A DNA stretch of 64,000 bases, from assembly GCA_016183535.1 (NCBI GenBank), contig JACPEK010000004.1, positions 73,013-137,012 on the forward strand, written 5' to 3'. A program made the position numbers and the translations under genes. The notes under the pieces are model-generated. The model was not told where the DNA came from, made no database searches, and saw nothing but the letters and a program-made list of their open reading frames with translations. This stretch comes from Candidatus Brennerbacteria bacterium. Lineage in GTDB: Bacteria; Patescibacteriota; Minisyncoccia; UBA6257; GWB1-50-10. Each line of letters starts with the position of its first letter. Positions within the stretch are counted from its first letter, which is position 1. Of the stretch, positions 1 to 64,000 are shown in pieces.

Positions 1-1290
1 TTTCTCATCATCGGACTTCTTGTCTCCGCGCCCTTCGCGGCGCACGCCGACGATTCCGCGCCACCACTCATTGATGTATCATTTCCCTGCCCCGACACGC
101 AGGCGCTTGGGTTGGGAGAAGGGTGCGGCGATGCCACGGGCGCTGATATCGCGGGGTATCTTATCCGTTTCTACCAATTCGCCATTGCGGCCTCCGGCAT
201 CCTCGCGGTAGGGCTTATCGCCGTCGGTTCTATTTATATCTCAACCGCGGGGGGGAGCGCGGATCGCCAAAGTGAGGGGAGGGAAATGATCACCTCGGCT
301 CTGTGGGGCATCGTGCTCCTTTTCGGCTCATACCTCATCCTCCGCACCGTAAATCCTCGGCTTGTGTCGCTCGCAAATCCCACGATTGAGAAAGTGGATC
401 TTCCGGTTTGTGAGTACGACGAAGCGAACGACCCCGAACACCGACAACCTAAAAACTCGCCCTGCCGCCCGCCCGTCTTAGAGATTACACTCAAAAATCA
501 ATGCGCCGCATTCAAAGATATCCCCGTGTATTCAGGCGAGGTTCCTAAGGGGTCGTGCGCGTACCGAAGATCAATCGCGCCCGAGGAATTTTCGGTCGGA
601 TCGGGCGATTATTACGATGAATCGGAGGAGGTACCGAAAAATTCCACGATTTGGCTCTATCCATACTTCAAGAGTGACCAGGAAACCTCGACCGCAAAGT
701 GTCTCGTTTATGCATACCAGGACGTGGAGGGAGAAAAAAACGGTGGGGAAGTCAAGCTTATTGATATAAATCCGAATCTCGAGCTCTGTGCTTCGCAAAA
801 ACAAGAATCATCATCGAAAACTCTTGAAGATGCGAATCGTTCCCAAACTTGTAGTTCCAACGAAACAATTCCGAATGGTTTCTACCAAACCGACGAGGAG
901 CCGCGGGATAAATTGGAAGCCGCGGGTATCGATGTGAGAAGTTCCGGCAACTGCAACAACCGTTGCAATAAAAACTGCACGAGTTTAAAGGGGATTCCGA
1001 AAAATACCGTAGACAAACTCGTGCTCATACAAAAAGACTGTCAAGCCAAATGGCCCACCTGCGATCTCACAGTAACGGGAGGCACCGAGGTTGGACACAA
1101 AACCCACGGCATTGGACAGCCGGCGGTGGATATTTCATACGACCCGCTGGTGGGAGCGTTCCTGCGCGCGAGTTCCAATATACAAAAGTATGGTGTTTTA
1201 AATATATGCACGACGATCCAAGACCGGCAGTTCCGCTACAATTGCGATTTCAACGAAAACGAGCGGCATCTACACGTACGCTTTAATTAA
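1..1290 (+). CDS. secreted TrbC/VirB2-like pilin-domain protein with Cys-rich C-terminal extension (5' partial, continues upstream of window)
   Basis: Frame 1 is open from nt 1. A signal-peptide-like segment (FLIIGLLVSAPFAAHA) is followed by a two-helix motif (GADIAGYLIRFYQFAIAASGILAVGLIAVGSIYI...ITSALWGIVLLFGSYLILRTVNP) typical of T4SS pilin-like proteins, then more than 20 cysteines in the C-terminal 300 aa. Confidence 0.5.
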   Translation, partial: FLIIGLLVSAPFAAHADDSAPPLIDVSFPCPDTQALGLGEGCGDATGADIAGYLIRFYQFAIAASGILAVGLIAVGSIYISTAGGSADRQSEGREMITSALWGIVLLFGSYLILRTVNPRLVSLANPTIEKVDLPVCEYDEANDPEHRQPKNSPCRPPVLEITLKNQCAAFKDIPVYSGEVPKGSCAYRRSIAPEEFSVGSGDYYDESEEVPKNSTIWLYPYFKSDQETSTAKCLVYAYQDVEGEKNGGEVKLIDINPNLELCASQKQESSSKTLEDANRSQTCSSNETIPNGFYQTDEEPRDKLEAAGIDVRSSGNCNNRCNKNCTSLKGIPKNTVDKLVLIQKDCQAKWPTCDLTVTGGTEVGHKTHGIGQPAVDISYDPLVGAFLRASSNIQKYGVLNICTTIQDRQFRYNCDFNENERHLHVRFN

Positions 1291-1293
1291 CCA

Positions 1294-2487
1294 ATGAAAC
1301 CTTCTCTGATCAGAATTATTCTAATCGCCGCAGTTCTCGGCACCACAATCTTCGCGGCATATTTCGGATGGCGCGCGTTTTTTGTCTCCAACGCCTCCAA
1401 GGCCCTTGTTCCCGATCTTCCCGCGGGCGGTATCTTTCCCGCCGAACCGGGCGGCGGCGCGGAAAACAGTGAAGAGAGAAATTCCGCCCAGGAGATATCG
1501 TCCGAGGGTAAGGTGCAACTTGAAAGAATCTCGAACGCGCCGGCTTCGGATTTTTGGATAAACCTCCTTACCGACGAAGTGTTCTACCTCACCGAGGACG
1601 GGAGGGTATTTAAGGTGAATGAAAAAGAAGATACGGAAATCTCGCGCCAAACCCTCGGGCCCCTCAACTCCGCCACGCCAAGCCGTTCCGGTGAGAGCAT
1701 GCTTGTATCGTTCGGCGGACGCGAAAACCCGCGGTGGGCGATTTTCGACGCCGCAAGCGGCGCGTGGCACCCTCTTCCTTCCGGAATACGGGCCGCCGCG
1801 TGGGGAAGAAACTCCGATGAGATTTTTGCGGTAGTGACGCAAAACGGCACACGCCCGCTCGTCCGCATGGATCTCTCAAAAACTCCTCTTTCTTCTCAAA
1901 CCATACTCCGCGACCTCAACCTCGAAGAGGTGGCACTCGCATTCCGCGAATCGCCCGACGCGCTCGTAATTTCCGAACCTCCAAGCGCGCGGATCGCGTC
2001 GCGCACGTGGCTTCTCGACCTTTCGCCGAAAACACCGACGCTCGCGACGCTCTTTCCGCCCGCCTACCGCTTCACGGTTGCCGTCTCAAACGGCGGCACG
2101 CTCTACCTCGCGTCCGGCGAACAATTCAGAATTCTCGACGCGGAAACCAAGGAAAACGCTTTTCTCCTCCCATTCCACACGCTTTCAGGAAAGTGCGCCA
2201 CTGAACTCACTTCAGATGGCGATTTTGCGTGGTGTTTTGTTCCGCGGAGCTCTCTCGCGGAAGTTGCGGCGGCCGAAGATTACCGCCGGCGCAAAACATT
2301 CAGCGTTGACACGCTCTACGCTTTGGACATCTACAACGATGAGCTTTTGAAAGTTTTTGAGAGCGGCGTGGATGACGTTCCCGCGATAGACGCCGAAAAA
2401 CCGCGTTACGGGCGCGGAGGAGTGTATTTTATAAACCGCTACGACAATCTGGTCTATCGCCTCCGCCTCAACGCGGACAGTGATTAA
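1294..2487 (+). CDS. hypothetical membrane-anchored extracytoplasmic protein
   Basis: 397-aa ORF with an N-terminal TM helix (IRIILIAAVLGTTIFAAYFGW). No recognisable catalytic motifs. Sits 3 nt downstream of the pilin-like gene. Confidence 0.45.
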   Translation: MKPSLIRIILIAAVLGTTIFAAYFGWRAFFVSNASKALVPDLPAGGIFPAEPGGGAENSEERNSAQEISSEGKVQLERISNAPASDFWINLLTDEVFYLTEDGRVFKVNEKEDTEISRQTLGPLNSATPSRSGESMLVSFGGRENPRWAIFDAASGAWHPLPSGIRAAAWGRNSDEIFAVVTQNGTRPLVRMDLSKTPLSSQTILRDLNLEEVALAFRESPDALVISEPPSARIASRTWLLDLSPKTPTLATLFPPAYRFTVAVSNGGTLYLASGEQFRILDAETKENAFLLPFHTLSGKCATELTSDGDFAWCFVPRSSLAEVAAAEDYRRRKTFSVDTLYALDIYNDELLKVFESGVDDVPAIDAEKPRYGRGGVYFINRYDNLVYRLRLNADSD

Positions 2488-2912
2488 GAAACGTGCTTGA
2501 TCACCACGCGGCGTTCTTTCCCGGCGCCCACGCTCTCCGTCGTAAGTTCAGGATGGGTCATGATCTCCACGTGCACAAGTCGCCGCTCGTAGGCGTTCAT
2601 TGCGGGCAGTTCCACTTCTGATTTCGTCGCTACCGCTTTCCGTGCGGCCGCGCGGGCGAGCTCCGAAATAAGACGCTCCCGCTCTTTCCGATAATAATTC
2701 ACATCGAGAATGCAAACGGGGAGATTCTCGTGACGAACCATGAGGTTTGCCGCCGTTTCAAGAAACGGCAACAAATACCCTATTTCGTCCCGCGTGAGGT
2801 TGTCGCCGATGTGCACGGAAATTTTCCGGTGCGTTTCTTCGAATTCCGCGCTCACTTCGGAAAATCCCATAAGGAGCAGGAGGTTTTTTATTTTTTCACT
2901 GATGCGATCCAT
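2484..2912 (-). CDS. jag: Jag/KhpB-like R3H domain RNA-binding protein
   Basis: C-terminal R3H-like motif (AYERRLVHVEI). Canonical position downstream of yidC in the rpmH-rnpA-yidC-jag cluster. Confidence 0.6.
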   Translation of the reverse strand: MDRISEKIKNLLLLMGFSEVSAEFEETHRKISVHIGDNLTRDEIGYLLPFLETAANLMVRHENLPVCILDVNYYRKERERLISELARAAARKAVATKSEVELPAMNAYERRLVHVEIMTHPELTTESVGAGKERRVVIKHVS

Positions 2913-3630
2913 GGGTGGAAGGTGAGTGGGGGAGGATCGCGGCCGGAAGAATTTTATCCTTTACGGCGCGATTGATCATAATCTGCTGCGCTATGGAAAA
3001 CACGGTTGACGCAATCCAATATATCCCGAGCGCGGAGGGAAGGGGGGTTAAAACGATAAGCGTGATCGCCGGCCCTATGACCAATCCGAAAATTTTTGTC
3101 ATTTTCGCCGAATCGAACCTGTCGGTCTTATCGGATGTGTTGGTCTTACCGGCTTGCGGCATAAGCCGCGCCTGAAGGTATTGGAGCCCCGCCGCGAGCA
3201 CCGCCACCATGAAATTCCTCTCCTCAAGGGAAACTAACCCAAGAAAGCTACGCGAGTCAAATACGCCGTTCCCGAGCTCGCGGGTAAAAATTTGAAACAG
3301 CGCGATAAACACGGGAATTTGCAGAGCGAGAAACAAAATTCCCGAAAGAGGGTTTACGCGGTGTTCCCGATAGAGCGCCATAAGCGCCCGACCCTGCGCC
3401 TCCCGATCTTCTTTGTGGCGCTCCTGGATTTCCTTTACCTTCGGTTGAATCGCTTGGAGAATGGTTTGATCTTTGGCGCTCTTCCAAAACAGCGGAAGGA
3501 GCGCCACGCGCACCACTACGGTCAGTAATACGATGGCGATACCAAGATCTTGAAAAGATATCGTCTGGTAGATCCAGACGAGTGCGGCGAGAATCGGATG
3601 ATATAAATAAGTTTGGAAGAGGTTACCCAT
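2896..3630 (-). CDS. yidC: membrane protein insertase YidC/Oxa1 family
   Basis: 244-aa multi-TM protein. Conserved position between rnpA and jag. YidC-like TM core. Confidence 0.8.
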   Translation of the reverse strand: MGNLFQTYLYHPILAALVWIYQTISFQDLGIAIVLLTVVVRVALLPLFWKSAKDQTILQAIQPKVKEIQERHKEDREAQGRALMALYREHRVNPLSGILFLALQIPVFIALFQIFTRELGNGVFDSRSFLGLVSLEERNFMVAVLAAGLQYLQARLMPQAGKTNTSDKTDRFDSAKMTKIFGLVIGPAITLIVLTPLPSALGIYWIASTVFSIAQQIMINRAVKDKILPAAILPHSPSTHGSHQ

Positions 3631-3883
3631 AGAGGCGTAATTTTTTTTCTATTTCTTCGACGAGTGCGGCGAAGGGGGCCTGCGCGACGCCTTTGAATCC
3701 TACGATGGTGATCGCGCCCGCCGGCGCAAATGTGATTCGCGCGCACGCGACTCTGATGCGTCTTCGAATGCGGTTTCTCAAAACGGCGCGGGGTGCTTCC
3801 TTTTTCGTCACCGCGATGACGAGGGATTTTTTAGTTCCGCGAACTCCCCGCCGGATTGTCACGAGCGGGATTGTGGATTGCAT
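3623..3883 (-). CDS. rnpA: ribonuclease P protein component
   Basis: RNRIRRRIR motif (RnpA RNR box). Lies immediately downstream of rpmH. The longer track ORF 3623..4018 includes the rpmH region in another frame, so the start is probably the internal ATG (MQSTIPL). Confidence 0.6.
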   Translation of the reverse strand: MQSTIPLVTIRRGVRGTKKSLVIAVTKKEAPRAVLRNRIRRRIRVACARITFAPAGAITIVGFKGVAQAPFAALVEEIEKKLRLYG

Positions 3884-3884
3884 C

Positions 3885-4022
3885 TTAACGCACCGCGAGG
3901 CGGCTGCGTCCTTTCCGCCGCCGGCGGCGCAATACCGCGCGACCCGTGCGGGTTCTTGCGCGAACAAGAAACCCGTGGGTTTTCTTTCGTTTTCGGCGGT
4001 TCGGTTGGTAGGTAACACTCAT
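3885..4022 (-). CDS. rpmH: 50S ribosomal protein L34
   Basis: Hand translation gives [45 protein letters not shown], a classic L34. It is under 60 aa and so absent from the track. Coordinates are +/- a few nt. Confidence 0.7.
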
Positions 4023-4158
4023 CGCACACGCATCATACCAAGAACACGCGCGGAATTCAACGCTGTGAGCTCTAAGGGAATTGTCAACATGCTATACCCC
4101 ATCCACCCACATTCGGAACTTTTACAAATGCTTGCCCTGCACAGCGGGCGCGGGTAAT

Positions 4159-5544
4159 ATGGTGGCAATGAACCCTAAGGAACTTTGGAAGGCGACTCTT
4201 GGCGAGATTGAACTGCAAATCTCCAAACCAAACTTCATCACGTGGCTCAAAAACAGCGAACTTATTGAGCGGAACGAGCGCGAAGGGGTGGCGCTTGTGG
4301 GACTTCCTAATAACTTCGCCAAAGAGTGGGTGCGCAACCGTTACCACAAGCTTATTCTCGGATCACTGCGAAATCTCGATAACTCGATACGGAATGTGGA
4401 TTATGTTGTTATCACGGGCGCGCGCGAAGTTCCCGCTCGCGTCGCGGTAAGTAAACCCATCGCCGCTTCTCCGCTCACCGACGAGCACAAACTTCCTATA
4501 AGCGAACTTAAGGTGGATCCGATTACAAATCTCAATCCACGGTACACCCTGGACACCTTCATTGTTGGTTCTTCGAATGAATTGGCATACGCCGCCACAC
4601 AGGCGGTAATCGCGTCCGTTGGTAAAAAATATAACCCGCTGTTTCTCTACGGCGGAGTGGGGCTTGGAAAAACCCATCTTCTCCAAGCAACGGGGAATGC
4701 CATCGCGAGCCATGCCGGCGCAAGAAACCGTGTATTCTATGTCTCCTCGGAAAAATTCATCAATGATGTGGTGTGGGCGGTCCGTAACAAACGTATGGAG
4801 GATATAAAAAAGCGCTATCGCGACGTAGATGTCCTCATTATTGACGATATTCAGTTTATTGGAGGAAAAACCACTACCGAACTCGAGTTTTTTTATACCT
4901 TCAACGCGCTCCACGAACACTCGAAACAAATCATTATCTCCTCGGATCGCCCCCCCGCCGCCATCCCCACGCTTGAAGAGCGTCTCCGCTCCCGTTTTGA
5001 AGGTGGAATGATTGTTGATATAGGGTATCCCGACTACGAAATGCGTCTCGCGATTCTCCGCGCAAAAACCCAAGAACTCGGGGCGTTGCTCGACGGTAAA
5101 ATTCTCGACCACATCGCCGCAAAAGTGCAAAAAAACATACGGGAGCTCGAGGGGGTGTTGAATAAGGTTTTGTTTCTTTCCCAGCACCGCGGCGGCTCAC
5201 TTGATATCAAAAAAATAGACGAAGTTATCAGTGAAACAACTCGCGTGTCTTCAAAAAATGTGAACGCTTCGGATATTGTAAAAACTGTCGCGGAATTTTT
5301 TGAAGTTCCGGTTTCAGATCTCACCAATCGATGTCGGAAACAAGAAGTGGTGGAACCGCGACAGATCGCCATGTTTCTCCTTCGTGACGTGCTCAAACTC
5401 TCCTATCCCCATATCGGAGAAAAATTAGGGAAGCGCGATCATACCACCGCAATTCACGCGTATGAAAAAATCAACAAAGCTTTGAGTCAGAATCCCGCAC
5501 TCAATCAAAAAATTATACTCATTAAAGAACGTGTGTATAAGTAG
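4159..5544 (+). CDS. dnaA: chromosomal replication initiator DnaA
   Basis: Walker A GGVGLGKTHLL, AAA+ box, and a C-terminal DnaA-box-binding HTH. The track ORF starts at TTG 4081; ATG 4159 (MVAMNPKELW) fits the DnaA N-terminus. Confidence 0.9.
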   Translation: MVAMNPKELWKATLGEIELQISKPNFITWLKNSELIERNEREGVALVGLPNNFAKEWVRNRYHKLILGSLRNLDNSIRNVDYVVITGAREVPARVAVSKPIAASPLTDEHKLPISELKVDPITNLNPRYTLDTFIVGSSNELAYAATQAVIASVGKKYNPLFLYGGVGLGKTHLLQATGNAIASHAGARNRVFYVSSEKFINDVVWAVRNKRMEDIKKRYRDVDVLIIDDIQFIGGKTTTELEFFYTFNALHEHSKQIIISSDRPPAAIPTLEERLRSRFEGGMIVDIGYPDYEMRLAILRAKTQELGALLDGKILDHIAAKVQKNIRELEGVLNKVLFLSQHRGGSLDIKKIDEVISETTRVSSKNVNASDIVKTVAEFFEVPVSDLTNRCRKQEVVEPRQIAMFLLRDVLKLSYPHIGEKLGKRDHTTAIHAYEKINKALSQNPALNQKIILIKERVYK

Positions 5545-5696
5545 TGACGCAATTTCTATTCCTATCACCATCTGATCTCCGCGTTATCCACTAACCATAC
5601 AGAATAAAAACTCTAAATTATGCCGCGTGTAAAACAATTTTCGTATTTTCTCCACATATCCACATGTGCTACTAATGCTTCTATTATTTTATAAAT
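5545..5696. other. candidate oriC / DnaA-box cluster in dnaA-dnaN spacer
   Basis: Contains TTATCCACT (5584-5592) and ATATCCACA (5656-5664), which match the DnaA box TTATCCACA at 8/9. AT-rich flanks. Classic dnaA-dnaN location. Confidence 0.4.
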
Positions 5697-6806
5697 ATGA
5701 AAATAGTAGTACTTAGAGAGAACCTGGTTTTCGGACTTTCTGTGGTTGAACGAGCGGTGGGAGTGGGATCTAACCTTCCTATTCTCAAAAACGTGCTCTT
5801 TTCCGCGCACGAGGGAATAATTTCACTCACCGCGACCAACCTTGAAATCGCTGTTACCCACAATATTTCCGGTAAGGTGCTTGAAAATGGAGAAATAACA
5901 TGTCCATTTCAAATTTTGAATGCTGCGATTAAAAACGTGGCGGCGGAGCGGATTGCGCTTGAACAGGTGGGGAAAAAACTTGCCGTTAGCACCGATAACT
6001 ACGACGCTCAAATTCAAACACAAGATCCAAAAGAATACCCCCTTATTCCCTCGGTGCAGACTTCCGCTCCGACGGTATCGCTTGACGCCGCTTCGCTGAC
6101 CCACGCGCTTTCGAGTGTGATTGTGGCAACCCAATATACCGATATCCGCCCGGAAATAAGCGGTGTACTTTTCAGATTTCACGAAGAAGGATTAACACTT
6201 GTGGCAACCGACAGTTTCCGGCTCGCAGAATTCCGCTTAGTGAATAAGGGAGTGGTGGGTGGCGGTATAGACGCGATCGTCCCGCTCCGCGCGGCGGAAG
6301 AGGTATTGCGTATTATTCAAACAGAAGAAAGCGGTTCTTTGGTGGAAATCACTCTCGAGCCGAATCAGGTCCTTTTTAAAACTTCCCGCACACGGCTTAT
6401 TTCGCGTCTTATCGATGGCCGTTTCCCGGAATACCACGCGATCATCCCGAAAGAGGTGAAACACGAAGCGGTGATCGCGCGGGAAGAATTTGCCCGTGCC
6501 GTTCGAGCGACGAGTTCATTTGCGGGCCGCGCGAGCGATGTGACGCTTACGGTTTCCGAGAATAAAAAATTTTTAGAGCTTTCATCAAGCGACGCGGCGC
6601 TCGGAGAGGGGCGTTCCCGCGTGCCTATTAAAATAAAAGGGGAGAAATTTTCCGCGGCGTTTAATTGGCGTTACTTCCTTGACGGTCTCAAGATTTACCA
6701 AGGACCGTACGTGAAACTCGGAATGAACGCGCCAGATCGTCCGGTGGTAATAAGCGACCCCGATGCCGCTTATTTAACTTACGTGGTGATGCCGATAAAA
6801 ACCTGA
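5697..6806 (+). CDS. dnaN: DNA polymerase III beta sliding clamp
   Basis: 369 aa. Three-domain clamp with the characteristic start MKIVVLRENL. Immediately downstream of dnaA. Confidence 0.9.
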   Translation: MKIVVLRENLVFGLSVVERAVGVGSNLPILKNVLFSAHEGIISLTATNLEIAVTHNISGKVLENGEITCPFQILNAAIKNVAAERIALEQVGKKLAVSTDNYDAQIQTQDPKEYPLIPSVQTSAPTVSLDAASLTHALSSVIVATQYTDIRPEISGVLFRFHEEGLTLVATDSFRLAEFRLVNKGVVGGGIDAIVPLRAAEEVLRIIQTEESGSLVEITLEPNQVLFKTSRTRLISRLIDGRFPEYHAIIPKEVKHEAVIAREEFARAVRATSSFAGRASDVTLTVSENKKFLELSSSDAALGEGRSRVPIKIKGEKFSAAFNWRYFLDGLKIYQGPYVKLGMNAPDRPVVISDPDAAYLTYVVMPIKT

Positions 6807-6810
6807 TTTG

Positions 6811-9339
6811 CTACCGCTTCGAATAAAATATAACGGTACGTGACGCATTATTTTCTTTTAAGTCGTATATTTTAAGTTCAACTGAATTTTGAGGTTCGAG
6901 GACTACCGGAACGGCGTAGCGATAGAAATACGCGTTCCCCGAGAGTGGAAGCGCGTGAATGAGGCGTCGATTGAAATACAATTCGGCGCGCGCGAGGTTC
7001 GCGCTTCCCGCGCGCAAAGCGGCGGTTACAACGAGCGGGGTGTCCACGAATGACCCATTTTCCGGTTTGAGTTGGTCTATTAAAAGATCACCAGTGGACA
7101 CGGCGGGAGAGAGGGGCGGTAGGGTTTCCGACGAGAAAGAAGCGTTGTCGGAAAGAGGTTTGTTATAAGTCAGTGAAAACCCCTGAATATTCGCGCGTGC
7201 CCACGCGAGCACCGTGTCTTCCCAATTTTGAAACTGCGGGTCGTTTTCTGGATGTGTGGGAATTGGACCTGCGGGATCGTTACGATCGACATAGAAGAGG
7301 ATAGAATGGGCATGCCGAGATATCACACCACCATCCCGCGCCGCGACATCCCACGTCCCGTTCAACATAGGTTTCAAAATTGTCGCGGGCGGTGCGGGGT
7401 GCTCGAAGGGTTCGGGCGCGTATTTTGCGAGCGCCTCTTTTATGAACGCGTGCCATATCGGAACCGCCGCGAGAATACTCGAACCTTGGCGGATCATTTG
7501 TTGGTTGTTGTTGTTACCTGCCCATACGCCGACCGTGAGGAAAGGGGTATACCCGACCGTCCATGCGTCGCGGTGATCTTCGCTGGTGCCGGTTTTAAGC
7601 GCTACCTCGTGATCGGGAAAAATAGTGAGCGCGTTCGAGCTTCTGAAGATTGGATATCTAAGGTCGGGATCGGAAAGGATACGCGTTATTGTCTTTGCCG
7701 CCGCGCCATCGTCGGCGCGCACCGCGTCATCGCGATACTCCTCAAGTACACGTCCTTCGGCGTTCTCCACGCGCAATACGAGTGCTTGCCGATGGCGTAT
7801 TCCGTTTTGAGAGAGCGACGCGTACGCGTTCACTAAGTCAATTAATTTTACCTCCCCGCCCCCTAAGGTGAGCGAGAGGCCATAACGCCATCGCTCCTGG
7901 AGCGTGGTGATGCCATACGCGTGGAGTTTTTTTAACACATTATCGAACCCGGCGAGGTAGAGTGTTTTCACGGCGGGAATATTCAAGGATTCGGCGAGCG
8001 CACTCTGCATTTTTATTGGGCCGCGAGTCGTGCCGTCAAAATTCACGGGGCGGTAGCTTGTGGCGGGGTCGTTTCGCGTATCGAACTCGGTCGGAACGTC
8101 GAAGAGAACTGTTTCCGGCGAATATCCGTTTTCGAACGCGGTAAGGTACACAAAAGGTTTCAACGCCGATCCGGGCTGGCGGAGGCCTTGAATTGCGACG
8201 TTGAAATTCCCTTCGAATTGGCAGGTGAGACCCGGCGTGCACCCCGCTGGCTCCGGAGGAGAGAAATAATCTTTGGATCCGACGAGTGCAAGCACTTGTC
8301 CGGTTTTGGGATCTTGGGCGACGAGCGCGGCATTCGCGCTTCCGTAAAGTGCGAGATTGCGGGCGGAACCGTCGCGCACCGCGATTTCCGCGAGCCCTTG
8401 GAGCTCTGCATCAAGCGTGGTGATAACGCGAAGCCCCCCGCTCTCAACCGCCTCGGCGCCGTACCGTTCAATGAGATATTCTTTGACCGCGAGGGAGAAA
8501 TGGGGAGCAACAATAGTGCCGAGCGAGGGGACGGTAAAAACAATTCTTTCTTTCTTGGCGCGATCGCGTTCCTCGGTACTTAAGGTTCCGAGTTCCGCCA
8601 TACGATCGAGCACGTAATCTTTACGCGCAAGCAAGTCAGCGCTATGAGATCCCCATGGCGAATAGTACGAGGGAGCCTTAAGGAGTGCGGCGAGTGTGGC
8701 CGCCTCGGCGATCGACACCTCCTTGATTGATTTTGCAAAATATACCTGGCTCGCCGCTTCCACGCCATAGGCGTTTGAGCCGTAAGGGATCTGGTTCAGG
8801 TAAAACCCTAATATCTCGTCTTTTGAATATCGCTTTTCAAGCTCTAAGGCGAGAATAAGCTCTTTTATTTTTCTCAAGTATGTTTTTTCAGATGTGAGGA
8901 ACACGTTTTTCGCGAGTTGTTGGGTGATAGTGGAACCACCTTGTACCCTGCGCCCCTCCTTCAGATTTGCGAGGAAGGCCCGCATAATAGCTCGCCAATC
9001 GAACGCCGGCTGTCGATAAAACTCCGCGTTTTCCGCCGCGAGCGTGGCGTTTTTCATATAGTGTGGTATGTCCTCGAACGAAAGGACGGTACGTTTTTCA
9101 AGACCGTGTATTTCGTAGAGCAGATGTTCGCCGGTGCGGTCGTAGAGTTTGGTGGATTGACGGACTTGACGCGCTTGAAATTGGTCCGGCGCGGGAAGTG
9201 ATTGGATGGTGAAAAAAAGCCACGCACCGATCCCTAAGATCGCCGCGAGCGCGATTGAAGCGCTCCAAAATATCCACCACGAGATTTTTTTATGTGGAAG
9301 CGCCGTGCGCCACCTCCCCGCGCCTTTGTACTTATTCAC
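6811..9339 (-). CDS. ponA: class A penicillin-binding protein (transglycosylase/transpeptidase) with long C-terminal extension
   Basis: N-terminal TM. GT51 motifs (EDxxFxxHxG-like, RKxxE) and a transpeptidase SxxK-type region. 842 aa. Confidence 0.85.
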   Translation of the reverse strand: MNKYKGAGRWRTALPHKKISWWIFWSASIALAAILGIGAWLFFTIQSLPAPDQFQARQVRQSTKLYDRTGEHLLYEIHGLEKRTVLSFEDIPHYMKNATLAAENAEFYRQPAFDWRAIMRAFLANLKEGRRVQGGSTITQQLAKNVFLTSEKTYLRKIKELILALELEKRYSKDEILGFYLNQIPYGSNAYGVEAASQVYFAKSIKEVSIAEAATLAALLKAPSYYSPWGSHSADLLARKDYVLDRMAELGTLSTEERDRAKKERIVFTVPSLGTIVAPHFSLAVKEYLIERYGAEAVESGGLRVITTLDAELQGLAEIAVRDGSARNLALYGSANAALVAQDPKTGQVLALVGSKDYFSPPEPAGCTPGLTCQFEGNFNVAIQGLRQPGSALKPFVYLTAFENGYSPETVLFDVPTEFDTRNDPATSYRPVNFDGTTRGPIKMQSALAESLNIPAVKTLYLAGFDNVLKKLHAYGITTLQERWRYGLSLTLGGGEVKLIDLVNAYASLSQNGIRHRQALVLRVENAEGRVLEEYRDDAVRADDGAAAKTITRILSDPDLRYPIFRSSNALTIFPDHEVALKTGTSEDHRDAWTVGYTPFLTVGVWAGNNNNQQMIRQGSSILAAVPIWHAFIKEALAKYAPEPFEHPAPPATILKPMLNGTWDVAARDGGVISRHAHSILFYVDRNDPAGPIPTHPENDPQFQNWEDTVLAWARANIQGFSLTYNKPLSDNASFSSETLPPLSPAVSTGDLLIDQLKPENGSFVDTPLVVTAALRAGSANLARAELYFNRRLIHALPLSGNAYFYRYAVPVVLEPQNSVELKIYDLKENNASRTVIFYSKR

Positions 9340-9692
9340 AATTCGAGTTTCCAGTAATTATAGCGGTAATTGTCGGGTTTTGCTCAAACACGAACACGCC
9401 CCTGCGGAGGCAGGGGCGCCGTGTTCACTTGTGAAAACCACACGTCCACTCTTTACTCTTCGGAGGTTTCCGAGAGATCATTGTCATCCGGCGTTTCTTC
9501 GGCCGGAGACGGAGCGTAAGGTTCTCCCTATTCATCTTCTCTTCCAACCCCCTCTTCGTCGGTTGATATGCCGTCGCCGAGGTATGTCATACGAATAAGC
9601 GTATCCGTCATGGTAGAAAAAAAATCCGCGACCTTTTCTTAGCTTAGTTCGAGGAAAGTATAGAGAGAGAATAGTATGTGTCAACCCCCTCC

Positions 9693-10160
9693 TTACCACA
9701 CGTGTTTAGAAGCGGCAATCGCGATCGCGATCGCGTCCGTAGTATCGTCCAACGTTGACGCGTCGGGGAGATGCAGGATCCACCGCGACATTTTCGCTAC
9801 CGCGCGTTTTGAGGCGTTGCCGTCCCCCGCAACGGATTGTTTTACCTGATTTGGTGTAAGTTCGATGATAGAACCCCCCGCTTTCGCGGTGGCAAGGAGA
9901 ATGACACCGCGAGCTTCGGCGACCGCCATGGCGGTGCGCTGGTTGGTTGAAAAGAAAAGGCGTTCGATGCCCACGCGCTCGGGACGGAATTTTTTTAAAA
10001 AAGACACCATGAGCGATTCGAGCACCACGAGACGATCCGTGTTTTTGGCCGACGGTATTTCCCACGTTCCGAACGTTTCGGGTCGGAGCGAATTTCCCTC
10101 CGCCACCACCACCGCGTATCCGATGCGCGCAATTCCCGGGTCGATGCCGGCAATTTTCAT
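9693..10160 (-). CDS. ruvC: Holliday junction resolvase RuvC
   Basis: MKIAGIDPGIARIGYAVV start, RuvC fold. Overlaps the yebC stop (ATGA). Confidence 0.85.
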   Translation of the reverse strand: MKIAGIDPGIARIGYAVVVAEGNSLRPETFGTWEIPSAKNTDRLVVLESLMVSFLKKFRPERVGIERLFFSTNQRTAMAVAEARGVILLATAKAGGSIIELTPNQVKQSVAGDGNASKRAVAKMSRWILHLPDASTLDDTTDAIAIAIAASKHVW

Positions 10161-10705
10161 TGTTGGAGATTTATGTTTGTGATGACACTCTGTATGTCTT
10201 CGTGAGTTTCAAGCGTCTCGACGAGTTGAGTGAGTATGCGCGCGCCTTCGGGTGTGACGGTTTGCGGGAACCTCGCGTGCCACCCTCCGCCATCCTCGGG
10301 GGATTTCGATTCAAACGCCCAGCGGACACTTCCCGGTTCCGCCCATTTCGCGCCGCTGTTTTTAAGGATTGTTTTAATTTCCATAACGGTGCGATTTTTA
10401 CTGTCGGTGAGCGCTTCAATGAGAATCGCACTTCCCTCCGGGCCGTATGCCTCAAGGGTGAGCGCCTCGAGCGTGTCCGCGCCGCGCCGCGCGTGTTCCG
10501 TGGCGCGCGCGATGTTTTCGTTTGGCACTCCCGCCGCGCGCGCCTTCTCGATTACGGTGCGGAGCGTGGGGTTGAAGTTGGGGTTTGACTCGCTCCGCGC
10601 CGCGGCACTTACTGCGCGGAGAATTTTTGAGAACAAAGCGCCGCGCTTCTCGTCCGCCGCGCCTTTTTGCTCCTTAATTTGCTTCCAATGGCTGTGGCCG
10701 GCCAT
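10157..10705 (-). CDS. yebC: YebC/PmpR family transcriptional regulator
   Basis: MAGHSHWKQIKEQKGAADEKRG start is diagnostic of the YebC family. Confidence 0.85.
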   Translation of the reverse strand: MAGHSHWKQIKEQKGAADEKRGALFSKILRAVSAAARSESNPNFNPTLRTVIEKARAAGVPNENIARATEHARRGADTLEALTLEAYGPEGSAILIEALTDSKNRTVMEIKTILKNSGAKWAEPGSVRWAFESKSPEDGGGWHARFPQTVTPEGARILTQLVETLETHEDIQSVITNINLQQ

Positions 10706-10790
10706 AGCGATAAATCCTAAATCCGAGACTCTAAATTCTAAACAAGCTCTGAATCTTAAATTCCAAAAATTTGAACTTACAATCTCGGAT

Positions 10791-11963
10791 TCATTCAGAG
10801 TTTAGAGTTTGGAATTTGGTGTTTTCGCGCGTAAGCGGGAGCGAGATCGTAAAGGTGGTGCCGCGATTTTCCTCCGATTCGACCGTAATCGTGCCGCCGT
10901 GTCCCTCCACGATATTTTTTGCGATATAGAGCCCAAGGCCGCTTCCATTCGGTTCCGCTTGAATGGCGTTTGAACCGCGCTCGAGTTTTTGGAACAATTT
11001 TCGCTCCTCGTTTTTCGGAATGCCTATACCCGTGTCGGCGACGGAAATTTTGGCCTGTGTAGCCTCCCGCGAGAGACTCACCGTTACCCTTCCGCCTTTT
11101 ACGTTATAACGGACGGCGTTATCAAGAAGGTTTGAAATTGCCGCACCGAGGCGCGAAGGATCAATGAAAACCGGAACCGCGGCGACCCCCACGTGGTTGA
11201 AAAGAATGGTAACGCCGTATTGCGTCGCGATAGGCGTGAGGACGGCAATGAGGGAGTCGAGAAATACCACAAGATCAACTTCCTCATATTCGAAACCAAA
11301 CCTGCCCTCTTCCATTTTCGCGGCATCGAGAAAATCATTCACGATTTTAAGACATCGGTCAGTGAGCGCCCGCGCCTCTTTGAGAATTTCGTTAACTCCT
11401 TCTTTTGTTGTGATTCCGTCCGCGCTCTCAAGCGACCATTTAAGCGCGGTGAGGGGTGTGCGGAGTTGGTGGGCGGCGACGCCGACGAACTCGCTCCGCG
11501 CCGCGAACGCGTCTTTTAGGCGCGTTTCATCACGTACGATCTTAAGGAAAAAAAAGGGTATTCCCGAGCTTCCCGGCAAACGGATGGTGTAGGCGACAAA
11601 TTCCCGCGTTGGATTGTCGAATGCGAGTGAAACCACCTGTGGCCACGCGCCCGGTTCTGACCGCTCCGCGCTTGCGGGCGCGAGTGACGGGAAAAGTGTT
11701 TGAACGAGTAAGCGATAATGAGGTTTCTCCGCCCCGCCGGGATCAATGCGCATGCCCTCAATCTCTTCGCGCCGGACGCCGAAAAGCGCTTCCGCCGCGC
11801 GATTCAGCGAATGTATTTTGAAGTCCGCGTCGTATCGTATGGCGGCGTCGGGAAAATCGCGCAAAACGATATCGAGCGCGTCGTCGGCGCGCTTCGCACC
11901 GACCGATCGCGCAAAAAAAGTCCCCTTCATGCGTTTGAGAAACAAACGAAATTGTTGCCACAT
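10791..11963 (-). CDS. sensor histidine kinase (PAS + HisKA + HATPase_c), orphan
   Basis: H-box AAHQLRTPL, N/G1/G2 boxes (DTGIGIP, GSGLGL). No adjacent response regulator. Confidence 0.8.
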   Translation of the reverse strand: MWQQFRLFLKRMKGTFFARSVGAKRADDALDIVLRDFPDAAIRYDADFKIHSLNRAAEALFGVRREEIEGMRIDPGGAEKPHYRLLVQTLFPSLAPASAERSEPGAWPQVVSLAFDNPTREFVAYTIRLPGSSGIPFFFLKIVRDETRLKDAFAARSEFVGVAAHQLRTPLTALKWSLESADGITTKEGVNEILKEARALTDRCLKIVNDFLDAAKMEEGRFGFEYEEVDLVVFLDSLIAVLTPIATQYGVTILFNHVGVAAVPVFIDPSRLGAAISNLLDNAVRYNVKGGRVTVSLSREATQAKISVADTGIGIPKNEERKLFQKLERGSNAIQAEPNGSGLGLYIAKNIVEGHGGTITVESEENRGTTFTISLPLTRENTKFQTLNSE

Positions 11964-11976
11964 GGTGTTGAGGGCG

Positions 11977-14451
11977 CTAATCGCGCGTGAGTGGTTGCAT
12001 ATTTCCCCAGTCGGAACCGACGTTTACTTCCACGCGGAGCGGCACAGAAAGAACCGCGACGGATTCCATGCAAGCTTTTATCCGAACACTGATTACTTTG
12101 AGCATACCGCGTGGCGCCTCGAAGAGCAATTCGTCATGAATAGAGAGGATCATGCGGGTTTTTTCCCATCGTTCCCGCTTGATGAGCGCCGCAGTTTTTC
12201 TCATTGCCGTCTTAATAATGTCCGCGCCAAGCGATTGGAGAGGCATATTGATGGCGGCGCGTTCCGTTTCGCCGGCGCGTCCGCGCGACACACGCGGAAA
12301 CCACCGGCGCCGCCCGTTTTCGTTTGTCACATACCCTTTTGTTTTTGCCTCTTCTTTCACGCGCTCTTGCCATTCCCGCACGCGCGGAAATTGCCGGAAA
12401 TATTCTTCCATAAACCGCCGCGCTTCGGTGATTGAAAATCCGCTCGCCGCCGCGAATGCGCGAGCTCCCATGCCGTACACAATCCCGAAATTTAATGTTT
12501 TTGCGGTCCGGCGCATGGCGGGCGTGACAGCGGATGGAGGGATTTTAAAAACTTTTCCGGCAGTGAGTTGGTGTATATCTTTTCCCTCGTCGAACGCGCG
12601 CCGCAACGCCATGTCATCCGCCGCGTGCGCGAGGAGTCGGAGTTCCAATTGGGAATAATCGAAGGAAACAAGCGCGGCGCCGCGCGGCGCCGCAAACGCG
12701 CTCCGGAGGGCAGGCGCCCATTTTGATTCATGGGGGATGTTCTGAAGGTTTGGGTTCGACGAGGCGAGACGCCCGGTTGCGGTTCCGGTTTGGAGAAAAG
12801 AGGTATGAACGCGGCCGTCCTCGGCGATTGCCGCGGCGAGTGGCTCAACAAAACTTGAGAAGATTTTGAAAGTTTCGCGGTATTCGAGAATAAGGGGAAC
12901 GATAGGGTGTGCGTCGCCGAGTTCTTCAAGAACGGTTTTTCCGGTGCGGCGCTGACCAGTCCGTGTTTTCTTGTTTTTTTCCCCGACGATTCGAAGTTTT
13001 TCAAAGAGTGTGTTCGCGACCTGCCGAGGAGAATTTATATTAAAAGGTCCGCCCGCCGCGCGGTAGACGGCTTCCTCAATTCTTACGAGGTCGTTGCGCA
13101 TGGCGCGCGCGAGACGCTCGAGCGCCTCGCGGCGCAGAAGGATGCCCGTGTTTTCCATCTCCGCGAGCACAGGGATCAGAGGCATCTCGATTTCGCGGGC
13201 GACTCGCATGAGTCCGTACGCGGAAAGTTTTTCATTAAGAACCGCGTAGAGTACCGCATCGTCCGCGGAACGTCCCGCAAGAAAGCGGGCGAAGAGCGTT
13301 TCGCGCGAGAAATCTTTCTGTTCGGGATCAATAATCCATCCCGCCACAGAGAGATCAAAGAGGGGATCTCGTATGTTGAGGGCGCGATCGCCGAGGATTT
13401 TCAGTATCTCTTTCCATCCGTACGCGATTTTTTCGCCGGGCATCGAAAGTGCCGCGAGTCGGGCGCGCGCATCCTCCGCGTTTTTAACGAACACCGCATC
13501 GGGCGGAAATCCCCCGCTTTCGGAAATCCTCGGCGTCACGTGTTCCGGAAGCCGTACGGAGCCAAGCAAACTCTCAAATCCCAGGTCTGCGAAGTAGGGA
13601 GCGAGGGTGTTTTCGGAAGTGCCGGCGAAGCGCCCGTCCTCGAGAGCGACATCGACGGGAACCGCGGTGTCTATCGTGGCGAGTTTTTTCGAGAACCGCG
13701 CGTCCTCGCGATGAGCGGCGACTATTTTTACAAAGCGAACCTGGACGTCGGCGCGCGCGGCGACCGTTTCCACTCCCTCGTTTTCAATAGCTTGGAAGAT
13801 GCTTTCAATGTCGCCGTAGGCGCGCACAAGTTTCAAGGCGCTCGTTTCCCCGACCCCGAGAACTCCCGGTATGTTATCCGAAGCGTCGCCCATAATGCCT
13901 TTAAGGTCGGGCACGTGTTCAGGTCCGAAGCCGTAGCGGTTCCGCACCGCCGCCTCGTCGTATATTACCGTTTCCGACACGCCCTTTTTAAAAGTTTCGA
14001 CGGCGACGGAAGGGTCCCGTACCAACTGGAGGGCGTCGAGATCCCCGGTGAGTATAGTAACCACCGCTCCTTGTTTGGAGAAGCGGGCGGCGAGTGTGCC
14101 GATAATGTCGTCCGCTTCCGCTTTCGGGAACTCCACAACACAGACGCCGAATGCGCGGAAGAGCTCGCGCGCTTCTACAAGTTGAGACACCAACTCGTCA
14201 GGCGCTTTCGGTCGGTGAGCTTTGTAATCTGCGAAGGTATCTTTCCGAAATGTTGGCTCGGGACGGTCGAATGCTCCGAAAGCGTGTGTGAACCGCTCTC
14301 GCTTCGCTATCTTGAGGAGTATACGGGCGATTCCGTAGAGCGCGCCGGTTGGTTGTCCCTTGGGCCCCGAGAGCGGCGGGAGCGCGTGAAATGCCCGGTG
14401 GATCAAAGCGTGTGCGTCGATGATGAGTACGGAGGCGGGAGGGGAACCCAT
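11977..14451 (-). CDS. polA: DNA polymerase I
   Basis: 5'-3' exonuclease N-terminus and family A polymerase motifs (DYSQIELR, KxxxFGxxYG). 824 aa. Confidence 0.9.
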   Translation of the reverse strand: MGSPPASVLIIDAHALIHRAFHALPPLSGPKGQPTGALYGIARILLKIAKRERFTHAFGAFDRPEPTFRKDTFADYKAHRPKAPDELVSQLVEARELFRAFGVCVVEFPKAEADDIIGTLAARFSKQGAVVTILTGDLDALQLVRDPSVAVETFKKGVSETVIYDEAAVRNRYGFGPEHVPDLKGIMGDASDNIPGVLGVGETSALKLVRAYGDIESIFQAIENEGVETVAARADVQVRFVKIVAAHREDARFSKKLATIDTAVPVDVALEDGRFAGTSENTLAPYFADLGFESLLGSVRLPEHVTPRISESGGFPPDAVFVKNAEDARARLAALSMPGEKIAYGWKEILKILGDRALNIRDPLFDLSVAGWIIDPEQKDFSRETLFARFLAGRSADDAVLYAVLNEKLSAYGLMRVAREIEMPLIPVLAEMENTGILLRREALERLARAMRNDLVRIEEAVYRAAGGPFNINSPRQVANTLFEKLRIVGEKNKKTRTGQRRTGKTVLEELGDAHPIVPLILEYRETFKIFSSFVEPLAAAIAEDGRVHTSFLQTGTATGRLASSNPNLQNIPHESKWAPALRSAFAAPRGAALVSFDYSQLELRLLAHAADDMALRRAFDEGKDIHQLTAGKVFKIPPSAVTPAMRRTAKTLNFGIVYGMGARAFAAASGFSITEARRFMEEYFRQFPRVREWQERVKEEAKTKGYVTNENGRRRWFPRVSRGRAGETERAAINMPLQSLGADIIKTAMRKTAALIKRERWEKTRMILSIHDELLFEAPRGMLKVISVRIKACMESVAVLSVPLRVEVNVGSDWGNMQPLTRD

Positions 14452-14460
14452 AGGTGTGTA

Positions 14461-14934
14461 TTACCGCGCCGCGAATCTGAACATACGGATTGAGGAGCGG
14501 CGCGCTACGTTTCTCGAGGGGTGGCGGAGAAAAATCCAAATCGCGGGATGGGGAATCGCGGCGCGAATACGGTCGGCCCACTCGACCAGGAAGAGATTTT
14601 GCGGGTTACGCAGATCCTCAAAAAATCCGAGCGGCGCGAGCGTTTTCTTTTTCGCGTTCCGCAGGCGGTAGGCATCAGCGTGGAAGAGGTTTTGGTAGTA
14701 GTTGTTCTTGAGAGGGTATCGGCGCACGAACACGAAGGTAGGACTCGGAAGGTTTCGCCGGACGCCCATCGCGCGTGCGAACGCCTGCGTAAAAAGAGTT
14801 TTTCCCACCCCGAGCGATCCCTCAAGCGCGATCACGGTGGCGTGAGGGAAACGGAGCGGACGGCGGAGAAGCTCTTTCGCGAGCGCTTCGGCGAAAAGGC
14901 GGGTGGTGCGAGGCGACGAAGAAACAAGGCGCAT
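14461..14934 (-). CDS. tsaE: tRNA threonylcarbamoyladenosine biosynthesis protein TsaE
   Basis: P-loop LEGSLGVGKT, about 155 aa, TsaE/YjeE-like. Confidence 0.65.
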   Translation of the reverse strand: MRLVSSSPRTTRLFAEALAKELLRRPLRFPHATVIALEGSLGVGKTLFTQAFARAMGVRRNLPSPTFVFVRRYPLKNNYYQNLFHADAYRLRNAKKKTLAPLGFFEDLRNPQNLFLVEWADRIRAAIPHPAIWIFLRHPSRNVARRSSIRMFRFAAR

Positions 14935-14941
14935 GATGGAG

Positions 14942-16033
14942 TTAAACGAGCGAAGGGTGCGGAGGGAGGCCGAGGTGAAGGTAGGCGTCTTTTGTCGCCA
15001 CGCGCCCCGCAGGCGTGCGATGAAGAAAACCCATTTTCATAAGAAAAGGTTCGTACACGTCCTCAATTGTTCCCGGGTCTTCATTCAGGGCGGCGGCGAG
15101 CGCTTTGAGTCCCACCGGCCCCCCGTTCCATTTTGTGATGAGCGTGCGGAGGAGACCGCGATCCGTTTCTTCGAGCCCGAGCGAATCTATCTCGAACATA
15201 GCGAGGCACGCTTCTGCGGTAGTTTCGTCCACCCTGCCCGCGCCGTGTATCTCCGCATAATCTCTCGCGCGTTTGAGGAGTCGGTTCGCGGTGCGTGGAG
15301 TGAAGCGTGCCGCGCGGGCGAGGAGCGTGCGTGCGCCGGAGGTGAGGGGAATTCCGATGATTTCCGCGGAGCGCGCGAGAATACGTTCGATATCTTCAGG
15401 CTCGTAGTAATCGAGGCGGAAAGTGGCGCCGAAGCGCGAACGCAAGGGCGCCGAGAGGAGATTGACCCGTGTGGTGGCCGCGATGATGGTAAAAGAAGGG
15501 AGGTCGAGTGAAAACGCGCGCGCGGAGGGGCCCTTTCCCATCACTAAATGGAGGGTGCGAGCTTCCATTGCGGGGTAGAGTATTTCTTCGGCGAGCTTGT
15601 TTACGCGGTGCGCTTCATCAATGAAGAGAATGTCGTGCGTCTCGAGATTCGAGAGGATGGCGGCGATGTCGCCGGCCTTTTCAAGCGCGGGTCCCGCGGT
15701 CACGTGCACGCGGGCGCCGGTTTCGTGCCCGATGAGATGCGCGAGCGTGGTTTTTCCGAGACCAGCTTGGCCGTAGAAGAGGAGATGATCAGGGGCTTCG
15801 CCCCGATGCTTTGCGGCTTCGATGATGAGGCGGAGATTCCGTTTTACTTTTTCCTGGCCGATGTATTCCTCCCAGCGGGAAGGACGGAGCGCGAGTTCAA
15901 GCGGCCCCCCGTCCGGGGTGGGAGTGGATGGCGTGGGGATATCTTTCTTTTGCATACGGTATGAATAGCGTCTACAATCGCGTTCGGGCTTGTCGGTTGG
16001 TTTGGCGGGGTATGCGCCGGCCGCAATTGACAT
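14942..16033 (-). CDS. ruvB: Holliday junction branch migration helicase RuvB
   Basis: GQAGLGKTTLA Walker A. RuvB AAA+ and winged-helix region. Confidence 0.9.
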   Translation of the reverse strand: MSIAAGAYPAKPTDKPERDCRRYSYRMQKKDIPTPSTPTPDGGPLELALRPSRWEEYIGQEKVKRNLRLIIEAAKHRGEAPDHLLFYGQAGLGKTTLAHLIGHETGARVHVTAGPALEKAGDIAAILSNLETHDILFIDEAHRVNKLAEEILYPAMEARTLHLVMGKGPSARAFSLDLPSFTIIAATTRVNLLSAPLRSRFGATFRLDYYEPEDIERILARSAEIIGIPLTSGARTLLARAARFTPRTANRLLKRARDYAEIHGAGRVDETTAEACLAMFEIDSLGLEETDRGLLRTLITKWNGGPVGLKALAAALNEDPGTIEDVYEPFLMKMGFLHRTPAGRVATKDAYLHLGLPPHPSLV

Positions 16034-16268
16034 TTTATTTCCTTTATGCTAGTATCTCAAAGGAAAATTGTACGGTGAGACCTGTGGGCATTCGGATACT
16101 TCTGTAGACCACGTAAGGACGTTTCGGCTTCGGCGGGGGCGTTCCTCAGGAAGATCCCCCCTCTTTGCGCGTAGCGCGAGGAGTTTTAAAACCATTCCCT
16201 GGTTTTGCGCCCACAGATCCCGCCGCCCAATTTTTTCTTTCGCGCTCCGGATTTTTACGCCGGAGCGC

Positions 16269-17948
16269 TTACGTTTCATTAGGCCACGAGAGCGGCCCCG
16301 TCACCCGTTCCACTTCTTCGAATGAAGTGATGCCGCGGAGCACCTTGAGTATGCCGTCTTCCTGTATTGTAGTCATTCCCTCATCGCGTGCCAAGCGCGC
16401 AAGTTCCAATTCCGTCGGATTTTTGTAAATCACCGCTTCCATCGCCTCCGTGACGGGGAAAAGTTCAAAAATCGAAGTACGCCCGCGGTATCCGAGGTTT
16501 TTACAGTCCGGACATCCTTTCGGAGCGAAGACGGTGGGGTGCGCGTAGGGCGTGCGGTCTACGCGTGCAGGGAGTTTTTTCAAAAATCGCTTAATTTGAT
16601 CCTCCTCTTCTTTTGAAACCGCGACCGGCGCGCGGCACGTTGGACACAGCGCGCGCACGAGGCGTTGCGCGATTACGAGGGAGAGCGCGGGTCCCAGGGT
16701 TTGTGCGGGAACTCCAAGGTCCAAGAGCCGCGGAACGGCCCCCACCGCGTCATTCGTATGAAGCGTGGAGAATACAATGTGGCCGGTCAGGGAGGCGTTC
16801 AAGGCAATCTCGGCGGTTTCTTTGTCGCGAATTTCGCCGACCAGGATGATGTTCGGATCCTGCCGTAAAATAGCGCGCAGACCCGACGCGAAGGTGTAGC
16901 GAGCGTCAGGATCCACTTGAGTTTGAGAAATACCCGGGAGGTGATACTCGATCGGATCTTCGACGGTAATGATTTTTATCTCTGGGCGCCATACGTGTTT
17001 TAAAAAAGCATAGAGGGTGGTGGTTTTACCACTTCCGGTGGGGCCGGTGTTCAACACGAGGCCATTTGGTTTTTTTACCTCGTCTTTTACAATCGCGAGA
17101 TCGTCCGGGCGCCATCCGAGCGCTTCGAGATCTACTTTGAGCGCGTTCGGGTCGAGTATGCGCATGACCGCCGTTTCCCCATATTCGGAAGGTATGATCG
17201 AGGTACGCACCTCGATGTCGCGATCTTCAAGATCGATGGTGAAGCGGCCGTCCTGGGGTTCTGTGGTTACGTTGAGTTTCAAATTTGAGAGAAGTTTCAC
17301 TCTTGTGATAAGGGAGTGATAAGTGTGCGCCACGAAGCCGTCGAAGGCGGCATAGAGAAGTCCGTCGAGCCGGTAGCGGAGCGCGCCGCCGCTCTCGCGC
17401 GGTTCAAGGTGGATGTCGGACGCACCGAGCGCCAAGGCGCCGGCGACCACAATTTCCAAAATCTCCGAGGTGAGAGAACTTTTCCACTCCGTGATCGCGT
17501 GTCTCACCTCTTCGAGGGTTCCTACATGACCCGTGAGTTCCTCAAGGCGTGCGTGGTCGATTTGCACCTTGCCGCTGATTTCATGTTCTTCCGTCGGTAC
17601 GTATTGATAGTAGTTCCAGACGTGCGCAAGGGAAGCGATTGAGGTTACGACAACCTGTACCGTGTGCGACCCGCGGAGGCGCTCAATAATCGCTTTCGTT
17701 TCCGGTTTCTCGGGGTTGAACGCCGCGACGAGAAGTTTTTTGCCTACAGATTGTACGGGTACCACAAGCGCTTCACGAGATTCCGCTTCAGAGACGAAGC
17801 GTATGGCCTTGATCTCGGTCGGCACCTTCACGGAAACGAGGTTGAGATAGGGGAGTTTCAAGGCCGCCGCGCGCCGCTTCGCGTCGGCCTCCTCCGCATC
17901 CCTGCGGTACTGCGCGAGTTTTTCTTCAAGCGCTTTCGTTTGGAACAT
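16269..17948 (-). CDS. type II secretion / type IV pilus assembly ATPase (GspE/PilB family)
   Basis: Walker A GPTGSGKTTT. GspE signature and tetracysteine motif (CPTC...CPDC). Confidence 0.85.
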   Translation of the reverse strand: MFQTKALEEKLAQYRRDAEEADAKRRAAALKLPYLNLVSVKVPTEIKAIRFVSEAESREALVVPVQSVGKKLLVAAFNPEKPETKAIIERLRGSHTVQVVVTSIASLAHVWNYYQYVPTEEHEISGKVQIDHARLEELTGHVGTLEEVRHAITEWKSSLTSEILEIVVAGALALGASDIHLEPRESGGALRYRLDGLLYAAFDGFVAHTYHSLITRVKLLSNLKLNVTTEPQDGRFTIDLEDRDIEVRTSIIPSEYGETAVMRILDPNALKVDLEALGWRPDDLAIVKDEVKKPNGLVLNTGPTGSGKTTTLYAFLKHVWRPEIKIITVEDPIEYHLPGISQTQVDPDARYTFASGLRAILRQDPNIILVGEIRDKETAEIALNASLTGHIVFSTLHTNDAVGAVPRLLDLGVPAQTLGPALSLVIAQRLVRALCPTCRAPVAVSKEEEDQIKRFLKKLPARVDRTPYAHPTVFAPKGCPDCKNLGYRGRTSIFELFPVTEAMEAVIYKNPTELELARLARDEGMTTIQEDGILKVLRGITSFEEVERVTGPLSWPNET

Positions 17949-18057
17949 CGCTTCTATTATAGCGCGCCAGGGTTGTATATTCGCTTGCGCGCGCAGGAAT
18001 TTGACTATTTTTGAATGTAGTGGTATAGTTAAACGAGCAAAATTGAAAGGAAAAGTT

Positions 18058-18438
18058 ATGAAACATCACTTTCTTGCGGCCGCACTTGTTGTGGGCATGT
18101 GTGGATGCGCGAGCGTGAAAGAGTTTTTCACCACCGCACCGGATCAGGGTGTTGTGGTGACAAATACCATTCCCGACTCCTACGCCTTCGTCATAAAGCG
18201 AGGAGTGGGAGGGGAGGCTCAAGTTTTCGGGAAACTCAAGGTGGGGATGGACTGTTTTGTCCCCGCCTCATACTATCCCGACTCGCAAACCTTCGCCGTC
18301 ATCGTCCACGTTTACACGATGGACGGCGGACATATAGGTTCGAGAACTCGACTTTTTTCTTTCTCAAACCCGCGCGGTCGTTCCTATCGGAACGAGGTGT
18401 GGGACGTGAGGAAGTCCGACCTTCTCAAGGGTGATTAA
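18058..18438 (+). CDS. small secreted/lipoprotein-like hypothetical
   Basis: MKHHFLAAALVVGMCGCAS signal with Cys. The track ORF starts earlier at 18001. Confidence 0.35.
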   Translation: MKHHFLAAALVVGMCGCASVKEFFTTAPDQGVVVTNTIPDSYAFVIKRGVGGEAQVFGKLKVGMDCFVPASYYPDSQTFAVIVHVYTMDGGHIGSRTRLFSFSNPRGRSYRNEVWDVRKSDLLKGD

Positions 18439-19402
18439 TTTTTTCGCTCCGCCCGCGTTCTTCCGAACGCGGGTTTTTGTTTTTTGCCATCAGACGCGCG
18501 ACCCGCTACCTTATAAGCGTATGGTTATTGTCCTTTTTGGTCCCGATTCTTATCGCCGCGCTTTGAAGGCGCGAGAACTCGTAGCCGCCTATCGAGCAAA
18601 ACATCCCCTCGCCGACCTTCTTGCGGTGGATCTCGAGGACGATCCTGATTCGTGGCGGACCGCCCGCGATTTTTTGAAACAACCTTCAATGTTCACGGAT
18701 TCGAAGGTGCTCGTGGTGCGCGAACCCGCCGTAGCGGAGGAAAAAAGTTGGATTGGCGCGCTCGAAGCCATAGTAGCGGCGCAGGGCGCTGTGGCGATAC
18801 TCTCTTCCGAAAAAGATCCCGCAAATACGTTCCGGTTTCTCGATAGTCGCGAGGTCGAGCGCCAGGAATTCAAAGAGCTCGACGGGCGGATTTTGGAAAT
18901 GTTCGTCGCGCGCGAGGCGAAGGCTCGTGGCATTGTTTTGAGCGCGGGGGCGCTCCGTTTTTTTCTCGCACACCTTGAAGCGTTTCCTCTGCGGAGCGCG
19001 CGAGCGCGGACAGAACTCGACCTTATCAGAATGACGGGATTTCCCCTTCCCGTCCTCGAGGAGCATCTCGCACGGCTCACCGCATGGCTTCCCTCGAGAG
19101 AAATTTATGCCGGCGCACGCGCGATTTTTGGGGAAGCTTCCCCACTCGCGCGCCTCGCGGCGCTCGAGCGGCTTCTTGTGGATGGGGAACCCGCCGCAAA
19201 AATTTTTAACTTTCTCGGATATCTTGCTTCCGGCGCGCCCGCCGCCGCGCTTGCGGGGTACGACGTCGCGGTGAAAAGCGGAAAATTGGAATACGAGGAA
19301 GCGCTCACCGATTTTGCGATGAGCTTATCCGTCGGACGGTCAAACGCCACCGGATCGTCCGCGGTCAGCCGCGCGGAAACTTTCTTGCAAGACGCGATTT
19401 AA
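18431..19402 (+). CDS. DNA polymerase III delta subunit-like (HolA-like)
   Basis: N-terminus VIVLFGPDSYRRALKARELV resembles HolA. Weak. Confidence 0.45.
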   Translation: MINFFAPPAFFRTRVFVFCHQTRDPLPYKRMVIVLFGPDSYRRALKARELVAAYRAKHPLADLLAVDLEDDPDSWRTARDFLKQPSMFTDSKVLVVREPAVAEEKSWIGALEAIVAAQGAVAILSSEKDPANTFRFLDSREVERQEFKELDGRILEMFVAREAKARGIVLSAGALRFFLAHLEAFPLRSARARTELDLIRMTGFPLPVLEEHLARLTAWLPSREIYAGARAIFGEASPLARLAALERLLVDGEPAAKIFNFLGYLASGAPAAALAGYDVAVKSGKLEYEEALTDFAMSLSVGRSNATGSSAVSRAETFLQDAI

Positions 19403-19625
19403 GCCGACGAGCTTTGTTTTTTTTGATAAAGCCCACCTTCGCCATTTTGTCAAGTTTTTGGTAGGCGTTCGCAAGCGCAACCCTCGCCGCCGCGCGATCA
19501 CCATCTTCGAGTTTTTGTTTATACTGCTTTACCGCAACCCGTGCTTGCGCCTTGCGGGAGAGATTTCTCGTGCGTCTCCGCGTGTTTTGCCGGAGAGCTT
19601 TTTTTGCCGTTCGCGTTCGTGGCAT
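19365..19625 (-). CDS. rpsT: 30S ribosomal protein S20
   Basis: Basic 86-aa protein; S20-like start (MPRTRTAKKALRQNTRRRTRN). Confidence 0.8.
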   Translation of the reverse strand: MPRTRTAKKALRQNTRRRTRNLSRKAQARVAVKQYKQKLEDGDRAAARVALANAYQKLDKMAKVGFIKKNKARRLKSRLARKFPRG

Positions 19626-19680
19626 ATTGGTTTATTAAAGCGGACGAGCGAAACGAGGTCAAGTTGTCTATAATAGTGCC

Positions 19681-20268
19681 GTGATTCGATTGTTGCGCGG
19701 CACACTTATTGAAATACAGGAGCACGCGGCCGTCGTTGATTGCCACGGCGTAGGATTTGCGGTGCTCGCGAATCGTGGCACACTTGCCGCGCTTCCGCCG
19801 AAGGGGAGCGAGGTGGCGTTTTACACCCATTTTTATCTACGCGAGGAGCGCGCGGAACTTTACGGGTTCTTGGACTCGCGCGCGCTCACACTTTTCGAGC
19901 TTTTGAAGTCGGTGGCGGGCGTGGGGCCGAAAACCGCGCTCGCGGTCCTGGACGCCGAGACACCCGAAAACCTCACGGCGGCGATCTTTGAGCGCCGCAC
20001 CGATCTTCTCACGAAGACGCCCGGCATCGGGAGGAAAACGGCGGAGCGCATCGTGCTTGAGCTCGCGACGAAGATCGCGGCGCCCGCGTCGCAAGAGCGC
20101 ACCGCCGCCATGGACCGCGACCGCGAAGTAGAGGAGGTGCTCGCGAGCTTGGGATATGCCCGCGACCAAGTGAAACAAGCCATCTCCTCGCTCCCTCCCG
20201 CAAAAGAGGCGACCACAGAGCATCGCATTCGTGACGCTTTGAAAACACTTGCGCGACGGCCGCTATGA
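19681..20268 (+). CDS. ruvA: Holliday junction DNA helicase RuvA
   Basis: MIRLLRGTLIE start, HhH motifs. Confidence 0.85.
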   Translation: MIRLLRGTLIEIQEHAAVVDCHGVGFAVLANRGTLAALPPKGSEVAFYTHFYLREERAELYGFLDSRALTLFELLKSVAGVGPKTALAVLDAETPENLTAAIFERRTDLLTKTPGIGRKTAERIVLELATKIAAPASQERTAAMDRDREVEEVLASLGYARDQVKQAISSLPPAKEATTEHRIRDALKTLARRPL

Positions 20269-21464
20269 TCTCAAACGGGATGAAATTATTACATTCCATT
20301 TACCATTTTCTATGGGCGTTTTTTGCAAACGTTTTTTATGGGAACCCGAGTCATAAACTCACAGTCGTGGGCGTGACCGGCACGAAAGGCAAATCCACCA
20401 CTGTGGAACTCTTGGCCGCTATTTTTGGCGCGGCGGGGGAAACGACGGCGTTTCTTTCGTCGGTGCGGATGAAAATAGGGGGTGCAGTGGAAATAAATCG
20501 CACGGGAAACAGCATGCCCGGGCGCGGGCGCCTCCAAAAGTTTCTCTGGCGTGCCGCATCTGCCGGATGCCGCTACGCATTCATCGAAGTCACCTCGCAG
20601 GGCGTGGTTCAGCACCGTCATCGTTTTATGGAGTGGGACGGGGGTATTTTCACGAACCTTGCGCCGGAGCATATCGAGTCGCACGGCTCATTCGAAGCCT
20701 ACCGCGAGGCAAAGCTCTCATTTTTTCGTTTCCTCGCCTTGTCACCGAAAGAGAATAAAATTGCGGTGGTGAACGCCGACGATTCCGCGGCGTCCCTTTT
20801 CGTTGGGGCCGCGCGGGGCGCACGCGTGATGGCGGTTTCGGCGGCGAAATTCAGTCGAGAGCTTGAACTTACAGGTGAATGGATCACCGTTCCTGTGAAT
20901 CTTGAAAACGCCGCACTCGCCACGGCCTATGCGGAAGAAAAAAGTATTTCACGGGGCGCGATTCGAAAAGCACTCGATGCGTTTCAAGGCGTGCCGGGAA
21001 GGATGGAATACGTGAGAAAAAAGCCGTTTGCGGTCGTGGTGGACTACGCACATACACCGGATTCCCTCTCCCGTCTTTATGAATTTTTAAAAAAAGAGAA
21101 CCAGGGACGCCTCATCGGTGTGCTCGGCGCCGCGGGAGGAGGACGTGATACGTGGAAACGGCCCGCCATGGGGCGCATCGCCGCGCAGTTCTGCGATGTC
21201 GTCATCCTCACGAACGAGGACCCTTACGATGAGGATCCCGGTCAGATTCTCTCGGAAATAGAATCTGGAATTTTCAATTTTCAAGGTTCAATTTTCAAAA
21301 TCCTCGATCGGCGGGAGGCACTCCAAAAAGCTGTGTCGCTCGCGAAGCCCGGCGATGTCGTCGTCGCAACCGGAAAAGGGAGCGAATCCGCGATCCGCCT
21401 CGCGCGCCGGAAGGTAATTTTTTGGGACGAGTCGGCGGAACTCGAAACAATCTTGCGGCGATGA
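20265..21464 (+). CDS. Mur ligase family protein
   Basis: VGVTGTKGKSTT P-loop, DYAHTPDSL middle-domain signature, C-terminal domain. Specific substrate not assignable. Confidence 0.7.
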   Translation: MISNGMKLLHSIYHFLWAFFANVFYGNPSHKLTVVGVTGTKGKSTTVELLAAIFGAAGETTAFLSSVRMKIGGAVEINRTGNSMPGRGRLQKFLWRAASAGCRYAFIEVTSQGVVQHRHRFMEWDGGIFTNLAPEHIESHGSFEAYREAKLSFFRFLALSPKENKIAVVNADDSAASLFVGAARGARVMAVSAAKFSRELELTGEWITVPVNLENAALATAYAEEKSISRGAIRKALDAFQGVPGRMEYVRKKPFAVVVDYAHTPDSLSRLYEFLKKENQGRLIGVLGAAGGGRDTWKRPAMGRIAAQFCDVVILTNEDPYDEDPGQILSEIESGIFNFQGSIFKILDRREALQKAVSLAKPGDVVVATGKGSESAIRLARRKVIFWDESAELETILRR

Positions 21465-22819
21465 CCCTCACTTTTCTCGGTGGCGCAAAATCCGTAACGG
21501 GCGCGGAATACCTTCTCGAGTCCGGCGGGACGAAAATACTCGTCGATTGCGGCTTGGCGCAGGGCGGACGATATGCCGAAGGGGCGAACTGGAGACCGTT
21601 CTCCTATAATCCACGCTCGCTCGCGGCGGTTTTGGTTACCCATGCCCACATTGATCACGTCGGACGCATCCCGAAGCTCGTGAGAGAGGGATTTGGAGGA
21701 TTCGTCTATTCCACGCCTCCCACGCGGGATTTTGTCGAGATACTCCTTCTTGATTCAGAACATATCTTGAGTATGGAGGCCGAGGAAAAACACCTCCCTC
21801 CGCTCTACACCGCGGAAGATGTAGCGCACGCAGGAGAGTTCTGGCGTGGAGTCCGCTACCACGAGCCGTTCACGGTGGGACCCTTCAGTATCGAGTTTTT
21901 TGATGCGGGACATGTGCTCGGATCAAGTTTTGTGAGTGTGTGTGCCGACGGAAGGCGGATTGTTTTCTCCGGTGATCTCGGAAACGCTCCCGCTCCCTTT
22001 ATTCGCCCGCGCGAGCCGCTTTCTGCGAACGTGGATTTTGTGATGGTCGAATCGGTATACGGAGGGCGCGTGCACGAGGCGGTAGATACGCGTCGCGGCG
22101 CGCTTGAAAACCTGATTGAGGACACCGTGAAGACGCGCGGCGTGCTTATGATTCCGGCGTTTGCGCTCGAGCGCACACAGGAACTGCTCTATGAGTTAAA
22201 CGCGCTCGTCGAAGAGGGGCGCATCCCGAAAACGCCGATTTTCATTGATAGCCCTCTCGCGATCAAACTCACGAGCGTATACGAGAAATATTCCCGCGAT
22301 CCGCTCTACATGAACCGCGAAGCGATCGTGAAGATGAAAGCGGGGGATGCGATCTTCAACTTTCCCGGACTCGCGCTCACGCTTACGAAAGAACAGTCGA
22401 AAGCGATTAACGATGTGCCGCCGCCCAAGGTAATCGTGGCGGGTTCGGGGATGTCGCAAGGCGGACGCATCCTTCACCACGAGGCGCGTTATCTCTCTGA
22501 TCCCGCGAGCGTCATTCTTTTTGTGGGGCACCAAGCAAAAGGCTCGCTGGGACGACAGATTCTCGACGGAGCGAGTGAAGTTACCATACGAAGCGTAAAG
22601 GTCCCGGTGCGGGCGCGAGCGGTTCAAATATCGGGATATTCCGCGCACGCCGATCAGCCACAGATTTTAGAATGGCTCTCCGGCGCGCGGGGAAACCTCC
22701 GAAGAGCGTTTGTGGTGCAGGGAGAAGAAGAAGAAGCGAACGCACTTGCGCAAAAAATCCGCGACGAACTCGCAGTTGCGACTCATGTCCCGTCGCCGGG
22801 GGAAGCGGTGGTGCTGTAA
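21422..22819 (+). CDS. MBL-fold beta-CASP family hydrolase (RNA-processing nuclease-like)
   Basis: HAHIDHVGRIP motif plus beta-CASP region. 465 aa. Confidence 0.7.
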   Translation: MGRVGGTRNNLAAMTLTFLGGAKSVTGAEYLLESGGTKILVDCGLAQGGRYAEGANWRPFSYNPRSLAAVLVTHAHIDHVGRIPKLVREGFGGFVYSTPPTRDFVEILLLDSEHILSMEAEEKHLPPLYTAEDVAHAGEFWRGVRYHEPFTVGPFSIEFFDAGHVLGSSFVSVCADGRRIVFSGDLGNAPAPFIRPREPLSANVDFVMVESVYGGRVHEAVDTRRGALENLIEDTVKTRGVLMIPAFALERTQELLYELNALVEEGRIPKTPIFIDSPLAIKLTSVYEKYSRDPLYMNREAIVKMKAGDAIFNFPGLALTLTKEQSKAINDVPPPKVIVAGSGMSQGGRILHHEARYLSDPASVILFVGHQAKGSLGRQILDGASEVTIRSVKVPVRARAVQISGYSAHADQPQILEWLSGARGNLRRAFVVQGEEEEANALAQKIRDELAVATHVPSPGEAVVL

Positions 22820-22897
22820 GAAAAATTTAAAAATTAAATGATTAGTTATTCAATCTTTCAATCCTTCAACCTTTCCCATTTGTGATAAGATTAAAAT

Positions 22898-23518
22898 ATG
22901 AAAAAGAATAACAACGCGCCGCCTCGCAATCATAACCACCACCACTCGCTCAAGTACAAATTCTGCGTCTCGGGCGCCGCGGAAACCGGTCATTGCCCGC
23001 CGGACGCTTTGGAGCGCGCGGAACAGTTAGGAAAAGCGATCGCGGAGCGCGGACTCGTGCTCATGACGGGCGCTACCACCGGCATTCCTTATTGGTCGGC
23101 GAAGGGCGCGAAGGCGGCGGGCGGCACGGTGATAGGGCTCTCGCCCGCGGCATCCAAAGTAGCGCATCTTAAGACTTATCACTTGCCCCTCGACTACCAC
23201 GACGTGGTCGTGTACACCGGGTTCGAATATTCGGGGAGAAACCTTCTCCTCACGCGCTCATCGGACGCGGTAATTGTGGTGTGCGGACGCATTGGCACTT
23301 TGAATGAGTTCACCATTGCATTCGAAGACGATAAACCAATCGGGGTTCTCGAGGGATCGGGAGGCACCGCTGACATGCTCCGCGAGCTCCTCGCAAAATC
23401 ACACCGTGGAATGGGGAAGGTGATATTTGCGAAGGATCCGGAAACACTCGTCGCGCGCCTCCTTGACCTTGTGGAATCCGAGGAAGAAAAGAACGGCGTG
23501 AAAGGTCGAATATTGTAG
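22898..23518 (+). CDS. Rossmann-fold LOG/TIGR00725-like nucleotide-binding protein
   Basis: Gly-rich LMTGATTGIPYWSAKGAKAAGGTVIGL and ExGGTxxE motif. His-rich N-terminus. Confidence 0.5.
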   Translation: MKKNNNAPPRNHNHHHSLKYKFCVSGAAETGHCPPDALERAEQLGKAIAERGLVLMTGATTGIPYWSAKGAKAAGGTVIGLSPAASKVAHLKTYHLPLDYHDVVVYTGFEYSGRNLLLTRSSDAVIVVCGRIGTLNEFTIAFEDDKPIGVLEGSGGTADMLRELLAKSHRGMGKVIFAKDPETLVARLLDLVESEEEKNGVKGRIL

Positions 23519-23614
23519 AAAATCCTAAGCACAAAATTCTTACGAACTCATTTTGTAAATTGGAGTTTTAAATTTGTTTAGGATTGAAATATTTAGATTT
23601 AGAGTTTAACTAAA

Positions 23615-23914
23615 ATGGGATTTTTTTCATCGCTCTTCTCGAAAAAATCATCTCTCTCGTCGGAGCCGCTTGGAAAACCAATCGGCGAGGTAACGCACTA
23701 TTTCGGGGGCATCAAAGTCGCGATCGTGCGATTCACGAAACCGGTCGGGGTGGGCGCGAAACTCCGTTTTAAGGGCGCGACCTCTGATTTCGTCGAAACC
23801 ATCCACTCCATGCAATACGACCACCACGACATTGCTGAAGCAAAGAAAGGGCAAGAAGTCGGCATTAAAGTGGGAAAGAAAGTCAGAGAAGGCGACAAAG
23901 TTTACGAGGAGTAA
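23615..23914 (+). CDS. small hypothetical protein
   Basis: 99-aa ORF. No motifs. Confidence 0.3.
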   Translation: MGFFSSLFSKKSSLSSEPLGKPIGEVTHYFGGIKVAIVRFTKPVGVGAKLRFKGATSDFVETIHSMQYDHHDIAEAKKGQEVGIKVGKKVREGDKVYEE

Positions 23915-23925
23915 AAGAATTTTCA

Positions 23926-25040
23926 TGAGCGGACGATCTATACTTGCCGCGGGCATGCTCGCGGGGACTATTATCGGAGCCGGTGTGTTCGCCTTGCCGT
24001 ATGTGGTAGGAACAGTGGGTATTGCCACAGGCCTTTTTTATTTGTGCGGCGCGGCGCTCGTGTACTATGTGGTGCATCGCATGTATGCGGCGGTACTCGC
24101 GGAAGCTCCGCGTGGAACCCAATTTTTCGGGCTCGCGCGTATGCTATTCTCTCCGCGCGTTGCGCCGCTCGCCTCGTACCTCATACTAGGCGAACTTCTT
24201 TTCGTGATGGTGGTGTATCTCGCGCTCGCCCCCGCCTTTATAGAACTCCTCGTACCTTGGCCGCGGGAAACCGCCGTCGCGTTTTTTTGGTTCTTTGGTT
24301 CGCTTTTTGTTTTTGCGCGCCTCGTGTGGCAGGGTGTTGCAGAACTTTTAGGAACACTTTTCATCGCGGGTATTGTGGGAGTGGTGCTTTTCGCGGGCGG
24401 CGCGGCGCCGCTCGCCGCGCCCGCCTTCCGTCCACTCGATCCTTCCTTGTTTTTTTTGCCGCTCGGCCCGCTCCTTTTCTCGTTCTCGGGGCGCCCCGCG
24501 CTCCATGCGGTGGTGGAAGAATGGCGTCGCGCAAAGGAGGAACATAAAGCATTTTCTCTCCGTCGCGTTATCGCATGGGGGACATTCATCCCCGCCGCGG
24601 TGTACTCAATTTTCATTGTCGCGGTATTGCGTCTTGCGCCCGATGTCGCGCCCGAGGCGCTCGCGAGTCTTCAGTCACTCCCGCTAGGGCTCCTCGCGGC
24701 GCTTGGCGGCATGGGGCTTGTCACGCTTTGGACCTCGTACTTTATGATCGGCTCAAACGTGAAAGATATCGTACATCTTGATCTCAAGCTCCCCGCGTGG
24801 GCGGGCGCGCTCCTCACACTCGCCGCGCCGCTCGGAATTTATCTCGCGGGTTTCAATACCTTTTTCTCCGCCATTGCGTTCACCGGAAGCGTATTTCTCG
24901 GGCTTGAGGGAATTTTAGTGGTAATGCTTTGGCGCCGCGCGTTTCCTGTTCACCGTTTCCGCGCGCTCGCCGCGCCGCTCGCACTCGTCTTTATGGCCGC
25001 GCTTGGATATGAGCTCCTCTCCCGCTTCAGCCTCGTATGA
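23926..25040 (+). CDS. amino acid permease-like membrane transporter
   Basis: About 11-12 TM helices. Start taken at the internal ATG (MSGRSILAAG); the track ORF begins at 23832 and overlaps the preceding gene. Confidence 0.55.
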
Positions 25041-26398
25041 GAAAAAAAATTTTTCGGTGGGTGGTGCTCGCGTTTATTTTTTCAATTCCGTTTGGCACGA
25101 AGAAGTTTCTTTTCTCGTTCGCCGCGCCGTTCGAAAATTTCTACACCCATGAATACGCCGCGGCGTTCCTTTTTGGAACAGACCTTCTCGTATTTGCGGT
25201 GCTTTTTATGTTTTGGTTCGTAGCGTGGCGCTCCGTCATCAATAAGTCGGATTTGTCCTATGGGACAGACAAGATTGGTATGTGGTGCAGGACTAATAGA
25301 GCGGGGTGCTTACTCGGGGCATTTCTTTTCCTCGCGCTTCTTTCGATCGTGTTTGCTGATTATCCGGCGTTCGCATGGTATTCGTTTCTCCGTCTCGCCC
25401 TCGCAGTTTCCGCGGGGTACGCGCTTGCATGGGCGGTGAGAGCTCGGGTCGTTGCCGTGCGGCATCTTATGAGCGCGTTCGCGCTCTCCGCAGTGTTTCA
25501 ATCACTCGTCGCGTTTTTTCAATTCGGATTCCAAAAAAGCGCGGGTCTTTGGTGGCTCGGCGAGACTACCGTGCTTGGACCCTCGACCCCCGGCGTTGCC
25601 TCAATCGCGGCCGACGGGATGCGATTTCTTCGCGCTTACGGTACGCTCTCGCACGCGAACATCCTCGCGGGATTCCTTATTCTCGGACTTCTCGCGCTCT
25701 CCTATCTTTTTCTTATCGCGGAAAAGACGCGTGGACGCGCGCTTGCCGTCGCGGGCATAGTGGCGGTCGAGACGGGACTTCTCCTCACGTTTTCGCGTTC
25801 GGGGTGGATTGTGGCGGCGCTTGCGCTCGCGGCGTTTTTTGTGTTCGCGCTCACTCGCGCCACCTACCGTCCGCGCGCACTCTCGCTTTTATTTTCTGTT
25901 GTGTTTTCTCTTACGCTTCTCATTGGCGCTCTTCAGTTTGCGGTATTGCCTCGCGCGCGCCTTGTGACAGACGAGGGTCCGGTTTCTGATCGGTGGCGCA
26001 TGAACAAACTCAGTGTCGCGCTTGTCGTCGAGAGGCCGTGGGGCGTAGGCATCGGCAATGAACTTTTCTTTGCGTATGATCATGACCGGTTCCGTGAATT
26101 CGAACTTCCCGCGCGAGGGCAATGGCAACCCACCCACAACCTTTTCCTCCTTATTGGATCCGAGATTGGAATTGTCGGATTGATCGCATTTTTGTTTTTT
26201 GTTTTTATATTGTTGTTTGAAAATTTGAAATTGAAAATTGAAAATTCAATAGTAGCGCTCATGCTGTGCGCGTTACTATTATTTGGTCTCCTCGATCATT
26301 TTCTTTTGGACCTCCACGCCGGCCGTTTGATGTTGTGGGCGATCATCGGAATGGCGATGGGGGCGCGCAACACGCCACAGGAGAGAGTGATCGCATAA
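25037..26398 (+). CDS. O-antigen ligase / Wzy-like polymerase family membrane protein
   Basis: Polytopic membrane protein with a large periplasmic loop and a LTFSRSGW motif typical of O-antigen ligase (Wzy_C). Confidence 0.6.
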   Translation: MRKKIFRWVVLAFIFSIPFGTKKFLFSFAAPFENFYTHEYAAAFLFGTDLLVFAVLFMFWFVAWRSVINKSDLSYGTDKIGMWCRTNRAGCLLGAFLFLALLSIVFADYPAFAWYSFLRLALAVSAGYALAWAVRARVVAVRHLMSAFALSAVFQSLVAFFQFGFQKSAGLWWLGETTVLGPSTPGVASIAADGMRFLRAYGTLSHANILAGFLILGLLALSYLFLIAEKTRGRALAVAGIVAVETGLLLTFSRSGWIVAALALAAFFVFALTRATYRPRALSLLFSVVFSLTLLIGALQFAVLPRARLVTDEGPVSDRWRMNKLSVALVVERPWGVGIGNELFFAYDHDRFREFELPARGQWQPTHNLFLLIGSEIGIVGLIAFLFFVFILLFENLKLKIENSIVALMLCALLLFGLLDHFLLDLHAGRLMLWAIIGMAMGARNTPQERVIA

Positions 26399-26460
26399 CA
26401 CACGAGGGGATGTTATACTTGGGTATAACATTTTGCCCTGTGGGGCGGTGTCGGACAGAT

Positions 26461-26886
26461 ATGAAATCAACGCAACCAAACCACCCGTCTTCAAGAAACG
26501 CGCTCGTGCGATTGGCGTGGGATTCGTTTGTGCGAAGAATCGCGCGCGCCGCCACGCGGGGCGAAGTGGAACGCGCGCTCGCAATTTTCCTTACTTCGAA
26601 CGAACGCGCCAAAATCGCCGCGCGCGGGGCGGCGATACAGTTGCTCCAGGAAGGAAAAAGCTACCGTAAAATCGGTGATATGCTTTGGCTCTCGCCGGCG
26701 ATAATAAGCGCTCTGAAGAAAAGCTTACGTGAAGGCAAGGGGTATGTGCCGCGCGCCGCGCGTTGGAAAACCGCGGGACGGAAGAAAAAACAGTATGCGC
26801 CCTCACCGTTTCATCGCGCGCCGGATATAATCACAACCGCGCCTTCCGGCACGCGCGCATTCCCACGCCGGGTTCACGTACGATAG
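26461..26886 (+). CDS. TrpR/YerC-like DNA-binding protein
   Basis: Trp-repressor-like HTH (KSYRKIGDMLWLSPAIISALKKSL). Start taken at the internal ATG (MKSTQ); the track ORF 26266.. overlaps the previous gene. Confidence 0.5.
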   Translation: MKSTQPNHPSSRNALVRLAWDSFVRRIARAATRGEVERALAIFLTSNERAKIAARGAAIQLLQEGKSYRKIGDMLWLSPAIISALKKSLREGKGYVPRAARWKTAGRKKKQYAPSPFHRAPDIITTAPSGTRAFPRRVHVR

Positions 26887-26896
26887 CGTCAGATTT

Positions 26897-26971
26897 TGGT
26901 GCCCTCGGCTGGAATCGAACCAGCATCTCCTCCTTCGGAGGGAGATATCCTATCCATTGAACGACGAGGGC
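26897..26971 (-). tRNA. tRNA-Arg (anticodon CCG)
   Basis: Manual fold: acceptor GCCCTCG/CGAGGGC, anticodon loop CUCCGAA, T-loop TTCGATT, CCA encoded. Confidence 0.8.
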
Positions 26972-27026
26972 ATTTTTTTACCTCATCAATGTAATCTTAA
27001 GAAGAAATTTTTTCAATGTAACGCGG

Positions 27027-27070
27027 CCCCCGTCAGGGTACTATACTTAAGTATAGTACCCTGACGGGGG
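27027..27070. repeat. 44-bp perfect palindrome (member of CTATACTTAAGTATAG-core family)
   Basis: CCCCCGTCAGGGTACTATACTT|AAGTATAGTACCCTGACGGGGG, located 25 nt upstream of the UDG start. Confidence 0.8.
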
Positions 27071-27095
27071 TGAGGTTCACTATAATGGTTTCATT

Positions 27096-27716
27096 ATGGA
27101 CAAGTTGGAAGAGCTCAAGAAATTAGAAGCGGAGATGGAGGCAGATGCGGTGCTTCCCTTGCGGGGCGGAAATCTCGTCTTTGGCGAGGGCGACCCCGAT
27201 GCGGCGGTGTGTTTCATCGGAGAAGCGCCGGGGTTTCACGAAGACCAACAAAAGCGCCCGTTTGTGGGGCGCGCGGGCCAGCTTTTGAACAAACTTATCG
27301 AAGAACTTAATTGGAAACGCGAACAGGTGTATATCACGAACATTGTGAAACGCCGCCCACCCGAGAACCGCGACCCGTCGCCGGAGGAAATCGAGGCGTA
27401 CCGGCCGTACCTCGCTCGCCAGGTCGAGATGGTAAAACCGAAGATCGTGGCACCCCTCGGAAGGTTTTCCATGAATTACTTCCTTCCGGCGGGGAAGATC
27501 ACGCGCGACCAAGGGAAACTTTTCAGGGTGGGGAACTACCTCGTGTATCCGCTTTTCCATCCCGCGGCGGCCCTGCGGAGCACGGAAACACTCGCGCGCT
27601 TGCGGGAAAGCTTCGCAAAACTACCGGGTATTCTTGCGCGGTATGAAGAACTTTTTGCAAAAAACGCTACCTCGGAAGCATCTCCCGCGGTTTCCCAAAC
27701 TTCGCTCTTCACCTAG
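27096..27716 (+). CDS. uracil-DNA glycosylase, family 4
   Basis: GEAPGFHEDQQKRPFVGRAGQLL motif (family 4 UDG). Confidence 0.85.
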   Translation: MDKLEELKKLEAEMEADAVLPLRGGNLVFGEGDPDAAVCFIGEAPGFHEDQQKRPFVGRAGQLLNKLIEELNWKREQVYITNIVKRRPPENRDPSPEEIEAYRPYLARQVEMVKPKIVAPLGRFSMNYFLPAGKITRDQGKLFRVGNYLVYPLFHPAAALRSTETLARLRESFAKLPGILARYEELFAKNATSEASPAVSQTSLFT

Positions 27717-27791
27717 CTTCTCTTCGCGGTACGCGTCGGGAGGCAAAGGTTCTCCGCGCGTCCGGATCGGTTTGCGGCTATAATAAATGCG

Positions 27792-28148
27792 ATGACCGCC
27801 GTATTTGTCTATATCATCCGCCGGTTGCGCTACCGAATCGCGGAATTCTTCCGCCACTGGTATGTGAAGAGCGTGCGGATGTATTTCAACTTCATCCTTG
27901 ATTGCCTCGCGCGCCTTGATTATGTCCTTGCGTGGCGCATCACCGCACGACATCTTTTCGAGCCGCTCTATAAAGACTATTCGTTCGTGGGATACGTGCT
28001 CGGATTTGTATTCCGAAGTGTTCGCCTCCTCGTGGCAGGCATGGTTTATGCCGCGCTCTTCGGGGTGGCGCTCGGCAGTTATTTTGTGTGGCTCCTCATT
28101 CCTCCGTTGCTCCTTATCCTTGCATTCGCGCCCCCTCTTCTTCTATGA
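27792..28148 (+). CDS. small membrane protein
   Basis: 118 aa with 3 predicted TM helices. Overlaps the start of the Clp-like ATPase gene. Confidence 0.35.
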   Translation: MTAVFVYIIRRLRYRIAEFFRHWYVKSVRMYFNFILDCLARLDYVLAWRITARHLFEPLYKDYSFVGYVLGFVFRSVRLLVAGMVYAALFGVALGSYFVWLLIPPLLLILAFAPPLLL

Positions 28149-30664
28149 CCGATATTTTTTTCAAGGATCCGCGTTTCACATTTGGCGCCACAGGAGAATT
28201 CTTTGTGCGTCTGTGTTCCATGGTCGGGTATGCCGCGCTCGTTGCGATGACCGCGGCACTCCTCGGTTTTTCAAATGGCCTTTCGCCCCGGGTGCTTGGC
28301 GTGTTGTGCGCTCTCTTCCTTGTTGATCGCCTACTCCACCTGCGAGAAGGGGAACGGGCGCTCGCGGAGTTGAAAGAGGGTCCCGTGAACGTTCGCGAGG
28401 CCCTCACGCCTTCGGCCTATCGCGTATTCCGTCAATCATTCCGCCGCGCATCGGCTACCAGGAAGAGCTTTTCCCTCGTGTTTCTCAAGGAACTGACGCG
28501 CCGTTCCGACATTAAGGAGTCGCTCCGTCGCCTCGGCGTGCAACCCGGCGTGTTCATAAAAACGATAGACGCCGCACTCGCGTCCGAAGAAGGAACGTTC
28601 GGACTATCGAAAGAAGAGCTCGCCAAGGAAACTGCTATGCTCGCGGTGCGAGCGTTCCACGTGGCGCGCGCGACCGAGGAGCGATTCGTGGAGCCGCGGA
28701 ATTTTTTTGCGGCGCTCGCCGCGCATCCGGAAGCTCCCCTCCCGCGCCTTTTCGAGCTCCATAAAATAAGCGCGGAAGATGCGGTGGAAGTCACAATATT
28801 TGGGCGCTTTCAAAAAACTCTTTCCGGCATGCGGCGCCTTCCGGCAGTGCTTGGCGGATTCGCGCATCATACCCGCACGCTTCGCGCGCGCGTAATGAAC
28901 CGTGCGTGGACCGCGCGTCCCACGCCGACTCTCGACCAGTACGGCGTCGATCTCACAAACCTTGCTCACGCCGAACAAGTCGGATTCCTCATTGGACACG
29001 AGCAAGAATTTGAGCATCTCGTCCAGATCCTTGCGCGACCCGGGAAACCAAGCGCACTCCTCATCGGACAACCCGGCATAGGAAAATCCACCATGATTGC
29101 GCATCTCGCTTTCCGCATCATTAAAGATCGCGTGCCCGCAGCGCTTTTCGACAAGCGATTAGTGGCGCTCGATGTGGCGGGAGTGGTGGGAGACGCGGCG
29201 CCCGAGGAAGCGGCGCGCCGCATGAAGACGATTATGGAAGAGATATTAAACGCCGGCAATGTGGTGCTTTCAATCGCGAATGCCCACGAACTTTTCCGTT
29301 CGGCAAAATTCTTAGGCGCGCCCGCATCGGTGGGCATAGATCCCATCGGTATACTACTACCGATATTGCGGAGCGAGGCGATTCCCGTCATCGCGGAGAC
29401 CTATCCGGTTGAATTCACGCGGGTAATCGAGCCGCAGTCTCAATTTATGGAACAGTTTGAAATGGTAGAGGTTCAGGAAATCACTTCCGCGGAGGCGGTT
29501 CGATTTTTGTCATACGCATCGCTTTTTCTCGAGCGGGAGTTTCGCGTCACAGTGACGTTTCGAGCGGTGCGAAAGGCGGTGGAACTCGCCCAACGCTATT
29601 TTCGGCCACGCGTGCTCCCTGGAAGCGCGCTCGATCTTTTGAAGGAGGCACTTGTGAAAACACAGGAGGAGGGTGGGAAACAACTCACCGAATCGCACGT
29701 GATTGCGGTCGCCGAACGGCAAAGCAAGGTGCCGATCGCGGCGGCGGGGGAAAATGAGGCGGAGAAACTTCTCAACCTCGAATCAGTGATCCACGAGCGC
29801 CTCGTGAACCAGGAAGCGGCGGTTACGGCGGTTGCCCGCGCGCTTCGCGAGTACCGGAGCGGGCTCGCCCGCCACGGCGGCCCCATCGCCGCCTTTCTCT
29901 TTGTGGGGCCGACCGGCGTGGGGAAGACGGAGCTCGCGAAAATTCTTTCGAAAGTTCAGTTTGGATCGTCGAATGCGATGCATCGTTTTGATATGTCGGA
30001 ATACCAGACGAAAGATTCTATCGCGCGGTTTCTGGGAAACTCCGACGGATCGGGCGGTCAGGCGCTTACCGATGCGGTGCGCGCGGCGCCATATTCGCTT
30101 ATCCTCCTTGATGAGTTCGAGAAGGCCCATCCGGACATTTTAAATTTGTTCCTGCAGGTGTTCGACGACGGGCGCCTCACCGACGCCTTGGGGCGCGTCG
30201 CGGACTTCACGAACACCATTATTATCGCCACTTCGAATGCCCATTCCGATTTCATCAAAGAGGAGATTGAGAAGGGAAGAAAAAGCGAAGATATCGCAGA
30301 AGAGCTCAAGAAGCGTCTCACCTCCTATTTCAAGCCGGAACTCCTGAATCGATTTTCGAGCATCTCCGTGTTTCGGAATCTGAATCGCGGAGAAATCGAA
30401 GTTATCGCCGGTTTTGTTCTCGGCGAGGTCGTTGGCGCGCTCCGCGAAGCGCATGAGGTTGAGCTCGCGATCGCAAAGAGCGCAACCGCGCAGATCGCCG
30501 CGCTTGGGTGGAGTCCCGCGTTCGGCGCGCGCCCGCTCCGTCAGGCCGTTTCGGAACACGTGCGGGGTCCCTTAGCGGAGAAGATATTGAGGCGGGAGTT
30601 TGTGAGGGGGCAGAGATACTCGCTTGCGTTCGAGGGCGGAGCATTCGTGTTTCGTAATATATGA
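28088..30664 (+). CDS. ClpA/ClpB/ClpC-family two-AAA+ ATPase with N-terminal hydrophobic segments
   Basis: NBD1 Walker A GQPGIGKST. NBD2 GPTGVGKTELAK plus sensor motifs. Two hydrophobic helices near the N-terminus. Start ambiguous (28088 or ATG 28146). Confidence 0.75.
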   Translation: MAPHSSVAPYPCIRAPSSSMTDIFFKDPRFTFGATGEFFVRLCSMVGYAALVAMTAALLGFSNGLSPRVLGVLCALFLVDRLLHLREGERALAELKEGPVNVREALTPSAYRVFRQSFRRASATRKSFSLVFLKELTRRSDIKESLRRLGVQPGVFIKTIDAALASEEGTFGLSKEELAKETAMLAVRAFHVARATEERFVEPRNFFAALAAHPEAPLPRLFELHKISAEDAVEVTIFGRFQKTLSGMRRLPAVLGGFAHHTRTLRARVMNRAWTARPTPTLDQYGVDLTNLAHAEQVGFLIGHEQEFEHLVQILARPGKPSALLIGQPGIGKSTMIAHLAFRIIKDRVPAALFDKRLVALDVAGVVGDAAPEEAARRMKTIMEEILNAGNVVLSIANAHELFRSAKFLGAPASVGIDPIGILLPILRSEAIPVIAETYPVEFTRVIEPQSQFMEQFEMVEVQEITSAEAVRFLSYASLFLEREFRVTVTFRAVRKAVELAQRYFRPRVLPGSALDLLKEALVKTQEEGGKQLTESHVIAVAERQSKVPIAAAGENEAEKLLNLESVIHERLVNQEAAVTAVARALREYRSGLARHGGPIAAFLFVGPTGVGKTELAKILSKVQFGSSNAMHRFDMSEYQTKDSIARFLGNSDGSGGQALTDAVRAAPYSLILLDEFEKAHPDILNLFLQVFDDGRLTDALGRVADFTNTIIIATSNAHSDFIKEEIEKGRKSEDIAEELKKRLTSYFKPELLNRFSSISVFRNLNRGEIEVIAGFVLGEVVGALREAHEVELAIAKSATAQIAALGWSPAFGARPLRQAVSEHVRGPLAEKILRREFVRGQRYSLAFEGGAFVFRNI

Positions 30665-31230
30665 ATGAAGAAAAGTGCGAGGTATCCGCGGGAATGATCA
30701 TCTACCGGCGCACGAAGGAGGGGCCGAAATTCCTCCTCCTCTACCATGGCGGATCGTATTGGAATTTTCCGAAAGGAAAACTCAACGAAGGCGAGAAAAA
30801 TTTTAAGGCGGCGCTTCGCGAGGTGGAGGAAGAGACGGGATTGTCCGGGTGGGATCTCCACTTCAATGATCGGCTTCGCGTGGAAGATCATTTTACCTAT
30901 GTGCGGAACCGTGAGAAAATAAACAAAACCGTTACGTACTACCTCGCGGAAACCAAGCGCGCGGAAGTGAGAGTAAAAGCGCCGCCACCGCACCACGAGG
31001 GAGAACGGCACGAGGGATATGCATGGTTTTTATTTCGGGACGCTCTCAAAATCGTACGAACGCCAAACCTTAAGCGTCACTTAACGCGCGCATATGAAAC
31101 CGTCATTCACCGAAAAAGTTTTCGCGGCGGCAAGAAAAATTCCCCGCGGACAAGTCGCGACCTACGCGGCGCTCGCGCGCCGTCTTCGGAATCCGCACGC
31201 CGCCCGCGCAGTGGGGAACGCGCTCAATAA
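30661..31230 (+). CDS. NUDIX hydrolase
   Basis: Nudix box GKLNEGEKNFKAALREVEEETGL. The C-terminal 45 codons overlap ogt in another frame. Confidence 0.7.
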   Translation: MNEEKCEVSAGMIIYRRTKEGPKFLLLYHGGSYWNFPKGKLNEGEKNFKAALREVEEETGLSGWDLHFNDRLRVEDHFTYVRNREKINKTVTYYLAETKRAEVRVKAPPPHHEGERHEGYAWFLFRDALKIVRTPNLKRHLTRAYETVIHRKSFRGGKKNSPRTSRDLRGARAPSSESARRPRSGERAQ

Positions 31231-31417
31231 AAGTCCCGGCATGGCGCCTCACTTGGCGGCCCGTCACCGGGTACCTTGCCATCGCGTGGTGCGTTCGGAC
31301 GGCTCGGTCGGCGGGTTTGCGAGCGGGACGATGGCCAAAATCGCGCTTCTCAAGAAAGAAGGAGTCGGGGTGGAGAAAGGAAAGGTGGATTTAAAAAAGT
31401 TCAGGAACCGAATCTAA
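31094..31417 (+). CDS. ogt: methylated-DNA-protein-cysteine methyltransferase (C-terminal domain only)
   Basis: PCHRVV active site, HTH. 107 aa. Confidence 0.8.
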   Translation: MKPSFTEKVFAAARKIPRGQVATYAALARRLRNPHAARAVGNALNKSPGMAPHLAARHRVPCHRVVRSDGSVGGFASGTMAKIALLKKEGVGVEKGKVDLKKFRNRI

Positions 31418-31451
31418 AATCCCGCCGGTCCATGGACCGGCGGGATTGTTG

Positions 31452-31796
31452 TTACTTTACGGACTCGACCACCTTCTTGAATACCGTCGGATAATCCTTT
31501 GCAAGCATCGAGAGTATCTTTCGGTCGAGTTTTATCTCTTTCTTCTTGAGCGCGCTTATGAGCGTGCCGTAGGTCATGCCGGACTCCCGCGCCGCCGCGT
31601 TTATCCTGACGTTCCAAAGCGCGCGATACTCACGCTTCTTTTCTTTCCGGCCACGGAAACTGCGGCTCCACGCATGGAGAAGTGCCTCCTTTGCCGCGCG
31701 TTCCTTCGACTTCCTGCCCCACCGGAATCCTTTCGTGTGTTTGAGGACGCGTTCGCGTTTTTTGTGGGCAATAGTGCCCCGCTTTACCCGTGTCAT
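31452..31796 (-). CDS. rplT: 50S ribosomal protein L20
   Basis: MTRVKRGTIAHKKRERVLK start. Confidence 0.9.
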   Translation of the reverse strand: MTRVKRGTIAHKKRERVLKHTKGFRWGRKSKERAAKEALLHAWSRSFRGRKEKKREYRALWNVRINAAARESGMTYGTLISALKKKEIKLDRKILSMLAKDYPTVFKKVVESVK

Positions 31797-31799
31797 GGT

Positions 31800-32003
31800 T
31801 TAAAAATATTTTTTTACGATCTTAGCACCGTCGTCCAATCCTCGCGCGCGCTTCTTTCTCTGGAGTTGGGTCGCGCTTTTGTTTCCGCGTGAGTGGCTAA
31901 GCGCCATCGCGCGGCGCATCACTTTTCCGCGCTTGGTTATTTTGATCCGATTCCTTACGCTTTTTCTTGTCTTCATATTACTAATATGCACGAATGCGTC
32001 CAC
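31800..32003 (-). CDS. rpmI: 50S ribosomal protein L35
   Basis: Basic 67-aa protein between infC and rplT (infC-rpmI-rplT operon). Confidence 0.85.
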   Translation of the reverse strand: MDAFVHISNMKTRKSVRNRIKITKRGKVMRRAMALSHSRGNKSATQLQRKKRARGLDDGAKIVKKYF

Positions 32004-32043
32004 AAATAGCTCTCATTTGAGCTTATTCGTACTCTCATTCGTC

Positions 32044-32592
32044 TCATTTGTGCTTTGCACTCTTTTCTATCTGCATTACGAATCCGCGCCCCGCGAATTT
32101 CGGTTCCATCGTGACGGCATGGGGGACGGGTATCATAAGAAGAAATGCTTTGAGTTTTTCAAGCCCCCACTCCTTTTTCCCCTTCTCCCTGCCGCGGAGG
32201 AATACCATAATCTCAACCTTGTGTCCCTCTTCGAGAAGCTCCGCCGCTTTCTTCGCCTTTACCCCAAGGTCGTTTTTTGCCGCCCGCGGTGTAATGCGCA
32301 CATGCTTCAATTCGACCACTTTCTCCGCTTGCCGTTGTTTTTTCTCCTCTTTTTCCTTTTGATACCGGAACTTGTCGTAGGAAAAAATGCGGGCGACGGG
32401 GGGAGTGGCGGTCGGTACGACCTCAATGAGGTCGTATCCCGTTTCGGTGGCCCTCTTCAACGCTTCCCCGAACGAAAGTACGCCGAGATTCTTCCCGTCC
32501 GCGTCGATCACCCGTAGCTCCCGCGCGGTTATTTGATTGTTGATGCGATAGCGGATGGAGATATGGTAGAGCAGAGCGTGTAAAAAGTAAAT
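32044..32592 (-). CDS. infC: translation initiation factor IF-3 (probable non-canonical AUU start)
   Basis: The track ORF (GTG 32511) lacks the IF3 N-terminus. The in-frame upstream extension encodes ...RINNQITARELRVIDADGKNLG, matching the IF3 N-domain. An ATT at about 32592 is a candidate start, as in E. coli infC. Confidence 0.8.
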   Translation of the reverse strand: MYFLHALLYHISIRYRINNQITARELRVIDADGKNLGVLSFGEALKRATETGYDLIEVVPTATPPVARIFSYDKFRYQKEKEEKKQRQAEKVVELKHVRITPRAAKNDLGVKAKKAAELLEEGHKVEIMVFLRGREKGKKEWGLEKLKAFLLMIPVPHAVTMEPKFAGRGFVMQIEKSAKHK

Positions 32593-32744
32593 GGCCGTCC
32601 AAAAAAGAAAGGCGCTACCGATTTGTGGTGCGCCTTCTAAATTAAGGAAACTTCTCGCCGGATTTATGTCCGGCTCGCTCCGGGCTTTTCAAGCCCGGTT
32701 AGTTTTCTTTTCTCAAAGAATCTAGGATTACTATACCACAATCG

Positions 32745-33428
32745 CTAGTTTTCCGCTGTGGAAAACTTGTGGATTTCGTATCTTGCGAGGAGTGATGAAA
32801 TTTCCCTTTTTACTTCTTTGAAAACCTCTTCGGGAGACAGAGCTCCGTCTACCACCGCGATTTTTTTTCTGAAGGGCCAAAGATTCGCGGCATCAAGATA
32901 GTTCAGACGTACCGTCCGGAGTGTTTCTACTTTCTCAAAGTCCTCTGTTTTACTTCCCCGCAGTTCGACGATGCGGCGCATCGCTTCTTCAGCGGGGAGA
33001 TCAAGGAGAATGGTAAGGTCGGGCCAGATCATCTGCGGACCAACCACGTCCTGGTGGAGTTTTATAAAACTTTCCGGTTTTCGCGCGGCGAGCATACCGT
33101 AAGCAATAGTCGAGAGCGCATAGCGCTCCATAATGCATACCGCAGGTTGCTCCACACTCCCATTTTTGGCGAAAAACGGTTTTATGAAGCAGGCAACGTC
33201 CTCGGCTCGCTGGAGCACGTAGAGGCGCTGGAACTCGAACGGATGCGGTTTTGGAATTTCTCCCTTTAGCATCTTCCGTATCGTTTTTCCGAGGTATGTG
33301 TTATCGTTCGGCTCGCTCAAAAAGAGCGTGTGTGCGGAAAATCCGGCAAGCCACCGCTCGACCATGCTCGCTTGGGTGAGCTTTCCGGCGCCATCAATTC
33401 CTTCAAACGCGATAAGCAGGGGTTTCAT
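32745..33428 (-). CDS. tmk: thymidylate kinase
   Basis: P-loop FEGIDGAGK, DR(Y/F) motif region, LID. Confidence 0.85.
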   Translation of the reverse strand: MKPLLIAFEGIDGAGKLTQASMVERWLAGFSAHTLFLSEPNDNTYLGKTIRKMLKGEIPKPHPFEFQRLYVLQRAEDVACFIKPFFAKNGSVEQPAVCIMERYALSTIAYGMLAARKPESFIKLHQDVVGPQMIWPDLTILLDLPAEEAMRRIVELRGSKTEDFEKVETLRTVRLNYLDAANLWPFRKKIAVVDGALSPEEVFKEVKREISSLLARYEIHKFSTAEN

Positions 33429-33529
33429 TTTTTCCTCCTTTAGGATTTTTAGTTAAACAAACTCTCTCTGTTCTAGCGGAGAACGCAAAAAGCCGCAAGT
33501 TCACAATCTTGCGGCGGGGCGTTTTTGTG

Positions 33530-33849
33530 TGGTGGACATGCCCGGAGTTGAACCGGGGTGTAACGCGTTTTAAGAAAAGCCCTCTACAAGCTTAGATCTC
33601 TTACGAGAACGAACGGTTCGTAATTTGGCCTTTGGCTACTGAACCTGCCTTACCGAAGGCGAGCCTCAAATATTACACCGGTAAACCCCTATGAAGCCTC
33701 GGGAACCGATGTCCTACTTACGCGAAAGCGTAGGCGGGAGCTGCAACTTTAGAGTTGGCAGTTTTAGGTTTGACCATGGATTTACGAGCGAATGGTCGGC
33801 TCGGCCTGCAAGCTAATCCTATTACACGCTATCAAGGCCCGTCATGCCC
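33530..33849 (-). ncRNA. ssrA: tmRNA (ssrA), about 320 nt. Predicted tag ANSKVAAPAYAFA.
   Basis: 3' end CCCGG-TTCAACT-CCGGG T-arm + CATGTCC + ACCA. 5' end GGGCATG pairs with CATGTCC, giving G3:U70. Resume codon GCC at about nt 91 after an A-rich tract, encoding ANSKVAAPAYAFA-TAA. One gene away from smpB. Confidence 0.6.
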
Positions 33850-33922
33850 TGCCCGCATTGCTACGCTGCGCTTGCAAAGCGTTGCAGGCGGGCCTGCGAA
33901 CTTTGCTACGAGCGTATTGCGG

Positions 33923-34168
33923 TTATTCTTCACTTATTCTTCTTTTTAAATATGCCCTTCCGAAACCTGTCTTTAGTGATTTCTCCCGCGCAACCGCGTC
34001 TTCCATCACATTACAGGCTTCGTAGTAAACTAGCTTAAATGGCCGCCGCGTCTTCGTTGAATTCACTAGCCCGCGGTTGTGCTCTTTAAGCCTTTTCTTA
34101 AGGTCAGCGGTAAAGCCGATGTAGAGCTTTCCGTCTTTCGCACTTTTCAGCACGTAGACGTAATACAT
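33923..34168 (-). CDS. GIY-YIG nuclease family protein (stand-alone, YhbQ-like)
   Basis: YYVYVL...GKLYIGFTADLKKRLKEHN motif. 81 aa. Confidence 0.8.
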   Translation of the reverse strand: MYYVYVLKSAKDGKLYIGFTADLKKRLKEHNRGLVNSTKTRRPFKLVYYEACNVMEDAVAREKSLKTGFGRAYLKRRISEE

Positions 34169-34169
34169 A

Positions 34170-34604
34170 TTAACCAGCTCTCCTCATCTCTCGCTCCGTT
34201 TCCCGCTTTTTAATGACCTCGCGCTTGTCGTGCTTCTTTCTCACTCTCCCGAGACCCAACTCAATTTTTACAAGCGCGCGGTGAGTATACACCTTCACAG
34301 GGACAAGCGTCAAACCACTTTCGAGTTTTCCCGTCAAGTATTTGATTTCGGCGTGCGAAAGAAGTAGTTTTCGCGTCCGGGTGGCGTCATACCCGTCGGG
34401 CGCGTTCCCGGGCTGGAATGAGTGAATAGAGGCCCCTACGAGGTATGCCTCGCCACCCCGCACCACGGCGCGGGACCCCGCGAGGTCCATCCGGCCAAGC
34501 TTTGCGGACTTCGTCTCGTGACCCGTCAAAACCACGCCCGCGGCATATGTTTCCGCAATGTCGTAGTCAAACCGCGCCTGCCTGTTTTCCGATAGCGTTC
34601 CCAT
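34170..34604 (-). CDS. smpB: SsrA-binding protein SmpB
   Basis: Conserved SmpB sequence (NRQARFDYDIAETYAAGVVLTGHETKS...). Confidence 0.9.
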   Translation of the reverse strand: MGTLSENRQARFDYDIAETYAAGVVLTGHETKSAKLGRMDLAGSRAVVRGGEAYLVGASIHSFQPGNAPDGYDATRTRKLLLSHAEIKYLTGKLESGLTLVPVKVYTHRALVKIELGLGRVRKKHDKREVIKKRETEREMRRAG

Positions 34605-34653
34605 ACGATTTCAGCGTATCACACGCCGAAGCCATTTTCCTTATACTGAAGCT

Positions 34654-35310
34654 ATGATTGGAATACCACTAAAGACACTCAAAGTACTTATAGCTCTTAA
34701 TCCCGCGTCCATCGCGCTCACCGGTTCTGCGGGTGGCGGGGAAATGGGGAAGCGTAGCGATGTGGAGGTGGCGATCATCTTTCAAGATAGGAACTATGTA
34801 TCACGCCAAGCCCTTCAACGGTTTACATCACACAAACTGAAAATCTATCCATTCCGTTTGCGGGAGGTACTTACGCTTCGTGCTAAACATCCATTCGCCA
34901 ACAAATTCTACTTTTGGTGGCTTTCCCGCAATTCAAAGACCGTGTACGGGGAGAAGATACTGGAGAATTTGCGGGTGAATTTACACGCAAAAGATTTTAA
35001 TGAAACCATTGATTACGCGCGAGGTGTGGCACTATCAGCTATGGTCTCGCTCCGTAATAAAGACAAGGAAACAGCGAGATGGGGGTTTGCGAAGTCCTGC
35101 CTTTTCGCGACTGCCGCCGCCGTGGGGATGAAAAGAAAGTGTACCCCCAGTTCCTATCGGGAAATCGTGAAAATGGGAGGTGTGGTATTTCCGCGCTGGA
35201 AGCATCTCATACGGAAGGCGGAGAACATGCGGCGTGGGAAGGGGACACTTAGCGAGCAGGATATTTTTGATAACATTGAATACCTCCACTCCATACGGAT
35301 GAGCTTGTAG
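34654..35310 (+). CDS. nucleotidyltransferase-fold (MNT-like) domain protein
   Basis: N-terminal GS...DVEV motif (LTGSAGGGEMGKRSDVEVAIIF). The C-terminal half is unassigned. Its last codons lie inside the 62-bp repeat. Confidence 0.5.
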   Translation: MIGIPLKTLKVLIALNPASIALTGSAGGGEMGKRSDVEVAIIFQDRNYVSRQALQRFTSHKLKIYPFRLREVLTLRAKHPFANKFYFWWLSRNSKTVYGEKILENLRVNLHAKDFNETIDYARGVALSAMVSLRNKDKETARWGFAKSCLFATAAAVGMKRKCTPSSYREIVKMGGVVFPRWKHLIRKAENMRRGKGTLSEQDIFDNIEYLHSIRMSL

Positions 35311-35364
35311 AGGGCTTTTCTTAAAACGCGTTACACTCCGGTTCAACTCCGGACATGTCCACCA
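35303..35364 (+). repeat. 62-bp inverted duplicate of the tmRNA 3' end (T-arm/acceptor/CCA); partner at 33530..33591
   Basis: 60/62 identity in inverse orientation to the ssrA 3' terminus. Confidence 0.8.
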
Positions 35365-35382
35365 AACAACTATAATTAAGAC

Positions 35383-36438
35383 ATGGCGCAGATTAAAGTT
35401 GCTATTGTTGGCGTCGGTAACTGTGCGAAAAGCTTTGTAGAAGGCGTGGGGTTCTATACCAAGAACTCGAGCGACGAGGTTGGCTTGATGCATCCCGAAA
35501 TTGGTGGCTATCGCCCTTCCGACATTAACGTTGTGGCCGCGTTCGATATCGATGAAAGGAAGGTCGGAAAGAAACTCCACGAAGCAATTCGCGCTACTCC
35601 CAATAGAACCGTCAAAATCGCGGACCCTCTAGAGTCAAACGTGATGGTGCAAAGAGGCCCAACGCACGACAGCGTTATTGAGGAGATGCGAGAGCATTTT
35701 ATCCATGAGAGCAAAGAGCCGCCGGTGGACGTTGCGGAAGTACTGAAAACTTCGGGTGCTGAAATCGTAGTGAGCTACCTCCCCACTGGGAGCGACAAAG
35801 CCACCTACGCCTATGCGGAGGCTGCCCTTGCGGCGAATTGCAGCTTTATAAACTGCATGCCGACGCCTATCGCGAAGGATCAAAGCTGGAGGAAGAGATT
35901 TGAAGAGAAGGGACTGGTGCTGATGGGTGATGACATTAAAAGCCAGCTCGGCGCGACCATTCTCAACCGTGTCCTTCTCTCGCTTCTCAAAATGAGGGGA
36001 ATCAAGGTCACAAAGTCAGAGCAGGTGAACTACGGAGGGAACGCGGACCACTTCAATCTCCACTATCGGCCGGAGGCGAAGGAGGCATCCAAGGAAGATG
36101 CGCTGACGAGTGTGCTCAGCGAGGGCGATGCAAAGCCGTCGGCGCGGATGATATATACCGAGAAGAACTATGACCACAAGCAAGCGAAAATAAAGATTAC
36201 GGGAGAAATATGGGGGCACATTCCCATATCTATTGACCTCGCCCTTGAAGATGAGGACAGCCCGAATAGTGCGGGCGTGGTCATTGACGCAATCCGCGCG
36301 GCAAAGGCGCTCATTGATAACGGAGAACATGCGAAAGCAGGAGAAGCCTGTTCGTTTTTAATGAAATCCCCGCCAGTCCAATACTCTGACGAAAAAGCGC
36401 TTGAGAGATTTAGAAAAGTAATTGGGTTGGCGACGTGA
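35383..36438 (+). CDS. ino1: myo-inositol-1-phosphate synthase (bacterial/archaeal short type)
   Basis: KVAIVGVGNCA, NVVAAFDID, VSYLPTGS, GDDIKSQLGATI, DSPNSAGVVIDAIRAAK, LMKSPP. These align motif-for-motif with bacterial Ino1. Confidence 0.85.
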   Translation: MAQIKVAIVGVGNCAKSFVEGVGFYTKNSSDEVGLMHPEIGGYRPSDINVVAAFDIDERKVGKKLHEAIRATPNRTVKIADPLESNVMVQRGPTHDSVIEEMREHFIHESKEPPVDVAEVLKTSGAEIVVSYLPTGSDKATYAYAEAALAANCSFINCMPTPIAKDQSWRKRFEEKGLVLMGDDIKSQLGATILNRVLLSLLKMRGIKVTKSEQVNYGGNADHFNLHYRPEAKEASKEDALTSVLSEGDAKPSARMIYTEKNYDHKQAKIKITGEIWGHIPISIDLALEDEDSPNSAGVVIDAIRAAKALIDNGEHAKAGEACSFLMKSPPVQYSDEKALERFRKVIGLAT

Positions 36439-36455
36439 AACTCCACCATGTCCAT

Positions 36456-36492
36456 AAGCTAAAAACCGCTCTAGAAAAGTGGTTTTTAGCTT
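36456..36492 (+). terminator. hairpin terminator after ino1
   Basis: 12-bp stem AAGCTAAAAACC/GGTTTTTAGCTT with a 13-nt loop. Confidence 0.45.
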
Positions 36493-36509
36493 GAGAACAA
36501 TGCATATTA

Positions 36510-36850
36510 TTGACATATGTATACATTTGTATTACATTGGACAATCCACAGGTAATACAGAACTGTTCTATCCGTATAGTTTATACTGTAGGTAGTAGTT
36601 AGTAGTTGAAGGCAGGTTGTGGAGATAGAGGGAATTAAACCCTCGGAGGCAACTTGATTAGGGCCGCCATCCCCGAACCTGGTATCCCCGTAATCTACCT
36701 TCAACTACTCGCTACGGGTAGCGTTGTTTAATAATTATTTTTTAGAACCCCGTGCTCTGCTGTCGCTAGCTCCCAAAGCTTTTTAGTGGTCTCGACCATT
36801 GACCTGCTTCGGGCGACAGCAGAGCACGACGCTCTAAGGTTTTTAAATCG
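36510..36850 (+). ncRNA. candidate structured ncRNA (unknown class) with sigma70-like promoter
   Basis: TTGACA-N17-TACATT at 36510-36538. Long-range inverted repeats (36600-36612/36697-36708 and 36751-36766/36813-36828). 414 bp non-coding between convergent genes in a dense genome. Confidence 0.3.
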
Positions 36851-36852
36851 TG

Positions 36853-37680
36853 CTACCCCTCTCCCAATTCAAGACTTGAAGAATTAGGAGATTCGCTTTT
36901 AGGAAGATTGTCGGGAAGATGCTTATCTGCAAATTTTCGTAGTTCAGCTCTCAGATTACGCCAGTCGTCGTGTAGCGCCTCGTTATCGCCCTCGAGGATT
37001 TGATCTTTTAGCCCCGAAGGTATATTCAATACCATCCTACCTTCTGCTACGCGTATAGGCGTGAACCCTGCGCGTGTTGCGATTTCTTCCAGCTGTTTGG
37101 AGGTTTGACGAGGCGCTTCATTATTTTTTGCGAGTGAACGAACGGACATCGACGGACGTAATTGTATGTATTGACCGTTTCCCGTATCAGTCATAATACC
37201 AACAAGCTTCGCGTTTTCTTTTACGATTTTCAATGCTTCGTCAGTACGATCTTGCGGAACGCCAAGTTGATTGAGCACGTTCTTCGCGATGTCATCCTTC
37301 GGAAATTTTGAGCCATCGTATTTTTCATAGAAATTCTTTAGTATCTTGGGACGAAGTAGTGCTGTAATCAAACCCTCTTGTCCGACTCCTTCTTCGGTGG
37401 GACTCACAATTTGTCTTCCAAGCGTAGTAAGAGATATGGAGGAAGCTCCGTACGCGTTGTCAGTTATTCCGTAAGCAACTGCCGCCCCAGTTAAAAATCG
37501 CCAACTGGAACTGGTTGGGGAACGATTTATTGACGTTGCCAGGTCAATCGGCGTGGCATTTTTGCTCGCAAAGTTATCTCTAAGTGATTCCGCGAGAGTA
37601 ACTACATCCCTTAACATCGAGCGTGGCATCTCCCCTTGGGACAAACGGCTACTTTTTTTCTCGGCGTTTTCGTTGCTCAT
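36853..37680 (-). CDS. hypothetical protein
   Basis: The track ORF runs to 37929, but the first 83 codons overlap the argS upstream region. Start taken at MSNENAEKK. No motifs. Confidence 0.4.
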   Translation of the reverse strand: MSNENAEKKSSRLSQGEMPRSMLRDVVTLAESLRDNFASKNATPIDLATSINRSPTSSSWRFLTGAAVAYGITDNAYGASSISLTTLGRQIVSPTEEGVGQEGLITALLRPKILKNFYEKYDGSKFPKDDIAKNVLNQLGVPQDRTDEALKIVKENAKLVGIMTDTGNGQYIQLRPSMSVRSLAKNNEAPRQTSKQLEEIATRAGFTPIRVAEGRMVLNIPSGLKDQILEGDNEALHDDWRNLRAELRKFADKHLPDNLPKSESPNSSSLELGEG

Positions 37681-37965
37681 ATTATCTATACGGTAGCTGA
37701 TTACTAGTTTAACTGCAAGGGGCATATTCGGCAATTCGTGGATAGCATAAAGTACTGTAAAAACGCAGTAAATATGGGCATTTTCACTGAAAATCTCAAA
37801 ATCTGGTGATTCGTCTGTTTGAGTTATCCACTCTACTAACCCACCGTTATTTTGTAGAAACCATGCTACAAGTGTCATTTTCCTTTGATTCGTTCTCGCT
37901 TGATCCGCGCGAGAACAGAGTTGCGGCACTATTTATTTACCCTCCCCAGTGCGATAGAGTGAATG

Positions 37966-39563
37966 AAATGATACGCGACGAGGTTCTGAAGGCCATCAAA
38001 AAACACATTCCGAAGGACGTGCCCGTAACACTCTCCGTTCCGGAAGATTCGCGCTTTGGCCACTACGCGACGAATGTGGCGTTTGCGCTCTCCAAAAAAG
38101 AAAGCAAGCCGCCGCTCGCGATAGCGGAGCACATCGCGTCCGCCGTCACGGGTTCAAAGCCCCCAGTTATTAGTCGAGCAACCGCCGCCGCGCCGGGATT
38201 CGTCAATTTTTTCATTAAGCCCGAGGCGCTTCAGGGCGAGCTGAACGAAATCGCGAAAGCGAAGAAAAAATACGGAGTTTCAAAAGAGCGGAAGGGTGAA
38301 AAGATGCAGGTAGAGTTCGTTTCCGCAAACCCTACCGGTCCCCTCACACTTGCGAACGGCAGGGGGGGATTCTTGGGCGATGTGCTCGCGAACGTACTTG
38401 AAGCCGCGGGTGCGTCCGTAGAGCGCGAATTCTATGTGAACGATACCGGCAATCAGATCTTCACGCTCGGGAAATCACTCCTCGCGGCGGGAGGATTTGT
38501 GCCCGATGAGGAGAATTTATACAAAGGCGAGTACGTGTCCGAATGGGCCACGAAGCATAAAACGGATGTGAAGAAGTTCCGCGGCGACCCAATGAAGCTT
38601 GGCGAACGCGCGGCGAAGGACTTTCTGAAACTCATACAGCGCGCATTGGAGAAAGAGGCGCACATCAAATTTGACCGGTACACGTCGGAGAAGGCCATAC
38701 ACGCGAAAGGGTACGCAAAGAAAGCGCTCGCGCTCTTCAAAAAGAAAGGCGCGACGTACGAGAGCGAAGGTGCCGTGTGGCTCAAAACCACCGCGCATGG
38801 CGACGACAAGGACCGCGTGGTCATCACGAAAGGCGGCTTCCCGACCTATTTCCTCGCGGACGCCGGCCACTACCTTGAGACCAAGGCGCGCGGATTCAAA
38901 GCGAAGATAAACATACTGGGGCCCGACCACTACGGATATGTGGCGCGCATACAAGCGGCGGCGAAGCTCGTAGGACTCCCGAAGTCGGACGTGCTCATCA
39001 CGCAGGCGGTGCGCCTCATCCGGGGCGGCGAGGAGGTGAAGATGTCCAAGCGGAAGGGGAACTTCGTGACGTTTGAAGAGGTGGTGGAGGAGGTAGGCGC
39101 CGACGCCGCGCGCTTCTTCTTCCTCTCCGTATCGCCCACGTCGCACCTAGACTTCAACCTGGACCTCGCCAAGGAGCGTTCCAAGAAGAACCCGGTGTAT
39201 TATGCCCAATACGCATTGGTACGAGCCAAAGGCGTATTGGGCAAAGTTCAAATATCAAAATCCAAATTTCAAAAGAATTCCGATTTGTCTTTGCTTAATA
39301 CATTAGACGACGCGGCGCTCCTTTTTCAACTCTCGCGGTTTCCGGAAGTGCTCGCGGATGCCGCGGCAACCTACGAGGTCCACCGGCTCACGCAATACGC
39401 CTCAACCCTCGCCCGCGCCTTCCATAATTTCTACGAAAAGGAGCACGTGCTAGGCGAAGTCCCCGCGCTCGCCGCCGCCCGCCTCGCGCTCGTCCGGGGG
39501 AGTATGGTGATATTCGAAAACCTCTTCCGCATCCTTAGCATCTCCGCGCCGGAGAAAATGTAA
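37966..39563 (+). CDS. argS: arginine--tRNA ligase
   Basis: HIGH-like region, class I core, and the C-terminal anticodon-binding DALR domain (NPVYYAQYA). The track ORF starts at 37806; ATG 37966 (MIRDEVL) fits. Confidence 0.9.
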
Positions 39564-39608
39564 CGTTATAGAGAAAATGTCTCCGTTACCTTTTTACCAC
39601 AAAGAGCT

Positions 39609-39647
39609 AAAACAGGGTGCTATACTTTAGTATAGCACCCTGTTTTA
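39609..39647. terminator. palindrome / bidirectional terminator (CTATACTTTAGTATAG core) after argS
   Basis: AAAACAGGGTGCTATACTTTAGTATAGCACCCTGTTTT followed by a T-rich tract. Between convergent genes. Confidence 0.6.
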
Positions 39648-39737
39648 TTTTATCTCCCAAAGGAACGCGCGTGAAGTTTCGGGGGGTTGTGGTGCGTGGA
39701 ATGGATTAGACGGCGAACGTTGTAGCCTGAAATTTGA

Positions 39738-40670
39738 CTACGCGACAAATATTAGCATTTGGAGAGCGACGAAGAGCACATAGAACACAATAAGAGCGAC
39801 ACCTTCAAGGCGCGTGAGCCTCCTTTCGGTCTCATAGAAGCGGTTTAGGACCGCGAGGAGGATGAGCGTGAAGATGAGGAGAAGGTAGTACGGGGGGCCC
39901 ACCTCGGCGGTAAAGGGTTTTATGAGTGCGAATATGCCAACGATCGCCGGATTTGCGATCGCGGATCCTACAAGATTTGAAAGTGAGAGTTCTTCGACAT
40001 TCCGCCGCCACGAACGGATGGCGACGATAATCTCCGGGAGGTTCGTGCCAATCGAGAAAAGCACGAGGCCGATAACGAATGGGGAGATATTGAGACCGCG
40101 CGTGAGGAGGAGCGTTGCTTGAATGATGTAATGGGAGAGTACGAGCACGGCGGCGATCCCGATCAATATAAAAAGCGTTTTTCCGGCGATGCCACGGATG
40201 GTATCGTGCCGTTCGAACTTTTCGTGCGGTCCCCGCGCCAAGAGATACCAGAGCACCAGTCCGTAGCCGATGATGATGGCCGCTCCGTCGATGCGGCTTA
40301 TGGCGCCGTCCGCGCCGAGTAAGAGCGGTGCCATAATGAAGATCACGACAGGGAGGAAGCTTCCCGCTCGCGCGTTCGTGGCGATTGAGCGGTTCATAAC
40401 AACCGAAACGCCGAGCACGAGACCGAAGACGACGATAATCCCGCCGAGAAGGTTGCCAAGCGAGAGCGCGCGGAGGTTGAGGAGGAGCGAATTTGCGCCG
40501 ACCGCGAGTTCGGGGAGCGAGGTCAAAAACCCGAGGACGATGCCGAGGGAGAAAATTTTCACGCCGAGCGCCTCTCCGAGGCGCCGGACGTTTATCACCA
40601 CAAGATCGGCGGATTTGCCGAGAAGATAAAAGAGAATAATGAGCGCGATCGAAAGACCTGGTATTTCCAT
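39738..40670 (-). CDS. sodium/calcium exchanger (CaCA family) membrane protein
   Basis: Two alpha-repeat motifs (GxSxPE...); 10 TM; YrbG-like. Confidence 0.75.
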   Translation of the reverse strand: MEIPGLSIALIILFYLLGKSADLVVINVRRLGEALGVKIFSLGIVLGFLTSLPELAVGANSLLLNLRALSLGNLLGGIIVVFGLVLGVSVVMNRSIATNARAGSFLPVVIFIMAPLLLGADGAISRIDGAAIIIGYGLVLWYLLARGPHEKFERHDTIRGIAGKTLFILIGIAAVLVLSHYIIQATLLLTRGLNISPFVIGLVLFSIGTNLPEIIVAIRSWRRNVEELSLSNLVGSAIANPAIVGIFALIKPFTAEVGPPYYLLLIFTLILLAVLNRFYETERRLTRLEGVALIVFYVLFVALQMLIFVA

Positions 40671-40716
40671 TTAAAAATAGTAGCAAGGAAGCGGGTTTTT
40701 CGCTATAATTGGAATA

Positions 40717-43700
40717 TTGATGTTTCGCAATCTAAAAGAATTTTCGCTCCCGGCGGTGGAAGAAAAAGTGCTCGCCTACTGGCGGGCGAATCGCGTTTTT
40801 GAGGCGTCGCTCGCGAAGACCGCGAAGGGAAAACAGTTCGTGTTCTATGAAGGTCCGCCGACCGCGAACGGCAGGCCCGGCATCCACCACGTGCTCGCGC
40901 GCGCCTTCAAAGACATCATTCCGCGCTACAAAACGATGCGAGGGTTCCATGTGCCGCGCCGCGGCGGGTGGGACACGCACGGACTCCCCGTGGAGATCGA
41001 GGTGGAAAAAGCGCTTGGGTTGAAATCAAAAAAAGAGATAGAGAAGTTCGGTATCGCGGCATTCAACGCGCAGTGTAAGGAGTCGGTGTGGAAGTACAAA
41101 GACGAGTGGGAGCGGCTCACCGAGCGGATGGGGTTCTGGCTCGACATGAACCACCCCTACATCACGTATGAGAACCGCTATATGGAGGCGGTGTGGGGGA
41201 TATTGAAGAAAGTGTGGGAGAAGAAATTGCTCTACCGCGGCCACAAGGTGGTGCCGTGGTGCCCGCGTTGCGGCACTGGATTATCTTCGCACGAGCTCGC
41301 GCTCGGATATGAAACAGTGGAAGACACGTCGGTCTACGTGAAATTTAAGTTGAAAGTAAACAATGAAAAAAGAGGAGTAACACAAATCGGAAATCGCGAG
41401 TATAAAGATATTTATATTTTGTCGTGGACTACGACGCCGTGGACCTTGTCGGGGAACGTTGCGCTCGCGGTTGGAAAAGATATCGAATATGCGATCACTG
41501 AAAGAGGCAAGGAAACATGGATAGTTGCCGAAAGCTCGCCGTTAGGAAAGGAGCTCGGTCATATTTCTCTTGTAAGAGGGGAGGAGCTTGTTGGTTTGGA
41601 ATACGAGCCGCTATTTGACGTGCCTTCGCTTAGATCAAAAACTTCGTACCAGGTGTACCCCGCGGACTTCGTGACCACCGAGGACGGTACCGGTGTGGTG
41701 CACACCGCGGTCATGTACGGCGAGGAGGATTACCAGCTTGGCGTAAAAGTAGGGCTTCCCATGCGCCACACGGTGGACGAGGCGGGAAAGTTCACAAAAG
41801 AGGTAAAAGGATTTGAGGGAATGTTTGTGAAAGCGCCAGAAACCGAGAAGAAAATCATTGATTACCTACAAACTACCCACCATTTACTACGTACTGAACC
41901 CTATTCGCACGAGTATCCGTTTTGTTGGCGTTGTCAGACACCGCTCCTCTACTACGCGCGTGATTCGTGGTTTATCGCGATGTCGAAACTTCGCGACGAG
42001 CTTCTTCGAGAGAACAAGAAAATCAACTGGGTTCCCGCGCATCTACGGGACGGACGTTTCGGCGAGTGGCTCCGCGAGGTAAAGGATTGGGCCATCTCCC
42101 GCGCGCGCTATTGGGGAACGCCACTTCCCATCTGGGAGTGTGAAAAGTGCGAAGCGCGAGAGGTGATAGGAAGCATGGAAGAGCTCCAAACGCGCGCGGC
42201 TGCCGGCAATAGATTTATTTTTATGCGCCATGGTGAGGCGGACCACAACGTACTTAATCTCTGCGGGACCTACGAGGACACTCGTTTATTCACCTCGCGC
42301 CTCACGAAAAAAGGAGCGGTGACGGTGCGAAAAACCGCGATGGCGATGAGAAAGGAAAAAGTGGATTACATCGTAACCTCGCAGCTCGCGCGCGCGAAGG
42401 AAACCGCGGCTATTCTCAAAGAAGTATTGGGCGGCACGATTGTGGTGGAGTCGGGATTGCGCGAAATGAACAGCGGGAATTTCGCGGGAAAACCGGTAGA
42501 AGATTTCTTTAAGCTTTTCAAGAGCAAACGCGAGATGTTCGCTAAAAATCCTCACGGCGGCGAAACATGGGACGATGTGCGGAAGCGCGCGTGGGGAGCG
42601 TTTCGTTCGCTTAATAGGCGTTATAAGGGAAAAATAATCGTGGTAGTGGGACACGGCGATCCGCTTTGGATTTTGAAGGGTGCCCTGGAAGGCGTGACGA
42701 ACGATGAGCAACTTACCCTCCCATATCCGAAGACGGGCGTGCGGTACGGAGTGAGAACCGGCGCCTTGCCGCGCGATGCCGAGGGGCGCGTGGATCTCCA
42801 CCGGCCGTATGTGGACGATCTTGCGCTTGCATGTGAAAAGTGCGAGGGAACCATGAAACGCGTGCCGGAGGTCTTGGATGTATGGTTCGACTCGGGCGCA
42901 ATGCCGTTCGCGGCGAATAAGTCATTCACCGCTCAATTTAAGATTGAAAAGTTGAAGGATTATCCAGCGGACTACATCAGCGAGGGCGTGGATCAGACGC
43001 GCGGGTGGTTCTACACCTTGCACGCAATCGGCGCTTTGATGGGTAAGGGCCGCGCGTATAAGAATGTGATCTCGCTTGGGCTCGTGCTTGATAAGAACGG
43101 CCAGAAGATGTCGAAGTCCAAAGGGAACACCGTAGACCCGTGGGCGATGATACAGAAATACGGCATCGATGCGGTGCGCTGGTACCTCTACACCGTGAAT
43201 CCGGCGGGCGAGCCGAAGAAATTCGACGAAGCTGAAATAGGAAAGACACTCCGGCAGTTCCTCATGATGGTCTATAACTCGTGGCTTTTTTACAAAACAT
43301 ACGCATTAAAAAATCCAAATTCCAAAATCCAAATGCCAAAATCGTCCAACGTGTTGGATAAATGGGTGATCGCACGATTGGAGGAGGCAAAAGATGCGGC
43401 AACGGAGTCGCTTGAATCATATGAAGTGGGGGATGCGGCGCGCGCGATAGAAGCGTTCGCGGGCAATCTTTCGCGCTGGTACATTCGCTGCTCGCGTCGC
43501 CGGTTTCAGCCTGCCCGCATTGCTACGCAAAGCGTTGCAGGCGGGAAACCGGATCCGTCTGCTGATGGAGAAAAAGACTACCACGCGGCGTCAGGGACGC
43601 TCGGATACGTGCTCCTAGAGCTCACCAAGCTTATGGCGCCGTTCACGCCGTTCTTTGCGGAAGCGCTGTATCTCTCGCTCGCGCCGAACAAGAAAGGAGC

Positions 43701-44280
43701 GGTCGAGAGCGTGCATTTGGAAGGCTGGCCGAAGATTGACTCAAAAATAAAAATCAAAAACCAAAAGCTATTGGAAGCGATGGAGGAGGTGCGGCGATTG
43801 GCAAGTAAGGGGCTCGCGATACGCGCGGAGAAAGGCATCAAGGTACGCCAGCCGCTCGCTTCGCTCAAGCTAAAAACTAATAACTTACAACTAAAAACCA
43901 GCAAAGAATTCCTTGCGATCCTTGCGGATGAAGTGAATGTGAAAAAGGTGGTCGTGGATACGAAGCTGAAGGAAGAATTGGTGCTCGATACGAACATCAC
44001 TCACGAGCTTCTAGAGGAAGGGTGGTTCCGCGAGCTCGTGCGCACAGTGCAGGGGATGCGGCAGGACGCGAAACTAACGCCCAAGGATACGATTACGGTT
44101 TATTGCGAGGCGGGAGAAGAACTTACGCACGTACTCCGCGCGCGCGAAAAAAAATTCAAGCGCGAGGTGAACGCGAAATCGGTGGAATTTTCAAAAAATC
44201 ACAAACACAACGTTGAGCTCCAAACAAAAATAGGGAATTTCCCCGCATGGTTCGCCGTACGAAAAAACGGCTCGCGGTGA
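40717..44280 (+). CDS. ileS: isoleucine--tRNA ligase with inserted histidine-phosphatase domain
   Basis: HIGH (PPTANGRPGIHHV), KMSKS (KMSKSKGN) and editing domain. 1187 aa, which is 150-250 aa longer than typical. Residues about 499-690 form an RHG phosphatase fold. Confidence 0.95.
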   Translation: MMFRNLKEFSLPAVEEKVLAYWRANRVFEASLAKTAKGKQFVFYEGPPTANGRPGIHHVLARAFKDIIPRYKTMRGFHVPRRGGWDTHGLPVEIEVEKALGLKSKKEIEKFGIAAFNAQCKESVWKYKDEWERLTERMGFWLDMNHPYITYENRYMEAVWGILKKVWEKKLLYRGHKVVPWCPRCGTGLSSHELALGYETVEDTSVYVKFKLKVNNEKRGVTQIGNREYKDIYILSWTTTPWTLSGNVALAVGKDIEYAITERGKETWIVAESSPLGKELGHISLVRGEELVGLEYEPLFDVPSLRSKTSYQVYPADFVTTEDGTGVVHTAVMYGEEDYQLGVKVGLPMRHTVDEAGKFTKEVKGFEGMFVKAPETEKKIIDYLQTTHHLLRTEPYSHEYPFCWRCQTPLLYYARDSWFIAMSKLRDELLRENKKINWVPAHLRDGRFGEWLREVKDWAISRARYWGTPLPIWECEKCEAREVIGSMEELQTRAAAGNRFIFMRHGEADHNVLNLCGTYEDTRLFTSRLTKKGAVTVRKTAMAMRKEKVDYIVTSQLARAKETAAILKEVLGGTIVVESGLREMNSGNFAGKPVEDFFKLFKSKREMFAKNPHGGETWDDVRKRAWGAFRSLNRRYKGKIIVVVGHGDPLWILKGALEGVTNDEQLTLPYPKTGVRYGVRTGALPRDAEGRVDLHRPYVDDLALACEKCEGTMKRVPEVLDVWFDSGAMPFAANKSFTAQFKIEKLKDYPADYISEGVDQTRGWFYTLHAIGALMGKGRAYKNVISLGLVLDKNGQKMSKSKGNTVDPWAMIQKYGIDAVRWYLYTVNPAGEPKKFDEAEIGKTLRQFLMMVYNSWLFYKTYALKNPNSKIQMPKSSNVLDKWVIARLEEAKDAATESLESYEVGDAARAIEAFAGNLSRWYIRCSRRRFQPARIATQSVAGGKPDPSADGEKDYHAASGTLGYVLLELTKLMAPFTPFFAEALYLSLAPNKKGAVESVHLEGWPKIDSKIKIKNQKLLEAMEEVRRLASKGLAIRAEKGIKVRQPLASLKLKTNNLQLKTSKEFLAILADEVNVKKVVVDTKLKEELVLDTNITHELLEEGWFRELVRTVQGMRQDAKLTPKDTITVYCEAGEELTHVLRAREKKFKREVNAKSVEFSKNHKHNVELQTKIGNFPAWFAVRKNGSR

Positions 44281-44295
44281 GCCATTTTTTCGTTT

Positions 44296-44466
44296 CTTAC
44301 GATTCTTTTCTCTTCTCCTGTTTGTCCTCGATGTATTTCTGCATCTCGGCTTGCGTTTCGAATGATTCTACAAGGCCAGTATCGGGATCGACCGCGTGAT
44401 AAGGTAGCGCTTCTTTTTTCTTGACGACGTCCGTTTCTTCTTTTGCGTTAAGATCGAATTTTTCCA
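44296..44466 (-). CDS. small acidic hypothetical protein (56 aa)
   Basis: Hand translation gives MEKFDLNAKEETDVVKKKEALPYHAVDPDTGLVESFETQAEMQKYIEDKQEKRKES. Too short for the track. Confidence 0.25.
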
Positions 44467-44518
44467 TAACAATCTGTTTTGTTTTTTCAATCGTATGAAG
44501 CGACCTTTCTTTTGATAA

Positions 44519-44767
44519 TTAATCTATCCAGCGGGTTACGAGCCGCCCCTCTTTGTCTCTGAACTTCCCAAGTACGATAAAGATAAAATCAATAAATGTC
44601 CAGACCCCGAGGCCGCCCACGGTGAGGATCATAAGGATTCCCGTGCCGATCTTTCCCGCGTAGAAACGGTGAACGCCGAGAAACCCGAAAAAGCCGCAAA
44701 AGAGCGCGGCCGCGAGACGGAGCTTCGGCGAGGCATTTATTTCATGTCGGTGTTCCATACTGTTCAC
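44519..44767 (-). CDS. TM2 domain-containing protein
   Basis: GVHRFYAGK...GGLGVWTFIDFIFI matches the TM2 domain consensus. Confidence 0.7.
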   Translation of the reverse strand: MNSMEHRHEINASPKLRLAAALFCGFFGFLGVHRFYAGKIGTGILMILTVGGLGVWTFIDFIFIVLGKFRDKEGRLVTRWID

Positions 44768-44776
44768 GGTAGCACG

Positions 44777-44806
44777 TAGCTTGCTATACTTAAGTATAGC
44801 AAGCTA
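44777..44806. repeat. 30-bp palindrome with CTATACTTAAGTATAG core
   Basis: TAGCTTGCTATACTTAAGTATAGCAAGCTA. Overlaps the trpS stop codon. Confidence 0.7.
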
Positions 44807-45811
44807 GGCAAGGCCGATTTTCTTTTTTACTTCCACCATTTTTTTCTGTGCAACCTTTATGGCGATTCGGGTTCCTTTTGTAAATGTGGTTTTCGCGGCG
44901 ACGGCGGAGATTTTCTTTTTTGTTGTCTGATATGAAACGAGCGTTTTCACTGCCACGTTCGCAAGATCGTCCTTGAAATCAGCATAGCCCTTTCCTGTGT
45001 AGCGCCTTTCGAGCGCGGGAATACTTTCCCCTGAAAGCGAAGAATAGATGAGAAGGAGATTGGAGACACCCGGTTTATCCTTTTCATCATATTTAATCTC
45101 TCTCCCGGAATCGGTGGTCGCGCGACTGAATTTCGCCCGGATCTCCGCGAGAGAATCGTCCATAAAAAGACACCCCGCGGGGCGCGATTTGGACATTTTC
45201 TTTGCGGGGTCATCCAAGCTCATGAGGCGGGGAACATCCGTATGAAGCGCTTTCGGTTCCACGAACGTTTTGCCGAAGCGGACGTTAAACTTGCGTGCGA
45301 GGGTTCGCGCGAGTTCCAAATGCTGGTCTTGGTCATCGCCGACCGGCACCACTGCCGCGTCGTAGAGGAAAATGTCTGCCGCCATGAGGATAGGATATTC
45401 AGCGAGACCAAAATTGGATCGCTCGACGACCTCCTCAAACGTTTCCTTCTTTCCTAATTTTTGAATCACTTTTTCCTTGAATGCAGTCATGCGCATCAGC
45501 TCGCTCACCGGAGTGAATGTGGCGAGAACCTGGGCGAGCTCTTGGGGAAAGGATGTGGCAGACTGTATGAAAAGCGTTGATTTCCGGGGGTCTAATCCCG
45601 CCGCAAGGAAAGCGCGCATAAGGTTTTCGATGTTTCCCTTCAACTCTCTTGGATCGGGATTTTGGGTGAGCGCATGGAGATCGGCGATGAAAAAGAAGCA
45701 CCGATATTTTCCGGAGTTCTGGAGTTCGACAAAATGTTTTAAGGCGCCGAGGTAGTTTCCGAGATGGAGTGCGCCTGTAGGCTGGATTCCGGAGACAAGA
45801 ATGGGTTTCAT
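44804..45811 (-). CDS. trpS: tryptophan--tRNA ligase
   Basis: HLGNYLG (HIGH) and KMSKS (KMSKS) motifs. Confidence 0.9.
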   Translation of the reverse strand: MKPILVSGIQPTGALHLGNYLGALKHFVELQNSGKYRCFFFIADLHALTQNPDPRELKGNIENLMRAFLAAGLDPRKSTLFIQSATSFPQELAQVLATFTPVSELMRMTAFKEKVIQKLGKKETFEEVVERSNFGLAEYPILMAADIFLYDAAVVPVGDDQDQHLELARTLARKFNVRFGKTFVEPKALHTDVPRLMSLDDPAKKMSKSRPAGCLFMDDSLAEIRAKFSRATTDSGREIKYDEKDKPGVSNLLLIYSSLSGESIPALERRYTGKGYADFKDDLANVAVKTLVSYQTTKKKISAVAAKTTFTKGTRIAIKVAQKKMVEVKKKIGLA

Positions 45812-45891
45812 GGGAATCAGTATAAATGGTCAGCATAAAAAGGAAAAACCGTCACGGTATTTTGTGACGGTTTTTCGTTCGCTCTTTTTGG

Positions 45892-47790
45892 TTAAATTTC
45901 AATAATAACGGGCAACACCATTGGCCGGCGTTTGGTTTTTGTGAACAAAAACTGGCCGATTTGGTCGCGAACGAGAGTTTTCACGTAGTCGGCGTCCACC
46001 GGCTGGTAGTGGGGGATGCGCCCGACGATGCCGCGAATGCGTTTTCGGATCTCGTCGAGCATTCCCTGATGTTCCTTGAGATAAATGAAGCCGCGCGAGA
46101 TGATATCGGGGTTTTTCAGGATCCGCCCGTCGCGCTTCGAGAGTGTGACGATAATAACAATCATGCCTTCCTGCGCGAGGGTCAGGCGATCCCGCAAGAC
46201 CACCTCGCCCACGTCGCCCACACCCAATCCGTCCACCATGACATAGTAAGCGGGTACCTCTTCGCCGGTGAGGCGGATGCCTTGTTTTGAAATCTCGACC
46301 ACAAGGCCGTTGTCGGCCACCACCGTGTCGTGCGGCTTGAGCCCCAACATCTCCTGCGCGAGTTTGGCGTTCCGCCAGCGCATGAAGTAGTAACCATGGA
46401 TGGGGAGAAAATGTTTCGGTTTCACGAGGCCCATCACCGCCTTCAACTCCTCCTGCGGCGCGTGGCCCGAGGAGTGAATATCAAGCATCTTATGATGGTA
46501 GATCAAGGCGCCCTGCCGCGCGAGGTTGTCCTTCAAGTTTTGTACGCTCCGTTCGTTTCCCGGCACCACCGAAGAAGAAAGCACCACCGTATCGCCGGGT
46601 TTGATCCTTACCTGCTTGTGCTCGCCGTTCGCGATCCGCATAAGCGAGGCGTTCGGCTCACCCTGCGCACCCGTCGAAAGGATCATGACTTTTTCGTCTT
46701 TGTGTTTCCCTATCTCTTCCAAGGGAATGATAGTTTCCTTGTTGAATTTGAAATAGCCGAGGCGTTGGGCGATCTGCACATTCGATTTCATGGAGTAGCC
46801 GGAGAGCGCTACTTTGCGACCCAGCTTTTCGGCAATTTTTACGATCTCACCCAGACGGTCAAGGAGCGACGCGAAGGTGCCCACGATGATGCGACCCCCT
46901 GCGGATTTGAAGAGTTTCTCGAGCTCGGCCTCCACGATGCGCTCCGAGAGAGCGTAGCCGGGCACCTCCGCGCCGGTCGAATCGAGCATGAGGGTGTGAA
47001 TACCCTGCGCGCCGACCCACTTCCACGTGTCGAGGCCCCGGGGCTTCCCCTCGTGGTCATAGTCGAATTTAAATTCTCCCGGGTGGACGATGTTCCCCAC
47101 CGGCGTTTCGAGAATAATACCGATGCCTTCCGGAATGTTGTGCACGACGTCGAAGAATCGCGCGGAGAAATAATTGCCGAGCTTGTGCGTTTCCCCGCCC
47201 TTCACCAGCACAAAATTCGGCTTCGGTGAATTCGGAAAGTCATCCTGCCGTTTCATCACAATCTCTTTTGTGAGCGAGGTGGCGTAGATCGGCGGGTTGC
47301 CGAGTTTATCCAAAAGGTAGGGGACGGCGCCGATGTGATCGTAGTGGCCGTGCGTGATAATGGCGGCCTTGATATTCCGTTTCTTTCCTTCGAGATAGGT
47401 GACGTTGGGGATGATGTAGTCGATGCCGGGCGTCTCTTCTTCGGGGAATTGGAGCCCCATGTCAATAATGACAATCTCGTCTTTATACTCGAAAAACATC
47501 ATGTTTCTGCCGATTTCCTCGAGTCCGCCCAAAGCGACGAAACGCACCGCATCGGGAGAGGCCGGCGTCTGATGTGCAAGCTCCGGACGGTGAGTGATCC
47601 TTCTCGCGGGTCGCGCCGCATCGCGGAATCCGCGACTCGCCCGTGCGGCGCCCGTGCGCGCGCCGGTGCCTTTCGCCGAAAACCGTCTTTCTTCCGTCGG
47701 ACGCGCGGAAACGCGCGCTCCGCGGGGAATTTCACGATCGGCGGCGCGCAAATCATCGCGACCGCCTTCGATATTTTTATTGGCTGTCAT
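45892..47790 (-). CDS. rnj: ribonuclease J (beta-CASP MBL) with Arg-rich N-terminal extension
   Basis: HGHYDHIG motif, beta-CASP, C-terminal domain. About 90-aa low-complexity N-terminus. Confidence 0.85.
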   Translation of the reverse strand: MTANKNIEGGRDDLRAADREIPRGARVSARPTEERRFSAKGTGARTGAARASRGFRDAARPARRITHRPELAHQTPASPDAVRFVALGGLEEIGRNMMFFEYKDEIVIIDMGLQFPEEETPGIDYIIPNVTYLEGKKRNIKAAIITHGHYDHIGAVPYLLDKLGNPPIYATSLTKEIVMKRQDDFPNSPKPNFVLVKGGETHKLGNYFSARFFDVVHNIPEGIGIILETPVGNIVHPGEFKFDYDHEGKPRGLDTWKWVGAQGIHTLMLDSTGAEVPGYALSERIVEAELEKLFKSAGGRIIVGTFASLLDRLGEIVKIAEKLGRKVALSGYSMKSNVQIAQRLGYFKFNKETIIPLEEIGKHKDEKVMILSTGAQGEPNASLMRIANGEHKQVRIKPGDTVVLSSSVVPGNERSVQNLKDNLARQGALIYHHKMLDIHSSGHAPQEELKAVMGLVKPKHFLPIHGYYFMRWRNAKLAQEMLGLKPHDTVVADNGLVVEISKQGIRLTGEEVPAYYVMVDGLGVGDVGEVVLRDRLTLAQEGMIVIIVTLSKRDGRILKNPDIISRGFIYLKEHQGMLDEIRKRIRGIVGRIPHYQPVDADYVKTLVRDQIGQFLFTKTKRRPMVLPVIIEI

Positions 47791-47838
47791 CGTTTCTTTT
47801 ATTTTTTTTGTTTCGTTTCCGACTTTTGTTTTTTGTAG

Positions 47839-47925
47839 GTGGGCGAGAGAGGATTTGAACCTCCATGACCTTGCGGCCGCTAGGCCCTGAACCTAGTGCG
47901 TCTGCCAATTCCGCCACTCGCCCGG
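47839..47925 (-). tRNA. tRNA-Leu (anticodon CAG), long variable arm
   Basis: Acceptor GGGCGAG/CTCGCCC, anticodon loop UUCAGGG, T-loop TTCAAAT, variable arm of about 15 nt. Confidence 0.75.
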
Positions 47926-48084
47926 ATTTTCAAATCGCGCGCACCGACCGCGCTTCCAGTATGAATATGCTACGAGGAACAAATGGAGAAGTTAAGCGTT
48001 AGAAAGATCGTAGCAGAGCGTTTTTGTGAAGTCAAACTACTCCTAAAACCACCACATAGTTCGGACGATCCGTCTTCGGCTGAT

Positions 48085-49674
48085 TTAGTCGAGCACGCGC
48101 ACCCGTGCCACGCTCCACGCGGAGACATTCAGAAACCGATCCGCGGGCGCCGCAAGCGATGTTTCCGGGAATCCGGTGAGCGCTTTAACGTGGACGTGCA
48201 CATAGGGGAGCGACACAAGAAATACGGCGGGAACATCTTCCGCGAGCGCGGATTCCGCCTCGCGCGCGAGCGTCCCCCTTCGCTCCGGATTTTCAATCTC
48301 ACGAATTCGCTCGAGGAGCGCGTCCATTTTTTTGCTCGCATAGAGAGAGAAATTTTGCCCTGCCGCGCCTCGGGAAGATGAGTGCCAGAGCGGATAGAGA
48401 TCGTCGGGGTTTGCGAAAACGTGCGGCGCGAGTACGAGTTCGTATGCGCGGGGTTCGAGCACTTCACGCCCGAAGCGGTTGGCGGAGACTTTTCTGATAG
48501 TGATATTCTGGATGCCGATCGCCCGCCAGTTCGATGAAATTATCTCGGCCGCCGCCACGAGCGCCGGTATATCAGGCACGGTGAGGACGAGCGCCCCGCT
48601 CCCGCTCCCTTTCGCTTTCGCGAGTGCGTCGCGGGCGCGCTCCGGATTATACGCAAGCGATGCCTGTTTTTCCGCCGCGCCGGGGAGATAAGGCGCCGCA
48701 CCCCCACGGAACGTTTCCGAAGAAATTCGCTCGCGGTTCACCGCGCGCGAGAGCGCGAGGCGGAAGGACCGATCAGTGAGGAGGTCGTTCGCCGAAGTGT
48801 TGATGAAAACCGCATAGTATCGCGGAAGGGGGTTACGGACCTCGCTCGCGCCTCCCGTCGCTTCGGAAAATTCAGGGAAGGGAGAGACAAACCCGAATCC
48901 GTGGATCTTCCTTAGCCGGAATGCGTCGAGGAGTGCGGGTGTATCTTCGAAGAATCGCACCCGGAAATCTTCAATGAAGGGAGCGGGGCCCGCGTAGCGG
49001 GGATTCGGCACGAGACGGTATTCACCGATGAAACCGTCACGAGATTTCGAGAAAGACTTTACGCGATATGGGCCGTTGCCGACGGGGGCGAGCGCATATT
49101 CCGAGAGATGGTAGTTTTTGAGCGGGATGCGTCCCCAAATGTGCGCGGGCACGATCGGGAGTCGCGCGAGTGTTTCCTTGAAAAACGCGTTTGGCGAAGG
49201 CAGAACGAGTTTCACCTGAAGCGCGCTTATCCGCTCCGCGTTCACTCCTCGAAGCGCGGCCGTAAACGGAGATTCAGCGGCGGGGTCTTGGGCCGTTTCC
49301 ACCGCAAATACCACATCGTCGCTCGTGAGCGGCGCACCATCGTCCCACGCAAGATCCTCCTTGAGTTTCAAGGTGTAAACCGACGCATCGTCATTCTGCT
49401 CCGCGCTTGCGAGAAGCGTTTGAAGCGGCGCGAAGAGGAGCGCGGCGAGGTCTTCATCCGCGTCGCTCGAAGAAATAAGCGGATTCACAATACTTGGTTG
49501 TCCCACCACGCCCTCGCGATAGGCGCCGCCGGCGACCGGTATGAGAATCGAACGGGTCGCGACCGTGACGATGAAGAGTCCCGCGGCGCTGGCCACAAAC
49601 GCGAACCCGCTCGCGGCGGCGGCCCATTTCTCATTCCGCGTGAAGGAGCGGAACACATTCCAGACAAAATTCAT
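48085..49674 (-). CDS. ABC transporter substrate-binding protein, family 5 (peptide/nickel type), membrane-anchored
   Basis: SBP_bac_5-like length and motifs. N-terminal TM. Start taken at MNFVWNV to avoid overlap with secG. Confidence 0.65.
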   Translation of the reverse strand: MNFVWNVFRSFTRNEKWAAAASGFAFVASAAGLFIVTVATRSILIPVAGGAYREGVVGQPSIVNPLISSSDADEDLAALLFAPLQTLLASAEQNDDASVYTLKLKEDLAWDDGAPLTSDDVVFAVETAQDPAAESPFTAALRGVNAERISALQVKLVLPSPNAFFKETLARLPIVPAHIWGRIPLKNYHLSEYALAPVGNGPYRVKSFSKSRDGFIGEYRLVPNPRYAGPAPFIEDFRVRFFEDTPALLDAFRLRKIHGFGFVSPFPEFSEATGGASEVRNPLPRYYAVFINTSANDLLTDRSFRLALSRAVNRERISSETFRGGAAPYLPGAAEKQASLAYNPERARDALAKAKGSGSGALVLTVPDIPALVAAAEIISSNWRAIGIQNITIRKVSANRFGREVLEPRAYELVLAPHVFANPDDLYPLWHSSSRGAAGQNFSLYASKKMDALLERIREIENPERRGTLAREAESALAEDVPAVFLVSLPYVHVHVKALTGFPETSLAAPADRFLNVSAWSVARVRVLD

Positions 49675-49696
49675 GGTGAATCCGCGCGACGTCCCG

Positions 49697-49909
49697 TTAC
49701 GCGAGAAACAAATTGAGGAGCGCGAGGAGCGCGAAGAGCGCGACGGCGACGATGGTCGCATAGAAAATCCCTTTCTCCACCCCGCGCCGCGCGTAGTAGG
49801 GGGTGCCGCCCCCCCCACCGAAAATACCGGACATCCCTCCCGCGCGCTCCTGGATGAGCACGAGTCCTATGACGATAAGGGAAATGATGATTTGAAGAAT
49901 GGGCCGCAT
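49697..49909 (-). CDS. secG: preprotein translocase subunit SecG
   Basis: 70 aa, two TM, Gly-rich loop (GGMSGIFGGGGG). Confidence 0.75.
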   Translation of the reverse strand: MRPILQIIISLIVIGLVLIQERAGGMSGIFGGGGGTPYYARRGVEKGIFYATIVAVALFALLALLNLFLA

Positions 49910-50026
49910 AATATTGAGAATAAACTCTAAATCCTAATATCTAAATCCTAAATGGTTCGAGGCACCCACCATCCTAAGTGTGGTCGAAGGATAAATTTGA
50001 AATTCTAAGGTTGCAATGATTTGTGT

Positions 50027-50386
50027 TTAGGATTTTGAGGGTTTTACCGTGTGGAGCACGACATTCACGAGACTCACGACGAGCGCCCCGAGAAGGAGCG
50101 CTTGGTATCCCTGAATGGTAACGGCGCCACTTATGGTGTCAAGCATGTAGAGTAGGAGTCCGTTCACTATAATCGAAAAGAGACCGAGGGTTACAACCAT
50201 GAGGGGACCGAAGAAAAGTTTCAGCACGGGTCGGAGGAAGAGATTCAAGGCGGCAAGGATAGCTGAAGCGCCGGCAAGGGAGGAAAAATCTCCCGCGGCG
50301 GCGAACCCCGGTATGAAAGAACTTGCCACGAAGAGCGCGACCATATTGGAAACGATGGAGAAAACGATGCGTCCGATAAATCCCAT
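50027..50386 (-). CDS. YvlD/phage-holin-4_2-like membrane protein
   Basis: Four TM helices with a pattern consistent with PF04020. Confidence 0.55.
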   Translation of the reverse strand: MGFIGRIVFSIVSNMVALFVASSFIPGFAAAGDFSSLAGASAILAALNLFLRPVLKLFFGPLMVVTLGLFSIIVNGLLLYMLDTISGAVTIQGYQALLLGALVVSLVNVVLHTVKPSKS

Positions 50387-50456
50387 GTCGCCTTTCAGTA
50401 TACCCTAGTATGTTGCGATGCAATGTTCGGGCGACCCGCGCACGCGGGTTAAGTCT

Positions 50457-52028
50457 CTAACTCTCGCGGAAATATGGGAGCAAGCTCACGCCGGTCATCT
50501 CGGGTGGCTTGGGAATCCTCATGAGGTCGAGGATGGTAGGTGCCACGTCGGCGAGAAACCCTTCAACTTGGTTTGCGCGCGGGCGGAGAGGATTTAAGCT
50601 TGCCGGTCCTAAAGACGGACGCGCGACTTCGGGCGCCACGAGCCAGCACGGCACGGGACTTGGATTGTGTTTTGTCTCCGGTTCCCCGGTTTTAAGATCA
50701 ATCAGCACTTCCGCGTTGCCGTGGTCGGCGGTGATGAGCGCCGCGTGCCCCCCCTCTTCGACTGCGGTAAGCAGGCGTCGGAGCTCACGATCGACGGTTT
50801 CGATGGCGGCGACGGTTGCGGCGTAGTTTCCTGTGTGGGCGATAATGTCCGGATTTGCATAGTTCATAAGAATAAAATCGAAGCTTCCTTCGCGGAGCGC
50901 AAGCATGGCGCGATCCGTCACGGCGCGAGCCATCATTTCCGGATGTGTGTCTTTGTGGAATGCCGAGAGGGAAGGCACGAGGATCCGAAATTCGTTTGGG
51001 AACGGTTCCTCGCGCCGGCCGTTGAAGAAATAAGTCACGTGAGCATATTTTTCCGTTTCGGCAATGCGGAGCTGGCGGAGACCATGCGCGGCGATAGTTT
51101 CGCCGAGAGAATGCGCCATGGGTTCCGCGGGGAAGGCGGCGCGCGCGGGAGAATGTTCGCGGTATGCCGTCATGGTGACAAAATACGCGTCTTCGAGTCG
51201 CGTGCGCGGGAAGGCGTTGAACGTGGGGGAGATGAACGCGTCGGCGAGCTGGCGGATGCTGTCCTCGCGGAAGTTGAAGAAAATGACCGTGTCGCCGCGC
51301 GCGACGGGGCGAAACTCCGGGAGTTTTCTCGGTTCCACAAACTCGTCGTTTAGGCCTTTCGCATACGTTTCTTGGAGCGCCGCTTCCCATGAGGCGGCGA
51401 AAGGCGCTTCGCCCGCGAGCGCGCGGTAGGCAACGGCGGTGCGATCGAAGTGACCGTCGCGATCCATACCGTAGTAGCGACCCCCGAGCGACGCAAGGCG
51501 GACATTCGGATGTGTCGCACTCGCCGCAAGCACTTTCGGAACGAGTGTCCGCGCTTCGCGAGGCGCGCTGTCGATGCCATCAGTCATGAGATGGAGCGCA
51601 ACCAACACCTCGGGATAGTCGTCCGCCATCCGAATGAGCGCCTCAAGGTGAGAGAACGAAGCGTGGACCAGTCCGCTCGTGAGAAGACCCACAAGATGGA
51701 GGGTACTGTGGCGCGCACGGGCGTGCGTGAACGCTCCGCGGAGCGCTTCGTTCTTCGTGAAGGTTCCCTGCGCGATTGCGCGCGTGATGCGTTCCGAATG
51801 CTGTTCGCTTGGGCGCCCCGCGCCGAGCGTAATATGCCCCGCCTCACTGTTTCCCTCTTCGTCCCAAGGGAGTCCCACCGCGAGGCCGGAAGCTTGGAGC
51901 GCCACGCCGGGGTAGCGCGTTTCGATGGTGGCGATGGTTTCTGGCCGCGCGGCGTAGATGGGGTTGCCCTGATCCGAAGGGCCGAGCCCCCACCCGTCGA
52001 GGATAGCAAGGAGATAAGTTCGTTTCAT
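50457..52028 (-). CDS. gpmI: 2,3-bisphosphoglycerate-independent phosphoglycerate mutase
   Basis: MKRTYLLAILDGWG start, metal-binding and Ser-phosphotransfer motifs of iPGM. 523 aa. Confidence 0.9.
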   Translation of the reverse strand: MKRTYLLAILDGWGLGPSDQGNPIYAARPETIATIETRYPGVALQASGLAVGLPWDEEGNSEAGHITLGAGRPSEQHSERITRAIAQGTFTKNEALRGAFTHARARHSTLHLVGLLTSGLVHASFSHLEALIRMADDYPEVLVALHLMTDGIDSAPREARTLVPKVLAASATHPNVRLASLGGRYYGMDRDGHFDRTAVAYRALAGEAPFAASWEAALQETYAKGLNDEFVEPRKLPEFRPVARGDTVIFFNFREDSIRQLADAFISPTFNAFPRTRLEDAYFVTMTAYREHSPARAAFPAEPMAHSLGETIAAHGLRQLRIAETEKYAHVTYFFNGRREEPFPNEFRILVPSLSAFHKDTHPEMMARAVTDRAMLALREGSFDFILMNYANPDIIAHTGNYAATVAAIETVDRELRRLLTAVEEGGHAALITADHGNAEVLIDLKTGEPETKHNPSPVPCWLVAPEVARPSLGPASLNPLRPRANQVEGFLADVAPTILDLMRIPKPPEMTGVSLLPYFRES

Positions 52029-52170
52029 CCGTTTCTATTGTAGCGTACCGCCGCCGTACCACCATGGAGCTCTTTTCCGTGATTGCTCCCGCGCGCGGCA
52101 CGAGGTATACTTTGGCGGTATCGTTCGTTTACTAAAGTGTCGAAACAATCAATTTATCGTTTTATAATCC

Positions 52171-53694
52171 ATGACATGGTCACCTTTGACGGCGACGGCG
52201 CTCGCGCTTGCGGCGCTTGTGGCCGGATATGCGATTCGACTTTGGACCGCGGGGCGCGCCGCGCGCGCCACGGCGGATGCCCACGCGCGCGAAGCTGATG
52301 CCGCGCGTGCGGAAGCGAAGGAAATAACGCTCTCTGCGAAAAGCGAAGCGACTTCTATTCTCGCGGAAGTCCAACGCGAAGAACGCGAGCGGAAACTGGA
52401 GATAAGGAAACTCGAAGAGCGCATCGCGAAGCGCGAGGACGATCTCCGCGAGGAGCGAAAAACACTTGATGCGGAATCCACGCGCCTCAAGAACGAAGAA
52501 ACCCGCGTCAGGACGCTTGAAGACGACGCCCACGCGGCACGCGAAAAAGCGGTCAAGGCACTCGAAGGTTTCGCGGGGCTCACCCGCGAAGAAGCCGCGC
52601 GGAAGCTTTTCGCGGAGATCGAAGCCTCATCGCGCGACGATCTCGCGAAAGCGATCGTTAAACTCGAACGGGAACGGCGTGACGCGCTTGAAGCGAAAGC
52701 GAACGAGGTTCTCACCTCGGTCATCCAGCGATACGCGCGCGATCATGTTGCCGAGATCACCACTACCGCGTTCGATCTTCCCGGAGAAGAAATTAAAGGG
52801 AAGATCATTGGGAAGGAGGGACGCAACATCCGGGCGTTCGAGCGTGCGACCGGCGTCGAGGTTATTATCGATGAAACGCCCGAGAGTCTCATTATTTCTT
52901 CGTTCGATCCGTACCGGCGCGAGCTCGCCAAAATGACTCTCGAGAAGCTTCTGAAGGATGGCCGCATTCAGCCGGCAAAGATAGAAGAAAAAACAGAAGA
53001 GGCGCGTGCGGAGCTTGATCAACGGGTCGAGAAAATCGGGGAAGACGCCGCAGCGGATCTCGGCATTTTCGATTTTCCGAAGGAAATCATCGCGCTCATC
53101 GGGCGACTCCATTTCCGCACCAGCTACGGGCAGAACGTGCTCCAACACTCGATTGAGATGACTCATCTTGCGGGGATGCTCGCGGCGGAGCTCGGCGCGG
53201 ATGTCGAAATCGCGAAGCGGGCGGCCTTGGTGCACGATATCGGAAAAGCGATTGACCACGATGTCGAGGGCACGCATGTCGAGCTTGGGCGGAAGCTTCT
53301 CAAAAAATGCGGCGTAGACGACCGCGTTGTGAAAGGCATGGAAGCGCATCACGAGGAGTATCCCTATGCGACGCCGGAGGCGTACATCGTGGCGGCGGCG
53401 GACGCGATCTCCGCCGCGCGGCCCGGGGCGCGACGTGACACACTCGAGAAATATGTGAAGCGCCTCGAAGCCATCGAGAAGACCGTGAAGGAGTTTGAGG
53501 GCGTGAACCAGGCTTATGCCATCGCCGCGGGGCGTGAAGTGCGGGTATTCGTGGTGCCGGAGAAGATTGACGATTTCGGCGCGCTTGAACTTGCAAAGAA
53601 AATTGCGGGGAAAATACAATCCGATGTGGATTATCCGGGCGAGATCAAGGTAACGGTGATCCGCGAGGTGCGGGCGGTGGAATATGCCCGATAG
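52171..53694 (+). CDS. rny: ribonuclease Y
   Basis: N-terminal TM plus coiled coil, KH domain (IIGKEGRNIRAFE), HD domain (HDIGKA). Confidence 0.9.
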   Translation: MTWSPLTATALALAALVAGYAIRLWTAGRAARATADAHAREADAARAEAKEITLSAKSEATSILAEVQREERERKLEIRKLEERIAKREDDLREERKTLDAESTRLKNEETRVRTLEDDAHAAREKAVKALEGFAGLTREEAARKLFAEIEASSRDDLAKAIVKLERERRDALEAKANEVLTSVIQRYARDHVAEITTTAFDLPGEEIKGKIIGKEGRNIRAFERATGVEVIIDETPESLIISSFDPYRRELAKMTLEKLLKDGRIQPAKIEEKTEEARAELDQRVEKIGEDAAADLGIFDFPKEIIALIGRLHFRTSYGQNVLQHSIEMTHLAGMLAAELGADVEIAKRAALVHDIGKAIDHDVEGTHVELGRKLLKKCGVDDRVVKGMEAHHEEYPYATPEAYIVAAADAISAARPGARRDTLEKYVKRLEAIEKTVKEFEGVNQAYAIAAGREVRVFVVPEKIDDFGALELAKKIAGKIQSDVDYPGEIKVTVIREVRAVEYAR

Positions 53695-53784
53695 GGCCGG
53701 ATTGCTAGCATTGGCGCGGGGAATTATGGTATACTGCCTTTCGAAATCAAAGGTCGGAAGGGAAACATAAGAGAGTCTTGCAAT

Positions 53785-54060
53785 ATGAAAAAAGACGGAT
53801 TAGTGGAAGCGGTCATGAAAGCGGCCGGCGTGGAGACAAAAAAGCAGGCGCAAATGGCGGTGGAGGCGGTATTCGATGCCATTGTAAAAACAATGAGTCG
53901 CGGCGAAGAGGTCGCGATCAGCGGTTTCGGAACTTTCCGCGTGGCGAAGCGCGCCGCGCGCATGGGGGTAAATCCTAAGACAGGTGAGAAGATTCAGATT
54001 AAAGCATCCACAAAGCCAAAGTTTCGCGCCGGGAAACTTCTCAAAGAAGCGGTTCTTTAG
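53785..54060 (+). CDS. hup: DNA-binding protein HU
   Basis: HU signature (GFGTFRV...RNPKTGE). Confidence 0.9.
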   Translation: MKKDGLVEAVMKAAGVETKKQAQMAVEAVFDAIVKTMSRGEEVAISGFGTFRVAKRAARMGVNPKTGEKIQIKASTKPKFRAGKLLKEAVL

Positions 54061-54090
54061 CTCTTTGTTTTTTCGAAAGCCTTGAAAAAA

Positions 54091-54123
54091 TCTCGCCGGT
54101 CTTTTTGACCGGCGAGATTTTTG
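54091..54123. terminator. bidirectional intrinsic terminator
   Basis: AAAAATCTCGCCGGTC-TTTTT-GACCGGCGAGATTTTT between convergent hup and 54124..55146. Confidence 0.6.
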
Positions 54124-55146
54124 TCACTTCAGTATTTTCTTCACCTCGGCGCTCATGTCTATGAAAACTTGATAGGTTCTCTTAACCGCTTCGAGCGACG
54201 CACGCACTTCATCCCGAATGGAGGGGGCATCTTCTTTTTTTTCTTTTCCTCCTTCTTTAAATATTACATCTTCATTCGGGGCACTTTCCAAAACCTCGGC
54301 GGCAAGAAGCGGCATCGCGCCTTCTTTTTCGGAAACGGCGGGCGGCGCGATGAGGGTAAAGAAAAGTTCGCTTGCCCTCCCGTACGCATCGGACGCCTTC
54401 GTGAGATGAAATTTTGCTTTCGCAAGCAGTGAAGGAAGCTTCGCAATCCCTCGTATCTTGGCGCGCTCAAGTTTTTTCACGTCGCCTTCTATCTTAATGA
54501 AGCGCGCCTCCGCGACGTCGAGCGCCTTGCGCTGATTTGCGACGAGAAGAAACTCTTCGATTTCAGCGGCGAGTGGCGTGAACGACGATTCGCGTCGATC
54601 CTTGAACGACCCCACGATCGTTTTGAGTTCCACGAGATCGAGTGTGGTCGCGTGTTCGGTCAGCGTTTCGAGCGTTTCTTCGTAGTATTGTTCAATCGCC
54701 GCGAGCCGTTCTCCCGCGCGCACCTTCCAAATTTTCAAATCCTCCTCCCATTCCGCTTCTTTGAGCTCGGTTGCAATGAGTTTCACTTTGAGCGTTTTCG
54801 CCTCTTCCTCCGAGAACTCGACGACTTTTTTAAAGGTTTGGATACGAAGCCCGAGATCGTCCGCGAGATTTTCGTCTTTTGCCGAGACGAGATCATCGAG
54901 TTTGGTTTTCACCTCCTCGAACGCTTTTTGGACCGCGGGGGTTTGTGCACGCGCGACGCGCAGGAACGGAGATTCCAGGAACACCGCGCCGCTCAAAAAG
55001 AAAGCGGCGGCGAGTGGGGAAAAAACAGCGATGATCGTGCGGCGGGTCATAAGTTTATTCAAGCATTGTTTCGAGGAGCGCGTCCACTTTATTTTGCTGA
55101 TTTTCGGTTTCAAGCGACGAGAGCTCGGAAGAAAGCACCTCGGCAT
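54124..55146 (-). CDS. secreted coiled-coil hypothetical protein
   Basis: Signal/TM at the N-terminus, charged heptad-rich sequence. Confidence 0.4.
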   Translation of the reverse strand: MPRCFLPSSRRLKPKISKIKWTRSSKQCLNKLMTRRTIIAVFSPLAAAFFLSGAVFLESPFLRVARAQTPAVQKAFEEVKTKLDDLVSAKDENLADDLGLRIQTFKKVVEFSEEEAKTLKVKLIATELKEAEWEEDLKIWKVRAGERLAAIEQYYEETLETLTEHATTLDLVELKTIVGSFKDRRESSFTPLAAEIEEFLLVANQRKALDVAEARFIKIEGDVKKLERAKIRGIAKLPSLLAKAKFHLTKASDAYGRASELFFTLIAPPAVSEKEGAMPLLAAEVLESAPNEDVIFKEGGKEKKEDAPSIRDEVRASLEAVKRTYQVFIDMSAEVKKILK

Positions 55147-55513
55147 TCAGGTGGGCCGCCTCCGTTTTTTCGATTTCGCGCATCGCAGACTGAACCGCAC
55201 CCTCGGTCGCAACGCGGTAGGAAAGCTCACGGAGTTCGATGTTGATAGGAAGCTTGTCGAGCTCTCCCGTGAGGAGCTCCTCATTGAGAGATGCGGAAAG
55301 CGTGGGGCGGGCGGGGATCGAAAAGGTTGCGACGAAGAAGAGAAGAACGAGCGCGAACGTCAAAGCGCCTGCCCACCGGAGCGCGTGCCAGAGGCCGATA
55401 TTTGGGTGAGGAGTTGTGGCGGCGATGAGCGCCGCGCGGGCACGGGCTGTGTACGCCGGGTGCGGCGCAATGCGTTTCAACGCTTTCAATTGTTCGAAAA
55501 TGTCGGGGTTCAT
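55055..55513 (-). CDS. putative anti-sigma factor (single TM)
   Basis: Sits immediately downstream of the ECF sigma gene. N-terminal cytoplasmic segment plus TM. Overlaps the next gene. Confidence 0.4.
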   Translation of the reverse strand: MNPDIFEQLKALKRIAPHPAYTARARAALIAATTPHPNIGLWHALRWAGALTFALVLLFFVATFSIPARPTLSASLNEELLTGELDKLPINIELRELSYRVATEGAVQSAMREIEKTEAAHLNAEVLSSELSSLETENQQNKVDALLETMLE

Positions 55514-55520
55514 GGATTTA

Positions 55521-56069
55521 TTATTCTCCGATTTCTTGCGGGTGGAGCGATCGTAATTTTTTTATGGCGCGGTGCTGGATAACCCGCACGGCTCCCTCCG
55601 TTTTGCCGAGCGCGTCGGCAATTTCTTTATTTGTCATATCGTCCACGAATTTCATAAGGAGCACGTTTTGTTGGTCGGGCTCAAGGGAGGCGAGTGTAAT
55701 CCGGATGCGGTCGAGGTTAATGGCCGTATCAACCACATCTCCCATGGTGTTCGGTTCGGCGAACACCTCTTCCGGAACAGCTTCGAGGGGCGCATGCGCT
55801 TTCGCGGTGCGGTAGTAGTCAATCACCGCGTTCGAAGCGATTCGATAGAGCCAGCTTCCGAATGGGAACCCCCGCGTCTCGTAGCGATGAAGGTTTTGCC
55901 AGGCATTCATAAACACCTGATGGGTCAAATCTTCCGCATCCTCTCTTCCGCGCGTTCGGAGAAACACAAACCGGTATATGCGGGGCATATAGAGGTCGTA
56001 GAGTGCTCCAAATGACTCTGCGTCGCCGTTTTTCGCTTTCTGAACGAGCTTTTCTTCCGATTCCCTCAT
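55521..56069 (-). CDS. RNA polymerase sigma-70 factor, ECF subfamily
   Basis: Region 2 (YRFVFLRTRGRED, DLTHQVF) and region 4 HTH. Confidence 0.85.
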   Translation of the reverse strand: MRESEEKLVQKAKNGDAESFGALYDLYMPRIYRFVFLRTRGREDAEDLTHQVFMNAWQNLHRYETRGFPFGSWLYRIASNAVIDYYRTAKAHAPLEAVPEEVFAEPNTMGDVVDTAINLDRIRITLASLEPDQQNVLLMKFVDDMTNKEIADALGKTEGAVRVIQHRAIKKLRSLHPQEIGE

Positions 56070-56264
56070 ACGCTAAAACGATGTGCGCCCCACGGTTGTT
56101 TCGGAGGATCCAAACGTATCTTCAAAAAGGCGTATAAACATATTTCGCTTCGTAACGTTACACGTTTTATTGGTTTGTTACAAGCGGTTTTGCTTGGTTA
56201 TGGCACTAAAACGGCCTTTCGGCCGTTCGCACGGACAATCCCCATTTTTAAACGGGGATTGTTT

Positions 56265-56293
56265 TAGTGCGGGATGGGAGAAATCGGTCTCGC
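56265..56293 (-). pseudogene. partial duplicate of tRNA-Gly 3' end (degenerate T-arm + acceptor, no CCA)
   Basis: TCTCCCATCCCGCAC is identical to the tRNA-Gly 3' tail. It sits about 130 bp downstream of tRNA-Gly in the same orientation. Confidence 0.45.
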
Positions 56294-56420
56294 CTCTCAC
56301 TTCGCTCGGGCTGACCACCGCCTCGCGCGGTTCGCTACCGCTTACCACAAGCTCCGGCGTTCGATTCTCCACGCGAGCCAAGCAGTTGGCTCGCTCATCC
56401 CGAACGGGAAAATAAGGTGT

Positions 56421-56494
56421 TTGGTGCGGGATGGGAGAATCGAACTCCCGCTCTCAGTTTGGAAAACTGACGTTCTGCCACTAAACTAATCCCG
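56421..56494 (-). tRNA. tRNA-Gly (anticodon UCC)
   Basis: Acceptor GCGGGAT/ATCCCGC, anticodon loop UUUCCAA, T-loop TTCGATT, CCA encoded. Confidence 0.85.
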
Positions 56495-56625
56495 CTTCCA
56501 CCGACGTTTTCTTCACCCCCAGAGTTCTCGCAAATCAATCGGCGAGCAAACCTATTTTAACTAGCGGAGGCGAGCACCCGTTTCTATAGTAGCTATCAGT
56601 TTGCGGGGGTCAATGGTGGTGAGAT

Positions 56626-57246
56626 ATGATGAATCGAACCATGTTTTTAAAACTCAAGGCGTCAAAGACGCTGTTCAAGGCCGCGCTTCTCCTCGCGGTC
56701 GCCGGCGTGCTTGCATATCTTATCGGCGCGGCGACCGTAGCCTCGCGCCTGCCACAAGAATTCGCGCGGGCGCGACAGAGCGTAAGTGCGGTGAGTCGGC
56801 AGATTGTGGATCTCACCGCGCTCACGAGTGACCGACTCGCGAAGGTAAACCTTTCCGACCTGAACGGAGAAACCGCGAACGCGCGCGCGCTCATCGCCGA
56901 CGCTCGCGCGTCGAACGCCGCGGCGTACAGCAAGGCGTTCGAGCTTACCCAGCATCTTCAGGCGCTCGCACAATCCCTCCCGAAAGTTTCTTCCATGAAA
57001 AAACAACGCGACGCCGCGGAGGCGATCTCAATTGAACTCTCGCTCGTATCGGAATTTATTCTCTACACGCAAAAGGTGGACGCATTCCTTGACGCGCTTG
57101 ATGAAGCGGTGCGGACGAATACCGATGGCGCGCGCGCCGCCGCCGCGGACGCGCTCCGCGGAGTGAATGAGAAAGTAATTGCGATCAACGCACTCAACGA
57201 TTCTTTCCGGAGAGCGATCGGCATTTTCGACGCCGCGGAGGAATAA
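56626..57246 (+). CDS. hypothetical membrane-anchored coiled-coil protein
   Basis: N-terminal TM; Ala/Arg-rich. Confidence 0.4.
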   Translation: MMNRTMFLKLKASKTLFKAALLLAVAGVLAYLIGAATVASRLPQEFARARQSVSAVSRQIVDLTALTSDRLAKVNLSDLNGETANARALIADARASNAAAYSKAFELTQHLQALAQSLPKVSSMKKQRDAAEAISIELSLVSEFILYTQKVDAFLDALDEAVRTNTDGARAAAADALRGVNEKVIAINALNDSFRRAIGIFDAAEE

Positions 57247-57256
57247 ATGTCTGAAT

Positions 57257-57330
57257 TGGTCGGGACGCCGAGATTCGAACTCGGGCTACGTACTCCCAAA
57301 GTACGCGTGCTACCACTACACCACATCCCG
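57257..57330 (-). tRNA. tRNA-Pro (anticodon GGG)
   Basis: Acceptor CGGGATG/..., anticodon loop UUGGGAG, T-loop TTCGAAT, CCA encoded. Confidence 0.75.
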
Positions 57331-57451
57331 TACGTGTTTACCTTACGCACTTTTTCATTTACCATCAACCGAAGCCGCTCGTGTATGGCTTCGCACATAC
57401 GAAGGGCTCATTCAACGATATAATACCTTTGGTATTCTATCGTTTCATTCG

Positions 57452-57523
57452 CCCCCCGTAGCACAATGGATAGTGCAGGGCTCTTCTAAGGCCTTGATGT
57501 GGGTTCGATTCCTACCGGGGGGA
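57452..57523 (+). tRNA. tRNA-Arg (anticodon UCU)
   Basis: Acceptor CCCCCCG/CGGGGGG, D-arm GCAC/GTGC, anticodon loop CUUCUAA, T-loop TTCGATT. No encoded CCA. Confidence 0.8.
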
Positions 57524-58993
57524 CACTTTAGAAAAAGGCAAGCCAGAGGAAGCCGCCTCGCTTCGCTCGGCGGCCATTTCGTATTGAATTTTGGGGGCAA
57601 AAACGAATTGGCGGTTTCGCAAAATATGGTTCGCGCCGATATTTTTCAGAAATGTTGTCATTTTGGGGAAATCATTTTCGGAAAGCAGATTTGCGGCTTG
57701 ATTTAAGGACAAAACGAACTCACGAGCCGGTTCGAGCCACGACAAACCTTTTTGCTCAAAATCGGTAATTTTCTCCTGCAAACGGATTTTTTCGGCCACC
57801 AATTTTTCTTTTTTGGCGGCGTATTCTTGTTGAGTAAGAGCGTTGTCCAAGTATGCATCGAGAAGTTTTTGGAGCTTCACTTCAATTTGGGATAATTGGT
57901 TTTTCAAAACATCAACCTCGGCTTGCGCTTCTAGTTTTGCTTTCTCTTTTTCTGTACCCAACGCCGCCAAAACTTTCTCGGTGTCGTGGCTCGACAAAGA
58001 AACTTTTTGAAGAAATGTTTTGATTTGCGCGGCCAACTCGTTTTCTTGAATGTAGTGCTTTTCTTGGCATACGCCTTTCTTTTTCGTGCATCGGTAATAG
58101 GTATAAATCCCACCGTTTCCTTTTGCGTATTGCGCGGTGATAGAAGCTCCGCATGAAGCGCATTTCATAAGGCCAAGAAAAGCAAAATGATGTTTCTTCA
58201 CTTCCTGCACTCTGCCACGCTTTGCCATAACTTCTTGACACAAATCAAAAAGCTTCTTTGAAATTAACGGCTCGTGCGTTCCCTCAAATATTTCTCCTCG
58301 GTATCGCATAAGTCCGTAGTAAAAAGGGTTTTGTAATAGATGCTGAACATTGCTTACGGAAATTTCCTTGCCAAGATTTCCTTTCAGTCCGCTTTCCTTG
58401 CACCAATTTGCGAGAGAAAAAAATGTGTAGTTTCCGGTGGCGTACATCTCAAAAAGTTTTCTGACTTTAAGTACTTTCTCCGCATCAACATCAATTCCTC
58501 TGGTTTTGGGATTGTTGGAGTAGCCCACCGGAGCCCAACTTGGCCATATTCCATTTCTGATTTTCTGCCGCAAACCTCTTTTTACATTCTCTCGCAAATT
58601 GTCCACATAGTATTTGCTCTGTCCAAAAGCAATGTTCAGCATGAATAATCCTTGCGGTGTTGGCTCGCACCAAAAAGTTGGGAATTTGAGGGAACGAATC
58701 AAGCCGCGGTCAATCATGTGGATTATCTTTCCGCCGTCCACGCTGTTTCGAGCAAGACGATCCGGGTGCCATGAGAGTATTCCATCGGCCTTCCCTTTTT
58801 CCAAAAATGACAACATTTCTGCGAATTTTATTCGCCCAGGTTCTTTGGCAGTTTTCGCCTCTTGAAAAGAGGCGACAATTTCAAGTTTTTCTTTGGCGGC
58901 AAATTCAGAAAGCTCAACAAGTTGAGCTTCAATGCTCAAAACCTGTCTGTCATCATCTTCCGTTGACTTTCGAGCGTAGATTACATAACGCAT
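57512..58993 (-). CDS. large serine recombinase (resolvase/invertase N-domain + recombinase domain + zinc ribbon + coiled coil)
   Basis: N-terminus YVIYARKSTEDDDRQVLSIEAQ (catalytic Ser). CxxC...CxxC zinc ribbon. 493 aa. The last 4 codons are antisense to the tRNA-Arg 3' end. Confidence 0.85.
   Translation of the reverse strand: MRYVIYARKSTEDDDRQVLSIEAQLVELSEFAAKEKLEIVASFQEAKTAKEPGRIKFAEMLSFLEKGKADGILSWHPDRLARNSVDGGKIIHMIDRGLIRSLKFPTFWCEPTPQGLFMLNIAFGQSKYYVDNLRENVKRGLRQKIRNGIWPSWAPVGYSNNPKTRGIDVDAEKVLKVRKLFEMYATGNYTFFSLANWCKESGLKGNLGKEISVSNVQHLLQNPFYYGLMRYRGEIFEGTHEPLISKKLFDLCQEVMAKRGRVQEVKKHHFAFLGLMKCASCGASITAQYAKGNGGIYTYYRCTKKKGVCQEKHYIQENELAAQIKTFLQKVSLSSHDTEKVLAALGTEKEKAKLEAQAEVDVLKNQLSQIEVKLQKLLDAYLDNALTQQEYAAKKEKLVAEKIRLQEKITDFEQKGLSWLEPAREFVLSLNQAANLLSENDFPKMTTFLKNIGANHILRNRQFVFAPKIQYEMAAERSEAASSGLPFSKVSPR
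57521..57619. repeat. IR1 left arm (99 bp); perfect inverted partner at 59038..59136
   Basis: Exact reverse-complement identity. Includes a GGACAC core overlapping the tRNA-Arg 3' end and the recombinase C-terminal codons. Confidence 0.85.
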
Positions 58994-59037
58994 AGTTTTG
59001 TTGAATTGAATTGATTAAAAATTTTTCCGCCCCCAAA

Positions 59038-59136
59038 CGAAACCGCCAATTCGTTTTTGCCCCCAAAATTCAATACGAAATGGCCGCCGAGCGAAGCGAG
59101 GCGGCTTCCTCTGGCTTGCCTTTTTCTAAAGTGTCC
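59038..59136. repeat. IR1 right arm
   Basis: Reverse complement of 57521..57619. Confidence 0.85.
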
Positions 59137-59231
59137 AGTATTCTTGAAATAGTGCGAACCGTTTTCGCCGCCTGCGGCGGCGATGAAAGCTCCCCGCGAA
59201 AAATCCAAAAGGCGGCGGAGCCGCACCGATA
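59137..59231. repeat. IR2 left arm (95 bp); inverted partner at 60112..60206
   Basis: Exact reverse-complement identity. Abuts the IR1 right arm at a GTGTCC core. Confidence 0.85.
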
Positions 59232-59353
59232 TAAGAATTTTTGATGAGAAACTTAACAAGTTTCTTTTCTGTTTTTAATGTTGACTTTTGGAGCCATTTT
59301 TACTAATTTGTTTGTGGAACCCCAACAAACAAATACAGAAAGGAGTGTTCTTT

Positions 59354-59989
59354 ATGACACAGGAAGTATTGGCGACAGAGCTGCTTTCCATGCGAAAGCG
59401 AGCGGAACGAACAGCACAGAGCATCGATCAAATCTCCCACAACCTTTCTGCCGAACGGCAGTCGCTTCGGCAGGTGGTCAAGGAGTACGGCACGAAGCGA
59501 GTCGAACTTCTGAAGCAAGAGCTTCAAGCGCGCGGAGTGACCTGGTGCACCTATTGCTCCGCGGTGATTCCCGAGAGCGATGCCGAACTTCTGCTCGTCG
59601 AGGGCAGAGAGGAATACTCGCACGGCTACGGGAATGCTTGCTACGGTTTCCGTGGCTTCTCGAAGCTTCATCGGGCCTGCCCTACCTGCCGTGAACGTGC
59701 AGCCGACAAGCACGGACAGAAGGGTTCGTACGATTCGCAGGCGAAAGACCAGTCGAGCTTCTACGCATTCCGTGTGGAAAAGCGCGACGACGGCTACTAC
59801 GCCCGCAAGTTCGGCAACTGGGTGAAGCTCGACGACGAGAATTGCAAACTCAACGAACCGTCCAGTCAGCTCGTCGAGAAACTCGCGGAGGGATGGAATC
59901 TCCCGCCGCGAATCGAAGTCGAGTCGAGGTGGCCGAGTTCGGAAGAGAAGCTCATCGTCCACGAGCGAGTACTGGCCGAAGCGAGTTGA
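59354..59989 (+). CDS. hypothetical Cys-rich (zinc-ribbon-like) protein, cargo of IR2 segment
   Basis: CTYC...CYGF...CPTC motifs. Followed by a strong intrinsic terminator (59999-60040). The track ORF starts at TTG 59288. Confidence 0.45.
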   Translation: MTQEVLATELLSMRKRAERTAQSIDQISHNLSAERQSLRQVVKEYGTKRVELLKQELQARGVTWCTYCSAVIPESDAELLLVEGREEYSHGYGNACYGFRGFSKLHRACPTCRERAADKHGQKGSYDSQAKDQSSFYAFRVEKRDDGYYARKFGNWVKLDDENCKLNEPSSQLVEKLAEGWNLPPRIEVESRWPSSEEKLIVHERVLAEAS

Positions 59990-60111
59990 CCATGTGTCCG
60001 CAATCGAGAGGGTGTCCTGCCAAGTGCCGGGCACCCTCATTTCTTTTTGTTTGATTCTTAATTGAATTAAATTCATAATTAAACTGCCACCAAAGAAAAA
60101 CTTGAAATTGC

Positions 60112-60206
60112 TATCGGTGCGGCTCCGCCGCCTTTTGGATTTTTCGCGGGGAGCTTTCATCGCCGCCGCAGGCGGCGAAAACGGTTCGCACTATTTCAAG
60201 AATACT
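60112..60206. repeat. IR2 right arm
   Basis: Reverse complement of 59137..59231. Followed by a GGACAA core. Confidence 0.85.
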
Positions 60207-60314
60207 GGACAAGCGAGGAAATATGCAAAAAGCATATTTTCGAGCGCGGATGCCCGGCCGAAGGTACCGAGGGGACAAGCGAGGAAATAGGCAAAAATCA
60301 TATTTTCGAGCGCG
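60207..60314. repeat. two 42-bp direct repeats, each with an 8-5-8 palindrome (AAATATGC-AAAAA-GCATATTT), upstream of ZIP transporter
   Basis: 60207..60248 and 60273..60314 match at about 39/42. Both begin with GGACAAGCGAGG. Confidence 0.7.
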
Positions 60315-60362
60315 AGCTTCCGGTATTCACCGATATCAATAAAACCAGCAAAGACATAAATA

Positions 60363-61100
60363 ATGTTACTAACGATTCTCGGTGCGAGTTTAATTGGCAG
60401 TGTGGTGGCGCTTGGAGGCGGTGCGCTTCTTTTGTGGCGCGAGGCGTGGGCGAGAAGAATTTCCCTCTACCTCGTGAGTTTCGCGGCGGGCGCGCTTTTG
60501 GGCGCGGCGTTTTTTGACCTCCTCCCCGAGATGGAGGGGCTTCTTTCAAACGGCGCGATCTACGCGAGCGTGGTCGCCGGCATCCTCGTCATGCTGTTCT
60601 TCGAGAAGTTCATGAAATGGTATCACTGCCACGATCAGCAAACGTGTGACTACCATACCTTCTCGAGTTCCATACTTTTCGGCGACGCGGTGCATAATTT
60701 TTTGGACGGCATCGCGATCGCGGCGAGTTTTCTCATAAGCGTTCCTATTGGCGTCGCTACGACCGCGGCGGTATTTTTTCACGAGGTGCCGCAGGAGATA
60801 GGGGATTTTGGCGCCCTTCTCCATGCGGGTTATGGCCGCGCGAGAGTGTGGTGGTTGAATTTTACGACGGCGCTCACAACGCCCGCCGGCGCACTCCTCG
60901 GATATTTTTTTCTCCCGTTTCTCGAGCCACTCCTCGGATATTTTCTTGGCCTCGCGGCGGGCGCTTTTATCTACATTGCGGTCTCGGATTTAATGCCCGA
61001 GATTCGTCACCGTGCCGGGCCGCGCGAGTTCCTCCATTTTTTTATGATTCTTGTCGGCCTCGCCGTGATCATGCTTGTCGGTACGCTCGTGCCGGAATAA
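60363..61100 (+). CDS. zupT: ZIP family metal (zinc) transporter
   Basis: HNFLDGIAIAASF and HEVPQEIGDFGAL motifs; 8 TM. Confidence 0.85.
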   Translation: MLLTILGASLIGSVVALGGGALLLWREAWARRISLYLVSFAAGALLGAAFFDLLPEMEGLLSNGAIYASVVAGILVMLFFEKFMKWYHCHDQQTCDYHTFSSSILFGDAVHNFLDGIAIAASFLISVPIGVATTAAVFFHEVPQEIGDFGALLHAGYGRARVWWLNFTTALTTPAGALLGYFFLPFLEPLLGYFLGLAAGAFIYIAVSDLMPEIRHRAGPREFLHFFMILVGLAVIMLVGTLVPE

Positions 61101-61130
61101 TAAAAAATCGCCCACTGGGCGATTTTTTAT
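61101..61130. terminator. bidirectional intrinsic terminator
   Basis: AAAAAATCGCCCACTGGGCGATTTTTTA. Confidence 0.6.
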
Positions 61131-61131
61131 T

Positions 61132-61206
61132 TGGTGCCGCGGGGGTGAATCGAACACCCGACGCCAGCCTCTTCAGGGCTGCGCTCTGCCACTGAGCTAC
61201 CGCGGC
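61132..61206 (-). tRNA. tRNA-Phe (anticodon GAA)
   Basis: Acceptor GCCGCGG/CCGCGGC, anticodon loop CUGAAGA, T-loop TTCGATT, CCA encoded. Confidence 0.85.
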
Positions 61207-61444
61207 AAGCGGTGAACGAAATTTAATGTACAGAATTAATTTCCGAACCGCGACGCCACGGGGTGAAGGTACCATGAATACCGCGGCGAATAATAAGCAG
61301 AACAAGTGTAAAGACCAGCGCTATTTTATTTTGTTTTTCTTTTAAATACAACAAGGCTTTCGCTGTCCACAGGCGGGCGGTGTTATCTCCCCGCCGCGCC
61401 CGCTATGATGGGGGCAGTATTATCAATAACCAAAAGGAGGGCGC

Positions 61445-62299
61445 ATGAAAAATTTCATGCATGCCGTTTTGTTTCTCGTCGCGGCTTTTTGCGCGGCGTG
61501 GTGGGTCGCCGGCCAGAGTAATGTTTCGTCTGTGGCCGGACCGCGAATTCCCCGGTATGCGGCATACGCGCCGCGGCCGGTGAATTCCGTCGTCACGCGC
61601 GCGTGGGAACCCGGCGATTCCAAACTTGTCGATCTTCTCACCGCTCGAGGTGTCGACTCAACCTTCGTGCGGTCGATATTTTCCAATCCGCGTCTCTCAA
61701 TCGACACCGCGGTGGTGCGAATTCTGACTGTGCCGCGCGGGAAGAAGGCGAGCTATTCGTTCCTCTTCACTGATTCTTCGATTGCGGACGGCAAGGCGTT
61801 TCTTAAGGCGCACCGAAGCACGCTTGATTCGCTCCGGATTGCGTACGGCATCTCGCCGCCGGTAATTGCGGCGGTTGTGCGCATCGAGACCGACTTCGGC
61901 CGCTTTTTAGGGCGGCATACTGTCGTGAATGCCCTCTATACGATGTACCGCGTTTCCCCGCGCCGCCGCGCCATGGCGGTGCGAGAACTCGCGTGCTTTT
62001 TTCTTCTCGCGCGGGAGCGGGAAATTGATCCCTTCGCGGTAGAGAGCTCTTGGGCGGGCGCCTTTGGCATATCTCAATTCATGCCGTGTTCGCTCTCCTA
62101 CGCGGTGGACGGGAACGGCGACGAGACAATCGATCTTTTCGATTTGCGCGATGCGATGGCGAGTATCGCAAACTATCTCCGCGCCCACGGTTGGTCGAGT
62201 CTCCGCGCTAGCCAGCTTCGTGCGCTTCGCGCGTACAACCGCGGCCCCTATGCGGGGGCGGTGATGGCCTACGCCGAAAAAATTTCCAATGCCCGGTGA
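61445..62299 (+). CDS. lytic murein transglycosylase (MltB/SLT domain 2 family)
   Basis: Signal peptide. AGAFGISQFMP motif typical of lytic transglycosylase B. Confidence 0.7.
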   Translation: MKNFMHAVLFLVAAFCAAWWVAGQSNVSSVAGPRIPRYAAYAPRPVNSVVTRAWEPGDSKLVDLLTARGVDSTFVRSIFSNPRLSIDTAVVRILTVPRGKKASYSFLFTDSSIADGKAFLKAHRSTLDSLRIAYGISPPVIAAVVRIETDFGRFLGRHTVVNALYTMYRVSPRRRAMAVRELACFFLLAREREIDPFAVESSWAGAFGISQFMPCSLSYAVDGNGDETIDLFDLRDAMASIANYLRAHGWSSLRASQLRALRAYNRGPYAGAVMAYAEKISNAR

Positions 62300-62328
62300 G
62301 CGATTCGCCGGGCATTTTTCCGCTTCAC

Positions 62329-63040
62329 TCAAGCGTGCGCGTCCGTTTCTTCTTCCGCGAAATCCCCGATCTTTTCGGCGGCCACTTCGAGACTGATTTT
62401 TTTCTTTAAGAGCTTTTTCATGACAAACTCGCCCGCGAAGAAGAAGACCACGATAACCGCAATCACGATCTCGATTTGTCGGAAAAACTTTTCCGTAAAG
62501 AGATAAGAAAGTCCGCTCATGAGAAAATAAGCGACTACGGATACGGTGGCGAACCACGCGAAAAGTCCCACGAGATACGATTTGAGAAACCGCCCGAACT
62601 TCGCGCGCGACCATCCGGAAAGCAGGAGTACGAGGAAATTTACCCCCACGAGAAAGCGCGCGCCGATCATGAGCTTGGTGAGGTTTTTGGTGATGTAGTA
62701 GAGATAGTACTGTATGCGGCGTCTCGTCTTGAGCCGTTTATACCACCGCCACCCGAAGCGAGTGTTGCGGATGAGGCGCCCGATAAAATACAGACCGAGC
62801 TCGGCGGCGGCGAGTGTTCCGAGGATGACGGACACGAATTTTCCCCACGTTAAGGCGCCCCCCACAATAAGAAGCATCGCGAAGAGGATGGCGAGGTCGC
62901 CTTGGAGAATCGCGCTTCCCGCGAGGATGTAGCTCGTCGCGGCGGGGTGCGCCGCTGTGAAGGAGGAGAGAATATCGAGTATATTGTCCATATCGAGGAT
63001 GCGTATTATGATGCGGCGGTGGGGAATCGCACGCCCCATG
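62329..63040 (-). CDS. DedA/SNARE-associated family membrane protein
   Basis: The TM core starts at MGRAIPHRR. The track ORF continues to 63372 across tRNA-His, and that extension is judged spurious or a remnant. Confidence 0.5.
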
Positions 63041-63054
63041 GGACAGTGTAGCAT

Positions 63055-63130
63055 GGTGCCTATGGTGTAATGGTTAACACAGGAGTTTGTGGAACTCCTG
63101 ATACGGGTTCGATTCCCGTTAGGCACCCAG
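63055..63130 (+). tRNA. tRNA-His (anticodon GUG)
   Basis: Acceptor GGTGCCT/AGGCACC with an extra 5' G. Anticodon loop UUGUGGA, T-loop TTCGATT. Confidence 0.75.
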
Positions 63131-63531
63131 ACGGTATCTAATATAACCGCAGATGGTTTATTGGATGCCACCTCGAAAGTCTCGACTTTATGTCGGGATT
63201 TTTGAGTTTTAGGGGCGACTTTCGACTTTGATTTGCCGACAACCACCGGCGTGAATTCCACCTCCATGTCGGTCACGATCCGTGGTATTCGGCTTTCTTT
63301 GTATTTCTCGGTAAAGATCAGCCCCTCCGCTTGCATCAAGGCTCGTATGATCGGGCTTGGTATGACCGTCACGGTTTTCTTGTCGGTTACCTCGAATCGT
63401 TCTCAGTAAAGACCGAGGAATAATCGCTTCATTTCATCCGGAGCTTTCATGTACGTCTCGTAAGCGTTTCTCACGAATAGCAGGACGTCTTGGAGTTCGT
63501 CGATCTGTAAAGACCCCCTCCCTCCTGCTTT

Positions 63532-64000
63532 CTAATCAATAGCTTGGAATCGTTTTAAGATTTCAAGCGGGATTTGCATACCAAGCGCCATGTGGGGCCG
63601 CTCGGTATTGTAGTAGCGGAGGAATGGGGGGATCTCCCGTCGCCAAGCACGGAGCGTCCCCGGAATGCGGCGGAGGCACTCCCGTTGGAGCGTTTGGATG
63701 AACCGCTCCACATGGGCGTTGTCGGTGGGGGTCCTGACTCGTGAATGGCGATGGGCAATGCCGCGCTCCCTGAGGCGCTCGGTGAGCCATTTCGAGAACT
63801 CGGCCCCGTGATCGCTCTGGAGCGTGCGGAAGGAGAAGGGAGCAACTTCCCGTGCCTCCTCCACGAACGCGAGGGAGCGATGGGTCGAGATGCGAGGCAT
63901 GGCCTCCGCATGTGTCCACCGACTGCAGAGGTCGACGAGGGCATACGCATGGAGGTGTTCATATGCACACCCCTCCTGCATGGAGTCAATTTCGACGAGG
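63532..64000 (-). mobile_element. IS3/IS481-type DDE transposase (integrase catalytic core), 5' part beyond window
   Basis: rve-domain motifs (QSDHGAEF, TPTDNAHVERF, YNTERPHMALG). The ORF has no start within the window. Confidence 0.8.

Follow-up and report, generated by a model that had tools for sequence, protein, structure and literature searches.

An inverted copy of the tmRNA 3' end at the edge of a variable zone in Candidatus Brennerbacteria

Introduction

No bacterial integration targets are used more heavily than tmRNA genes (ssrA), and displaced 3' fragments of such genes are the standard marker in island mapping. In a stretch of 64,000 nucleotides from a Candidatus Brennerbacteria genome, hereafter the window, the 3' end of ssrA recurs in a 'forbidden' configuration: the second copy is inverted and lies upstream of smpB, and island pipelines with an orientation filter would discard it. 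The question raised by this locus is whether the second copy borders a mobile element, serves the cell, or is a remnant of recombination.

The tmRNA Gene and Its Inverted 3'-End Copy

The tmRNA gene is matched at full length by the Rfam covariance model (E=5.6e-40), with coordinates equal to the ARAGORN call, so that the gene boundaries given in an initial annotation of this DNA prove correct. An inverted-repeat search pairs the functional 3' block of the gene, arm A, with a pseudo-copy, arm B, 68 nt each and 96% complementary (Table 1; BLAST E=2.7e-27), and these are the only two copies of the block in the window. The inverted recurrence already annotated is thereby confirmed and extended to 68 nt, of which 65 are identical. 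Arm A comprises (i) the 3' strand of P2, (ii) the T-arm CCCGG-TTCAACT-CCGGG, (iii) the acceptor strand and ACCA, and (iv) 5 nt of flank; arm B corresponds to the last ~63 nt of the tmRNA plus 5 nt of flank, with the T-arm TCCGG-TTCAACT-CCGGA. Base by base, the arms show three mismatches: one (33529/35365) lies immediately beyond CCA, and the other two, 33557/35337 (C/T) and 33541/35353 (G/A), together make up the first base pair of the T-stem, C-G in the tmRNA and U-A in arm B, a compensatory change according to the Rfam structure line. Identity between the arms runs unbroken for at most 35 nt. Over its inner 35 nt, arm B matches the lineage-specific P2 strand of the resident tmRNA perfectly, despite the ancient junction between arm B and the neighbouring nucleotidyltransferase (NTase) gene. 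The copy lies at the stop codon of that gene, as had been noticed, with the TAG (35308-35310; AGC TTG TAG) falling within arm B.

The initial annotation had considered that the copy might belong to a second tRNA-like gene, and this is not the case: positions 35223-35364 score 23 bits against an Rfam gathering score of 47, the conserved 5' acceptor strand is absent, and ARAGORN calls no gene there. A two-piece tmRNA gene at arm B was likewise rejected, as the downstream GACATG overlaps the start codon of the inositol-3-phosphate synthase-like (Ino1-like) gene and is unconserved. On the other side of the locus, the terminator flank that follows the tmRNA shows no homology to the tmk-side terminator common to L002, L007, L017 and L018 (L numbers denote loci and contigs of the comparison); both tmk-side flank and terminator have been replaced in the window relative to other lineages.

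Table 1. Features of the ssrA-smpB locus and the adjoining zone (positions in the window)
Feature	Coordinates	Strand	Evidence
ssrA (tmRNA), tag ANSKVAAPAYAFA*	33530..33849	-	ARAGORN; Rfam RF00023 103 bits
Arm A, functional tmRNA 3' block + 5 nt flank	33525..33592	-	repeat search, BLAST
Arm B, inverted pseudo-copy of tmRNA 3' block	35302..35369	+	repeat search, BLAST
Intrinsic terminator 3' of tmRNA	33492..33515	-	
GIY-YIG domain-only ORF, 81 aa	33923..34168	-	Pfam 8e-18; PHROG homing-endonuclease matches
smpB, core gene	34170..34604	-	Pfam SmpB 1e-41; syntenic in all relatives
NTase, 218 aa, accessory, first gene of variable zone	34654..35310	+	Pfam, AF2, Foldseek
Variable accessory zone, smpB promoter to argS promoter	34624..37929		BLAST synteny; junction sequences
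Ino1-like gene	35383..36438	+	Pfam; NCBIfam TIGR03450 8.5e-95, below cutoff
tRNA-like element, 73 nt (G3:U70, A73)	36617..36689	-	Rfam tmRNA 29 bits, below gathering score; fold
Orphan ORF, up to 358 aa, low GC	36853..37929	-	

Core and Accessory Parts of the Locus

In every relative retrieved, ssrA and smpB lie between tmk and argS, with or without arm B, the latter being the case in L016, L018, L021, L022 and L023. Homology to all relatives covers tmk, ssrA and smpB as far as position 34623 and begins again with argS at 37930; the intervening zone is absent from L018, with 9 bp only between the two homology points, and its content in L002, L016, L017, L021 and L022 differs from that of the window. 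The comparison thus indicates that ssrA and smpB are core, the variable part comprising the NTase gene, arm B and the DNA to the right of arm B. The GIY-YIG ORF, located between smpB and ssrA in 3/9 lineages, is a sporadic insertion separate from the variable zone.

The initial annotation had read the block 33530-35364 as an element with GIY-YIG, smpB and NTase as cargo, either hairpin-ended or an island inverted between attL/attR-like sites. Inverted terminal copies do bracket the block, and the GIY-YIG and NTase genes are each sporadic, but a mobile element of this kind is very improbable: its central genes are the ssrA-smpB core, and nothing in support of hairpin ends was found. Pfam recognises GIY-YIG, SmpB and NTase domains only, bearing out the earlier remark that no integrase lies inside, and no transposase does so either; configuration, orientation, integrase and length all depart from those of known tDNA islands (see below). 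The suggested comparison of gene order finds ssrA and smpB together in relatives that lack the NTase and the second repeat (e.g., L016 and L018), and this synteny contradicts the reading of the block as a mobile element or inverted island. A connection with att sites or inversion in a broader sense is a reasonable idea. A collapsed or mis-joined repeat in this metagenome-assembled genome is scarcely credible: the breaks of Logan unitig L001, which comes from an independent run, fall right within both arms, but such breaks are expected for any repeat of length k or more, and the NTase-arm B junction and both arms recur in independent assemblies of other strains or samples (L002/L009; L007/L008; L013).

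The variable zone holds the NTase gene, arm B, the Ino1-like gene, which begins 18 nt past arm B with no terminator between them, a tRNA-like element in a low-GC part of the zone (GC profile) and the orphan ORF; a PADLOC defence-system search of the zone genes gave no significant match. The NTase displays a weak Pfam NTP_transf_2 match, and its AF2 model (pLDDT 87.7) comprises an N-terminal Pol-beta-type NTase domain and a helical C-domain, with Foldseek matches to AAD(9)/AadA and Hailong HalB, from which an ANT/KNTase/HalB-like fold is predicted.

The core module does not always face the same way. In L016, represented by one Logan contig, the whole promoter-smpB-GIY-ssrA-terminator module is inverted, which turns the 3' end of the tmRNA gene toward the zone and argS; the smpB-ssrA module can thus invert as a whole. 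This inversion was not mediated by the arms, because it took the terminator along, with breakpoints outside the arm positions, and L016 has neither the NTase nor a second arm. The outgroup and most lineages have the module oriented as in the window, and all five arm-bearing lineages share one and the same orientation; the ArgRS and SmpB trees for polarising the inversion are star-like.

The Inverted Arm in Related Lineages

Four other lineages have arm B directly after the NTase stop; two of them keep it long and intact, and in the other two decay has reduced it to ~22 nt. It persists as a relic in a fifth, L017, after deletion of the NTase; wherever it stands next to the NTase, it is co-oriented with it and abuts its stop. 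In L013 the arm is 66/68 identical to that of the window. In L002/L009 it spans 57-65 nt, yet is only 77% complementary to the tmRNA end of its own genome, with uninterrupted identity between the L002 arms of at most 9 nt and an A/G difference in the T-loop 'overlap'. In L007/L008 and L014 the remaining nucleotides run from the T-loop to the acceptor, the 5' strand of the T-stem being gone and the NTase intact. These patterns show that arm B is an old feature that reappears in one position; some lineages have it in decayed form, others in freshly tmRNA-like form.

The last 38 nt of arm B, including an intact T-arm, are identical in the window, L013 and L002. Four-fold degenerate sites of the NTase are 43% identical between the window and L002, against 38/38 for this segment (p~1e-13), and 69% identical between the window and L013, against 66/68 for arm B; arm B is not drifting neutrally. 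In all three lineages, its T-arm differs from that of the resident tmRNA by compensatory changes only.

The functional genes point to the same traffic of 3' ends. The tmRNAs of the window and L022 are 79% identical in the body and 98.5% in the last 66 nt; those of L002 and L017, with bodies 94% identical, differ essentially in the T-arm (GTCGG/CCGAC versus TCCGG/CCGGA), and the T-arm of the real L017 tmRNA is the arm-B T-arm. The ~66-nt block at the tmRNA 3' end thus behaves as an exchangeable unit between Brennerbacteria lineages.

Arm B of L013 bears a classical att signature: a direct partial copy lies 870 bp downstream, with ~17 nt of flank in common and a local score of 45, whereas 200 shuffles gave at most 32. 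This copy shows homology to the old relic found in L017 and L014. Direct fragment repeats are also present downstream of the real tmRNA in the outgroup L023, and direct (attR-like) copies of arm B were sought across the window and L002 and not found. By eye, the arm-B flank of L013 resembles the terminators that follow the functional tmRNA genes in L016 and L023. A candidate NTase remnant within the 870-bp insert was a 10-nt match, not significant, and was discarded. Outside Brennerbacteria, NTase homologues of other CPR lineages are located directly downstream of tRNA-Ala genes and display neither tRNA-fragment repeats nor an arm-B-like tail; in scans of genome and metagenome contigs with the NTase alignment, further homologues were distant and unlinked to ssrA.

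Origin and Possible Roles of the Inverted Arm

We consider it somewhat probable that arm B is a recombination or attachment-site remnant beside the variable zone rather than the end of a mobile element with ssrA and smpB as its cargo. The smpB and argS promoters lie in divergent orientation on either side of this hypervariable zone, and arm B would represent a pseudo-3' end of ssrA at its left margin, an 'att block' of ~66 nt with the 3' strand of P2, the T-arm, the acceptor strand and CCA. As an att-like scar, and possibly a secondary landing pad, it may be both product and substrate of ssrA recombination traffic, and would have no independent function in the cell. The scar may have originated when the ssrA 3' end once faced the zone, or by inverted duplication, and may since have been refreshed as functional-grade tmRNA 3' blocks overwrote it, either (i) by exchange with arm A, in the form of gene conversion or a double crossover, or (ii) by ssrA-targeting integrative elements using arm B as a secondary attB and delivering their own block. 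Elements that integrate into tDNA carry a fragment that regenerates the gene, the native fragment being displaced (PMC4383910). In the window, both arms would be recent imports or conversions, which would account for their 96% identity. If the arms recombined with each other, 33593-35301 would be inverted and the tmRNA gene would stay intact.

No integrase and no attP-bearing phage or plasmid was found among the locus neighbours or in searches of phage and viral contigs, and the genes around the syntenic locus L002 encode no integrase domain. The search for phage or viral contigs with the block or the NTase gave none, its single match, L015, being an unrelated high-GC contig. A flip-integrate-flip history would need at least two inversions, because the outgroup and most lineages are oriented as the window. 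As a counterpoint to a remnant, the arm-B T-arm is perfectly kept in three lineages, which selection on arm B would fit equally.

That arm B is maintained and not just tolerated, as a flip-flop cassette, or as a decoy landing pad or a tRNA-like tail serving the NTase, is on the whole unlikely; it would explain both the invariant T-arm and acceptor segment (38/38) amid saturated synonymous sites and the compensatory nature of the differences from the resident tmRNA. An active flip-flop, in which the arms would be homologous or site-specific inversion sites for the ssrA body-GIY-smpB-NTase segment, is improbable in its own right. Each orientation would provide the tmRNA with a working 3' end, exposing both arms to purifying selection, and the geometry indeed restores an intact tmRNA in both orientations, with arms that differ by a compensatory T-stem pair, an arm-B T-arm that is a functional variant in use in L017, conservation far over the neutral expectation, and a relative, L016, that has the module turned round. 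The cost of pairing arm B with the resident 5' strand is only 1.6-2.8 kcal/mol; in folding energy, swaps onto each tmRNA give differences of 2-6 kcal/mol and are not discriminating. However, no recombinase gene lies nearby, identity runs of 35 nt in the window and at most 9 nt in L002 are poor substrates for RecA, the L002 T-loop 'overlap' is not shared by the arms, the L016 breakpoints lie outside the arm positions in a locus without NTase and second arm, and the arm-bearing lineages share their orientation, arm B having decayed in L007, L014 and L017.

Selection on arm B itself, as an mRNA tail or processing signal of the NTase, as a decoy for SmpB, AlaRS or an RNase, or as a decoy attB diverting ssrA-targeting elements from the essential gene, is quite doubtful. 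Its constancy across saturated divergence, its fixed position at the NTase stop, the location of NTase homologues in other CPR lineages just 3' of tRNA-Ala genes and the variable DNA downstream of arm B are consistent with such roles, but the 5' acceptor strand is absent, the Rfam score is far below the gathering score, the fold z-score is -0.23, the T-stem has been lost in L007 and L014 despite an intact NTase, the L017 relic has no NTase, and homologues outside Brennerbacteria lack such a tail. The sole candidate pairing, 6-bp GGAUAU/AUGUCC, lies in the invariant EQDIF codons and is at chance level (estimate p~0.4); a conserved RNA structure linking the NTase 3' end and arm B was accordingly rejected, the T-arm and this helix being all that it comprised.

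Arm B persists across a CPR genus, tracking functional tmRNA sequences rather than decaying, and the locus offers a compact natural case of the creation, refreshing and possible exploitation of pseudo-att sites in very small genomes. Were the flip-flop or the decoy true, it would represent a new way to buffer an essential RNA gene against mobile elements.

Comparison with Known Systems

A literature search for inverted ssrA fragments found nothing specific, and the general Islander rules serve as the published reference here. At the level of the neighbouring gene, the NTase resembles ANT/KNTase enzymes and Hailong HalB, with a Foldseek E of 5e-6 to AAD(9) (6sxj) and HalB (9dbj), the latter of similar length; nevertheless, sequence identity is 12-18%, the scores from Pfam and NCBIfam stay under their cutoffs, PADLOC gives no match, and there is no HalA-like partner. 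As in concerted evolution by gene conversion, the inner part of arm B matches the P2 strand of the resident tmRNA, but arm B is a gene fragment only, and homogenisation with the resident copy does not extend to its T-arm part.

Invertible switches of the Hin/Gin/Fim type share with the window the inverted repeats that flank a segment structurally tolerant of inversion, and a relative with the module in the opposite orientation is known here; by contrast, a dedicated recombinase in or beside the segment, an orientation-dependent promoter and an ORF fusion are all absent from the window, and the inversion of L016 has breakpoints outside the arms. The latter also sets L016 apart from repeat-mediated inversions.

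Islander tDNA islands comprise an intact tDNA and a cognate terminal fragment on the same replicon in the same orientation, the 3' fragment lying downstream of the tDNA with a tyrosine integrase between the two, and the bracketed DNA, 2-200 kb, is sporadic among relatives (PMC4383910). The window has the intact tmRNA gene (33530-33849) and a 63-nt 3' fragment (35302-35364), the latter being, like the displaced fragments of islands, a 3'-terminal piece of ssrA from the P2/T-arm region to CCA, found by variable accessory DNA; the mosaic functional 3' ends and the extra direct fragments at arm B of L013 and the real tmRNA of L023 follow the same principle. In contrast to those fragments, arm B is inverted and lies beyond the ssrA 5' end and upstream beyond smpB, GIY-YIG, SmpB and NTase alone are encoded between tDNA and fragment, with no integrase, and the interval is 1.7 kb, with ssrA and smpB in all relatives. 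The DNA between the two copies is core, and what varies lies beyond them, on the downstream side of arm B.

Inverted Copy of the tmRNA End

The window belongs to a MAG of Candidatus Brennerbacteria (CPR/Patescibacteria), its 218-aa protein being identical to NCBI HYU81_01950. ARAGORN and the Rfam tmRNA model place ssrA exactly where the initial annotation had put it, and the inverted copy of the tmRNA end described there (arm B) is borne out and extended to 68 nt, being identical to the functional 3' block (arm A) at 65 of 68 positions (BLAST, E=2.7e-27). Of the three mismatches, two fall opposite each other in the first base pair of the T-stem, which is C-G in the tmRNA and U-A in arm B. No further copy exists in the 64 kb. 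As originally read, arm B coincides with the end of a nucleotidyltransferase (NTase) ORF, covering its last two codons and stop codon, and no integrase lies between the arms, where the tmRNA body, an 81-aa GIY-YIG ORF, smpB, and the 218-aa NTase ORF are found.

Features of the ssrA-argS region in the window and in loci fetched from relatives or other CPR lineages (L numbers)
Feature	Sequence	Positions	Strand	Description
ssrA (tmRNA)	window	33530-33849	-	ARAGORN and Rfam in agreement, 103 bits; tag ANSKVAAPAYAFA*
Arm A	window	33525-33592	-	functional tmRNA 3' block
GIY-YIG ORF	window	33923-34168	-	81 aa, domain only; between smpB stop and ssrA 5' end
Variable zone	window	34624-37929		between smpB and argS promoters
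NTase	window	34654-35310	+	218 aa; NCBI HYU81_01950
Arm B	window	35302-35369	inverted vs ssrA	last 63 nt of tmRNA plus 5 nt of flank
Ino1-like gene	window	35383-36438	+	TIGR03450 8.5e-95, below equivalog cutoff
tRNA-like element	window	36617-36689	-	73 nt, in low-GC (0.42-0.47) part of zone
Orphan ORF	window	36853-37929	-	up to 358 aa, low GC
Inverted module	L016	4908-7346		Logan SRR22388331, single contig
Tandem units	L023	6676-6926		Logan SRR26582958
tRNA-Ala/NTase	L005	5342-6657
tRNA-Ala/NTase	L010	5804-6624
tRNA-Ala/NTase	L012	2490-3116

Conserved Core and Variable Zone

Relatives' loci, retrieved through NTase and SmpB homologues, share the gene order clpB - NUDIX - L20 - L35 - IF3 - tmk - ssrA - smpB - [zone] - argS - Na/Ca exchanger - ileS. 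Homology to the window (30-41 kb, BLAST against all loci) ends at 34623, just upstream of smpB, and restarts at 37930, the argS promoter; in L018 the equivalent points are 9 bp apart and the two promoters stand back to back. The intervening content comprises (i) NTase, arm B, an Ino1-like (inositol-3-phosphate synthase-like) gene, a tRNA-like element, and a low-GC orphan ORF in the window; (ii) NTase, arm B, and four small ORFs in L002; (iii) NTase, a relic, and an IS30-like transposase in L007; (iv) a SIR2-like gene in L016; (v) a HATPase/DUF4325 gene in L022; and (vi) uncharacterised ORFs in L021. Since shared synteny excludes smpB and ssrA from the variable DNA, they are not cargo, and the accessory DNA sits to the right of arm B, outside the arm pair. 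The proposal that the arms bracket a mobile ssrA-GIY-YIG-smpB-NTase cargo, which their flanking of that block had invited, is therefore not supported and is very improbable.

The GIY-YIG ORF occurs in three of nine lineages (window, L007, and L016; smpB-ssrA gap 320-408 nt) and is missing from L002, L017, L018, L021, L022, and the outgroup L023 (gap 1-39 nt), a distribution that marks it as a separate, sporadic insertion. It resembles a homing-endonuclease-type insertion and could give double-strand breaks at the ssrA-smpB locus.

The Ino1-like gene begins 18 nt past arm B, with TATAAT and no terminator between them in the window, and has no BLASTN match in any fetched locus. The tRNA-like element displays a 7-bp acceptor stem (GGGGAUA/UAUCUCC) with G3:U70 and A73, a GAGGG-UUUAAUU-CCCUC T-arm, a long 'anticodon' stem, and a 3' CAA in place of CCA; it scores 29 bits as tmRNA in Rfam, below the gathering score, receives no ARAGORN call, and has no copy among viral contigs or fetched loci. 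The orphan ORF is without match in Pfam, PHROG, NCBIfam, or PADLOC; as annotated, its 5' end reaches into the argS promoter region, so it probably starts later.

Conservation of Arm B

In each NTase-bearing lineage (window, L013, L002/L009, L007/L008, and L014), sequence resembling the tmRNA 3' end comes after the NTase stop codon; given this recurrence in independent assemblies, an assembly artefact is scarcely credible. Arm B of L013 (NTase 84% identical) matches that of the window at 66 of 68 positions; in L002/L009 (NTase 75%) it spans 57-65 nt and is 77% complementary to the lineage's own tmRNA end; in L007/L008 and L014 (NTase 73-75%) about 22 nt persist, from T-loop to acceptor, the T-stem 5' strand being lost. 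L017 retains the same short relic and a terminator, the NTase being gone save its last bases (GAGCTAG). The final 38 nt of arm B are identical (38/38) in the window, L013, and L002. Four-fold degenerate NTase sites of the window, by contrast, show only 43% identity to those of L002 and 69% to those of L013, so arm B is not a neutrally decaying orthologous relic. Either it is under selection or a conserved source has overwritten it repeatedly.

A selected RNA or DNA function, which would account for this conservation, is improbable. RNAalifold on three arm-bearing lineages recovers the T-arm along with a 6-bp helix whose GGAUAU lies in the invariant EQDIF codons, a helix at chance level by our estimate (p~0.4); isolated arm B gains no folding stability over shuffled sequence (z=-0.23); and in L007 and L014 the T-stem is broken although the NTase is intact. 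As a second tRNA-like or tmRNA gene, arm B was rejected (no ARAGORN call; Rfam score 23 bits, under the gathering score of 47).

Exchange of tmRNA 3' Blocks and Module Orientation

Alignment of eight tmRNAs discloses mosaic functional 3' ends. Window and L022 are 79% identical in the body and 98.5% in the last 66 nt, whereas L002 and L017 are 94% identical in the body and differ essentially in the T-arm, GTCGG/CCGAC ("T1") in L002 and TCCGG/CCGGA ("T2") in L017. T2, functional in L017, is also what arm B carries in window, L013, and L002; the functional T-arm of window, L021, and L022 is CCCGG/CCGGG. Nearly all pairings of P2-strand and T-arm types are seen over functional genes and arms. Downstream, the flank and terminator of the window tmRNA (33482-33529) share no homology with the tmk-side terminator of L002 (5170-5215), L007, L017, and L018, beyond which TTCTCCGCTAGAAC is common to all five; in the window lineage, 3' block and flank appear to have been replaced together. 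Integrating elements carry their own copy of the target gene's 3' block, replacing the resident one (PMC4383910); the mosaic ends and changed flank are as expected from such replacement or from second-copy recombination.

In L016 (SmpB 94% identical), arranged tmk(-) / smpB(+) GIY(+) ssrA(+) / SIR2-like / argS(+), the entire promoter-smpB-GIY-ssrA-terminator module lies the other way round with respect to tmk and argS, so that its tmRNA 3' end points towards the zone. This locus has neither NTase nor second arm, and since the breakpoints of the inversion, beside the smpB promoter and the terminator hairpin, do not fall at the arm positions, the arms did not mediate it. The outgroup and all lineages except L016 share the window-type orientation relative to argS; the trees are too star-like for further polarisation. 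It follows directly from the sequence that arm-to-arm inversion would reconnect the tmRNA body with arm B, the gene staying intact. An active flip-flop between the arms is unlikely, if slightly less so than a selected function.

Direct and Inverted Repeats in Relatives

In L013, a degenerate direct copy of arm B plus about 17 nt of flank lies 870 bp downstream. Its local score is 45, where 200 shuffles reach 32 at most, and it shares homology with the old relic in L017 and L014. Downstream of the real tmRNA of L023 (Rfam 95 bits), two tandem units 173 nt apart each combine the terminal 20-28 nt of that gene with a hairpin terminator and the inverted complement of T-loop, T-stem, and acceptor (TGGTCGGAG[G/T]TGAAC); inverted tmRNA-end copies thus lie beside the real gene in a sister lineage too. 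The arm-B flank of L013 is similar in form to the functional tmRNA terminators of L016 and L023, which suggests, by inference, that arm B derived from a real 3' end along with its terminator.

The reading we lean towards, with little better than even confidence, is that arm B is an ssrA pseudo-3' end bordering an accessory hot spot, made and kept tmRNA-like by recombination traffic. Observed in its favour are the return of arm B at one position, its non-neutral conservation, the mosaic functional 3' ends, the direct repeat of L013, and the inverted module of L016. Arm B would have arisen from an ssrA 3' end once facing the zone, followed by re-inversion, or from inverted duplication. Renewal might come from arm A, through gene conversion or double crossover, or from elements that target ssrA and take arm B as a secondary attB. 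Searches for an integrase or an attP-bearing element came back empty, which speaks against this reading, as does the lack of a displaced direct fragment in the window. It is conceivable, though doubtful, that arm B is maintained as a second 3' end or as a decoy landing pad.

Relation to Known Systems

The NTase is a rare accessory gene (7 clusters found), with Pfam and NCBIfam matches under cutoff and none in PADLOC. With its AlphaFold2 model (pLDDT 87.7), Foldseek groups it with ANT-type adenylyltransferases (AAD(9), AadA, KNTase) and the nucleotidyltransferase HalB of Hailong (E~5e-6, 12-18% identity). Homologues in other CPR phyla do not adjoin ssrA; those of Doudnabacteria, Falkowbacteria, and metagenome contig L012 (L005/L006, L010, L012) lie just downstream of tRNA-Ala on the same strand. 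No flanking tRNA fragments were found there, so the adjacency may be coincidence. The Brennerbacteria NTase adjoins the end of tmRNA, itself alanine-accepting.

The arm pair is arranged like the repeats of an invertible switch, without recombinase or orientation-dependent output. Compared with bracketed islands (PMC4383910), it departs in orientation, configuration, integrase, and length, and the link to att sites drawn in the initial annotation is reasonable for arm B, which acts like tDNA att fragments and is probably their derivative.

What the first reader, a model, noticed from the sequence alone, without database searches (positions are those of the whole stretch)
42211..42786. Histidine-phosphatase (RHG/PGM-like) domain inserted in-frame into IleRS, splitting its zinc knuckle
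Seen in sequence: inside ileS, between ...WECEKCEAREVIGSMEELQTRAAAGN and RVDLHRPYVDDLALACEKCEGTMKRV (the two CxxC halves of the IleRS Zn motif), there is a segment of about 190 aa: FIFMRHGEADHN...SRLTKKGAVTVRKTAMAMRKEKVDYIVTSQLARAKETAAIL...REMNSGNFAGKPVEDF...VRKRAWGAFRSLNRRYKGKIIVVVGHGDPLWIL. This carries every hallmark of the histidine phosphatase superfamily branch 1 (RHGE catalytic His, LT..G..QA, SS.L.RA.QTA, E.xxG.WEG, the late HG His). Established knowledge: IleRS is normally 900-1050 aa and has no such domain. Inference: this is a chimeric essential enzyme whose phosphatase module could act on a nucleotide or phospho-intermediate (for example aminoacyl-adenylate, Ap4A or a 3'-phospho-tRNA end). 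I do not know of a described IleRS with this architecture.
Basis: partly seen in the sequence, partly recalled or inferred. Interest (0 to 1): 0.8.

Follow-up and report, generated by a model that had tools for sequence, protein, structure and literature searches.

The report
Active phosphatase domain nested inside IleRS
The enzyme that loads isoleucine onto tRNA in this candidate-phyla-radiation (CPR) bacterium carries a complete, apparently active phosphatase inside its catalytic core; hundreds of related species share this, or encode the same phosphatase as a separate gene directly in front of the synthetase gene, and no paper found here describes it.

Summary
ORF 40720-44280 (+) is a type-2 isoleucyl-tRNA synthetase (TIGR00392, 861 bits). 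About 196 aa (aa 496-691) are inserted between the two Cys pairs of its CP3 zinc knuckle. The insert is a histidine phosphatase domain (PF00300, E 1e-32).

It is not an assembly artefact. All 120 best full-length homologs carry it, as do about 140 cluster representatives at 50% identity and more than 301 species-representative genomes of Parcubacteria/Paceibacteria. Catalytic residues are essentially invariant in 184 proteins: R504, H505 and H646 184/184, R559 183/184, E583 always Glu or Asp.

New finding: in related lineages the same phosphatase is a free-standing gene of about 190 aa. In six of seven sampled cases it lies between argS and an insert-less ileS, abutting or overlapping the ileS start. 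Fused and split states are locally mutually exclusive and alternate within IleRS sublineages. That points to functional coupling with IleRS.

The substrate is unknown. The closest folds are small-molecule phosphomonoesterases (PhoE, PspA, GpgP). The window has its own iPGM, so the insert is not the cell's only phosphoglycerate mutase. My preferred guess, at about 25%, is a phosphorylated tRNA 3' end.

No publication describing this architecture was found. It is a new variant of a known kind.

The parts
40720..44280 (+). ileS gene: type-2 isoleucyl-tRNA synthetase with nested phosphatase domain. The ATG at 40720 is the GenBank start; the ORF finder lists TTG at 40717. 1186 aa plus stop.
   Evidence: The AF2 full-length model has pLDDT 89.2 and pTM 0.82. 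Best PDB fold matches are the type-2 IleRSs 8C8V, 8C8U, 1ILE and 8WND.
40879..40890 (+). Class-I signature motif in its non-canonical form, G55-I56-H57-H58 (GXHH instead of HXGH).
   Evidence: 145 of 184 family members have G at position 55 and H at position 57. This motif is described for IleRS2 and linked to mupirocin hyper-resistance in PMC10485003.
42082..42117 (+). CP2-CP3 linker KDWAISRARYWG (aa 456-467), which lines the tRNA 3'-CCA-end pocket in homologous IleRS.
   Evidence: The equivalent yeast IleRS linker, ARDWNVSRNRYWG, forms part of the CCA-end/reveromycin pocket. Its Arg460 and Arg462 correspond to the LeuRS residues that contact the C74 and A76 phosphates (PMC7955072). The two Arg residues are invariant in alignment A4.
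42139..42150 (+). First half of the CP3 zinc knuckle, C475-E-K-C478.
   Evidence: It aligns with the first Cys pair of the T. thermophilus IleRS CP3. Conserved in 170 and 162 of 184 proteins. The Thermus CP3 carries a zinc-binding motif (PMC7191050).
42202..42789 (+). Inserted histidine phosphatase domain (aa 496-691). The Pfam His_Phos_1 match covers aa 501-674, which is nt 42217-42738.
   Evidence: E 1.3e-32. The domain AF2 model has pLDDT 88. Nearest folds are PhoE 1H2E/1EBB (TM 0.80, rmsd 2.2-2.3 A), PspA 4IJ6 and GpgP 4PZ9. pLDDT is 91-97 across the insert in the full-length model.
42226..42231 (+). R504-H505 of the RHG motif. H505 is the predicted phospho-accepting nucleophile.
   Evidence: Both are conserved in 184 of 184 proteins and are invariant in the free-standing family as well.
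42391..42393 (+). R559, the second phosphate-binding arginine (SxxxR motif).
   Evidence: 183 of 184; invariant in alignment A5.
42463..42465 (+). E583, the predicted general acid/base.
   Evidence: 167 Glu plus 17 Asp out of 184. The free-standing consensus has Asp at this position.
42652..42654 (+). H646, the second catalytic histidine, within the family-specific motif (S/G)H(G/E)(D/Y)P(L/I)W.
   Evidence: 184 of 184; invariant in alignment A5.
42832..42843 (+). Second half of the CP3 zinc knuckle, C706-E-K-C709.
   Evidence: It aligns with the second Cys pair of the Thermus CP3. Both Cys are conserved in 167 of 184 proteins.
43105..43119 (+). KMSKS loop (aa 797-801), intact.
   Evidence: K 179, M 169, S 179, K 181 and S 160 out of 184.
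37806..39563 (+). argS (arginyl-tRNA synthetase), the upstream synteny partner. In split-state relatives the phosphatase gene lies between argS and ileS.
   Evidence: ORF and translation. The argS -> phosphatase -> ileS order is seen in L081, L086, L088, L089, L090 and L091.

Best explanation
Shown, with confidence about 0.9. The segment is a folded, catalytically competent PhoE-type histidine phosphatase domain nested in the CP3 zinc-knuckle subdomain of an otherwise complete type-2 IleRS. The host keeps its signature motif (as GXHH), KMSKS, the CP1 editing motifs and the anticodon-binding domains. The architecture is ancient and lineage-wide in Parcubacteria/Paceibacteria.

Shown. The same phosphatase family also exists as a free-standing gene of about 190 aa placed immediately upstream of insert-less ileS, abutting or overlapping its start codon. 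The two states exclude each other locally and alternate within IleRS sublineages.

Inferred, confidence about 0.5. The phosphatase is therefore a dedicated functional partner of IleRS, not a passenger. It should work by the standard family mechanism. His505 attacks a phosphomonoester held by Arg504, Arg559 and His646. Glu583 protonates the leaving group, and the phospho-histidine intermediate is then hydrolysed. The insertion point lies 8 residues after the linker that lines the tRNA CCA-end pocket and immediately before the DVWFDSG strand of the isoleucine site. The domain therefore hangs at the mouth of the synthetic site.

Most likely single substrate, speculative, about 0.25: the acceptor end of tRNA(Ile) or of tRNAs generally, carrying a blocking 3'(2')-phosphate or pyrophosphate that is removed before charging. 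Next most likely, about 0.2: an adenine-nucleotide or PPi-type product or by-product of the IleRS reaction.
For: Domain identity and intact catalytic set.

Exact insertion point in CP3.

Not an artefact and very widespread: 120 of 120 best homologs carry PF00300; 139 representatives at E<=1e-30, nearly all spanning both IleRS flanks; 301 or more species genomes; 80 of 80 loci have one continuous ORF.

Selection pattern: the insert is the least conserved segment (41% mean pairwise identity against 54-72% for the core modules) while its active-site residues are invariant.

Fused-versus-adjacent link: 6 of 7 sampled free-standing members lie between argS and an insert-less ileS (942-976 aa where complete), with spacing from a 20-nt overlap to a 3-nt gap. 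Inserted and free forms are each other's closest relatives at 39-49% identity. In 78 of 80 insert-bearing loci no free copy lies within +-6 kb. Insert-bearing P0311 is 64%/53% identical to the insert-less L081 IleRS but only 38.5% identical to the window's IleRS.

Proximity to the CCA-end pocket: PMC7955072.

Phosphorylated CCA ends exist in nature and block charging, and the responsible enzymes can be tRNA-specific: 10.1101/2021.04.30.441581 and PMC11559606.

Each tandem copy in multi-copy relatives keeps the RHG motif.
Against: No activity or substrate has been measured. Every close structural neighbour acts on small molecules, and the domain keeps the cap region typical of small-molecule members. 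I know of no histidine phosphatase that acts on RNA ends (own knowledge). Nothing explains why IleRS, of all the synthetases, would need this. The basic charge of the free-standing forms looked suggestive but largely tracks Lys-rich, AT-rich genomes. I could not read model coordinates, so I do not know whether the phosphatase active site faces the synthetic site. One sampled free-standing relative (P0479) is not next to ileS. Conserved gene order among housekeeping genes can arise without functional coupling.
Confidence: 0.5

Rival explanations
1. Passenger enzyme. The phosphatase is a general housekeeping phosphomonoesterase, or a phosphoglycerate mutase, with no connection to aminoacylation. 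It sits in or next to ileS only because CP3 tolerates insertions and co-expression with an essential gene is convenient in a tiny genome.
For: The nearest folds and HMMs are metabolic phosphatases and mutases: PhoE, PspA, GpgP, archaeal dPGM and CobC. One relative (P0479) lies beside secA and not beside ileS. CP3 varies in structure among IleRSs (PMC7191050). CPR IleRSs also accept a GNAT insertion.
Against: The fused and adjacent states alternate repeatedly and exclude each other, which is hard to explain without a functional tie. No NCBIfam equivalog reaches its cut-off: dPGM_arch 73 against 225, CobC 65 against 163, PspA 50 against 350. The window already encodes an iPGM at 50457-52028. The junctions are short and conserved, and the whole-protein model is confident at pTM 0.82, which suggests a fixed mounting and not a loose tether.
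Confidence: 0.17
2. Product or by-product clearance. The domain hydrolyses a small nucleotide-type phosphate made at the IleRS active site, such as PPi, AMP or adenosine polyphosphates. This would pull the activation and editing cycles forward or remove an inhibitory side product.
For: The domain has a small-molecule-type fold with a cap region. It is located at the mouth of the synthetic site. IleRS burns extra ATP in editing (established knowledge). Fusion and operon linkage fit enzymes that pass ligands to each other.
Against: Such a need would apply to all synthetases, not IleRS alone. Branch-1 histidine phosphatases are not known as pyrophosphatases (own knowledge). Dephosphorylating AMP would waste a nucleotide in organisms that depend on salvage.
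Confidence: 0.2
3. Protein phosphatase. The domain removes an inhibitory phosphate from IleRS itself or from another translation factor, for example one added by a HipA-like kinase toxin or a regulatory kinase.
For: Branch-1 members such as SixA, PGAM5 and Sts-1 dephosphorylate proteins, and kinase toxins are known to inactivate GltX and TrpS (own knowledge). A built-in or operon-encoded antidote would fit the fused/adjacent pattern.
Against: No kinase partner appears in the neighbourhoods. There is no hit to defence-system models. Protein-directed members usually have open active sites, whereas this domain resembles capped small-molecule enzymes. A lineage-wide, ancient distribution is unusual for a toxin countermeasure.
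Confidence: 0.1
4. Assembly chimera, or a decayed and non-functional insertion.
For: Only the general caution that applies to any metagenome-assembled genome.
Against: The same architecture occurs in hundreds of independent assemblies from NCBI, JGI, ENA and Logan. The frame is continuous, composition does not change across the junctions, and the catalytic residues are invariant.
Confidence: 0.01

Closest known systems
Type-2 isoleucyl-tRNA synthetase (IleRS2): T. thermophilus 1ILE and Priestia megaterium 8C8U/8C8V
   Same: Best sequence and fold matches. It shares the Zn-binding CP3, the CP1 editing domain, the type-2 C-terminal domains (Anticodon_1 plus DUF5915) and the non-canonical GXHH signature motif described for IleRS2.
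   Different: Known IleRS2 enzymes have a loop of about 6 residues where this protein has a phosphatase domain of about 196 aa. No solved or described IleRS carries a catalytic domain in CP3.
PhoE / YhfR broad-specificity phosphatase of Geobacillus stearothermophilus (1H2E, 1EBB) and similar compact branch-1 phosphatases (PspA 4IJ5/4IJ6, GpgP Rv2419c 4PZ9, HFP 9MMH)
   Same: Same fold (TM 0.76-0.80, rmsd 2.2-2.9 A), same size of about 190-200 aa, and the same catalytic Arg-His...Arg...Glu...His set.
   Different: Only 23-26% identity. It carries a family-specific (S/G)H(G/E)(D/Y)P(L/I)W motif after the second His. It is nested in, or operon-linked to, IleRS instead of being a stand-alone metabolic enzyme. 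The substrate is unknown.
Editing modules that occur both fused and free-standing: the ProRS INS domain versus YbaK/ProXp, the AlaRS editing domain versus AlaX, and ThrRS editing domains (own knowledge)
   Same: The evolutionary pattern is the same: an auxiliary hydrolase is either inserted in or fused to its synthetase or encoded as a separate protein serving the same synthetase.
   Different: Those modules are aminoacyl-ester hydrolases of unrelated folds with a known proofreading role. This one is a phosphomonoesterase fold, and the host IleRS already has an intact CP1 editing domain.
IleRS with an inserted GNAT acetyltransferase domain (NCBIfam NF040702, ileS_w_GNAT)
   Same: It is another case of a foreign catalytic domain nested in IleRS, and it is curated by NCBI. 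One relative, P0316, carries both GNAT and His_Phos_1.
   Different: The domain family and the insertion site differ (P0316 has GNAT at about aa 281-413, in the CP1 region). The window protein scores 323 bits against that model's 1999-bit cut-off.
Bifunctional RNase H / acid phosphatase (PRK07238; M. tuberculosis Rv2228c type)
   Same: A CobC/PhoE-like histidine phosphatase fused to a nucleic-acid enzyme, and among the better NCBIfam matches for the insert.
   Different: That is an end-to-end fusion, not a nested insertion. The score is 65 bits against a cut-off of 326, and the partner enzyme is unrelated.

Membership tests
Histidine phosphatase superfamily, branch 1 (Pfam PF00300) | Profile match above the curated gathering score | tested here: met
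   113.5 bits against a cut-off of 21.7, E 1.3e-32, covering profile positions 2-175 of 194.
Histidine phosphatase superfamily, branch 1 (Pfam PF00300) | Catalytic core: the RHG nucleophilic His with its preceding Arg, a second Arg, an acidic proton donor and a second His | tested here: met
   R504, H505, R559, E583 and H646 are present and are conserved in 184, 184, 183, 184 (Glu or Asp) and 184 of 184 family members.
Histidine phosphatase superfamily, branch 1 (Pfam PF00300) | Alpha/beta fold of the family | tested here: met
   The AF2 domain model (pLDDT 88) superposes on PhoE, PspA, GpgP and dPGM structures with TM 0.7-0.8.
Histidine phosphatase superfamily, branch 1 (Pfam PF00300) | Phosphatase or mutase activity through a phospho-histidine intermediate | not testable with these tools
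   This needs an enzyme assay.
Cofactor-dependent phosphoglycerate mutase (dPGM; NF038349, TIGR01258) | Equivalog-level profile score | tested here: not met
   dPGM_arch scores 73.3 bits against a cut-off of 225, and pgm_1 scores 30.8 against 81.7. The window also has its own iPGM.
CobC alpha-ribazole phosphatase, PspA phosphoserine phosphatase and SixA phosphohistidine phosphatase | Equivalog-level profile score | tested here: not met
   CobC 64.9 against 162.9, PspA 50.4 against 350, SixA 22.2 against 74.5.
Isoleucyl-tRNA synthetase (TIGR00392) | Equivalog profile score above the cut-off | tested here: met
   861.5 bits against a cut-off of 621.4, in two stretches interrupted by the insert.
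Isoleucyl-tRNA synthetase (TIGR00392) | Class-I signature motifs and CP1 editing motifs | tested here: met
   KMSKS is at aa 797-801. The signature motif is present as GIHH, a known IleRS2 variant. The WTTTPWT and GTG.VH.A...D editing motifs are invariant in alignment A4.
Type-2 IleRS (IleRS2) | Closest to the Thermus, Priestia IleRS2 and eukaryotic enzymes, with a type-2 C-terminal organisation and no C-terminal zinc-binding domain of IleRS1 | tested here: met
   1ILE scores 790 bits and 8C8W 770 bits, against 311 bits for the IleRS1 structure 1FFY. Fold ranking agrees. The C-terminus matches DUF5915.
Acquired mupirocin-resistance IleRS (MupA NF000257, MupB NF000258) | Exception-model score above the cut-off | tested here: not met
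   733 and 755 bits against a cut-off of 1900.
ileS_w_GNAT (NF040702) | Exception-model score, and presence of a GNAT domain | tested here: not met
   323 bits against a cut-off of 1999, and Pfam finds no GNAT domain in the window protein.
Sole, essential IleRS of the organism | No second ileS in the genome | not testable with these tools
   Only 64 kb of the 211-kb contig is available. The HMM scan found no second copy in the window.

The most novel reading that the evidence does not exclude
The phosphatase is a new kind of synthetase-coupled quality-control module: a 'phospho-proofreading' or end-healing step. [quoted passage not shown] That would make it the first histidine phosphatase acting on an RNA end and the first non-ester-hydrolysing repair activity built into an aminoacyl-tRNA synthetase.
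Probability: 0.2. Interest if true: 0.9.

Novelty: new variant of a known kind. Interest (0 to 1): 0.72.

Why it matters
Aminoacyl-tRNA synthetases are among the best-studied enzymes, and in bacteria their catalytic cores rarely acquire foreign catalytic domains. Here an unrelated and apparently active enzyme has been kept inside the core of an essential synthetase across a whole class-level lineage of CPR bacteria. The alternative split arrangement independently indicates that the two proteins belong together.

That makes the question directly testable: what phosphorylated molecule has to be handled alongside isoleucine charging in these ultra-small symbionts? The answer could reveal a new tRNA repair or quality-control step, a new way of driving or regulating aminoacylation, or a resistance mechanism.

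The family also offers natural fused and split pairs, plus variants with 2-4 tandem copies, for studying how domains are inserted into enzyme cores. On the practical side, hundreds of database entries are currently annotated as plain IleRS, 'class I tRNA ligase family protein' or 'hypothetical protein'.

Tried and rejected
1. Mis-assembly or chimera: rejected.

2. Glycolytic dPGM, CobC, PspA or SixA identity: all equivalog scores are far below their cut-offs, and the window has its own iPGM.

3. Mobile element, intein or recent insertion: there is no compositional break. The only flanking repeat is the 14-nt stretch encoding CEKCE in both zinc half-sites.

4. Defence-system membership: no meaningful PADLOC hit.

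5. Electrostatics as evidence for RNA binding: the free-standing proteins are as basic as IF3 and SmpB. However, the conserved basic positions are mostly generic family features, and the lysine excess tracks AT-rich genomes. I judged this inconclusive.

6. The first genome scan, with a 26-sequence alignment, failed because no stretch was conserved enough. It was repeated with 6 closer sequences.

7. Midpoint-rooted monophyly tests on the domain tree were uninformative. The unrooted view shows one pure clade of 95 free-standing sequences. That result rests on neighbour-joining of short sequences, and compositional attraction is possible, so the direction of change (fusion or fission) is unresolved.

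8. The 'proteins' of about 750 aa that start 40 residues before my query looked like split IleRS genes. They simply begin at the conserved Met421 and are probably gene-calling fragments.

9. Ten literature searches found no description of the architecture.

10. I could not obtain model coordinates, so I could not measure the orientation of the phosphatase active site relative to the synthetic site.
Full report
OBSERVATION. The window holds one uninterrupted ORF at 40717/40720-44280 on the + strand, 1187/1186 aa. It is identical to GenBank MBI2278811.1, annotated 'class I tRNA ligase family protein' from a Candidatus Brennerbacteria MAG on a 211-kb contig. Pfam finds tRNA-synt_1 in two stretches, His_Phos_1 at aa 501-674 (E 3.5e-31), Anticodon_1 and DUF5915. 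NCBIfam scores the protein as ileS (TIGR00392, 861.5 bits against 621.4), again in two pieces. GC content and skews show no discontinuity at the junctions.

WHERE THE INSERT SITS. The best solved relatives are type-2 IleRSs: T. thermophilus 1ILE (790 bits) and Priestia megaterium IleRS2 8C8W (770 bits). The type-1 enzyme 1FFY scores only 311 bits. In the 1ILE alignment, residues 1-481 pair with query 2-495 and residues 488-821 pair with query 692-1041. So about 196 aa replace a loop of about 6 residues. The flanking Cys pairs C475/C478 and C706/C709 align with the Cys pairs of the Thermus enzyme. The literature names this element the CP3 subdomain. CP3 connects CP2 to the second half of the Rossmann fold, and in the Thermus enzyme it carries a zinc-binding motif (PMC7191050). 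In yeast IleRS the CP2-CP3 linker ARDWNVSRNRYWG lines the pocket for the tRNA 3'-CCA end, and its Arg460 and Arg462 correspond to the LeuRS residues that contact the C74 and A76 phosphates (PMC7955072). The window's equivalent, KDWAISRARYWG (aa 456-467), ends 8 residues before the first zinc cysteine. The DVWFDSG strand follows soon after the second zinc half-site; from my own knowledge of class Ia synthetases, that strand contributes to the amino-acid pocket. By inference, the phosphatase therefore hangs at the mouth of the synthetic site.

STRUCTURE. AlphaFold2 with an 80-sequence alignment gives a confident full-length model: mean pLDDT 89.2, pTM 0.82, and block means of 91-97 across the insert. 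It superposes on the type-2 IleRSs 8C8V, 8C8U, 1ILE and 8WND. The domain modelled alone (pLDDT 88) is closest to compact small-molecule phosphomonoesterases. These are PhoE 1H2E/1EBB (TM 0.80, rmsd 2.2-2.3 A), the phosphoserine phosphatase PspA 4IJ6, the glucosyl-3-phosphoglycerate phosphatase 4PZ9 and the riboflavin-pathway HFP 9MMH, all at 23-26% identity (sequence-level matches). No NCBIfam equivalog comes near its cut-off, so the domain belongs to the superfamily but to no characterised subfamily.

NOT AN ARTEFACT, AND NOT RARE. All 120 best full-length homologs (52-74% identity, 1044-1373 aa) carry PF00300 inside IleRS. They come from NCBI, JGI, ENA and Logan assemblies of Brenner-, Jorgensen-, Lipton- and Harrisonbacteria, Minisyncoccia and Paceibacterota. 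An exhaustive search of 1.84 billion representatives at 50% identity found 139 proteins at E<=1e-30, and nearly all span both IleRS flanks and the insert. The best 80 come from many Parcubacteria lineages: Colwell-, Azam-, Nealson-, Taylor-, Zambryski-, Adler-, Yanofsky-, Nomura-, Wolfe- and Doudnabacteria, among others. Each of the 80 contains one continuous long ORF.

SELECTION. In 184 full-length proteins, R504, H505 and H646 are each conserved in 184 of 184, R559 in 183 of 184, and position 583 is always acidic (167 Glu, 17 Asp). That is tighter than the zinc cysteines (162-170 of 184) and comparable to KMSKS. Yet the insert as a whole is the least conserved segment, at 41% mean pairwise identity against 54-72% for the IleRS modules. 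A conserved active site on a freely evolving surface is the signature of a working enzyme. The host's own motifs are intact: KMSKS, the editing motifs WTTTPWT and GTG.VH.A..D, and the CCA-pocket arginines.

THE NEW EVIDENCE: FUSED OR ADJACENT. One 210-aa protein in the exhaustive search (P0352) had exactly the domain's boundaries. Searching with it found 107 free-standing His_Phos_1 proteins of about 190 aa from Parcubacteria. I looked up seven on long contigs. Six (P0427, P0393, P0416, P0466, P0410, P0439) lie between argS and an ileS that has no PF00300; the five complete ileS genes are 942-976 aa and the sixth runs off its contig. This is the same argS...ileS synteny as in the window. The phosphatase stop and the ileS start are 0-3 nt apart or overlap, by 4 nt (ATGA) in L086 and by 20 nt in L089, which is typical of translationally coupled genes. 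These IleRSs lack exactly the window's aa ~496-690 but keep both Cys pairs. The seventh protein (P0479) lies beside secA.

Inserted and free domains are each other's closest relatives at 39-49% identity, as close as inserted domains from different lineages are to each other. An HMM of the domain finds no free copy within +-6 kb in 78 of the 80 insert-bearing loci. The two exceptions are a short contig fragment (L006) and a distant paralog scoring 52 bits (L019). The window contains only the IleRS hit. In a host-IleRS tree the insert-less enzymes occupy three separate positions among insert-bearing ones. For example, insert-bearing P0311 is 64%/53% identical to the insert-less IleRS of L081 and shares its unusual motifs, but it is only 38.5% identical to the window's IleRS.

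The fused and split states have therefore interconverted more than once. The direction is unresolved, because the trees are neighbour-joining only. This fused-or-adjacent, mutually exclusive pattern is the classical signature of functional coupling. It parallels the way synthetase editing domains occur either fused or as free-standing trans-acting proteins (own knowledge).

MECHANISM. Shown: the domain identity, the complete catalytic set, the insertion point and the coupling pattern. Inferred from family chemistry: His505 attacks a phosphomonoester bound by Arg504, Arg559 and His646; Glu583 protonates the leaving group; and the phospho-enzyme is then hydrolysed.

The substrate is unknown. I rank the possibilities as follows.

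(a) A phosphorylated tRNA acceptor end, about 0.25. Such ends exist and block charging, and some of the toxSAS enzymes that make them are specific for particular tRNAs (10.1101/2021.04.30.441581; PMC11559606). The insertion point adjoins the CCA pocket.

(b) A nucleotide or PPi-type product or by-product, about 0.2.

(c) A passenger enzyme unrelated to IleRS, about 0.17. This is weakened by the repeated fused/split switching, and for the mutase version by the iPGM encoded at 50457-52028.

(d) A protein phosphatase, about 0.1.

The basic charge of the free-standing forms (+6.6 to +12.9 per 100 aa, similar to IF3 and SmpB) at first seemed to favour RNA binding. It largely reflects lysine-rich, AT-rich genomes and generic family positions, so I give it little weight.

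COMPARISON AND NOVELTY. The host is a member of IleRS2, including the known non-canonical GXHH signature motif. The insert is a member of histidine phosphatase branch 1, PhoE-like, but of no characterised subfamily. The combination is present in public databases only as unremarked annotations: 'isoleucine--tRNA ligase', 'class I tRNA ligase family protein', or 'hypothetical protein' for the free form. NCBI curates an exception model for GNAT-bearing IleRS (NF040702), but no such model for this architecture appeared among the matches. Ten full-text searches found no description. Two recent papers on IleRS2 evolution and domain architecture do not mention a phosphatase or Patescibacteria. I classify the finding as a new variant of a known kind: a known enzyme carrying a novel nested catalytic domain, with an evolutionary signature of functional coupling.

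LIMITS. There are no activity data. No model coordinates were available to measure how the two active sites face each other. The trees are distance-based. Only 7 free-standing genes were examined in context. I could not test whether the fused gene is the only ileS in its genome.

Noticed in passing
window 40879-40890 (aa 55-58 of IleRS): The class-I HIGH signature is GIHH, with positions 1 and 3 swapped. 145 of 184 family members have GxHH and 37 have HxGH. This is the known non-canonical G/AXHH motif of IleRS2, linked to mupirocin hyper-resistance (PMC10485003). It implies that these CPR IleRSs may be intrinsically highly mupirocin-resistant.
   Followed up: partly
relatives P0335, P0351, P0353, P0379, P0384, P0385: Some IleRS relatives carry 2, 3 or even 4 tandem His_Phos_1 domains at this site, and each keeps its RHG motif. 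In several, the second copy looks like a different subtype (RHGETDWN...HGG). Why an essential synthetase would multiply this domain is unexplained.
   Followed up: partly
relative P0316 (1561 aa): This IleRS carries both a GNAT acetyltransferase domain (about aa 281-413, in the CP1 region) and the His_Phos_1 insert (aa 649-818). NCBIfam has a curated exception model for GNAT-bearing IleRS (NF040702), so CPR IleRS appears to be a hotspot for nested catalytic domains.
   Followed up: no
window 42139-42152 and 42832-42845: A perfect 14-nt direct repeat, TGTGAAAAGTGCGA, flanks the insert with 693-nt spacing. Both copies encode CEKCE, the two zinc-knuckle halves, with identical codons. By my rough estimate about 0.003 such repeats would be expected by chance in 1.2 kb. 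It may be coincidence arising from identical peptides, or gene conversion. Relatives have different residues between the cysteines.
   Followed up: no
window 50457-52028 (-): A cofactor-independent phosphoglycerate mutase (Metalloenzyme plus iPGM_N domains). I used it as evidence that the IleRS insert is not the cell's only PGM.
   Followed up: yes
window 35383-36438 (+): A gene resembling myo-inositol-1-phosphate synthase (PF01658, E 2.8e-19) in a CPR genome. Its product would need a phosphatase. I found no link to the IleRS domain.
   Followed up: no
window 43513-43560 (aa ~933-948 of IleRS): This is the only low-confidence stretch of the AF2 model (pLDDT below 50). It is a Gly/Pro/Asp-rich loop (…GGKPDPSADGEKDY…) in the anticodon-binding region and has no counterpart in the 1ILE alignment.
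   Followed up: no
L081 9436-9825, L086 9503-9832, L088 8434-8751: A small conserved ORF of 105-129 aa, basic and without any Pfam hit, directly follows ileS and precedes recO in the split-state loci. It might be a further operon partner.
   Followed up: no
L083-L085 (P0479): A related free-standing phosphatase of 194 aa and pI 10.4 sits beside secA and the mur/fts cluster, not beside ileS, and falls outside the ileS-adjacent clade. It may be a paralog with another role.
   Followed up: partly
L017, L062 and P0001: A few insert-bearing IleRS contigs carry MAG labels outside Patescibacteria (Gammaproteobacteria, Spirochaetia, Sedimentisphaerales). All are short contigs and are probably mis-binned. 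Many TPA MAGs are labelled 'uncultured Candidatus Saccharibacteria', which may be a generic label.
   Followed up: no
representatives P0241, P0255, P0256, P0270, P0376 and others: Several 'proteins' of about 750 aa all begin at the conserved Met421 (MSKLRD...) of IleRS. They are probably gene-calling artefacts on broken ORFs, but a real split ileS at this point was not excluded.
   Followed up: partly
window 33530-33849 (-), plus seven tRNA genes: A tmRNA (tag peptide ANSKVAAPAYAFA) and seven tRNA genes (Arg-CCG, Leu-CAG, Gly-UCC, Pro-UGG, Arg-UCU, Phe-GAA, His-GUG) are present. There is no tRNA-Ile gene in the window. RNase J (45892-47790), RNase Y (52171-53694), TrpRS (44804-45811) and ArgRS are nearby, so this region is rich in translation and RNA-metabolism genes.
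   Followed up: no

What the first reader, a model, noticed from the sequence alone, without database searches (positions are those of the whole stretch)
57446..60314. Nested perfect inverted-repeat pairs sharing a GGACA(C) core around a large serine recombinase next to tRNA-Arg: a candidate DNA-inversion / integrative module
Seen in sequence: a 99-bp segment starts exactly at the 3' end of tRNA-Arg(UCU) (57521-57619) and is repeated as a perfect reverse complement at 59038-59136, flanking the large serine recombinase gene. Directly abutting it, a second 95-bp segment (59137-59231) is perfectly inverted at 60112-60206, flanking a Cys-rich cargo ORF with its own terminator. The junctions carry GGACAC (57521), GTGTCC (59131) and GGACAA (60207), the last followed by two 42-bp direct repeats. 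The recombinase stop codon is antisense to the tRNA, and its last 4 codons lie left of the first core. An inversion at the cores would fuse the recombinase to a different 33-aa tail (...SKVS-SILEIVRTVFAACGGDESSPRKIQKAAEPHRYKNF, the 59011..59244 frame). Established knowledge: serine recombinases act at short crossover cores within imperfect inverted arms, and integrative elements target tRNA 3' ends. Inference: the three-site head-to-head architecture looks like a multi-site invertible switch or a remnant of serial integration/inversion. 100% identity of the arms implies recent or ongoing recombination.
Basis: partly seen in the sequence, partly recalled or inferred. Interest (0 to 1): 0.75.

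Follow-up and report, generated by a model that had tools for sequence, protein, structure and literature searches.

The report
tRNA-targeting serine-recombinase mini-element with spare attP
The nested perfect inverted repeats are the fixed architecture of a 2.7-kb mobile element, widespread in ultra-small (Patescibacteria) bacteria, that inserts at the 3' end of tRNA genes, carries one ever-changing cargo gene, and keeps an inverted spare copy of its own attachment site and of the end of its recombinase gene.

Summary
There are two 100%-identical inverted-repeat pairs (57521-57619/59038-59136 and 59132-59231/60112-60211). They share a 5-nt core, GGACA, at the 3' end of tRNA-Arg(UCU).

It is not a one-off or an assembly artefact. 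The order b–cargo–b'–core–a–recombinase–a'–core–tRNA recurs in more than 110 related loci from many Patescibacteria. These sit at 28 different tRNA/anticodon targets.

The three junctions are attL (tRNA|core|a), attR (b'|core|c) and an internal, inverted, intact attP (b'|core|a). A GTTCR motif lies 23 nt from the core in b' and 18 nt in the tRNA. This is the 5-bp attP/attB shift typical of large serine integrases.

The recombinase ORF spans attP. The b arm encodes a conserved C-terminal tail with a codon-periodic substitution pattern, and integration cuts that tail off. Cargo genes are almost all unrelated between loci.

Nearly all loci have the orientation seen here. Rare contigs show the recombinase segment flipped and fused to the b tail, and deletion derivatives imply past inversions.

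Best reading: a tRNA-targeting integrative element parked with a truncated recombinase. The internal attP holds the spare 3' exon. Its function is inferred, not shown. I rate it a new variant of a known kind.

The parts
57452..57524 (+). tRNA-Arg(UCU), the integration target. Its T-arm and acceptor 3' strand form the B half-site of attB/attL.
   Evidence: ARAGORN. GTTCR motif 18 nt from the core in tRNA arms across the family.
57521..57525 (+). Core O (GGACA) of attL: last two acceptor-stem bases, the discriminator, and CA.
   Evidence: Shared by all three sites. The core co-varies with the target tRNA across loci.
57526..57619 (+). Arm a, the P' half-site of attL. On the minus strand it encodes about the last 31 recombinase codons before the core (RNRQFVF...SK); V and S come from the core.
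   Evidence: Inverted repeat I2; nhmmer arm model; translation.
57512..58993 (-). Large serine recombinase gene, 493 aa, the integration-truncated form.
   Evidence: Pfam PF00239, PF07508, PF13408; phrog_95 integrase, 5e-83; 7929 homologues, top hits 74-91% identical, named Patescibacteria.
57621..57647 (-). z: 27 nt of recombinase coding sequence just before a'. In most relatives a second copy lies upstream of the cargo gene.
58857..58873 (-). h: 7-bp-stem hairpin inside the recombinase gene (GCCTCTT-TTC-AAGAGGC), kept by compensatory synonymous changes.
58874..58906 (-). s: recombinase nt ~88-120. Its sequence is repeated at the far end of the cargo unit.
   Evidence: (I3).
58994..59037 (-). 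u: 44-nt 5' leader of the recombinase, between arm a' and the ATG.
59038..59231 (+). Internal, inverted, intact attP: a' (59038-59131), core TGTCC (59132-59136), b (59137-59231). Read on the + strand it is the complete 3' exon of the full-length recombinase.
59011..59244 (+). Open frame across the internal attP (77 aa). It holds the spare C-terminal exon ...SKVS|SILEIVRTVFAACGG...
   Evidence: The frame is open through at least 55 codons in 36 related loci, with the codon-position entropy pattern of coding DNA.
59232..60111 (+). Cargo unit Y, the hypervariable slot.
   Evidence: No homology between relatives inside Y, while the backbone is 88-90% identical. Cargo ORFs are unrelated in 48 loci.
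59354..59989 (+). Cargo ORF, 211 aa, with CxxC motifs. No family assignment.
60085..60110 (+). Copy of s (recombinase nt 93-118, sense orientation) abutting the outer end of b'.
   Evidence: (I3).
60112..60206 (+). Arm b', the P half-site of attR. It carries the GTTCG motif 23 nt from the core.
60207..60211 (+). Core O (GGACA) of attR.
60212..60314 (+). Host side c (B' arm). It contains a 66-bp tandem duplication: a 42-nt repeat, a 24-nt tRNA-3'-end-like relic, then GGACA and the second repeat.

Best explanation
Window 57521-60211 is one integrated copy (~2.69 kb) of a compact site-specific integrative element. The family is spread through Patescibacteria.

Its large serine recombinase recombines an element site attP (b'|core|a) with the 3' end of a tRNA gene, attB (tRNA|core|c). 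The core comprises the last acceptor-stem bases, the discriminator and C74; here it is GGACA in tRNA-Arg-UCU. This gives attL (57452-57619) and attR (60112-60248).

The two 'nested' perfect inverted repeats exist because the element carries a second, inverted, intact attP (59038-59231). It lies between the divergently oriented recombinase gene and a single-gene cargo slot.

The recombinase ORF runs across attP. Arm a' encodes its last common codons, and arm b encodes a conserved C-terminal extension. Integration through the attP at the gene's 3' end therefore replaces that tail with two codons of antisense tRNA.

Inferred: this truncated, divergent arrangement is the stable 'parked' state. The internal attP keeps a spare copy of the site and of the 3' exon. 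Inversion of the recombinase segment, catalysed by the recombinase or by RecA on the 100-bp arms, would re-fuse the gene to its tail. That would provide a full-length enzyme for excision or further moves without a separate directionality factor.

Shown: the site logic, the family-wide constancy, the tRNA targeting, the coding nature of the tail, the cargo turnover, and rare flipped or deleted derivatives.

Inferred: any enzymatic activity, who catalyses inversion, and what the tail does.
For: 1. Three-site logic holds in every locus with both repeats. The core is 4-8 nt and co-varies with the tRNA discriminator end.
2. The order b-Y-b'-a-REC-a'-tRNA(-) recurs. b'-core-a lies upstream of the gene in 112 loci and a tRNA(-) abuts the gene's 3' end in 110, with 28 tRNA/anticodon targets.
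3. The GTTCR motif is 23 nt from the core in b' (26/32 loci) and 18 nt in the tRNA arm (28/35). This is the 5-bp zinc-ribbon-motif shift between attP and attB described for serine integrases (PMC3783163).
4. Occupied versus empty site: L139 has tRNA-Arg(tct)...GGGGACA, 12 nt, then tRNA-Val. L086/L088/L033 (recombinase 90% identical to the window's) have the element exactly there, with GACA on both sides.
5. The frame a'->core->b stays open for at least 55 codons in 36 loci. The conserved peptide is SIL(E/K)(L/I)VRT(H)FAA.GG. Codon position 2 is invariant and position 3 variable.
6. The minimal relative L039 has only the recombinase and one attP. The enzyme plus attP is therefore the autonomous core.
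7. Flipped forms exist. L084 (k127 contig) has a full-length 525-aa recombinase with the b tail, then k-z-u-cargo-s-b'-core-c. L082 and L083 are similar. L094 and L045 have tRNA(+)-core-a-u-rec.
8. Deletion derivatives (L039; L090/L095) are what direct-repeat deletion would produce from relatively inverted isomers.
9. The backbone GC is constant (0.40 +/- 0.025) in hosts of 0.33-0.56 GC. Cargo is unrelated between loci and has variable GC.
Against: - No reads were available, so neither excision nor inversion is shown for this window.
- All MAG loci and nearly all metagenome loci have one orientation. That fits 'parked', but it equally fits an internal site that is never used.
- Classical large serine integrases do not recombine attL with attP, so recombinase-catalysed inversion would break the known pairing rules (PMC3783163).
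- Short flipped contigs could in principle be graph mis-joins through the 100-bp repeats. This is less likely for the k127/k141 contigs.
- The AlphaFold model gives the tail pLDDT < 50, so no structural role can be claimed.
- The codon-periodic signal covers only ~12-16 residues, and these overlap the DNA half-site.
- The model does not explain why integration through the other, identical attP (which would keep the recombinase full length) is essentially never seen, unless such copies re-excise.
- It also does not explain the origin of the permuted 'ghost' flanking the cargo.
Confidence: 0.55

Rival explanations
1. Same integrative element, but the internal inverted attP has no switching role. 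It is a structural by-product of how the family arose: an inverted partial duplication of the recombinase unit into which cargo was later placed. RecA-type gene conversion keeps it identical to the outer arms. The element moves only by attL x attR excision and attP x attB integration. Flipped and deleted variants are accidental homologous-recombination products.
For: - The cargo unit is a circularly permuted 'ghost' of the recombinase unit (b-k-z-u-cargo-s-b'), which points to a duplication history.
- Orientation is almost invariant.
- Some loci have lost the core of the internal site yet keep everything else (L023, L032).
- The minimal L039 manages without it.
- Serine integrases normally ignore attP x attL pairs (PMC3783163).
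Against: - The internal site is retained, with arms at least 98% identical in 28 of 43 (a) and 20 of 43 (b) loci, across recombinases only 60-91% identical. A useless 200-bp repeat that promotes rearrangement should often be lost.
- Mismatches between arm copies are fewest in the 50 nt next to the core. This measurement is partly confounded by variable arm length.
Confidence: 0.28
2. The two inverted attP sites serve the circular form, as in the yeast 2-micron plasmid or engineered cassette exchange. The excised circle has two ~200-bp inverted repeats separating a recombinase module from a cargo module. It can flip. With two attB sites (pairs of tRNA genes) it can exchange a single module into the chromosome, which would shuffle cargo and spread recombinase modules.
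For: - The inferred circle has exactly this geometry.
- L045 has the recombinase module alone between two convergent tRNA-Ala genes, each fused to an a arm.
- Arrays of X-attP-Y-attP-X type exist (L081, L092, L137, L157).
- L006 and L135 carry two cargo units.
- Homologous cargo occurs at different tRNAs (L006/L026, L033/L043).
Against: - No circular contig was found. L081 is not a clean wrap-around: its two recombinase copies are 93% identical and one carries deletions.
- No replication function is evident in a 2.7-kb element whose second gene differs in every copy.
- Random use of two identical attPs predicts two integrated isomers in equal numbers, which is not seen.
Confidence: 0.12
3. A programmed phase-variation (DNA-inversion) switch of the Hin/Gin or shufflon kind. 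It would turn the cargo gene or recombinase isoforms on and off within a population.
For: - The recombinase lies inside an inverted-repeat-flanked segment, as hin does.
- An alternative C-terminal exon is available.
- Rare flipped relatives exist.
Against: - The enzyme is a large serine integrase type, not a small invertase with a C-terminal HTH.
- Cargo genes are ordinary and unrelated: transporters, methyltransferases, DHODH and others.
- The window's cargo has a promoter-like TTGACT/TAATTT pair inside the segment (read by eye), so flipping should not switch it.
- Orientation is fixed in about 95% or more of the scored loci.
- The sites are attL/attP/attR of an insertion with an empty-site counterpart.
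Confidence: 0.04
4. Assembly artefact: a chimeric or fold-back join in a metagenome-assembled genome.
For: The source is a MAG. Many contigs break at this element.
Against: The identical architecture appears in more than 110 loci from SPAdes, MEGAHIT, IDBA and other assemblies of many samples and lineages. The arm sequences are locus-specific and the cores match the tRNA.
Confidence: 0.01

Closest known systems
Phage-type large serine integrases (A118/LI, phiC31, Bxb1, SPbeta SprA/YokA) with attP x attB -> attL/attR
   Same: - Domain set: Resolvase, Recombinase, Zn ribbon, and a long coiled coil.
- A short shared core.
- Hybrid attL/attR sites.
- A recognition motif 5 bp closer to the centre in attB than in attP.
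   Different: - Only ~25-29% identical to phage and plasmid enzymes, and far below the NCBIfam cut-offs for XisF/Ccr.
- The target is the 3' end of essentially any tRNA gene rather than one protein-coding gene. The core tracks tRNA positions 71-74.
- No directionality-factor gene is evident.
- The ORF spans attP.
- A second, inverted attP sits inside the element.
- The element is only 2.7 kb and carries one cargo gene.
SSV-type 'suicidal' tyrosine integrases of archaeal viruses and plasmids (att site inside the integrase gene)
   Same: The recombination site lies inside the recombinase's own gene, so integration breaks the gene. The review argues that the intact gene then acts as the directionality factor (PMC8371274).
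   Different: - Tyrosine chemistry, and archaeal hosts.
- There the gene is split into two large halves. Here only the last ~32 codons are lost.
- Here an inverted spare copy of the site plus the lost exon is carried inside the element, which SSV-type elements do not have.
Hin/hix invertible segment of Salmonella (recombinase gene inside the segment it inverts)
   Same: A serine recombinase gene is bracketed by inverted repeats that contain its crossover sites (from general knowledge).
   Different: - Hin is a small invertase that needs an enhancer and Fis.
- Its sites are 26 bp, and both orientations coexist.
- Here the arms are 100 bp, the sites are att-type, one orientation dominates, and the unit is an insertion at a tRNA.
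Yeast 2-micron plasmid (FLP and two inverted repeats with FRT)
   Same: The inferred circular form would have two long inverted repeats, each holding the recombinase target. They would separate two unique regions, one of which encodes the recombinase (from general knowledge).
   Different: - FLP is a tyrosine recombinase.
- 2-micron is a replicating plasmid that uses flipping for copy-number amplification.
- Here no replication function is visible, and the observed form is integrated.
Small tRNA-linked cargo islands such as tycheposons of Prochlorococcus, and integron cassettes
   Same: A conserved recombinase backbone sits next to a highly variable, usually single-gene cargo at tRNA genes. 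The tycheposon preprint appeared in the search results; the comparison rests on general knowledge.
   Different: - Those use tyrosine recombinases, direct-repeat att sites or folded attC sites.
- Here the cargo is bounded by inverted copies of an attP half-site.
- Here the cargo is driven, in most relatives, by a duplicate of the recombinase's own leader.

Membership tests
Large serine recombinase / serine integrase | N-terminal resolvase-type catalytic domain with the serine nucleophile | tested here: met
   PF00239, 6e-22, residues 4-149. The motif YARKST gives Ser10.
Large serine recombinase / serine integrase | C-terminal recombinase domain, zinc ribbon domain and inserted coiled coil | tested here: met
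   PF07508 (6.5e-18) and PF13408 (5.6e-9). Long helices 331-378 and 384-410 in the model of the homologue P0051, with pLDDT 76-93 in that region. PDB hits to SPbeta YokA and the A118 integrase.
Large serine recombinase / serine integrase | attP and attB differ by a 5-bp shift of the zinc-ribbon recognition motif towards the centre in attB | tested here: met
   GTTCR lies 23 nt from the core in b' and 18 nt in the tRNA arm. The rule is taken from PMC3783163. Only the left half-sites could be tested; the right host arm c is not conserved.
Large serine recombinase / serine integrase | Crossover at a central dinucleotide shared by attP and attB | tested here: inconclusive
   The shared core is 4-8 nt (as short as 1-2 nt in L028, L047 and L062). 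The exact dinucleotide cannot be placed from sequence.
Large serine recombinase / serine integrase | Unidirectional integration, with excision needing a directionality factor | not testable with these tools
   No second conserved gene exists in the element, because the cargo differs in every locus.
Site-specific integrative element (insertion with an empty-site counterpart) | The same chromosomal junction is found occupied and empty, with the core retained | tested here: met
   L139 is empty; L086/L088/L033 are occupied at tRNA-Arg(tct)/tRNA-Val(tac). This is a cross-species comparison in relatives (78% identity), not in the window's own species.
Small serine DNA invertase switch (Hin/Gin/Cin/Pin) | ~190-aa recombinase with a C-terminal helix-turn-helix, short hix-type sites and an enhancer | tested here: not met
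   The protein is 493 aa with the large-serine-recombinase domain set. The phrog DNA-invertase hit covers only the shared N-terminal part.
Small serine DNA invertase switch (Hin/Gin/Cin/Pin) | Both orientations present at appreciable frequency | tested here: not met
   Across related loci, 110 have the tRNA-proximal 3' end and 5 have rec-a'-core-b; 112 have b'-core-a upstream and 2 have tRNA(+)-core-a. Within-population frequency cannot be tested without reads.
Tyrosine-integrase tRNA island | A tyrosine recombinase, and a direct repeat of the tRNA 3' part at both ends | tested here: not met
   No tyrosine recombinase was found. Only the 4-8-nt core is repeated directly.
2-micron-like flip plasmid | An autonomous circular replicon with two inverted recombinase targets | tested here: inconclusive
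   The geometry is met by inference. No circular contig or replication gene was found.
SSV-type 'suicidal' integrase module | The att site lies inside the recombinase ORF, so integration disrupts the gene | tested here: met
   The ORF reads through a', the core and b, with a coding substitution pattern. The integrated copy ends in antisense tRNA. The membership itself fails: this is a serine, not a tyrosine, enzyme.

The most novel reading that the evidence does not exclude
A previously undescribed class of bacterial mini-element in which the recombinase gene, its attachment site and its directionality control form one self-contained DNA device. Integration at a tRNA 3' end clips off the enzyme's C-terminal tail and parks the element. 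An inverted spare attP carrying the missing exon lets a single inversion rebuild the full-length enzyme, giving reversibility without a directionality factor. The adjacent slot, bounded by attP half-sites and driven by a copy of the recombinase leader, would act as a gene-capture and exchange platform. That platform would move single genes among Patescibacteria at nearly any tRNA gene.
Probability: 0.3. Interest if true: 0.85.

Novelty: new variant of a known kind. Interest (0 to 1): 0.7.

Why it matters
If this reading holds, four things follow.

1. Patescibacteria have tiny genomes and few recognised mobile elements. They would turn out to host a very successful, highly conserved family of 2-3-kb elements that ferry single genes between distant lineages. 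That would give a concrete vehicle for their horizontal gene transfer.

2. The family offers natural serine integrases whose target is the universal T-arm/acceptor geometry of tRNA genes, with a core that tracks the discriminator end. This is a ready-made series of related enzymes with many different natural targets, of interest for integrase engineering.

3. An att site inside the recombinase ORF, plus an inverted spare exon, would be a new solution to the directionality problem of serine integrases. It would be a bacterial counterpart of archaeal 'suicidal' integrases.

4. Practically, the 100-bp inverted repeats explain why many MAG contigs break at this gene.

Tried and rejected
1. Exact-protein look-ups of the window's recombinase and cargo found nothing on record.

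2. Four literature searches on serine recombinase / Patescibacteria / tRNA / attP terms found no description of this element.

3. Cargo as a defence gene or conserved accessory gene: rejected. The cargo ORFs share no family. Pfam and PADLOC hits are scattered ordinary genes, and the window's cargo has no hit in Pfam, PHROGs, PADLOC or NCBIfam.

4. Cargo as host DNA next to the tRNA: rejected. Cargo GC correlates only weakly with host GC (r = 0.33). The same cargo occurs at different tRNAs. The empty site has no cargo.

5. A search with a chimeric C-terminal query aimed to find full-length tailed enzymes. The tool returned only short proteins. Seven were gene fragments running from the recombinase body into the b tail. 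Only one of the 120 full-length homologues had the tail.

6. L081 as an excised circle: not clean. Its two recombinase copies are 93% identical and one carries deletions.

7. AlphaFold on the tailed homologue gave a low-confidence tail, so no fold search was run.

8. The positional test of arm mismatches showed a gradient towards the outer ends, but it is confounded by arm-length variation.

9. The promoter/terminator consensus scan was uninformative. It found 4 promoter-like sites against 2.6 expected.

10. I tried to derive the layout from simple serine-recombinase reactions: two circles with palindromic sites, insertion at hairpin h, and inversion with a secondary attB. None reproduces the outer-end junctions a|u and s|b'. 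The origin remains unresolved.

Full report
**1. Observation**

- Arms 57521-57619 and 59038-59136 are 99 nt and 100% complementary.
- Arms 59132-59231 and 60112-60211 are 100 nt and 100% complementary.
- The two pairs overlap in 5 nt, so GGACA (or its complement TGTCC) stands at 57521, 59132 and 60207.
- tRNA-Arg(tct) is at 57452-57524.
- The minus-strand ORF 57512..58993 is a 493-aa large serine recombinase with Resolvase, Recombinase and Zn_ribbon_recom domains. It matches phrog_95 'integrase' at 5e-83.
- A 211-aa ORF with CxxC motifs (59354-59989) lies between the second pair. It matches no family.
- Minor corrections: the first arm starts 4 nt inside the tRNA call, and only two sense codons and the stop lie beyond the core.

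**2. Parsing the sites**

Written in one orientation, the three junctions are:
- tRNA|GGACA|a
- b'|GGACA|a (the middle site, inverted)
- b'|GGACA|c

These are attL, an intact attP and attR.

**3. The layout is the rule in a large family**

The recombinase has thousands of homologues. The top 120 are 74-91% identical, and those with names are Patescibacteria. The window's own protein is annotated from a Candidatus Brennerbacteria MAG.

I fetched 79 genome loci and 80 metagenome loci, then ran self-BLAST, arm profile searches and tRNA scans on them. The order is the same nearly everywhere: b, cargo, b', core, a, leader, recombinase, a', core, tRNA on the opposite strand.

Pooled counts (not deduplicated):
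- b'-core-a lies upstream of the gene in 112 loci.
- A tRNA abuts the gene's 3' end in 110 loci.
- There are 28 different tRNA/anticodon targets.

In each locus the three junctions share a 4-8-nt core. The core corresponds to the last acceptor-stem bases, the discriminator and C74(CA). It changes with the tRNA: GCAC(CA), CCAC(CA), GAGC(CA), CAGC, CTGC(CA), and GGACA here.

Arms are at least 98% identical within a locus in 28 of 43 (a) and 20 of 43 (b) cases, yet they are strongly diverged between loci. An assembly artefact and a local accident are both excluded.

**4. attP/attB assignment**

A GTTCR motif lies 23 nt from the core in b' (26 of 32 loci). The T-loop GTTCR of the tRNA lies 18 nt from the core (28 of 35). 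A 5-bp shift of the zinc-ribbon motif towards the centre in attB relative to attP is the published hallmark of serine integrase sites (PMC3783163).

An empty counterpart exists in relatives. L139 has tRNA-Arg(tct) ending ...GGGGACA, then 12 nt, then tRNA-Val. L086/L088/L033 have a recombinase 90% identical to the window's. They carry the element exactly between those two tRNAs, with GACA on both sides.

**5. The recombinase ORF spans attP**

Reading a', core, b in the recombinase frame stays open for at least 55 codons in 36 loci. It gives a conserved tail...FPxWC SIL(E/K)(L/I)VRT(H)FAA.GG..., often ending near the outer edge of b.

In ILEIVRT the second codon positions are invariant, and the third positions carry 1.0-1.4 bits of entropy. 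This is a coding signature, not a DNA-site signature.

Database homologues mostly end in antisense-tRNA translations of arbitrary length. Integration therefore removes the natural tail.

The closest published concept is the archaeal SSV-type 'suicidal' tyrosine integrase, whose att site lies inside its own gene (PMC8371274).

**6. The cargo slot**

Between elements whose backbones are 88-90% identical, homology stops at the inner edge of b' on one side and just after a ~30-nt block s on the other.

Across 48 loci:
- The cargo ORFs are essentially all unrelated. Only two homologous pairs were found, and each pair sits at different tRNAs.
- The cargo lies on the strand opposite to the recombinase in at least 44.
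- The genes are ordinary: methyltransferases, a Na/Ca exchanger, a subtilase, DHODH, a symporter, a radical SAM enzyme.

Backbone GC is 0.40 +/- 0.025 in hosts of 0.33-0.56 GC. Cargo GC ranges from 0.28 to 0.55 and tracks the host only weakly.

In most relatives the cargo ATG sits behind a copy of three recombinase pieces: k (recombinase nt ~140-161), z (the 27 nt before a') and u (the recombinase leader). The unit ends with s (recombinase nt ~93-125), directly abutting b'.

The cargo unit is therefore a circularly permuted 'ghost' of the recombinase unit. The window keeps only s (60085-60110). It has a promoter-like TTGACT/TAATTT pair upstream of the cargo ORF (read by eye).

**7. Variants**

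| Variant | Loci |
|---|---|
| Minimal form: recombinase plus one attP | L039 |
| Internal site core deleted | L023, L032 |
| Recombinase module between two convergent tRNA-Ala genes | L045 |
| tRNA(+)-core-a-u-rec, i.e. the flipped module | L094 |
| Recombinase fused to the b tail and co-oriented with cargo; L084 encodes a complete 525-aa tailed enzyme on a k127 contig | L082-L084 |
| N-terminally truncated recombinase fused behind cargo at s, the product expected from s-s deletion in an inverted isomer | L090, L095 |
| Arrays of X-attP-Y-attP-X type | L081, L092, L137, L157 |

Relative inversions have therefore happened, but they are rare. Only 1 of the 120 full-length homologues carries the b tail.

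**8. Interpretation**

The firm part (about 0.9) is that this is an integrated, tRNA-targeting large-serine-recombinase element with attL, attR and an internal inverted attP.

The role of the internal site is inferred. My preferred reading (about 0.35 on its own) is that the observed isomer is the parked state with a clipped enzyme, and that the internal attP stores the missing exon for re-fusion by inversion.

This reading would explain several things:
- The orientation with a truncated gene and no direct repeats predominates.
- The arms stay identical.
- Flipped copies are rare and deletion-prone.

The rivals are an inert duplication kept by gene conversion, a 2-micron- or cassette-exchange-like function of the two-attP circle, and a phase-variation switch.

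**9. Known or new**

The enzyme class and the attP/attB logic are known. I found no description of:
- the pan-tRNA 3'-end targeting,
- the ORF-spanning attP,
- the internal inverted attP,
- the ghost-flanked single-gene cargo slot.

No close relative exists in annotated phages or plasmids; the best identities are below 30%. NCBIfam places the protein far below the XisF/Ccr cut-offs. I rate it a new variant of a known kind.

**10. Limits**

- No reads were available, so there is no within-population orientation or excision data for this window.
- The empty site comes from relatives, not from the same species.
- The pooled locus counts include some duplicate contigs between collections.
- The tail's function and the evolutionary origin of the layout are unresolved.

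Noticed in passing
window 60207-60314: The host side of attR is a 66-bp tandem duplication. It reads GGACA plus a 37-nt c1, then a 24-nt piece resembling the tRNA-Arg 3' end (GATGCCCGGCCGAAGGTACCGAGG), then GGACA plus c2 (95% identical to c1). It looks like a relic second attB or a decayed duplicate tRNA.
   Followed up: partly
window 58857-58873 (recombinase nt 121-137): A 7-bp-stem hairpin inside the recombinase coding region is preserved across the family by compensatory, mostly synonymous changes: GCTTCCT..AGGAAGC, GCCTCTT..AAGAGGC and GCCTCGC..GCGAGGC. It sits exactly where the cargo-unit 'ghost' is opened. Its function is unknown.
   Followed up: partly
window 57647-57671 and 58797-58821: A 25-nt inverted repeat lies within the recombinase gene (nt ~172-197 against ~1323-1347, next to z). 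It is conserved in relatives and co-varies in L098. It may be a long-range RNA or DNA pairing.
   Followed up: partly
window 60045-60110: Just before b' there is a leader-like stretch with a promoter-like TTGATT-17-CATAAT (60051-60079), followed by the sense copy of recombinase nt 93-118. It points outward, towards the ZIP transporter gene (60363-61100).
   Followed up: no
L039, L001, L006, L018, L108, L122 (downstream of a'): In about a fifth of loci the element abuts an isolated tRNA 3'-half-like fragment, with an intact tRNA 40-100 nt further on. In another group (L098, L099, L103, L104, L106, L117, L142, L157) it abuts a non-tRNA sequence that carries a GGTTC motif at attP-like spacing.
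   Followed up: partly
L080 (contig of P0060): This is a rearranged copy. The cargo, with the outer parts of its b arms, sits inside the a' arm between the recombinase and tRNA-Leu. Upstream, the inner b and b' parts are fused into a palindrome, as if the cargo stem-loop had been cut out and moved.
   Followed up: partly
L005, L007, L030, L038, L047, L067, L074, L076 (record titles): Contigs carrying this Patescibacteria-type element are filed in MAGs labelled Gammaproteobacteria, Spirochaetia, Latescibacterota or Woesearchaeota. This is probably binning contamination.
   Followed up: no
many loci: Contigs very often start or end at the a or b arms or inside the recombinase gene. The 100-bp inverted repeats are a recurrent assembly breakpoint in Patescibacteria MAGs.
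   Followed up: no
window 59212-59228 and 60115-60131: The outer end of each b arm contains a GC-rich hairpin followed by CTTTTGG, which is terminator-like. It would end cargo transcripts entering b' and insulate the recombinase leader on the other copy.
   Followed up: no
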